Notes under the pieces: model-generated | Told to the model about the DNA's origin: nothing | Seen by the model: the letters and a program-made list of their open reading frames with translations, nothing else | Databases searched by the model: none | Shown here: positions 1-19,654 of the stretch, piece after piece | How positions within the stretch are numbered: position 1 is the stretch's first letter | Layout: the number at the start of each line of letters is the position of its first letter | Origin: Candidatus Heimdallarchaeota archaeon | Lineage (GTDB): Archaea; Asgardarchaeota; Heimdallarchaeia; Heimdallarchaeales; Kariarchaeaceae | Assembly (NCBI GenBank): GCA_015523565.1 | Contig: WAKA01000107.1 | Location: 1 to 19,654 of the forward strand | DNA: 19,654 nucleotides | Direction of reading: 5' to 3' | Translations under genes and position numbers: made by a program

Positions 1-355
1 CAATAGAGTCAAATGATCTTGAGACATAGGATGTTTCAATTAAAGCAAGCGGAAAGACATATACAACAGGGTTTTCCTCATATTCACGGTATTCAGTAAG
101 CCTGAAGAGCTCTTCTTCCAATTTAAGTTGAATAAGCCCTTTTTCAAATGAATCTTTTGAATCTGGTGCTGGGATCGCATCAAGGATTTTCAAGTCTTCA
201 TTAAGCTCCTGTATCCGTTTTGTGATAAATTGAGGTGAATAGTCAGGCAATTGTCCATCATATTCATGTATTCCCAATATATGGGCAGTCATAGGGTTTG
301 CCTTGAGCCATCTGTTCACAATCGGCTTGAATTCATCACGGATGTTGAATTCCAT
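1..355 (-). CDS. DUF885-family protein, N-terminal part (runs off the window start; not in the ORF track)
   Basis: Manual translation from ATG at 355 is open to base 1: MEFNIRDEFKPIVNRWLKANPMTAHILGIHEYDGQLPDYSPQFITKRIQEL...EYEENPVVY. The NP-x2-A-x3-G-x-H-x-YD-x2-LPD-x-S motif and the later 'ENPxxY' match the DUF885 N-terminus as I recall it. Confidence 0.75.
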   Translation of the reverse strand, partial: MEFNIRDEFKPIVNRWLKANPMTAHILGIHEYDGQLPDYSPQFITKRIQELNEDLKILDAIPAPDSKDSFEKGLIQLKLEEELFRLTEYREYEENPVVYVFPLALIETSYVSRSFDSI

Positions 356-420
356 AAATGTACCATTATTATTGGGTTCTTAAAGATTTCATAGGGCTTT
401 TTTTAATGGGCACAATTGTT

Positions 421-480
421 CCTATATAATCCATATATATTAGGATGTAAATAAGTAATAGAGAAGTAATTCTCAGGAGA
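421..480 (+). promoter_or_regulatory. Putative TATA box(es) and SD for the surface-protein gene
   Basis: TATATAAT and TATATATT within 421-444, and GGAG a few nt before the ATG at 487, inside the divergent intergenic region. Confidence 0.35.
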
Positions 481-486
481 AGTCAA

Positions 487-1761
487 ATGAAATTAAAGAC
501 TAGAAACATGATAGCATTATTCTTGATGCTTGGACTGCTGTTTTCGGCAGGGTCGCATTACTTGACGGTAAAAGGTGATGGAGATGGCGACCAAACCGAT
601 ACAAACACAGATCACACAGATACTGGTGATGACCACACAAGTCATGCAGAAAATCAAACGGAAACAGATCATAGTGGTGAAAACCAGACCGATACTGAGC
701 GAGAAAACCACACAGACACTGAGCACACAGGGAATGATCATACGGACACCGAACACACGGGTGACAATGGTCATGAAGATGAAACTACAAAAAATGAAAA
801 TGATACGAAAAAGGAGATTGAGGAGAAAGGCAAAGCATTTGAAAGAGAGTATAAAATGGAGAAAAAGGATAAAGAATTCAAGATAGAATCAGAGGCAAAG
901 TCTGGAAACACCAAGGATAAAATCGAGGTGAAATTTGAGACTAATGGCAAATTGGAATTTGATCTCAAATATTATACTAAGGTTGATGACAACAAGACCA
1001 AACTTCGTTTCCGCTTTAAGATTGACAAGTTGATTGAATACATAGAAAATGGTACAGAGCCAGGATATCAACCAGGCGAAGAGGTAAATGTTGTCAGTTT
1101 GAAGGAAATTGGTTGGAAACCATTGGCATATACAACAGACAATACAACCGAAATAGTGACTGCAGAGACAGTTGACGGAATGTTTAAGTTGGTTGTGAAG
1201 TATTCCCCTTCATTGGTGCAGGATCGTAATTTCACATTGACACCAAATGCCTTGAAGATTGACATATATGTCAATAATTTCCCATATACAAATAATGGGT
1301 CAATGTTGGCCATTGAGACCAAATTGAAGACTGTTGCAAAAATGGAAATCAAAAATCAATCATTCGAGGAAGAGAATGGATTTTCAAAAGATGAGAAAGA
1401 GGTAGCATTGCAGGCGGGAGATTTTCAAGGCTATTTCTCATGGGCAGAATATGCCATAGCAGATGGAAAGACTGTTGCTGTAATTCCATCCAAGTTCATT
1501 GATGCAAGTGGTGAGGAAAATGACTTGGATGTAGGGGAGACAGCTTCAAAGATGTTCTTTGCATTTAACGCCACTGCACCCAAAAGTGTATATTGGGATC
1601 CAAAGTTGGGAGTTGTTAGTGTTTCAGCAATAGAGGCATTGAGCCAGATATTGCAGGGAGTTAATAGCAATCCCTCCTTTACACCTATAAGCACATGGGT
1701 AATGGTTGTTGCATTGCTTTCAGTTGGATTGATTTCAAGGAAATTAAGAAAAAGAAAATAG
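487..1761 (+). CDS. Secreted/cell-surface glycoprotein with acidic His/Thr-rich N-terminal repeat and C-terminal membrane anchor
   Basis: Signal peptide (MKLKTRNMIALFLMLGLLFSAG), D/T/H/E low-complexity region, 11 N-x-S/T sequons, beta-rich body ending VYWDPKLG, and C-terminal TM plus basic tail (TPISTWVMVVALLSVGLISRKLRKRK). Confidence 0.85.
   Translation: MKLKTRNMIALFLMLGLLFSAGSHYLTVKGDGDGDQTDTNTDHTDTGDDHTSHAENQTETDHSGENQTDTERENHTDTEHTGNDHTDTEHTGDNGHEDETTKNENDTKKEIEEKGKAFEREYKMEKKDKEFKIESEAKSGNTKDKIEVKFETNGKLEFDLKYYTKVDDNKTKLRFRFKIDKLIEYIENGTEPGYQPGEEVNVVSLKEIGWKPLAYTTDNTTEIVTAETVDGMFKLVVKYSPSLVQDRNFTLTPNALKIDIYVNNFPYTNNGSMLAIETKLKTVAKMEIKNQSFEEENGFSKDEKEVALQAGDFQGYFSWAEYAIADGKTVAVIPSKFIDASGEENDLDVGETASKMFFAFNATAPKSVYWDPKLGVVSVSAIEALSQILQGVNSNPSFTPISTWVMVVALLSVGLISRKLRKRK
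709..768 (+). repeat. Intragenic 30-nt tandem repeat encoding HTDTEHTG(ND/DN) x2, within a longer degenerate repeat (~590-790)
   Basis: CAC ACA GAC ACT GAG CAC ACA GGG vs CAT ACG GAC ACC GAA CAC ACG GGT: identical peptide, 6 of 8 codons differ synonymously. Confidence 0.8.
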
Positions 1762-1764
1762 ATA

Positions 1765-4700
1765 TTAGATTTTGATTTTCCCGTCCTCTTTCACATAAAA
1801 CACTGGGGGTTTTGCCCTGATTCTGCATTCTTCCAAGAATTCAAGAAGCGCAGGGTCTTTTTCCTGTTTTTTCTGTGCACGTTCGATTGCTTTTCGTATT
1901 CGATCAGAAATAGGATGCTGTGGAATTGATTCTGCAATTATTGCCCAAAGTTCATATGCATCCCTCCTTACGGAGGCATGGGAATGGTTCGCCGCCTTAA
2001 GTGATGCAGTAACTATTTTATCCAATGCTTTCACGATATCTGCTGGAATCGTTTTAAGGGTCGCAATTTTTTCCATTGATAGACGGATAACCTGCTTGGC
2101 AACCGCGCGAGACCCATAATCTTCTTCTTCAATCACAGGGGGAATGACCTTGAGTACTTCATCAATGAGCGTTAGATTCCTTTCAGATATGGTACCCATA
2201 AGATGAATACCAGTTTGCCTGATTTGGGGGCTTTTGTTCTTGATTAGTTTTTTACCTATATCAAAAAGCTCTTTGGCATAGGCTCTTTGTTTTTCGAGCA
2301 GTTTGTTTGCAAAGTCAAGGGAAACTTCCCTGACATGACCGTCTTGGTCATTAAGACCTTTTTTGAGCATGGGAATACTATCTTTCAGTCGATGGGGTTG
2401 GTTAAGCACACTTTGGAAGTAAGCATCAAATGCGGAAAGCCTTACATGCCATTTTGGTGATTCAGTGAGAGGAGACAATGTATTCAAGACATCGTCTACA
2501 AGTGTTCGGTTGTGTTTGCCTATGGCACCCAACGTTTCTATGACCTTGATTTGGATAATGTCATTTGGACTATCAACATGATCGATAACAAGCCTGTAAA
2601 TAGCTCGTCCCATTTCTGGGTTAACGTTAGCAAGTTCATTGAGAATTTCCAATGCAATTTCTTTTTGGAGTGTTGAACCTTTCTCAAGGGTTGTTTCTGC
2701 AATGAAATAAAGGTCGTCTGCAAAAGGGCTGTTCTTATGCATTGCCAGAGGAACAAAAGCTCTAAGGACATTCTCTTGAATTTTCTCGTTCTTGATTTTT
2801 TTCAAGACGGCTGAAAGAAATTCAAATGATTCTTTGTCATAATCTGTACTAGTCCTAATAAACTGTTCGACAACCTCTGTCATGGGGATTAAAAGTTCTT
2901 GGTTACCTTCAATATCATCAAGAATTGATTTTGCATAGGAGATAAGAATTGGAGAAACAGCAGGATATGTTTTGACAATATAAGAAAATCCTTTCAATGC
3001 TTCTGAACGGATCATAAGATCATTTTCCTGTAATGCATCTGTCAAAAGGGTTGCAAGTTCCCCCTCTTTGCCAGTATGAAAAGCCGCAAGGTTGGCAAGG
3101 ATTTTCGTGGCAGTCCTTTTTCTTGTCACGTCACTTGTCTGATAAAATGTGTGCAACATATCCAACAGGTTTGTGGAAAGACTTGGATTTGCACGTAGGA
3201 CTTGTCGGATGCCTTCAATCAGAACCGTCTTTTGTTTGCTTGTCAAGTCAGGTTGATTAAGTGCCTCCAAGAAAGTTGAAAGCAGAATGGTTCCCACATC
3301 AGAAAAATCACGTGTTGCTTGATTAATAAAATGGAAGATCTGTTCGGTCTCTTCACCGCTTCTTCTTGTCATTGCCCTGATAATGTATGAAAGCACTGCA
3401 CTTTTCATTTTTGGGCGGTCTTTCATGAGATATTGCAATGTCCTATTGGCTTCCCATGCGACAGATACCTCTGGGTCATAAATTTTACTGATGATAAGGT
3501 TTAACCCTTCCAGAACCTTGTTTTCCTTGAAAAATCGGAAGTAGTACCGTAGCGACCTCAAGGCAAAGAGTCGGACACCATGTGATTTGTCTTCCAAAGC
3601 ATCAATGATCATTTGGTAATACTCATTGTCTTCATTCTGCAGTCCCTTGACTACGGAAAGCAATGCCTGAGATGCGGCAATTCTGACTGCCTCATAAGGA
3701 GAATTCAGGGTTTCTTCCAAAATGGTCTTGAGAATGACATGGGAGGATATATCCTTGCTGACCTTTTTTCGAGCCAATTCAAGCATTGCTACCAAAGCCT
3801 TTTCAGATTTTATCTTTTGATAAAATTCCAGCCAGCCTTCAACATCGTCATATAATTTGGGAAGTTCCCAGACCAATCTTCTTTCCACAAGACCAGGAGG
3901 ATCAACAAGGATGATTGTAGCAGATACAAGGAGTATAAGATTTTGTACAATGAGAAAAATCAGAACTAGGCGTGGGTGACGATTCAGTCCATATGCACCA
4001 AGCACATTTATCTGCTGTAATTCAATTGGCAGGTTTGCATAGACTTCCAAAATACTTGCAATCACAACACCAAAGAGAACAAAAACAGGAAGGAAAAGGC
4101 TTAAGGCAGAAACCTTGAATCCACTTTCATTCCAGACTGCAAGCATTTCCTTAAGGGCACCACGACCCTTATTTAAAAGGGAAAGGACAAACACAAAACC
4201 CAACCCGACACCAGTTGAAAGAAAGCCAACAGTTGAAAGTTGGATTATGTCAGTAATATTATTGTAGACAAAGTAGGCAGTGGTCAGTAGGGCTTGAACT
4301 GCAAAGAGTACTAGAAAAGCACCTCCAAGCTCAAATTGTGGGATCATTCGGAAATTCCCTTTCTCATCCTTGAACTTAATTTTAGGCCATCCCAACTTGA
4401 AGAAATCATTTGCAAAGTTTTTCTTCCTTACCAATTTCAAGGTTAAAAGATCCTCTCCTAGACCAGATCCTGCAAGGGCACCTAAATTTATCATAGGGAG
4501 CATTATGGCCCAAAGCAACAAGGCAGTAATTAGACTAGTATCCAAAAATTTGATCAATAGAACAATAGGCAATAGATACAATAAGAAATAGGCTAATAAA
4601 GTGGCAATTATCCGGGAATGAACCTTTTTTGCCAAAGCCTCCATAAATGTTTCAATAACAAATTCTGCGGGGATTGCTGAATCCTCCCCCTCTTTTGACA

Positions 4701-5133
4701 AGGAATAAAATTCGAAAAGAGGATATACCAAAAGGAAACCTATTGAAATGAAAATCAAGAATCTTGAAAGAACACTGCTGGATGCTTCATTAAAAACTTC
4801 TATAGAGACAACAAAGAGGGTGACAAAGCCGATGGATACAAGTATGGAAAACATGAATAAGGAAACCATCCGTCCAAAGGACAGTTCATTAAGGTCAGAG
4901 ACACCAGCAGTTGACTTTACCTCTTCAGATGCGAATGAAAAAGCCCCAAGACTAATAATGATGAAGAGCATGGAACCAACAGCACTGACAAATATTTGGC
5001 TAAGGAATTGTTCGTCCTCTGTAAGAGCCAATATTGAGAAATATCCTGTAACAATTAAAAGACTGAGAGCAAGAGAGGTACGAGGGTTCACGGAATAATA
5101 TTTGGCTATATCAATTAAATCTTTTGTAATCAA
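1765..5133 (-). CDS. Polytopic membrane protein (~10 TM) fused to a long C-terminal HEAT/ARM-repeat solenoid
   Basis: About 10 hydrophobic segments in the first ~410 aa, then repeated HEAT motifs: LNSPYEAVRIAASQAL, LEDKSHGVRLFALRSL, LQENDLMIRSEALKGF, ESPKWHVRLSAF, LNDQDGHVREVSL, IKNKSPQIRQTG, ANHSHASVRRDAY. TTG start. Confidence 0.85.
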   Translation of the reverse strand: MITKDLIDIAKYYSVNPRTSLALSLLIVTGYFSILALTEDEQFLSQIFVSAVGSMLFIIISLGAFSFASEEVKSTAGVSDLNELSFGRMVSLFMFSILVSIGFVTLFVVSIEVFNEASSSVLSRFLIFISIGFLLVYPLFEFYSLSKEGEDSAIPAEFVIETFMEALAKKVHSRIIATLLAYFLLYLLPIVLLIKFLDTSLITALLLWAIMLPMINLGALAGSGLGEDLLTLKLVRKKNFANDFFKLGWPKIKFKDEKGNFRMIPQFELGGAFLVLFAVQALLTTAYFVYNNITDIIQLSTVGFLSTGVGLGFVFVLSLLNKGRGALKEMLAVWNESGFKVSALSLFLPVFVLFGVVIASILEVYANLPIELQQINVLGAYGLNRHPRLVLIFLIVQNLILLVSATIILVDPPGLVERRLVWELPKLYDDVEGWLEFYQKIKSEKALVAMLELARKKVSKDISSHVILKTILEETLNSPYEAVRIAASQALLSVVKGLQNEDNEYYQMIIDALEDKSHGVRLFALRSLRYYFRFFKENKVLEGLNLIISKIYDPEVSVAWEANRTLQYLMKDRPKMKSAVLSYIIRAMTRRSGEETEQIFHFINQATRDFSDVGTILLSTFLEALNQPDLTSKQKTVLIEGIRQVLRANPSLSTNLLDMLHTFYQTSDVTRKRTATKILANLAAFHTGKEGELATLLTDALQENDLMIRSEALKGFSYIVKTYPAVSPILISYAKSILDDIEGNQELLIPMTEVVEQFIRTSTDYDKESFEFLSAVLKKIKNEKIQENVLRAFVPLAMHKNSPFADDLYFIAETTLEKGSTLQKEIALEILNELANVNPEMGRAIYRLVIDHVDSPNDIIQIKVIETLGAIGKHNRTLVDDVLNTLSPLTESPKWHVRLSAFDAYFQSVLNQPHRLKDSIPMLKKGLNDQDGHVREVSLDFANKLLEKQRAYAKELFDIGKKLIKNKSPQIRQTGIHLMGTISERNLTLIDEVLKVIPPVIEEEDYGSRAVAKQVIRLSMEKIATLKTIPADIVKALDKIVTASLKAANHSHASVRRDAYELWAIIAESIPQHPISDRIRKAIERAQKKQEKDPALLEFLEECRIRAKPPVFYVKEDGKIKI

Positions 5134-5148
5134 ATTTGTCTTATTGTT

Positions 5149-5487
5149 CTATTTGGTTTTTGTTACATCAGGCAAGTTTACAGATACCGCAAGAGTCATT
5201 AAAATTTTAAGCTCGTCAATGGTAAGTTTGTTGTCCAGATTGGCTACATCAAAGGCATCTTTTAGCATTTGTGCTTTGAATTTTTTCAATATGTCAACCT
5301 CCTCAGGGGTGATTATCCCATCATCAAGGGCTTCCTTGAGTTTTTCTGTAAATTCTGCAAGAGAAACCTCTATGGTTTTCAGGATATTGTGTTCATCTTC
5401 AGTGATTTTGCCATCTTCAGCGGCCAGTTCAATAAACCTTTTCATGTTTAGAACAAAAAGCTCATCGGGTGTTAACTCTTTTTCCAT
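5149..5487 (-). CDS. Small acidic helical protein with three A-x-x-D-G/N-x-I/L-T-x-x-E repeats (TerB-like)
   Basis: AAEDGKITEDE, ALDDGIITPEE, ANLDNKLTIDE resemble the TerB-family ADG-x-I-x-x-x-E motif. ATG start with an AT-rich TATA-like element (TATATTTAAT) about 20-30 nt upstream. Confidence 0.7.
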   Translation of the reverse strand: MEKELTPDELFVLNMKRFIELAAEDGKITEDEHNILKTIEVSLAEFTEKLKEALDDGIITPEEVDILKKFKAQMLKDAFDVANLDNKLTIDELKILMTLAVSVNLPDVTKTK

Positions 5488-5525
5488 TATTTAGAATGCG
5501 GAAAAGAATTAAATATACATTTGCA

Positions 5526-6383
5526 TTAGCAATTTTCAGCTACATAGGCTGCTCCGAAATATCGTTTCTCATCCATGAGGAGGTCAATTTTCAAAGAGGT
5601 AAAACCAGCCTTTGAAAAGATAGTCATCCATTTGTCTGGACTTAACCAACCAGGATGGGGGCGGTATTCATAAAGCGGAACATTCCACCAACCTTTGAAA
5701 AGAGAAAACATTATTTCTAACGGCCAAGGTCTAGTTGCTGAGTATGGGGACCCCTCCCCCAAAACCAATGTCCCAGTTGGTTTCAGATGATTCTTGATCC
5801 ATTTCAATGCACCCACAATGTCATTTGCCACATGTAGGGCATTTGTGGCATAAATGACATCAAACAACTGATCTGTTTCAGGTAAGTTGTGTAGATCAAT
5901 AATTTGCGTATGCAATGGTAAATCAGGAGGAAGTTTCTTTTTGATGTCCTCTAGAAAATAAGGTTTTATGTCTGAAAAACAGAAAGTTTTTGCTTCTTTT
6001 AGGTATTGGCTTAATAGAAGTGTTGTGCCTCCAACACCACCGCCAATCTCAAGTACATCCGCACCCTTGATCAATGGGTGAACATATCCAGCAACCAATT
6101 CATTGAAAAAGTTCTGTGTACCATTGTTTCTGTTCCAATCTTCCCATAATTGCGAACCACCTTTCTTTATTATTTCACTCCCAGTTATATTTCCAGCAAG
6201 AAAATCCTTAAGATTTTCATCCAAAAGTCTAAGATATTCCAATGTTGGTCGGATTTCCTCAAGGTCGAACTGGGGTTCAGTTACTGGAACTGCTGGCAGG
6301 CTTTCCAAGATACGCTGGGCAGTATTGACCAAATATTGTGCTTCCAAAGCAAATTCTTGTGAAGGGGATATCCATCTCATCAC
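5526..6383 (-). CDS. Class I SAM-dependent methyltransferase, PKS C-methyltransferase-like (start uncertain)
   Basis: Motif I VLEIGGGVGGTT, FSDI, FDVIYATNALH, LKPTGTLVLGE, FSLFKGWW, LSPDKW...AGF. Frame is open upstream to 6512. Confidence 0.85.
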   Translation of the reverse strand: MMRWISPSQEFALEAQYLVNTAQRILESLPAVPVTEPQFDLEEIRPTLEYLRLLDENLKDFLAGNITGSEIIKKGGSQLWEDWNRNNGTQNFFNELVAGYVHPLIKGADVLEIGGGVGGTTLLLSQYLKEAKTFCFSDIKPYFLEDIKKKLPPDLPLHTQIIDLHNLPETDQLFDVIYATNALHVANDIVGALKWIKNHLKPTGTLVLGEGSPYSATRPWPLEIMFSLFKGWWNVPLYEYRPHPGWLSPDKWMTIFSKAGFTSLKIDLLMDEKRYFGAAYVAENC

Positions 6384-6534
6384 TTTTTCTGCAAGTTGAT
6401 GGCAGATAGGTTCAAGGTAATCATAATAAAGCGAAAGTTTTGTGACTGTTCTTTTACAGTTGATCAGATGTATTTTGCTTTCCTCCAGAATCTCATCAGG
6501 GAAGATGATATTTTAATATTGGGAAATGACTAGT

Positions 6535-9237
6535 CTATTGGTTTTTCAAGAGTTGAGCAAGGACATAATTCAAGATTCCGCCATATTTGTAATAATCAAT
6601 TTCAATATCTGTATCAAGCCTTGTGATGACCATAAATTCCTTGGTTGTTCCATCAGATTTCTTGGCAACGACCTTTAGTTTCTTTTTGGCCTCCAAGCCG
6701 TCTTCAATACCCAGTATGTCAAATTCCTCCGTTCCGTCAAGTCCCAGTTCTCTCCATCCTTCGCCTTCTTCAAATTGGAGAGGAAGCACACCCATACCAA
6801 TAAGGTTGCTTCTGTGGATACGTTCGATTGATTTGAAGAAAACAGCCTGTACCCCAAGCAATGCAGGACCCTTTGCGGCCCAGTCACGGGAAGAACCAAC
6901 ACCATATTGTTTTGCACCCAGCACCAAGGCTGGGACACCATCGGAAATATATTTTCGGGATGCCTCAAAAGTGGTCATCACCTCCCCTGTTGGAACATAT
7001 TTTGTCCACCATCCCTCCTTTCCAGGAACAAGTTGGTTCTTGACACGGACATTAGCAAAGGTCCCCCTCATCATCACCTCATGGTTACCTCTTCTAGAGC
7101 CATAAGTGTTGAAATCTTTCTTTTCGACACCATGGGCAATCAGGTATTGTCCAGCAGGACTGTCTTCTGCAATTGCACCAGCTGGGGAAATGTGATCTGT
7201 AGAAATTTTGTCATCAAGAAGTTCAAGAACCCGAGCACCATAGATATTCTTTGGGTCTTCTGGATCAAGAGTGAAGTTTTCAAAGAATGGGGGATTTCTG
7301 ATGTAAGTCGAATTGGGATCCCATTCAAACAAGGTACTCTTTGGTGCATTCAAGGCCTGCCATCGGAAATCACCTAGCATGATACGTGAATAATGCTTTG
7401 TGAACATTTCAGGTTTTATGCCTTCTTCAATGGCTTTCTTGATTTCCTGCTGGGTTGGCCAGATATCCTTCATGAAGATGTCTCTACCGTCTTTTGATTT
7501 TCCTATCGGTTCATTGAGCAGGTCGATATCGGTTCTTCCAGCAAGTGCATAGACGACTACCAGCATGGGAGAAGCCAAAAAGTTGCCACGAGTGAGAGGG
7601 GACACACGTCCAGCAAAGTTTCTGTTGCCACTAAGGACAGAAGTGACATAGAGGTCTTCTTTCTTGATTGCCTCCTCTAACTGAGGCAACAATGGACCAC
7701 TGTTTCCGATACATGTCGTACAACCATATCCAACAGTATAGAAGCCAAGTTGATTCAAATACTTTTGTAGATCAAGTTGATTCATATATTCTGTTACGAC
7801 AAGTGATCCTGGAGCAAAACTTGTCTTGACATATGGAGGTGTCTGCAAACCAAGCTCAACTGCTTTCTTGGCAACAAGTCCTGCCCCAACCATGACAGAG
7901 GGATTTGAGGTGTTTGTACAACTTGTAATCGCAGCAATGACAACACTTCCATCCCTTAAAGTTGCCTTTTTACCATCAATTTCAACCTCGACACTGCGTA
8001 GTTCTGCATTCTTGGAACGTTGTGCGACATGAGCCTCAAGGAATTCAAGAGCCCTCATTTTTGCCTCACCAATGGACACTCTTTCCTCTGGATTCAGGGG
8101 TCCAGAAATAGAGGGTTGGACAGTGGACATGTCAAGTTCCAAATGGTCAGAAAATACAGGATCGGGAGTGTCTTCAGTTCTGAAAATATGGCAAGCCTTT
8201 GCAAATTCCCTAACAAATTCAATATGTTTCTCATCACGTCCAGTTAGTTTTAGATATGTCAATGTTGTTTCATCAATTGGGAAATAGCCCATGGTGGCAC
8301 CATATTCAGGAGCCATGTTGGAAATTGTTGCACGGTCAGGCAAGGAAAGGTTAGAAAGTCCAGGACCGTAAAACTCCACAAACTTACCAACGACCCCTTT
8401 CTTTCTGAGCATTTCAGTGACTGTCAACACTAGATCAGTGGCAGTTGCCCCTTCAGGAAGTTCACCAGTAAGTTTGAAACCTACAACTTCAGGCAATAAC
8501 ATATAGTATGGTTGACCAAGCATTACGGCTTCTGCTTCTATACCGCCAACACCCCAACCCATTACACCTAGACCATTGATCATGGTGGTATGGCTGTCAG
8601 TACCCACAACAGTATCAATTACAGCAACATTTTCCCCATTAATGGTTCTGACATCTCCTACTTTCGCAAGGTGTTCTAAATTCACTTGGTGTATAATTCC
8701 AGAGCCAGGGGGGACAACTTGAAAGTCCTTGAATGCTTTTTGAGCCCATTTGATAAGGGTGTATCTTTCCTTGTTCCTCCCATATTCCATTTCCATGTTT
8801 ATGTTCAAGGCATTTGCAGACCCATATGAGTCAACTTGAATGGAATGGTCAATGACAAGATCAGTAGGAATCATAGGATTGATTTTTTCCGGATCACCAC
8901 CATTTTCATTCATGGCTTCCCTCATGGCAGCTAAATCAACAATGAGAGGCACCCCAGTAAAGTCTTGCAACACAACTCTTGCAGGCATGTATGGGATTTC
9001 CAATTCACCAGTTCCTGTAGGCCAATTGGCAATGGAATTGATGTCTTCCAGTTTAACCAATTTCCCGTCATGATTTCTCAAAACGTTTTCAAGCAAAACA
9101 CGAATTGAAAAGGGAAGTTTTGAGACATCCAACCCCTTTTTGATAAGTGGGTCAAGAGAGTACATATATACTTCTTTTGAACCCAATGACACTTTGACCT
9201 TACTGGAGGCAATGTCACTTTCTGTAATCGGTTCCAT
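6535..9237 (-). CDS. acnA: Aconitate hydratase A (AcnA/IRP family)
   Basis: PARVVLQDFTGVP, DLVIDHS, GTDSHT, 4Fe-4S ligands in AAITSCTNTSNP and GYGCTTCIGNSG, TDHISPAG, GSSRDWAAKG. I prefer the ATG at 9237 (MEPITES) to the TTG at 9291 because TTATAA lies ~24 nt upstream of it. Confidence 0.97.
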   Translation of the reverse strand: MEPITESDIASSKVKVSLGSKEVYMYSLDPLIKKGLDVSKLPFSIRVLLENVLRNHDGKLVKLEDINSIANWPTGTGELEIPYMPARVVLQDFTGVPLIVDLAAMREAMNENGGDPEKINPMIPTDLVIDHSIQVDSYGSANALNINMEMEYGRNKERYTLIKWAQKAFKDFQVVPPGSGIIHQVNLEHLAKVGDVRTINGENVAVIDTVVGTDSHTTMINGLGVMGWGVGGIEAEAVMLGQPYYMLLPEVVGFKLTGELPEGATATDLVLTVTEMLRKKGVVGKFVEFYGPGLSNLSLPDRATISNMAPEYGATMGYFPIDETTLTYLKLTGRDEKHIEFVREFAKACHIFRTEDTPDPVFSDHLELDMSTVQPSISGPLNPEERVSIGEAKMRALEFLEAHVAQRSKNAELRSVEVEIDGKKATLRDGSVVIAAITSCTNTSNPSVMVGAGLVAKKAVELGLQTPPYVKTSFAPGSLVVTEYMNQLDLQKYLNQLGFYTVGYGCTTCIGNSGPLLPQLEEAIKKEDLYVTSVLSGNRNFAGRVSPLTRGNFLASPMLVVVYALAGRTDIDLLNEPIGKSKDGRDIFMKDIWPTQQEIKKAIEEGIKPEMFTKHYSRIMLGDFRWQALNAPKSTLFEWDPNSTYIRNPPFFENFTLDPEDPKNIYGARVLELLDDKISTDHISPAGAIAEDSPAGQYLIAHGVEKKDFNTYGSRRGNHEVMMRGTFANVRVKNQLVPGKEGWWTKYVPTGEVMTTFEASRKYISDGVPALVLGAKQYGVGSSRDWAAKGPALLGVQAVFFKSIERIHRSNLIGMGVLPLQFEEGEGWRELGLDGTEEFDILGIEDGLEAKKKLKVVAKKSDGTTKEFMVITRLDTDIEIDYYKYGGILNYVLAQLLKNQ

Positions 9238-9257
9238 GTACAAGGCATACCCTAACT

Positions 9258-9275
9258 TTGTTATAATCTTTGGGA
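9258..9275 (-). promoter_or_regulatory. Putative BRE/TATA for a leaderless acnA transcript
   Basis: Minus strand reads CCAAAGATTATAACAA. TTATAA (9266-9261) sits at archaeal TATA distance from the ATG at 9237. Confidence 0.45.
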
Positions 9276-9355
9276 ATGACACACTTGACAATCGATAATT
9301 TTTGATTGGGAGGTGACAATAACCTCAAATGTGCAAATGATTTTGAACAAATGAA

Positions 9356-9739
9356 ATGGATGATAAGACAATCAAGAAGGCATTAATTGGGATTGCGGCA
9401 TTGGGATTTTATATGTTCTCCTCATTTCTTTTTGAGGTATTGAACATTATAGAAAACGGAAGGAAAGTTGTGGATTGGATTGGTTTAGCAGTAGGCTTTT
9501 TCCTATTTTTCATCTTAATGTCCATTGACCATAAATCCAAAATTCTTCATGTTGTATTTTTGTTACTTTTGGCAATTGCAATAACTGGGGCTGTTGATAT
9601 TCTTATAGGAACCAATTTCCCGACAATAGTGCCCATCCAATCCAAGGAGGAAATAGCAAGAGGAATACTCATATTGTTTGTATTTCTTATTGGAGGATTA
9701 TTTGGGAAGTATTATGGAAAGAATGTGGTGGAAACCTAG
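9356..9739 (+). CDS. Hypothetical 4-TM membrane protein
   Basis: 127 aa with four hydrophobic segments and short loops; no recognisable family motif. Confidence 0.7.
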   Translation: MDDKTIKKALIGIAALGFYMFSSFLFEVLNIIENGRKVVDWIGLAVGFFLFFILMSIDHKSKILHVVFLLLLAIAITGAVDILIGTNFPTIVPIQSKEEIARGILILFVFLIGGLFGKYYGKNVVET

Positions 9740-9752
9740 CAAAAACCTAGTT

Positions 9753-10094
9753 CTAGTATTCCATTCCCTCAAGTTCAAGCATAAGTTCCCCGACTTTCAT
9801 CAGAAGCCGGTACTCATCGTTGCTTAGATAATTGTCGTTAAGGGCTGTTTCAAGGGCACGCTCCCATATTTTTTGTTTAGTCAAGTTCAAGAAATGCCTG
9901 TCACCCTCATCAAATTTTCCTTCTTCATTTATTTTGGTCAGCAGAATGAAATATCTTTCCAACCCCTCCATAACGGATTCAATGACATGCATTTCTTCCT
10001 GAGTCAATTCATTGTCTTCTAGCGCAATATCCTTGAGATCAGACCATGCCTTTTGGAAAATATGTTCCACAAGAATATATTCGCCAATAACCAA
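9753..10094 (-). CDS. Second TerB-like three-repeat acidic protein (paralog of 5149..5487)
   Basis: ALEDNELTQEE, INEEGKFDEGD, ALNDNYLSNDE with the same 31/29-residue spacing as the 5149..5487 protein. TTG start. Confidence 0.7.
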   Translation of the reverse strand: MVIGEYILVEHIFQKAWSDLKDIALEDNELTQEEMHVIESVMEGLERYFILLTKINEEGKFDEGDRHFLNLTKQKIWERALETALNDNYLSNDEYRLLMKVGELMLELEGMEY

Positions 10095-10271
10095 TTTTAA
10101 CCCTTCAGATTAAAGCGAAAAATTCGATTGTGCAATTGCTTTTCACAAAAATAGTCCATTCAAGAATTTATCACACATTATATTAAAGTTTGATTGAATT
10201 TTAAATTTGTTTTTGAGGATATCATTTACCTTAAGGACAATAGTTTTCAAAGAGAAGGACTAAAGTAGACC

Positions 10272-11462
10272 ATGTCAATCAAAGAAGAAGCAGAGTCTTT
10301 AAAGGATAAGCTTGTGCAATATAGAAGACATCTTCACATGCATCCGGAATTGGGGTTCCAAGAATACGAGACTTCAAAATTCATTCAGGAAAAATTAAAG
10401 GAACTAGGGCTTGAACCAAAAGTTTGGGCAAAAACAGGGGTTACAGCAGAGATCAAGGGGGAAAAAGGGGATGGCAAGACATTGCTGATTAGGGCAGATA
10501 TGGATGCATTACCAGTCACAGAAGCAAATGATGTGCCGTATAAATCAAAGAACGAAGGAGTTTCCCATGCATGTGGACATGATGCACATGTTGCGTGCCT
10601 GCTTGGAGCCGCAGAATTATTAGTTAAGCATAAGTCTGATTTCAAAGGGAAAGTTCTTTTGGTGTTCCAACCAGCAGAAGAGGGGCCAGGGGGTGCAAAG
10701 CCGATGATAGAGGAAGGAGCGATTGGAGACCCCAATAATCCAGACATTGATGCGGCATTAGCATTGCACATTACTGCGTTGGCAGATGTGGGATTGATAG
10801 GGGTAACAGATGGATTGCTGACTGCATCAGCAGATGAATTCTATGCAACCATAAAGGGAAAGGGAGGGCATGGATCAGCACCCCATATGGCTATTGATCC
10901 AATCTATATTGCAGGGCAAGTAATTACTGGGATACAAGGTTTTATTACAAGAACTGTAGATCCAGTGGATCATGTTGTCTTCACATGGGGCAAGGTTGTA
11001 GGAGGAGAAAGGCAAAATGTCATCAGCGAAACCTGCCGATTGGAGGGAACTTTGAGAACACATAGAAGAGAAGTCAGAAAGAAACTAAAAGAAGATATCC
11101 CAGAGTTCATCAAGACAACTGCAAAAGCTTATGGAGGAGATGCAGAGGTAGAAGTCATAACTGGATATGATGTAGGAATCAATGACCCAGAAATCAACAA
11201 GTCAATAAGAAAGGCAATGGCACAAAACTATTCAGAAAAAGCGATCATAGAAAGAGAGCCAATAATGGGCGCAGAAGATTTCTTTGATTTCTCCCTTGAG
11301 GGGAAGATTCCAGTTTCCATGTTTTGGTTGTTTGCAGGAAACAAGGATAAGGGATTTGTTCATGGCAACCACAGCAATTATTTTGATTTTGATGAGAATG
11401 CCTTGCCCATTGGAACAACAATTCTAGTGGATGCGGCAATGGATTATTTGAACACTCATTAA
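10272..11462 (+). CDS. M20 family (M20D/Acy1-like) metallo-amidohydrolase / carboxypeptidase
   Basis: RRHLHMHPELGFQE, RADMDALP, HACGHDAH, FQPAEE, GKGGHGS, GAEDF, HSNYFDFDE. Confidence 0.95.
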   Translation: MSIKEEAESLKDKLVQYRRHLHMHPELGFQEYETSKFIQEKLKELGLEPKVWAKTGVTAEIKGEKGDGKTLLIRADMDALPVTEANDVPYKSKNEGVSHACGHDAHVACLLGAAELLVKHKSDFKGKVLLVFQPAEEGPGGAKPMIEEGAIGDPNNPDIDAALALHITALADVGLIGVTDGLLTASADEFYATIKGKGGHGSAPHMAIDPIYIAGQVITGIQGFITRTVDPVDHVVFTWGKVVGGERQNVISETCRLEGTLRTHRREVRKKLKEDIPEFIKTTAKAYGGDAEVEVITGYDVGINDPEINKSIRKAMAQNYSEKAIIEREPIMGAEDFFDFSLEGKIPVSMFWLFAGNKDKGFVHGNHSNYFDFDENALPIGTTILVDAAMDYLNTH

Positions 11463-11511
11463 CTGAAGGTTTATTTTCAACAATAGGTTTAGAGATTACA
11501 GGGCATACATA

Positions 11512-11967
11512 ATGCAGATAGACAAGCTGAAATTAACCACAATCAAGTATGTCACAGAAAGGAAGGACTTAGTTATTGATGCTATTCTGAACATTTTGCC
11601 AGAAAACATGAAAAAGAGTATTTCCCCCAAAAGCTTCAAACGGACATCTCTTATTGGTCAATATGGAGACCCCATGCTTTTTTTGGAGTTATCTATTTCA
11701 AAGAACCCAGAGCAGGCAGTGAAACATATTTTTTCCAAGTTAACAGAAACAGAGAAAAAACGGTTAATTGAGGAATTTGACACCCGAATGGATGATGAAA
11801 CAACAACTTTCTATTTCAGGTTGGATAAGTTTGCTCCATTACAGGATGAATTATATCTTAATGATGGATCGGACGTCATTAAAGCAGAGATAAAATTCCG
11901 GATTTATGGCAAATATAATGCAGAAGCCGTCAAACAATATCTCAAAGATCTCATGGAGATAGAGTAA
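11512..11967 (+). CDS. Predicted RNA-binding protein of the archaeal exosome/RNase P superoperon (COG1325-like)
   Basis: YVTE-x3-V, GQYGDP (cf. GHYGNP), FYFRLDK and a DVIK tail; located directly upstream of Rpp30. Confidence 0.8.
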   Translation: MQIDKLKLTTIKYVTERKDLVIDAILNILPENMKKSISPKSFKRTSLIGQYGDPMLFLELSISKNPEQAVKHIFSKLTETEKKRLIEEFDTRMDDETTTFYFRLDKFAPLQDELYLNDGSDVIKAEIKFRIYGKYNAEAVKQYLKDLMEIE

Positions 11968-12602
11968 TGAAAGAGTTCATTCCTTTAATCAACTTTTCTC
12001 GAATTGATTTGGCAAGACAAATTGGCATTACGCATTTTGTTATTGAAGAGGAGGGAATAAGCATCCAAGACAATATATTCAATAGGAAGACAATTGTTGA
12101 GAAAAAAGACAATTGGAAAAGCTCAAATCTTAATTCTAAAGTTCAAGGAATCCGTAGAAAATATGATTGGATTAGTGTGAAGGCAAAAAGCGCCAAAATG
12201 ATTAATGTCTGCACAGCTAGCAGATATATTGATGCAATCCATGTTGATGCATCCTCCCCACTGAAAATTGTTCACCAAAAATATTTGAAATTGATCAGAG
12301 ACTATGGAAAATGTATTGAAGTTGAAGTTTCTCCTCTTTTTGAAATTGATAAAAATCCAAAGGAAATCAATCGTATCATAAAAATATTCAATTTATTGTC
12401 GCAGAAAAATTGTCCCGTCATTTTGGTTTCCTATGAAAAGGTCAGACGTTACAAAAACATGCAGACAATTGCAGAGGCAATGGGATTAAAAGTGAATCAA
12501 ACAGATATTGAACCATTTGTTGACAGACTTGAAAAAAACCGAATGAAAAGGCAGGGCAAATTAATTGGAGATGATATAGAGGTGATAGAAACTGACGATT
12601 AA
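11967..12602 (+). CDS. rnp3: Ribonuclease P protein subunit Rpp30 (divergent)
   Basis: RRKYDWISVK, IDAI, IEV, PVILVS and the R...IAEAMGL tail fit the Rpp30 pattern. TAATG overlap with the upstream gene; conserved position before Pop5. Confidence 0.7.
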   Translation: MKEFIPLINFSRIDLARQIGITHFVIEEEGISIQDNIFNRKTIVEKKDNWKSSNLNSKVQGIRRKYDWISVKAKSAKMINVCTASRYIDAIHVDASSPLKIVHQKYLKLIRDYGKCIEVEVSPLFEIDKNPKEINRIIKIFNLLSQKNCPVILVSYEKVRRYKNMQTIAEAMGLKVNQTDIEPFVDRLEKNRMKRQGKLIGDDIEVIETDD

Positions 12603-12900
12603 ACATCTCAAGAAACGGTATCTCTACGTCACATTTTATGGAGAAAAAACAAGTGCAAAGACATTTGACAAAGAGGTGAGAAAATATTTGCGATACTATT
12701 TTGGAGAATTGGTGACCGTAAATTCTACATTTCAGATAATTGAAATGCAAGAGCAAAACGCTATCGTAAGAACCAACCATAAATACCAAGCTTTTGTAGA
12801 AGCGGCAATCACGCTTTGTGGATCCAATAATTTTATCGCGGATATCAAGAGGAAATCTGGAACAATCAAAAGTTTGAAACGCAAAATGAATTTAACATAA
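12592..12900 (+). CDS. rnp2: Ribonuclease P protein subunit Pop5 (Rpp14/Pop5 family), probable CTG start
   Basis: Extending the tracked ORF upstream gives (M)TIKHLKKRYLYVTF...YFGE...IVRTNH...SGTIKSL, containing the hallmark KRY and SGTIK motifs. GAGGTGA SD at 12579-12585, in-frame TAG at 12586, CTG at 12592. Confidence 0.85.
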   Translation: MTIKHLKKRYLYVTFYGEKTSAKTFDKEVRKYLRYYFGELVTVNSTFQIIEMQEQNAIVRTNHKYQAFVEAAITLCGSNNFIADIKRKSGTIKSLKRKMNLT

Positions 12901-12946
12901 ACCTAGAAATTGAAACAAGAAAATTTGAAACAATGCTTTAAGAATT

Positions 12947-13534
12947 TTATTTAAGTCTTCGACCGTTTGCTCGCAAGCTTGGACGTGCCTTTTCAACACC
13001 ATATCCTTTTCGGAACAATCCTCTTGATCTCTTGCCTGCTGCGGTAAGTCCACGGAACGTACGACCCTTGTGCACTTTTCGGTTGATCCAATTGATGCGT
13101 TTGTCCTTGACAATGGCAGGGTGCACAGGATCCACTAAAATAATCTCAAACCATTTGGATCGACCATCTTGTCCCACCCAGTAAGAACCAAGAACTTCCA
13201 AGTTTGGGTATTTTCTTTGGGTTCTCGTTTCGGCGATCCATCGAAGGTTTCGACCGCTGGTCTTATCAATGGCAAGGTTAACACCCCTGCTCCTGCCCCG
13301 GTTTGGTCTGGACATACGGCGGGAACCCCTTCGGACTTTAGTCCTGACAATGATGAAACCAGGTTTTGCCTTATAGCCCAATGCCCTTGCCCGGTCAATG
13401 CGCAAAGGTCGATCAACGCGGACAATTGTATTTTGCCGTCTCCATTCAATCAGTCTAGGTTTTTGGATTTCCTTGAATTCAGGGGAATTTCTTTTCCTCC
13501 AGAACATTCTGACATTCTTGTACAGATTAGTCAT
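12947..13534 (-). CDS. rpl15e: 50S ribosomal protein L15e
   Basis: RPLRIDRARALGYKAKPG, KYPNLEVLGSYWVGQDG, FEIILVDP, GRTFRGLTAAG. The ATG at 13534 follows SD-like GGATGTGA; the track's GTG at 13543 lies inside that SD. Confidence 0.97.
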   Translation of the reverse strand: MTNLYKNVRMFWRKRNSPEFKEIQKPRLIEWRRQNTIVRVDRPLRIDRARALGYKAKPGFIIVRTKVRRGSRRMSRPNRGRSRGVNLAIDKTSGRNLRWIAETRTQRKYPNLEVLGSYWVGQDGRSKWFEIILVDPVHPAIVKDKRINWINRKVHKGRTFRGLTAAGKRSRGLFRKGYGVEKARPSLRANGRRLK

Positions 13535-13547
13535 AATTATCACATCC

Positions 13548-13573
13548 CTGTGTCACTTTACGATCATTCACAG
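13548..13573 (-). promoter_or_regulatory. Box C/D-type kink-turn (k-loop) hairpin in the rpl15e 5' leader; candidate L7Ae site
   Basis: CUGUG-AAU-GA-U-C-GUAAA-G-U-GA-CACAG: 5-bp C-stem, 3-nt bulge ending in U, tandem G.A/A.G, U.U, C-G, 5-nt loop. Immediately followed by the SD GGAUGUGA. Confidence 0.65.
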
Positions 13574-13596
13574 CAAGTTGAAAGTGATTTGATAGC

Positions 13597-13604
13597 ATTA
13601 AAAA
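13597..13604 (-). promoter_or_regulatory. Putative TATA box for rpl15e
   Basis: TTTTTAAT on the minus strand ~24 nt before the k-turn hairpin, preceded by the palindrome CTAACGTTAG. Confidence 0.4.
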
Positions 13605-13622
13605 CTAACGTTAGATTTCAGG

Positions 13623-15356
13623 TCAATAAGCATTTGCGCGGTATTCTGGTATACCATATTTTTTGATTTTTGTCAGGTCTATCTCAAAAGCAGAAATTGG
13701 CACCTTTATGTCATGGTTTTCCAATATTTCAACCTTGATTTCGCCAATATGCCCAACCTGCTTTCCTTCAACTATGATTTCAGCACTACGACCATCAATG
13801 AAGTAATTGTTTTCAGTTTCATTCAATGAATAGTCAATGCCAGTTAACCTAAACAATGCGTCAAGTATTCTATGGCTGGTTTCAAAGGTTTCATCAGAAC
13901 CTGCCAAGACTACCGCAGCTTTTGTCAACGTAATTACGTCTGTTCCCTCACGAACTGCCACTTCCCCTGTTTCGAAAATATGGTGGGGAAATTGCACTTC
14001 AGAATTTCGTCCAACAAATCTGATCAAACCAGGCAATAAGTCAGGTCTTAGGTACTCATAAGTTGAGGTAACCGGATTTATCAAGTGTATGGCATGTTCC
14101 TCTAAAAACTTGGAGTCTCTCAGAACATTGTTGCTGATGGTCTTGGAATCTGTAAGATTGTAATTTATTACTTCTTGAAGACCGCATCCCACAAGAATTT
14201 CACGTATCATATTCTCCTTTTGGGTGGAAATGTCCAATCCACCAACTGTGAAAAGATTGGCAGTTGAAGGGCCTATTTTGTTGTAATCTGCGGCAATTGC
14301 AATCTCTTCTGAAAGGTCCACCCAATGCATAATATCCTGCCTCCATGGCCCATACTGTACCATCATTATTCCTTTTTGCTTTCCAGGCAATACATCATGC
14401 CTTCTTTTCCTTAATAAGGACATCATGCGTTTCTCTGTAAATTTAGTTCCAAGGTATTTATTGACTTCTTTAACAGGCACCTCCAATGAATGGGGTTCTT
14501 GAGGTGGATAAATAACATCTCCAAGACCATAGGCATTTGGATAATGGACAAGAACTGTTTCAACAGTAGCACCCCTATCTTGCATGTTCTGCGCCAAAAG
14601 GGAAATGACGACATCAACGGCCTCCTTGTTTGTACCAGTCACTTCTATAAGGACATCTGTTGTTTCTTCAGTAACACGCCCCACATCATTGGAATTGATG
14701 ATTGGAGGCATAGAAAGAACCTTGCCGTTTGCGTCAAGCAAAATGGGAACTTTTTCGAAGGAGGCCAATATGTGTCCGTATTCTTGACCTTTAGGATGAA
14801 CCTTCATAATTTCAGATATTGGCATTTCCTCTTCGAAACCGAGAGGAACAAATTTGAAGGATCGAGGAACCAAATCGTATTTGATAGGGCTTTGTATCAT
14901 ATGAAGATTGTAGATTCCAATTGATGTCCTTTTCCTTTTTCGTCCAAATGAAAAATCCACTTTGTCCTGAACCTGTATCAATTGTTTGATAAGAAAATTA
15001 TTTAATTTGAGGTTCCTTGCCACAACCGCCGCTATGTAAGGGCGTATTTCCTTTAATTCAGGATTAACGGTAATTTCATAGCCAGATGCAGGAAATTTGA
15101 TATTTGGCAATCCCTGCATGTCAATGAGTCCTCTAACTTCTCTTGCCAAACCTTCTGCAGACCATAAGTCTGGACGGCTAGCTGTCTTGATATCGATTGA
15201 AATTTTAGTATGTCCATTCTCATCAGGTCCTTCTGGTTCAGAATCAACTTCTGCCTTTGCAAAAGAAACCCATTTGTCCAATTCTTCAGGGGTTAGAGGT
15301 TTGTCTAGTCCAAGAAGTCTGGAAAAGTCCTCTATTGATATGTCTATTGTAACCAT
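13623..15356 (-). CDS. pheT: Phenylalanine--tRNA ligase beta subunit (archaeal/eukaryotic type)
   Basis: SRPDLWSAEGLAR, LSMPPIINS, WRQDIMHWVDLSEEIAIA, LRPDLLPGL, IFETGEV, FIDGRSA. TAATG-coupled to pheS with a GAGGTG SD. Confidence 0.96.
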   Translation of the reverse strand: MVTIDISIEDFSRLLGLDKPLTPEELDKWVSFAKAEVDSEPEGPDENGHTKISIDIKTASRPDLWSAEGLAREVRGLIDMQGLPNIKFPASGYEITVNPELKEIRPYIAAVVARNLKLNNFLIKQLIQVQDKVDFSFGRKRKRTSIGIYNLHMIQSPIKYDLVPRSFKFVPLGFEEEMPISEIMKVHPKGQEYGHILASFEKVPILLDANGKVLSMPPIINSNDVGRVTEETTDVLIEVTGTNKEAVDVVISLLAQNMQDRGATVETVLVHYPNAYGLGDVIYPPQEPHSLEVPVKEVNKYLGTKFTEKRMMSLLRKRRHDVLPGKQKGIMMVQYGPWRQDIMHWVDLSEEIAIAADYNKIGPSTANLFTVGGLDISTQKENMIREILVGCGLQEVINYNLTDSKTISNNVLRDSKFLEEHAIHLINPVTSTYEYLRPDLLPGLIRFVGRNSEVQFPHHIFETGEVAVREGTDVITLTKAAVVLAGSDETFETSHRILDALFRLTGIDYSLNETENNYFIDGRSAEIIVEGKQVGHIGEIKVEILENHDIKVPISAFEIDLTKIKKYGIPEYRANAY

Positions 15357-16846
15357 TATTCATCCACCTCGATTCCAGAGCTTATTTCTACTTCCCTAAG
15401 CCAATTAAGGTCTTGGGAAAAGAGTTCACGAATATCGTCGATTTTATTTTTAACCATGAACAGCCTGTCAACACCCAAACCCCAAGCAATGACGGGATAG
15501 TCGATGCCATATGGTCTGACAACTTCTGGTCTAAAAATACCAGCACCACCAAATTCAATTCGACCCAGAGTTGGATGTCTCGCGCTTAATTCGACAGAGG
15601 GAGAAGTAAATGGGTAATAATCAGGTCGGAAATTTACCTCTGTTGCACCCGCAATATCCTCTGCAAATATTTTCAGTATCCCAAGCAAGTCCCTGAATGT
15701 AATTGACGGATCGCAGACAATTCCCTCAACTTGATAAAATTCAACTCCATGTGTAGCATCAATATCATCAGGTCTGAAACATTTGGCAATGGAAAAGTAT
15801 TTTTCAGGAGGATTTACTTTTCTCAATGTTCGGGCCGAGATCGCGGTTCCTTGAGGTCTCAAAAGGAGTCGAGCCGCCTTTCTGGGATCCCATCGATATT
15901 TGTATCCACGAGAACCAGTAATCCATCCATCCTGATGCGTTTGCTTGACATTCTCGACAAATATCTCATCGGGAAGGATTCCGTGAGTTGGATTTTCAAT
16001 CAGGAAAATGTCAGAATCTTCCCTGGCAGGATGATCTTGTGGAGCAAACAATGAATCAAAGTTCCAGAACTCTTGTTCAATCAACGGTCCCTTCATTTCT
16101 TTGAAACCTAGTGCAATTAATTTTTCCCTAAGATGGTCATGAAAATGTCTGTAAGGATGATATTTTCCAGGATAAATTATCCGAGGCTTGCTTTTGATAT
16201 TGTATGGCTTGAAATTGACATTTCTCCATTTCCCAGATATTATCAAGTCAGGGGTGAGGTTACTGACTTCTTCTACAATCTTGATTTGTTTGCCATGTTT
16301 TAATGGAGAGATGAAAATCTCATGTCGAACAGACTTCTCGACCAGTCCACGTTTCAGCAGAACCTCTGCAATTTCAACAGGGATAGGCTCATGTTGGTTG
16401 ATTTTTTCTAGGGCCTCTTGAAGTTCATCTGAGACTGTCTTGTTTCGATCCAATAATTCTATTGACCCTTTGTCAATTTTGATCATTCCCTCTTTTTTAA
16501 GGACACCAATACCTGCCGACACATCGCTTTTGTCAACCTTCAAGGTATTCTGCACATCCTTGATGTGTAGAGAGCCATGTTCAAAAAGATACTTCATCAG
16601 TCTTCTCTCAATCAATTCGTTCTTTAGGGAAGCTTTTCCTCTTGAAGTGAGTTTATACTCCTCAATCTCTTTTGTTTCCTTGTTGATTAAACCATATTTG
16701 TGGAGAAGTTCAACAAGTGAACTCACTTTTCCAATATCAAAACCAGTTTGGTTGGAAAGTTCATCAATACCCACCACCTGTCTGGATTTTTCAATTTTCT
16801 CTAGAACCAGACCTGCATCTGGCGTCAATCTAATCTCATTTGGCAT
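15356..16846 (-). CDS. pheS: Phenylalanine--tRNA ligase alpha subunit (archaeal/eukaryotic type, N-terminal winged-helix extension)
   Basis: FWNFDSLFAPQDHPARE, FRPDDIDATHGVEFYQVEG, YYPFTSPS, GAGIFRPE, AWGLGVDRL. ATG at 16846 is preferred because GGAGTTGA ends 5 nt upstream; the track's TTG at 16855 is inside that SD. Confidence 0.97.
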   Translation of the reverse strand: MPNEIRLTPDAGLVLEKIEKSRQVVGIDELSNQTGFDIGKVSSLVELLHKYGLINKETKEIEEYKLTSRGKASLKNELIERRLMKYLFEHGSLHIKDVQNTLKVDKSDVSAGIGVLKKEGMIKIDKGSIELLDRNKTVSDELQEALEKINQHEPIPVEIAEVLLKRGLVEKSVRHEIFISPLKHGKQIKIVEEVSNLTPDLIISGKWRNVNFKPYNIKSKPRIIYPGKYHPYRHFHDHLREKLIALGFKEMKGPLIEQEFWNFDSLFAPQDHPAREDSDIFLIENPTHGILPDEIFVENVKQTHQDGWITGSRGYKYRWDPRKAARLLLRPQGTAISARTLRKVNPPEKYFSIAKCFRPDDIDATHGVEFYQVEGIVCDPSITFRDLLGILKIFAEDIAGATEVNFRPDYYPFTSPSVELSARHPTLGRIEFGGAGIFRPEVVRPYGIDYPVIAWGLGVDRLFMVKNKIDDIRELFSQDLNWLREVEISSGIEVDE

Positions 16847-16999
16847 ATTGTTCAACTCCTTTGCAAATAATATCTTTGCTCAATTCCTTTGTTTTTCCAT
16901 TAATGTTGTTGAAAACTATAATGTAAATTCCAAGGCACCTAACCTCTACAAGCAGATTGGAATGTAGACATTATTAAACCTTAGCTAATTGACGGATGT

Positions 17000-17566
17000 T
17001 CATACCTTAAGGTGCTCAACAAAATAGTCAATCATTCTATTGAAAGCAGTCTCTATATTCTCCCCAGTTTTTGCACTGGTAAGATAAAAAGAGACTGGTC
17101 CTTGTGTTTTAAGCTCGATATCCCTTATTTTTTGTGCAATTTCATCTTCACTAACAGCAGGTTTCCTTTCTCCACTTTGGACAAGGTCTATCTTGTTCCC
17201 AAGAAGAATTATTGGTACCACCATGGTTTCGGGACTATAATCTATCTCATTAAGGAACTCGTCGATAAACATATCTATATCATCAAAGGAATATCGTTCT
17301 GTTATATCAAATACAATAAACGCGGCGTTTGAGGCAGTATAGTAGAGTTTTCTGATATGGTCGAACTGCTCTTGACCTGCAATGTCCCAGATCTGAAGAA
17401 CAAATTCACCTTTAGGGTGCGTAATGCGCTTGACCGCAAAATCAGCACCAATCGTTAACGAGTAGTTCTCTTTGAATTGTTCTCCAAAATAATTACGGCG
17501 AATGCTTGTCTTTCCGACTCTTTTGCTACCGATTAGTATGACTTTGAATTGGCTAGGGATACTCAA
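17000..17566 (-). CDS. Ras-superfamily small GTPase, Rab-like
   Basis: G1 GSKRVGKTS, G2 YSLTIGADF, G3 WDIAGQEQF, G4 GNKID, G5 TSAK. No C-terminal Cys motif. Confidence 0.93.
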   Translation of the reverse strand: MSIPSQFKVILIGSKRVGKTSIRRNYFGEQFKENYSLTIGADFAVKRITHPKGEFVLQIWDIAGQEQFDHIRKLYYTASNAAFIVFDITERYSFDDIDMFIDEFLNEIDYSPETMVVPIILLGNKIDLVQSGERKPAVSEDEIAQKIRDIELKTQGPVSFYLTSAKTGENIETAFNRMIDYFVEHLKV

Positions 17567-17681
17567 CGCCTTAGTGTTATTTTAATCACAAAAAAACCTT
17601 TTTCGAGTAATATGTCAAAATGTGAAATAATAGGTAAATAACTATTAATTATAAATTATCTAAAGGAATCTGTCAATCATT

Positions 17682-18479
17682 TCATATGTTTTTCCTAAGA
17701 AATGAATCTACCCATCCACTTGGTAGGTTCCGAGTAATTCTATGTGACAGATTGTTTCGGGTGATCAGATATCTATGTTTGGGATTTTTTTTGGTAAGTC
17801 CATCATAAATCTTTTCTGCAATTTTGATTGGTTCAAGACCCTTCTTTTTGGCTCTTTTCACTAAAATTCTTTCCATTTTCCTGGCACGAACACCAAAATC
17901 AGATTGTTCAATCTTGTCAATGTCTACATACCTTTTATCCCAGATTGGGGTTTTGACATCTCCAGGTTCTATAATAACAACCTTAATTCCAATTGGATCC
18001 AGTTCCCTCCGTAAACTGTCAGAATAGGCTTCCAATGCAAATTTCGATGCACTGTATGCACCAAGAAACGGAGGGGCAATATGACCTGCAACAGAGCTGA
18101 CATTTACAATACGACCTTTGCTTTCTTTTAATAAGGGATAAAATGTCCGAGTCACTTCATGTAAGCCAAATAAGTTCACATCAAATTGAAATTTCAGATC
18201 ATCATAGGTCAAATCCAATAATGGACCAGAAACTGCCACCCCTGCATTGTTGACCAATCCGAACAATCCTGTTTGTGAGATTTGGTTGAATGCACTTTCG
18301 ATGTCAGATGAGGATGTGACATCAAGCTTGACAGCCACAACATTTTCAAGAGAGTTTAAATTATCAATATCTTCTTTTTTTCTTGCTCCTGCATAAACGG
18401 AAAACCCTTTGGAAGCAAGAAATCTCGTTGTTTCCAGACCGATACCTGTTGATGCACCAGTAACCAAAACGTATTTCAT
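17682..18479 (-). CDS. Classical short-chain dehydrogenase/reductase
   Basis: TGASTGIG, LVNNAG, NVSS, YSASK, IEPG. Confidence 0.95.
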   Translation of the reverse strand: MKYVLVTGASTGIGLETTRFLASKGFSVYAGARKKEDIDNLNSLENVVAVKLDVTSSSDIESAFNQISQTGLFGLVNNAGVAVSGPLLDLTYDDLKFQFDVNLFGLHEVTRTFYPLLKESKGRIVNVSSVAGHIAPPFLGAYSASKFALEAYSDSLRRELDPIGIKVVIIEPGDVKTPIWDKRYVDIDKIEQSDFGVRARKMERILVKRAKKKGLEPIKIAEKIYDGLTKKNPKHRYLITRNNLSHRITRNLPSGWVDSFLRKNI

Positions 18480-18542
18480 CAGGCATCCATTTATTGAAAG
18501 TTCATAATGTTTCTTGTGTGCGGTTAGCCAAATGGATTTAAA

Positions 18543-18612
18543 GCCAATTGGAGCGTTGCCTTCCCCGATTAGTTGCTCATCGAATCATAAGATTCTCCAT
18601 GCTCCAATTGGC
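18543..18612. repeat. Perfect 12-bp inverted repeat enclosing a structured 46-nt core (candidate ncRNA or operator pair)
   Basis: GCCAATTGGAGC (18543-18554) and GCTCCAATTGGC (18601-18612) in the divergent SDR/GNAT intergenic region. Confidence 0.7.
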
Positions 18613-18702
18613 AATATCACAATCTTTTGGCACTATTTAGGTATTTCTTTTTTTACAGGGAAAATAAGGGACAGTTAAAGAATTTACATTCTAATCAAAA
18701 TC

Positions 18703-19527
18703 ATGGAAATCAAGCCCACTTCTGAAAATTCAGAGATTGCAAAAATAATTGCATATTGTATCCAAAACACATTCAAAAACCAGCTTTTGTTGGGAGATCT
18801 TCATTCACCCATGAACAAAATTTCCAAAGCATATAAAATTGAAAAGGAGGGGGAAATAGTCGGAGGGTTTACAATATATGAAGGAATTGACTTGCCAGTT
18901 GTCGTTTTTCCTTTTGGTCAAACAGAGCTGTGGCAACCCATTCAAAAGTATGTGGATAAAATGAATATTGAATCAGTTCAAATTGTATTTCCCATTGGAA
19001 CAGGAAATCAGATTGAACCACCTCCTTTTTTAGGTTGGAATACCTATACGTGGGAATGGCAACAAACAGACCTAGCGATGCGACTGACTAAAAAAGAAAT
19101 AGAAGTCAGAAGTATTGAAAATTTGCCACAAATCATTGCTGCAAATGGCGACATGGCAGATAAGATCATAGAATTCCTTAAGTCACAAAAAATGGGACAA
19201 TGGTTCCATCCTTTACAGCTTGAATCTGAACTTTCGGTAGTTGCAATTGAAAATGACAGGATTGTGGGATATGCAGGAACACATTTCGAGACCCCGTACA
19301 CAGTACAGATAGGAAACGTGGCAGTTCATCAAGATTTTAGGGGAAGAGGTTTGGGGAGAGCCATCGTCACGGCGGTTGTTTTGGGAATTCTGAGGACAAG
19401 AAGAGTTCCAACATTATTTGTCAATGAACAAAACCAAGATGCAATTAAATTTTATGAAAAATTAGGATTTGAGGTATACGACAAATTCAATTTTTATTTG
19501 GGAAGAAGACAGCAAACAATTAAATAA
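18703..19527 (+). CDS. GNAT family N-acetyltransferase (C-terminal FR47-like GNAT domain)
   Basis: IGNVAVHQDFRGRGLG (acetyl-CoA motif A), LFVNEQNQDAIKFYEKLGF (motif B). Confidence 0.93.
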   Translation: MEIKPTSENSEIAKIIAYCIQNTFKNQLLLGDLHSPMNKISKAYKIEKEGEIVGGFTIYEGIDLPVVVFPFGQTELWQPIQKYVDKMNIESVQIVFPIGTGNQIEPPPFLGWNTYTWEWQQTDLAMRLTKKEIEVRSIENLPQIIAANGDMADKIIEFLKSQKMGQWFHPLQLESELSVVAIENDRIVGYAGTHFETPYTVQIGNVAVHQDFRGRGLGRAIVTAVVLGILRTRRVPTLFVNEQNQDAIKFYEKLGFEVYDKFNFYLGRRQQTIK

Positions 19528-19654
19528 CCTAAAGTTTGGGAAAATTTGCCATTGGCATGTGAAAATAGGTGAAAAGAGAAAGCAGCATAATTATAGGGAA
19601 TATAGGTATCCTAAAAAAAGAGAAAAATTAATCATAAATTTAATTATACTAAAA

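Follow-up and report, generated by a model that had tools for sequence, protein, structure and literature searches.

Several described systems join a membrane domain to a cytoplasmic repeat array. In bacterial transporter fusions of the MFS/NTT(TLC)-HEAT(-cNMP) type, a membrane domain is followed by cytoplasmic HEAT repeats. LRRC8 anion channels consist of a TM pore and cytoplasmic LRR, and NOMPC and TRPA1 combine an ankyrin solenoid with a channel. Adaptin/AP large subunits are soluble and are built from a HEAT trunk, a hinge and an appendage (ear). Within the Asgard archaea, the asCOG catalogue holds a family, from Lokiarchaeum ossiferum and MK-D1, that has an N-terminal polytopic membrane domain and an Adaptin_N-scoring HEAT array. 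In the part of the catalogue available it is labelled 'Adaptin_N like', category U, which is a name only, with no function given there. The locus described here encodes a protein that resembles both the bacterial fusions (membrane domain plus cytoplasmic HEAT repeats) and, by architecture, the asCOG family, as it has ten TM helices followed by a HEAT array that scores 45.2 bits with Adaptin_N. Going by that catalogue, the family is already on record, though uncharacterised. No main-text discussion of Asgard TM+HEAT proteins or of the asCOG label was found in the literature searched.

The window, the whole stretch of 19,654 nucleotides that was analysed, contains the gene P0001 on the minus strand. 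Its maximal ORF lies at 1765..5133 and has 1122 codons plus a stop. A sequence-only reading of the window had described a 1122-aa ORF with about ten TM helices in an Asgard lineage, and hydropathy and an AlphaFold model bear out the ten helices. P0001 is a real gene of a Heimdall-type Asgard archaeon (Heimdallarchaeia/Kariarchaeota-type). The TTG at 5133 lies 15 nt from the stop of the upstream gene, P0002, which is the spacing that had been reported. Translation probably begins at a GTG at codon 15 (5091-5089), since this codon is kept in 4 of 4 orthologous loci and no in-frame start is possible before it in L001/L049. A length of 1108 aa is more likely than one of 1122 aa, and the gap to P0002 then becomes about 57 nt. 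Neither the TTG nor the GTG is preceded by a recognisable Shine-Dalgarno sequence. In the loci compared, the Heimdall branch has no conserved neighbour gene beside the TM-HEAT gene. A Ras-family GTPase gene at 17000-17566 lies 12 kb from P0001, with unrelated housekeeping genes between them, and a connection between the two was considered but found no support. A role for P0001 in a defence system was considered and rejected because the gene is single-copy within its own genome, is vertically conserved and lies among housekeeping genes. The PADLOC matches for P0001 are to generic HEAT repeats alone (OloA 2.7e-11, residues 443-687), and PADLOC returned nothing for the TM domain or for P0002.

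The N-terminal part of P0001 (residues ~15-430, 3844..5091, minus strand) is a conserved 10-TM domain with an N-in/C-in topology according to hydropathy, the AlphaFold model and the homolog alignment. The ten helices fall within residues 19-410 (hydropathy and AlphaFold model, pLDDT 81.6, pTM 0.80). By the positive-inside rule, K+R is 26.6 inside versus 3.0 outside over 12 homologs, and all 37 of the 37 invariant loop columns in the 12 homologs are cytoplasmic. The invariant motifs that face the cytoplasm are PAEF..E (155-161), GALAGxGxGEDL (218-229), NKGRG (321-325), VWxExGFK (333-340) and PPG..ERRL (412-420). Y182, Y186, P189, Q280 and N398 are invariant within the membrane. In this topology, every invariant polar or charged residue of the domain lies within the bilayer or on its cytoplasmic side. 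Conservation is 0.54 in the TM domain versus 0.42-0.45 in the solenoid, and reaches 0.61 in the C-terminal cap, in alignments that are shallow (12-16 sequences).

What kind of membrane domain is this? MFS and NTT (TLC) transporters have 12 TM helices arranged as two homologous 6-TM halves, whereas P0001 has ten and its halves are dissimilar. A test for a 5+5 repeat gave an hhalign probability of 0.13%, a comparison of sequence alone that a structural repeat could escape. Residues 1-440 have no MFS or TLC match in Pfam/NCBIfam even at E<=1, and no Pfam family and no solved fold was matched by the TM domain in the searches. Judging by the lack of a family-model match, the ten helices and the dissimilar halves, the domain is probably not a standard MFS/NTT transporter. 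Widespread bacterial orthologs of the domain were not found either. The sequence-only reading had named beforehand a standard MFS/NTT domain with widespread bacterial orthologs as the result that would count against it, and in the comparisons made the domain does not fit that description.

P0001 is a HEAT-repeat protein, with tandem hairpins that score above the Pfam gathering cutoffs. The solenoid (residues ~441-1107, 1813..3813, minus strand) was delimited using Pfam and the model and is variable in sequence across the family. Matches above cutoff to HEAT, HEAT_2, Adaptin_N and Cnd1 span residues ~445-1057, with scores of 48 bits for HEAT (PF02985, cutoff 23.5) and 47 bits for HEAT_2 (PF13646, cutoff 27.7); the cutoff for Adaptin_N is 37. 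The full-length model has about 38 helices from residue 444 to 1107, or about 19 hairpins. It had been proposed that P0001 carries at least nine HEAT repeats; the repeats are present, but the number was an undercount. Pfam and NCBIfam found no catalytic domain in P0001, which agrees with the earlier statement that there is no catalytic motif. The proposed architecture, a polytopic membrane domain with a long cytoplasmic alpha-solenoid, is likewise upheld by Pfam, hydropathy and the models. The HEAT solenoid of about 670 aa is predicted to project into the cytoplasm, and the full-length model has a pTM of 0.52, so that the orientation of the TM domain relative to the arm is uncertain. The middle of the solenoid is variable, and conservation in P0001 peaks at the C-terminal cap. 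This segment comprises the last HEAT repeats and the C-terminal tail (residues 1041-1122, 1768..2013, minus strand), contains KAAN.S...IRR.AYE and further on QEKDPALLEFLEECRIRAKPP, and has a short beta-hairpin at its end.

The top Foldseek matches of the solenoid are CAND1 and karyopherin-beta/importin (7z8t, 4a0c, 2z5k, 3w3x), with E ~1e-11. Like the arm of P0001, these proteins are unbroken HEAT superhelices, with about 19 repeats and a similar length. However, with TM-scores of only 0.2-0.35 and an identity of 10-16%, the match reflects no more than a shared class of repeat. In addition, CAND1 and karyopherin-beta are soluble, whereas the solenoid of P0001 is covalently joined to a 10-TM domain. 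Could P0001 be a membrane-tethered homolog or precursor of the eukaryotic adaptin/coat large subunits? The Adaptin_N score and the asCOG label and category, as they appear in the available part of that catalogue, would favour such a relationship, but Adaptin_N is a generic HEAT/ARM model and the nearest solved solenoids are the CAND1 and karyopherin-beta structures, with no AP or COPI structure among the matches listed. P0001 also has no hinge or appendage domain; it ends in the HEAT cap and short hairpin, without an appendage match in Pfam, and its arm can be replaced by WD40 or LRR in relatives. Descent of this kind is considered extremely unlikely.

In a set of 1.84 billion proteins the P0001 family has only 66 representatives, and the named ones all come from Asgard archaea. 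TM-HEAT proteins occur in 10 of the 11 genomes of the organism's own family and in all three of the sister family. The family is rare, Asgard-restricted and, as judged from the sequences, vertically inherited. The arm is made of HEAT repeats in 26 of the 34 long members, LRR in two and WD40 in two, and there is an additional WD40 fusion (L047). The domain composition shows the TM module as the constant part, joined to an arm that appears to be exchanged among HEAT, WD40 and LRR. An hhalign comparison (97%, E 1e-10, 352 columns) shows the TM domains of the Heimdall and Loki types to be homologous, and the only TM-domain residues kept family-wide are P138, L145, E161, Y186, P213, W334 and K340. 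The cultured Ca. Lokiarchaeum ossiferum has a TM+HEAT homolog, NEF87_002451 (P0021), with a TM domain homologous to that of P0001, an indirect sign that P0001 may belong to the asCOG family. The two branches differ in several respects. The Heimdall/Kari-type branch has its own GEDL, NKGRG and ERRL motifs and a conserved C-terminal tail, whereas GEDL and NKGRG are absent from the Loki-type TM domain. The Lokiarchaeial branch has a conserved upstream partner, DUF4332, which is not P0002-like and which the Heimdall/Kari-type branch lacks.

A mere anchor does not need ten TM helices, or Y, Q and N residues conserved inside the membrane; a channel, a transporter or an enzyme would account for these features equally well. 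A channel or transporter regulated by the solenoid, in which the ten helices form the path and the repeat arm gates or tethers it, would be comparable to LRRC8 and NOMPC/TRPA1, where a membrane channel also carries a cytoplasmic repeat arm. The ten helices, the intramembrane Y182, Y186, Q280 and N398 with helix-breaking prolines, the higher conservation of the TM domain than of the arm, and the existence of relatives with LRR arms are all consistent with this arrangement, which we regard as possible though unlikely. Polytopic enzymes that act on lipids or glycans often cluster invariant charged residues at the interface between the cytoplasm and the membrane, and all of the invariant charged residues of the TM domain cluster there. 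E157, E161, E227-D228, K322, R324, E329, E336, K340, E417 and R419 could then form an active site for a lipid or polyprenyl-linked substrate, with the HEAT arm recruiting or regulating. However, these motifs occur in the Heimdall branch only, the seven residues kept across the whole family are few for a shared active site, and no enzyme family or fold was matched. An enzyme of this type is improbable.

P0002 (5149..5487, minus strand) is encoded just upstream of P0001 and is an acidic protein of 112 aa with three tandem (E/D)DG-(I/V)-IT-x-(E/D)E helix motifs. It had been called TerB-like, and a weak, remote resemblance to TerB/SHOCT proteins is what can be retained of this. The P0002-family profile matches PDB 2ou3 (COG3793) weakly and remotely at positions 11-105 with E 0.009, a near end-to-end alignment that shares the repeated DG-x-h-x-x-x-E helix-start motifs. 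Ten of the 14 family members touch Pfam TerB at E<=0.1 (best 6.7e-5). However, P0002 itself scores 15.6 bits with TerB (PF05099), below the curated cutoff of 24.4, and SHOCT and GA_3 score similarly; the SHOCT (PF09851) match is 23.4 bits over a single stretch of 16 residues, below the cutoff of 27, and the 112 aa of P0002 contain three short tandem units. The TATA-like element that had been reported before P0002, TATATTTAA, is present at 5509..5517 on the minus strand (read 5517-5509), about 26 nt upstream of the ATG and in the 38-nt spacer that follows a methyltransferase stop. It is weak evidence for a promoter because the spacer is AT-rich. The window also contains a second, diverged P0002-like paralog, P0023 (9753..10094, minus strand).

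Do P0002 and P0001 form a two-gene module, with P0002 as a partner that senses metal or regulates the TM-HEAT protein, as had been suggested? Both genes are read from the minus strand with 15-57 nt between them, and the pair may have a promoter of its own upstream. A P0002-like gene lies immediately upstream of the P0001 ortholog in the window, in L001/L049/L054 and in L051. The P0002-like proteins are expanded in the families f1, f2 and f4, and the core TM-HEAT family occurs in f1 and f4 too. However, where the pair is retained, a whole block of about 12 kb is collinear (M20 peptidase, aconitase, methyltransferase, small gene, TM-HEAT gene), and the pairing thus points to shared descent and not to independent retention. 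The small gene is absent from the locus in G054, which belongs to the same genus (L002/L055) and has its nearest copy about 14 kb away, and it is absent from the TM-HEAT loci of all other genera and families, including f4, and of the Lokiarchaeia. There are about 15 dispersed paralogs of this lineage-specific family per genome, beside unrelated genes such as those for a subtilase, AlaRS, a GT2 glycosyltransferase and V-ATPase subunit I. These comparisons, together with a TerB score below the curated cutoff, make a two-gene module very unlikely. The sequence-only reading had itself named a pairing that is not conserved as grounds against it, and this is what the survey of loci showed. Gene order indicates that P0002 is a neighbour by recent genus-level synteny and is not part of the system.

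We give about even weight to the reading that P0001 is a stand-alone, vertically inherited and Asgard-restricted membrane protein, in which a TM module carries a cytoplasmic docking arm. The TM module would perform the constant membrane-level task of the family, and its cytoplasm-facing site may bind, sense or pass a small or lipidic ligand. The repeat arm would be an exchangeable platform for protein docking that brings cytoplasmic partners to this site, a role suggested by what HEAT, WD40 and LRR repeats usually do. The C-terminal cap may bind a partner that is itself conserved, or may fold back onto the conserved residues of the cytoplasmic face; contact between the cap and the TM face is speculation, because the orientation of the domains is uncertain. 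It is also conceivable, and we put this forward tentatively, that the 10-TM domain represents an Asgard-specific membrane fold not defined before, whose conserved cytoplasmic face acts jointly with interchangeable HEAT/WD40/LRR arms to anchor interaction scaffolds at the membrane. It would then be functionally analogous to, and not homologous with, the eukaryotic membrane-recruited adaptors and tethers, and would have partners particular to each branch, such as DUF4332 in the Lokiarchaeia.

As the TerB-like neighbour is not a conserved partner, the locus should no longer be described as a two-gene stress-sensing module. A TM module that stays constant, that gave no match to described families or solved folds in the searches, and that swaps HEAT, WD40 and LRR arms is a concrete target for study. 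The family is small, confined to the Asgard archaea and conserved by vertical descent. One of its members, NEF87_002451, belongs to L. ossiferum, which is in culture, so that experiments to localise the protein and to search for its partners are feasible.

The window takes up the whole of a 19.6-kb contig (C107) from a 3.57-Mb MAG that is 90% complete. Its archaeal gene content includes ribosomal protein L15e, PheRS alpha and beta, an RNase P p30-like protein, aconitase and a Ras-family GTPase. The relatives of the TM-HEAT protein, P0001, are encoded in MAGs bearing the names Candidatus Heimdallarchaeota and Kariarchaeota, and all family members with a named source are Asgard (Heimdall-, Hod-, Odin- or Loki/Promethearchaeota), which bears out the assignment to an Asgard lineage. 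The P0001 ORF has 1122 codons and lies on the minus strand (1765-5133), next to the gene for P0002, an acidic protein of 112 aa (5149-5487, minus). The TTG at 5133, 15 nt past the P0002 stop, was taken as the start in the sequence-only reading. The ORF and the TTG exist, but this start is doubtful. All four orthologous loci keep a GTG at codon 15 (5091-5089), and in two of them (L001 and L049) no earlier in-frame start is possible, so that P0001 probably has 1108 aa and is separated from P0002 by about 57 nt. A Shine-Dalgarno sequence is not visible before either the TTG at 5133 or the GTG at 5091. The TATA-like element claimed for the small gene, TATATTTAA, is present about 26 nt 5' of the P0002 ATG.

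Ten TM helices were found in P0001 both by Kyte-Doolittle analysis and in an AlphaFold2 model of residues 1-440 (16-sequence alignment; pLDDT 81.6, pTM 0.80), which also has an amphipathic helix (155-171) and a beta-hairpin (251-268). Across residues ~445-1057, the Pfam models HEAT, HEAT_2, Adaptin_N and Cnd1 exceed their cutoffs. The full-length model (pLDDT 82.5, pTM 0.52) has ~38 helices over 444-1107, roughly 19 hairpins, which makes the earlier count of at least nine repeats an undercount. The asCOG catalogue label for this architecture reads 'Adaptin_N like'. The likeness of the P0001 solenoid to CAND1 and karyopherin-beta is generic only (E ~1e-11, TM-score 0.2-0.35), and an adaptin homolog is unlikely.

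The charge distribution in 12 homologs (K+R 26.6 in putative cytoplasmic loops vs 3.0 in outer loops) gives a predicted N-in/C-in topology for the TM domain with a cytoplasmic solenoid. All 37 invariant loop columns are on the cytoplasmic side and none is on the outer side. Residues Y182, Y186, P189, Q280, N398, P138 and P213 are invariant within the membrane. The TM domain scores 0.54 for conservation, the solenoid 0.42-0.45 and the C-terminal cap (1041-1110) 0.61. Pfam and NCBIfam searches gave no family match for the TM domain even at E<=1, and it has no convincing match among solved and Atlas structures; no likeness to MFS, NTT or ClC was detected, and comparison of its two halves revealed no internal repeat. 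The protein is probably not a standard MFS/NTT transporter. Ten helices and conserved intramembrane polar residues are more than an anchor requires, so P0001 may instead be a channel or transporter gated by its solenoid or, less probably, a membrane-embedded enzyme. No catalytic domain was detected in P0001 with Pfam and NCBIfam, as the earlier lack of a catalytic motif had indicated.

P0001 is single-copy in its own genome. A word-indexed search with the TM part returned just 11 relatives (926-1107 aa), all with HEAT repeats, and an exhaustive profile search of 1.84 billion representatives returned 66 proteins at E<=1e-3, mostly of 1000-1500 aa. Among 400 genomes of the phylum, the core type occurs in 10 of 11 from the window's family and in all three from a sister family, with weak hits elsewhere. 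These weak hits are real homologs: independent alignments of the Heimdall-type and Loki-type TM domains match over 352 columns (97% probability, E 1e-10). Loki-type proteins likewise have ~10 TM helices followed by HEAT repeats. Among them are NEF87_002451 (Ca. Lokiarchaeum ossiferum B-35) and a Ca. Harpocratesius repetitus protein, annotated just as 'HEAT repeat domain-containing' or 'hypothetical'. The GEDL, NKGRG and ERRL motifs and the conserved tail of the Heimdall branch are absent from the Loki branch, and the only family-wide residues are P138, L145, E161, Y186, P213, W334 and K340. The 'Adaptin_N like' line stands in supplementary file 3 of PMC9834061, for orthogroups common to L. ossiferum and MK-D1, and no main-text discussion of the architecture was found in the literature searched; the architecture is therefore catalogued but uncharacterised. 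One 1491-aa member, P0087 (NCBI MHA1731515.1), bears the public annotation 'sister chromatid cohesion protein PDS5'. Its residues 156-326, near the N-terminus, match the TM-domain profile, and the label is very probably an over-annotation from generic HEAT similarity.

The repeat arm is exchangeable. The arms of the 34 long members of the family alignment (A3) are HEAT in 26, LRR in two and WD40 in two. The LRR arrays, which replace HEAT, are strong (LRR_8 E 1.7e-47). In one sister-family genome the TM module (29% identity, E 1e-21) is joined to ~600 aa of WD40 beta-propellers instead of HEAT (L047:4143-7469, minus). This protein has an extra hydrophobic helix at its C-terminal end, and its arm may be anchored at both ends.

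P0001 and P0002 had been proposed to form a two-gene module, with P0002 described as TerB-like. P0002 is built from three tandem (E/D)DG-(I/V)-IT-x-(E/D)E helix units. It scores 15.6 bits against Pfam TerB (cutoff 24.4) and 23.4 bits against SHOCT (cutoff 27), too low for either. The best PDB match of the 14-member family profile is 2ou3, a COG3793 tellurite-resistance-type protein (E 0.009, nearly end to end), and 10 of the 14 members touch Pfam TerB. 'TerB-like' is a fair label for a remote resemblance, short of TerB membership. The module itself is not supported. The small gene is located 5' of the TM-HEAT gene in L001/L049/L054 and L051, where the entire block is collinear (M20 peptidase, 105-aa gene, aconitase, methyltransferase, small gene, TM-HEAT gene, 394-aa gene, DUF885), so the pairing there is due to shared descent and not independent retention. 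A small-family HMM scanned over 21 TM-HEAT loci found no adjacent copy in same-genus G054 (L002/L055), where the nearest is about 14 kb off, nor in L003, L004, L056, L058-L063, the f4 locus L046 or the Lokiarchaeial loci. P0002 also has 12-15 paralogs spread over many contigs, one of them inside the window (9753-10094) and others on C30, C37, C95, C104, C121, C165, C174, C180, C181, C190, C207 and C222. Given the scan, the collinearity and these dispersed paralogs, the two genes are not a conserved pair, an outcome that the sequence-only reading had named as refuting its proposal. With few exceptions the copies stand alone, as ORFs of 100-130 aa, and have unrelated neighbours; for four other paralogs checked in this genome, the large genes alongside encode a subtilase, AlaRS, a GT2 glycosyltransferase and A/V-ATPase subunit I. 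In a few relatives the unit lies inside longer ORFs of 410-761 aa (G010, G353, G057, G063). Close orthologs of P0002 occur in five protein clusters only. The family is a lineage-specific expansion: genomes of genus g1 carry 14-15 copies and those of families f2 and f4 carry 8-9, against zero or one in the rest of the phylum.

When all neighbouring ORFs were clustered, no family recurred across lineages save aconitase (5 loci). Upstream of the pair in the window are the genes for a class I SAM methyltransferase (5526-6383) and for aconitase (6535-9291). The aconitase adjacency (window 5526-9291, L002, L003) outlasts that of the small gene across lineages; the loci differ in its orientation and in whether the methyltransferase is there, and it is therefore probably residual synteny and not function. 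On the other side, a 424-aa protein (487-1761, plus) without a Pfam family has a signal-like N-terminus and, at its C-terminus, a hydrophobic anchor, as well as an acidic repeat region rich in His, Asp, Thr and Glu. Its gene is convergent with the TM-HEAT gene, 3 nt separating the two stop codons, and this placement is conserved only in the close relatives with a collinear block (L001, L051).

A genuinely conserved pair exists in the Loki branch. Ten of 12 distinct loci, from four taxonomic families, have a DUF4332 gene of helix-hairpin-helix type (260-330 aa) directly upstream of the TM-HEAT start and on its strand (L044:2065-2850; L045:2024-2806; also L029-L035, L037, L038, L040, L048). The Heimdall branch lacks this pair, and no DUF4332 was detected in the genome of the window, which is 90% complete.

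The observations of the sequence-only reading are confirmed and its interpretation is partly supported. P0001 is a stand-alone, vertically inherited, Asgard-restricted protein, in which the 10-TM module with its conserved cytoplasm-facing surface is constant and the cytoplasmic repeat arm is variable. The arm would serve as a docking platform while the TM module would do a constant membrane-level job, and the conserved C-terminal cap may touch the conserved cytoplasmic face or a conserved partner. With the P0001 gene, a catalogued but functionally uncharacterised Asgard family gains a new member in the Heimdall branch. The family is experimentally tractable via a homolog in a cultured Lokiarchaeon.

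Follow-up and report, generated by a model that had tools for sequence, protein, structure and literature searches.

Feedback control of ribosomal-protein synthesis is well worked out in bacteria but hardly in archaea. The closest described system to the element reported here is the eL15-Euryarchaeota leader (RF03144), a published structured leader of rpl15e (Eckert and Weinberg 2020, PMC7247131). This leader is a bioinformatic candidate, assigned to eL15 since only rpl15e lies downstream (PMC7247131). The core of the published seed alignment reads ACGA-NAUGU-stem-GAAUCG, and some members lack the 5' hairpin (PMC7247131). Eckert and Weinberg compared the motif to a bulged-G module of the eL15 binding site and regarded the mimicry as unclear (PMC7247131).

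Several described systems involve L7Ae and kink-turns (k-turns). In archaea, L7Ae acts as a translational repressor by way of k-turns in 5' UTRs (Daume et al. 2017, PMC5539422; Huang, Ashraf and Lilley 2019, PMC6298567). The affinity of L7Ae for a simple k-turn in vitro is in the picomolar range. In an engineered L7Ae switch, the minimal L7Ae-binding BoxC/D hairpin GGGCGUGAUGCGAAAGCUGACCC is placed on synthetic mRNAs, and such hairpins in the 5' UTR let L7Ae repress translation (PMC5539422, PMC6298567). Yeast L30, a protein of the L7Ae family, limits its own synthesis by binding a k-turn in its transcript, one that is similar to the rRNA site of the protein.

In the ribosome, the bulged U of Kt-15 (helix 15 of 23S rRNA) is the base that L7Ae recognises, and substitution of this U by G lowers the affinity about 100-fold (PMC3553981). 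The bulged U is held in a pocket formed by L7Ae and L15e (PMC1808587). Solved archaeal 50S structures with chains of both proteins include 1S72, 4V6U and 6SKF. Kt-15 is a complex k-turn, and Mg ions alone do not fold it; Kt-15 and box C/D k-turns fold only upon protein binding (PMC4382518).

Here we analyse a hairpin in the rpl15e leader of a Heimdallarchaeia genome and compare it with these systems. "The window" refers to the whole stretch of DNA that was analysed (19,654 nt).

Architecture of the rpl15e leader

The rpl15e gene lies on the minus strand behind pheS and pheT. The 88-nt gap between pheT and rpl15e on this strand houses a TATA-like box and the hairpin. The features of the locus are as follows.

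15356-16855, minus strand: pheS
13623-15356, minus strand: pheT, with its stop codon at 13623-13625
13597-13604, minus strand: TATA-like box TTTTTAAT, putative rpl15e promoter, 19 nt past the pheT stop codon
13574-13576, minus strand: predicted transcription start, from the archaeal TATA-to-start spacing and the conserved box-to-hairpin distance
13569-13573, minus strand: 5' strand of the C helix, CUGUG, pairing with 13548-13552
13566-13568, minus strand: three-nucleotide bulge AAU (L1-L3)
13562-13565, minus strand: core of the bulged strand, with G1b A2b at 13565-13564, U3b at 13563 and C4b at 13562
13557-13561, minus strand: terminal loop GUAAA, capping the short NC helix
13553-13556, minus strand: non-bulged strand, with G4n at 13556, U3n at 13555 and G2n A1n at 13554-13553
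13548-13552, minus strand: 3' strand of the C helix, CACAG
13539-13547, minus strand: Shine-Dalgarno (SD)-like GGAUGUGAU, directly 3' of the hairpin, followed by AAUU and then AUG
12947-13534, minus strand: rpl15e coding sequence, 195 aa, Pfam PF00827 (L15e), E 2.3e-70

The product also matches solved archaeal L15e chains at E 5e-62, and its closest public protein relatives come from MAGs labelled Heimdallarchaeota, plus one labelled Kariarchaeota. Alignment with relatives places the start codon at AUG 13534-13532. The open-reading-frame list gives a GTG start at 13543 (window 13541-13543); this codon lies inside the SD, and we reject it, as the alignment of relatives favours ATG 13534. The gene is apparently monocistronic, because the genes downstream of it sit on the opposite strand.

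The neighbourhood of rpl15e has features of its own. Genes for a PF01877 RNA-binding protein and for the RNase P proteins Rpp30 and Pop5 (window 11512-12900, plus strand) converge on rpl15e. L7Ae is a subunit of archaeal RNase P as well, so that three L7Ae-related RNPs meet here. A gene for a Ras-family GTPase is also within the window, in keeping with an Asgard origin.

The hairpin spans 26 nt of the minus strand (13573-13548) and reads CUGUG-AAU-GA-UC-GUAAA-GU-GA-CACAG. A first-pass annotation of the window had listed the elements of a k-turn here, and all of them are present in the sequence. As in box C/D, position 3b.3n is occupied by U.U; at 4b-4n there is a C-G pair. By the definition of PMC5061560, a simple k-turn has a C helix, a 3-nt bulge, G.A and A.G pairs on opposite strands, and an NC helix; this arrangement is found in the window and in 12 of the 12 distinct sequences of the window's family. 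The sequence features of an L7Ae site, a bulged U at L3 and tandem G.A pairs, are found as well, with U at L3 invariant. The hairpin thus has the full set of sequence features of a simple k-turn of the box C/D type; that it folds into a kink, is bound by either protein and represses translation is inferred.

The surroundings of the hairpin also agree with the first description. The TATA-like box (13604-13597) lies 23 nt ahead of the hairpin, close to the spacing of about 24 nt given there. Transcription would start about 22-25 nt past the box, and the hairpin would begin about 0-3 nt from the 5' end of the mRNA; the proposal that the hairpin forms the very 5' end of the transcript fits this predicted start and the conserved distance from box to hairpin. 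On the other side, the SD-like sequence at 13547-13539 directly follows position 13548, so that the hairpin is butted against it, as described; 13 nt separate the end of the hairpin from the AUG. The SD adjoins the hairpin from outside and does not lie within it. Therefore, any occlusion of the SD must be steric.

Conservation and covariation in the family of the window

The window's family comprises 12 species genomes, 11 of which hold an rpl15e match. A simple k-turn hairpin is found at the same place in all 11. It is also found on four metagenome contigs, three of them with sequences already present in the genomes. Conservation and covariation of the C stem in related genomes had been proposed as the first check on the motif, and both are borne out: all 11 family genomes hold the hairpin, and in the 12 distinct sequences 59 of the 60 C-stem cells form standard pairs.

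These cells were counted on an alignment anchored on the invariant GA dinucleotides, an anchoring that is independent of pairing; MAFFT alignments of the hairpin put two rows out of register and were therefore not used for the count. When the partners are slid by one or two positions, 31-53% of the cells pair. None of 5000 column shuffles matches the observed pairing. Four of the five C-stem pairs change on both sides, giving eight different stem sequences. Variants in relatives include GCGUG/CACGC, UGGCU/GGCCA, GGGCU/GGCCU, AGGCU/GGCUU, GAGUC/GACUC and GAGCC/GGUUC, compared with CUGUG/CACAG in the window. The family genomes are kin, and the conservation counts overstate their independence; even allowing for this, eight stem sequences are difficult to account for unless pairing is under selection.

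The core is far more constant than the stem. In all 12 distinct sequences the bulge has A at L2 and U at L3 (AAU, UAU or GAU), both GA dinucleotides are invariant, and 3b is always U or C. The terminal loop varies in sequence and length among relatives.

The placement of the hairpin is conserved as well. A T/A-rich box is picked up by pattern in nine of the 11 family genomes, and none is picked up in the remaining two. The distance from the start of the box to the hairpin is 29-33 nt in eight genomes and 23 nt in one, which has an 8-bp stem. The C helix is also close to the SD in all relatives: its 3' strand is followed within 0-3 nt, or overlapped, by an SD of the GGUGA type.

In part of genus g11 (G023, G024, G028, G034, G035, G038, G039, G041 and G043), the match to L15e itself is split into two in-frame pieces. 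Their query ranges overlap (residues 3-158 and about 147-193), and both pieces lie in one open frame of 212 aa. Such an arrangement points to a short duplication or insertion within L15e.

Frequency of the motif and model searches

A pattern consisting of a 5-bp stem, NNU, GA, 5-14 nt, GA and the returning stem was searched on both strands of the 3.57-Mb genome. It matches 537 times, compared with about 300 times in shuffled sequence, and about three matches are expected per window-sized stretch. A stricter pattern that includes the 4b-4n pair still has 0.9 expected matches per window-sized stretch. The bare k-turn pattern by itself is no more than chance. An automatic filter for an SD, a start codon and an open reading frame passes 12 of the 537 matches, and 11 of these look incidental. 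The rpl15e hairpin is the sole match of the 537 that adjoins both the SD and the start of an identified gene; the same pattern finds no further SD-adjoining k-turn hairpin at an identified gene in the whole genome. The hairpin stands above chance because it is conserved with covariation in its C stem and because its placement at an SD and start is unique among the 537.

Nearest-neighbour folding by minimum free energy, applied to the leader, to the 26-mer and to a 49-mer, gives z of about 0, that is, no signal. This null result is expected, because energy models do not score G.A pairs.

An Rfam scan of the window region returns no match, and at the loci of 16 relatives it returns nothing relevant. 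RF03144 has no match at the window locus at E up to 10. At its gathering score of 33.7 bits, none of 83 genomes of the class rises above the cut-off, and the window's own genome is likewise without a match at the rpl15e leader. Haloferax and Methanosarcina, used as controls for the RF03144 search, are both recovered.

The eL15 leader in sister groups and other archaea

All other families of the window's order (f2, f3 and f4) and the two further families of the class with sampled matches (f5 and f7) have a different core at the rpl15e leader. It consists of A-NAUG-U, a stem-loop and G-AA-U, as in the example ACGA-GAUGU-CC-loop-GGG-AA-UCGU. Many Woesearchaeota, Methanosarcinales and other archaea have this core ahead of rpl15e as well, and it matches the 3' hairpin of the published eL15-Euryarchaeota alignment almost letter for letter. 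Haloferax and Thermococcus also have the classical eL15 leader. The first-pass annotation named no earlier description of such regulation. In this respect it has to be corrected: a structured rpl15e leader was already published (RF03144; PMC7247131), and it stands at the same position in all sister families.

The classical eL15 core occurs throughout the Asgard class (leaders L016-L032 and L034-L053), yet RF03144 detects no Asgard leader. Judged by this core, the range of the eL15 leader is wider than its name and Rfam model suggest. One likely reason why RF03144 misses the Asgard leaders would be their lack of the 5' hairpin of the model. The leaders of family f5 (L043-L053) have an extra outer helix, in which an upstream CUCC pairs with the downstream GGAGG SD and thereby encloses the ribosome-binding site. 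This predicted helix is a second sign of a leader that acts on initiation.

Among everything sampled, the simple k-turn form at rpl15e occurs only in the window's family. It differs from the classical core by U to A at 2b and by GAA to UGA or AGA on the other strand. The simple k-turn is most simply read as derived from the classical core, because all sister groups have the other form.

The window hairpin and the eL15-Euryarchaeota leader are both directly upstream of rpl15e, between promoter and SD. Both have a hairpin, an asymmetric internal loop and NAU-G on the 5' side, and feedback on L15e is presumed for both. However, the core of the window is AAU-GA..GA, whereas that of the leader is NAUG-U..G-AA (loop AAUGA / UGA compared with NAUGU / GAA). 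The window also lacks the 5' hairpin, for which the predicted transcription start leaves no room, and its locus has no match to an Rfam model. Overall, the window hairpin looks like a simplified, family-restricted variant of the known eL15 leader class.

Likeness to Kt-15 of 23S rRNA

Helix 15 of the 23S rRNA reads CCG-AA-U...A-GAUG-UGG in the window's own genome and in its relatives. The classical leader and helix 15 share the loop strands (GAUG and AA) and the closing pairs (A-U and U.G). The strands are swapped: the terminal loop of the leader caps the helix that in rRNA continues into the rRNA body, and the outer helix of the leader corresponds to the rRNA hairpin of helix 15. In other words, the hairpin loop caps the C helix in rRNA but the NC helix in the leader, as in a circular permutation. 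The published bulged U (U292, Pyrococcus) fits the U of GAUG on the 3' strand. We read the eL15 leader as a circularly permuted copy of Kt-15, a reading that draws on sequence and published statements, not on coordinates.

With contacts taken from the papers and not from coordinates, the sister leaders share A-NAUG-U and G-AA-U with the letters of helix 15, whereas the window keeps only NAU-G and A1n. In k-turn terms, the window hairpin keeps A at L2, U at L3 and G1b.A1n. In contrast to the window leader, the rRNA of the window's own family keeps the complex form.

Among the papers in the library searched, none links the eL15 leader with L7Ae or Kt-15. In the text of Eckert and Weinberg, k-turns, L7Ae and helix 15 are all unmentioned (PMC7247131).

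L7Ae and its own k-turn leader in the lineage

The genome encodes a standard L7Ae; its match to the A. fulgidus protein of a solved complex with box C/D RNA has E 1.6e-39. Upstream of its l7ae-rps28e-rpl24e genes (L001:1801-1885, minus strand; G000 contig C95) lies a leader that reads ACC-UGAU-GA-A-GGUAAUU ... AAUUACC-C-GA-GGAG. In this leader the NC helix is a 7-bp stem, and the 3' strand of the C helix is the SD. A leader of the form ACC-(U/A)NAU-GA-A-[stem-loop]-C/U-GA-GGUGA precedes l7ae in about 20 genomes of the order, which fits the published autoregulation by L7Ae. Repression by L7Ae via k-turn leaders appears to operate in the window's lineage, because l7ae has its own conserved k-turn leader there.

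The rpl15e hairpin resembles the autoregulatory k-turn of L7Ae in being a 5'-leader k-turn near the SD, with predicted protein-dependent folding and repression by occlusion. It differs in the gene, since the autoregulatory k-turn controls l7ae and not rpl15e. It also differs in layout: the l7ae leaders have the SD as a strand of the C helix and a long NC helix, whereas in the window the SD only adjoins the C helix and the NC helix consists of two steps plus the loop. The BoxC/D tag shares with the window hairpin the order of C stem, NNU bulge, GA, U.U, Watson-Crick pair or pairs, small loop, GA and C stem; unlike the tag, the window element is natural, conserved and tied to one ribosomal protein gene. 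In yeast L30 the regulator is encoded by the regulated gene, whereas here L7Ae is encoded elsewhere and the regulated gene is that of its ribosomal neighbour.

L30e, the second L7Ae-family protein of the genome, was also considered as the binder and rejected, as nothing links it to L15e or Kt-15. A published RIP-seq study of Sulfolobus L7Ae leaves L15e unmentioned, which bears on the leader only if that species has it.

Proposed mechanism and alternatives

The hairpin is probably a feedback brake on L15e synthesis. We give about an even chance to a fuller reading, in which it is the window family's version of the eL15 leader and an RNA copy of Kt-15, through which L15e, with L7Ae, feeds back on its own gene. 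The rpl15e mRNA would begin with a copy of the rRNA site at which L15e and L7Ae are neighbours. Once L15e (with L7Ae) exceeds the free rRNA sites, both proteins would assemble on the k-turn at the 5' end, and their binding would lock the hairpin in the kinked form. With the C helix ending at the SD, the bound proteins would keep the 30S subunit off, and L15e synthesis would fall. Most archaea would keep the complex Kt-15 core, while a few substitutions in the window's family would have produced a simple k-turn of the canonical kind, for which stronger binding of L7Ae is expected. The window has U.U at 3b.3n, as in box C/D, which folds only with L7Ae and thus suits a switch. A site bound with picomolar affinity might, on the other hand, be permanently occupied, and then the k-turn would not be a sensor.

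A more general claim can be made for the whole leader class: the eL15 leader may be a two-protein sensor derived from Kt-15, which L7Ae folds and L15e completes, with the simplification in the window's family shifting recognition toward L7Ae. We hold this claim tentatively, at somewhat less than an even chance. The first-pass annotation had proposed that L7Ae controls L15e, as cross-regulation of a different ribosomal protein. A role for L7Ae is plausible and finds support in the k-turn features, the L7Ae-tag layout and the k-turn leader of l7ae; free L7Ae alone, however, explains the gene specificity less well. Nor is the pairing of the two proteins arbitrary, as L15e is the partner of L7Ae at 23S Kt-15, with a shared bulged-U pocket. 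L7Ae with L15e is preferred as the sensor over L7Ae alone, because it accounts for the gene specificity as well as for the Kt-15 core.

Repression of rpl15e by L7Ae alone via the canonical k-turn, with the change of core marking a sensor switch from L15e to L7Ae, is unlikely but a serious contender. The family core is of the type preferred by L7Ae and matches a validated minimal binder; L7Ae binds k-turns tightly unaided, represses its own and other mRNAs through them, and has a k-turn in its own leader in this order. Such control is more plausible in the window's family than elsewhere, since it is here that the site became canonical. However, it leaves unexplained both the placement of the hairpin on rpl15e and the Kt-15-identical complex core of the sister lineages. 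In addition, L7Ae serves many RNPs, so that its free pool would poorly measure the need for L15e. The converse, direct binding by L15e with no need for L7Ae, is the assumption behind the eL15-Euryarchaeota leader. It agrees with the rule for ribosomal leaders, which is autogenous control by rRNA mimicry, and with rpl15e being the only gene downstream, the basis on which the eL15 leader was assigned. We nevertheless rate it as improbable: the ribosomal k-turn is held by L7Ae, with L15e only completing the pocket, and the canonical k-turn of the family keeps exactly the features that L7Ae reads (the GA pairs and U at L3). It would be odd if such a site escaped L7Ae in the cell.

There is little probability that the hairpin, capped by protein, stabilises or localises the mRNA, for example against 5'-to-3' exonucleases, with no translational feedback. 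Stable 5' structures can protect transcripts, and the hairpin lies at the predicted 5' end. Protection, however, gives no account of the invariant k-turn core, of the Kt-15 likeness in sister groups or of the constant contact with the SD. Three further explanations were weighed: that the motif arose by chance, that it is a piece of a box C/D sRNA, or that it belongs to the pheT terminator. In their favour, the bare motif occurs frequently in the genome, its folding energy is not significant, and its boxes resemble C and D. Against chance stands its covarying conservation at a single orthologous position throughout the family genomes. Only 9 nt separate the C-like box from the D-like box, which leaves no room for a guide (about 10-12 nt); the element has no guide sequences, no C'/D' or other second box pair and no match in Rfam. 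A pheT terminator is contradicted by the position of the hairpin past the promoter-like box and by the lack of a U-tract behind it. These three explanations, which we consider extremely improbable, are therefore rejected.

Implications

The preferred reading remains feedback on rpl15e by L15e with L7Ae, through the window family's version of the eL15 leader. The finding adds a variant to a known class: the leader class was described before, and what is new is the simple k-turn variant limited to the window's family, together with the structural reading of the eL15 class. By taking the leader as a copy of Kt-15, this reading offers a structural interpretation of a published leader whose mimicry was left unclear. 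The leader provides a small and clean test case, a natural k-turn of 26 nt that precedes a gene different from l7ae and comes from the closest archaeal lineage to eukaryotes. Natural leaders that respond to L7Ae would be useful parts for engineered switches. A new principle is possible as well, in which a ribosomal protein is regulated jointly with the protein next to it on the rRNA, or by way of that protein. Finally, the complex form in the sister groups and the simple form in the window's family would make up a natural experiment, in which an RNA-protein site has been rebuilt while the gene stays under control.
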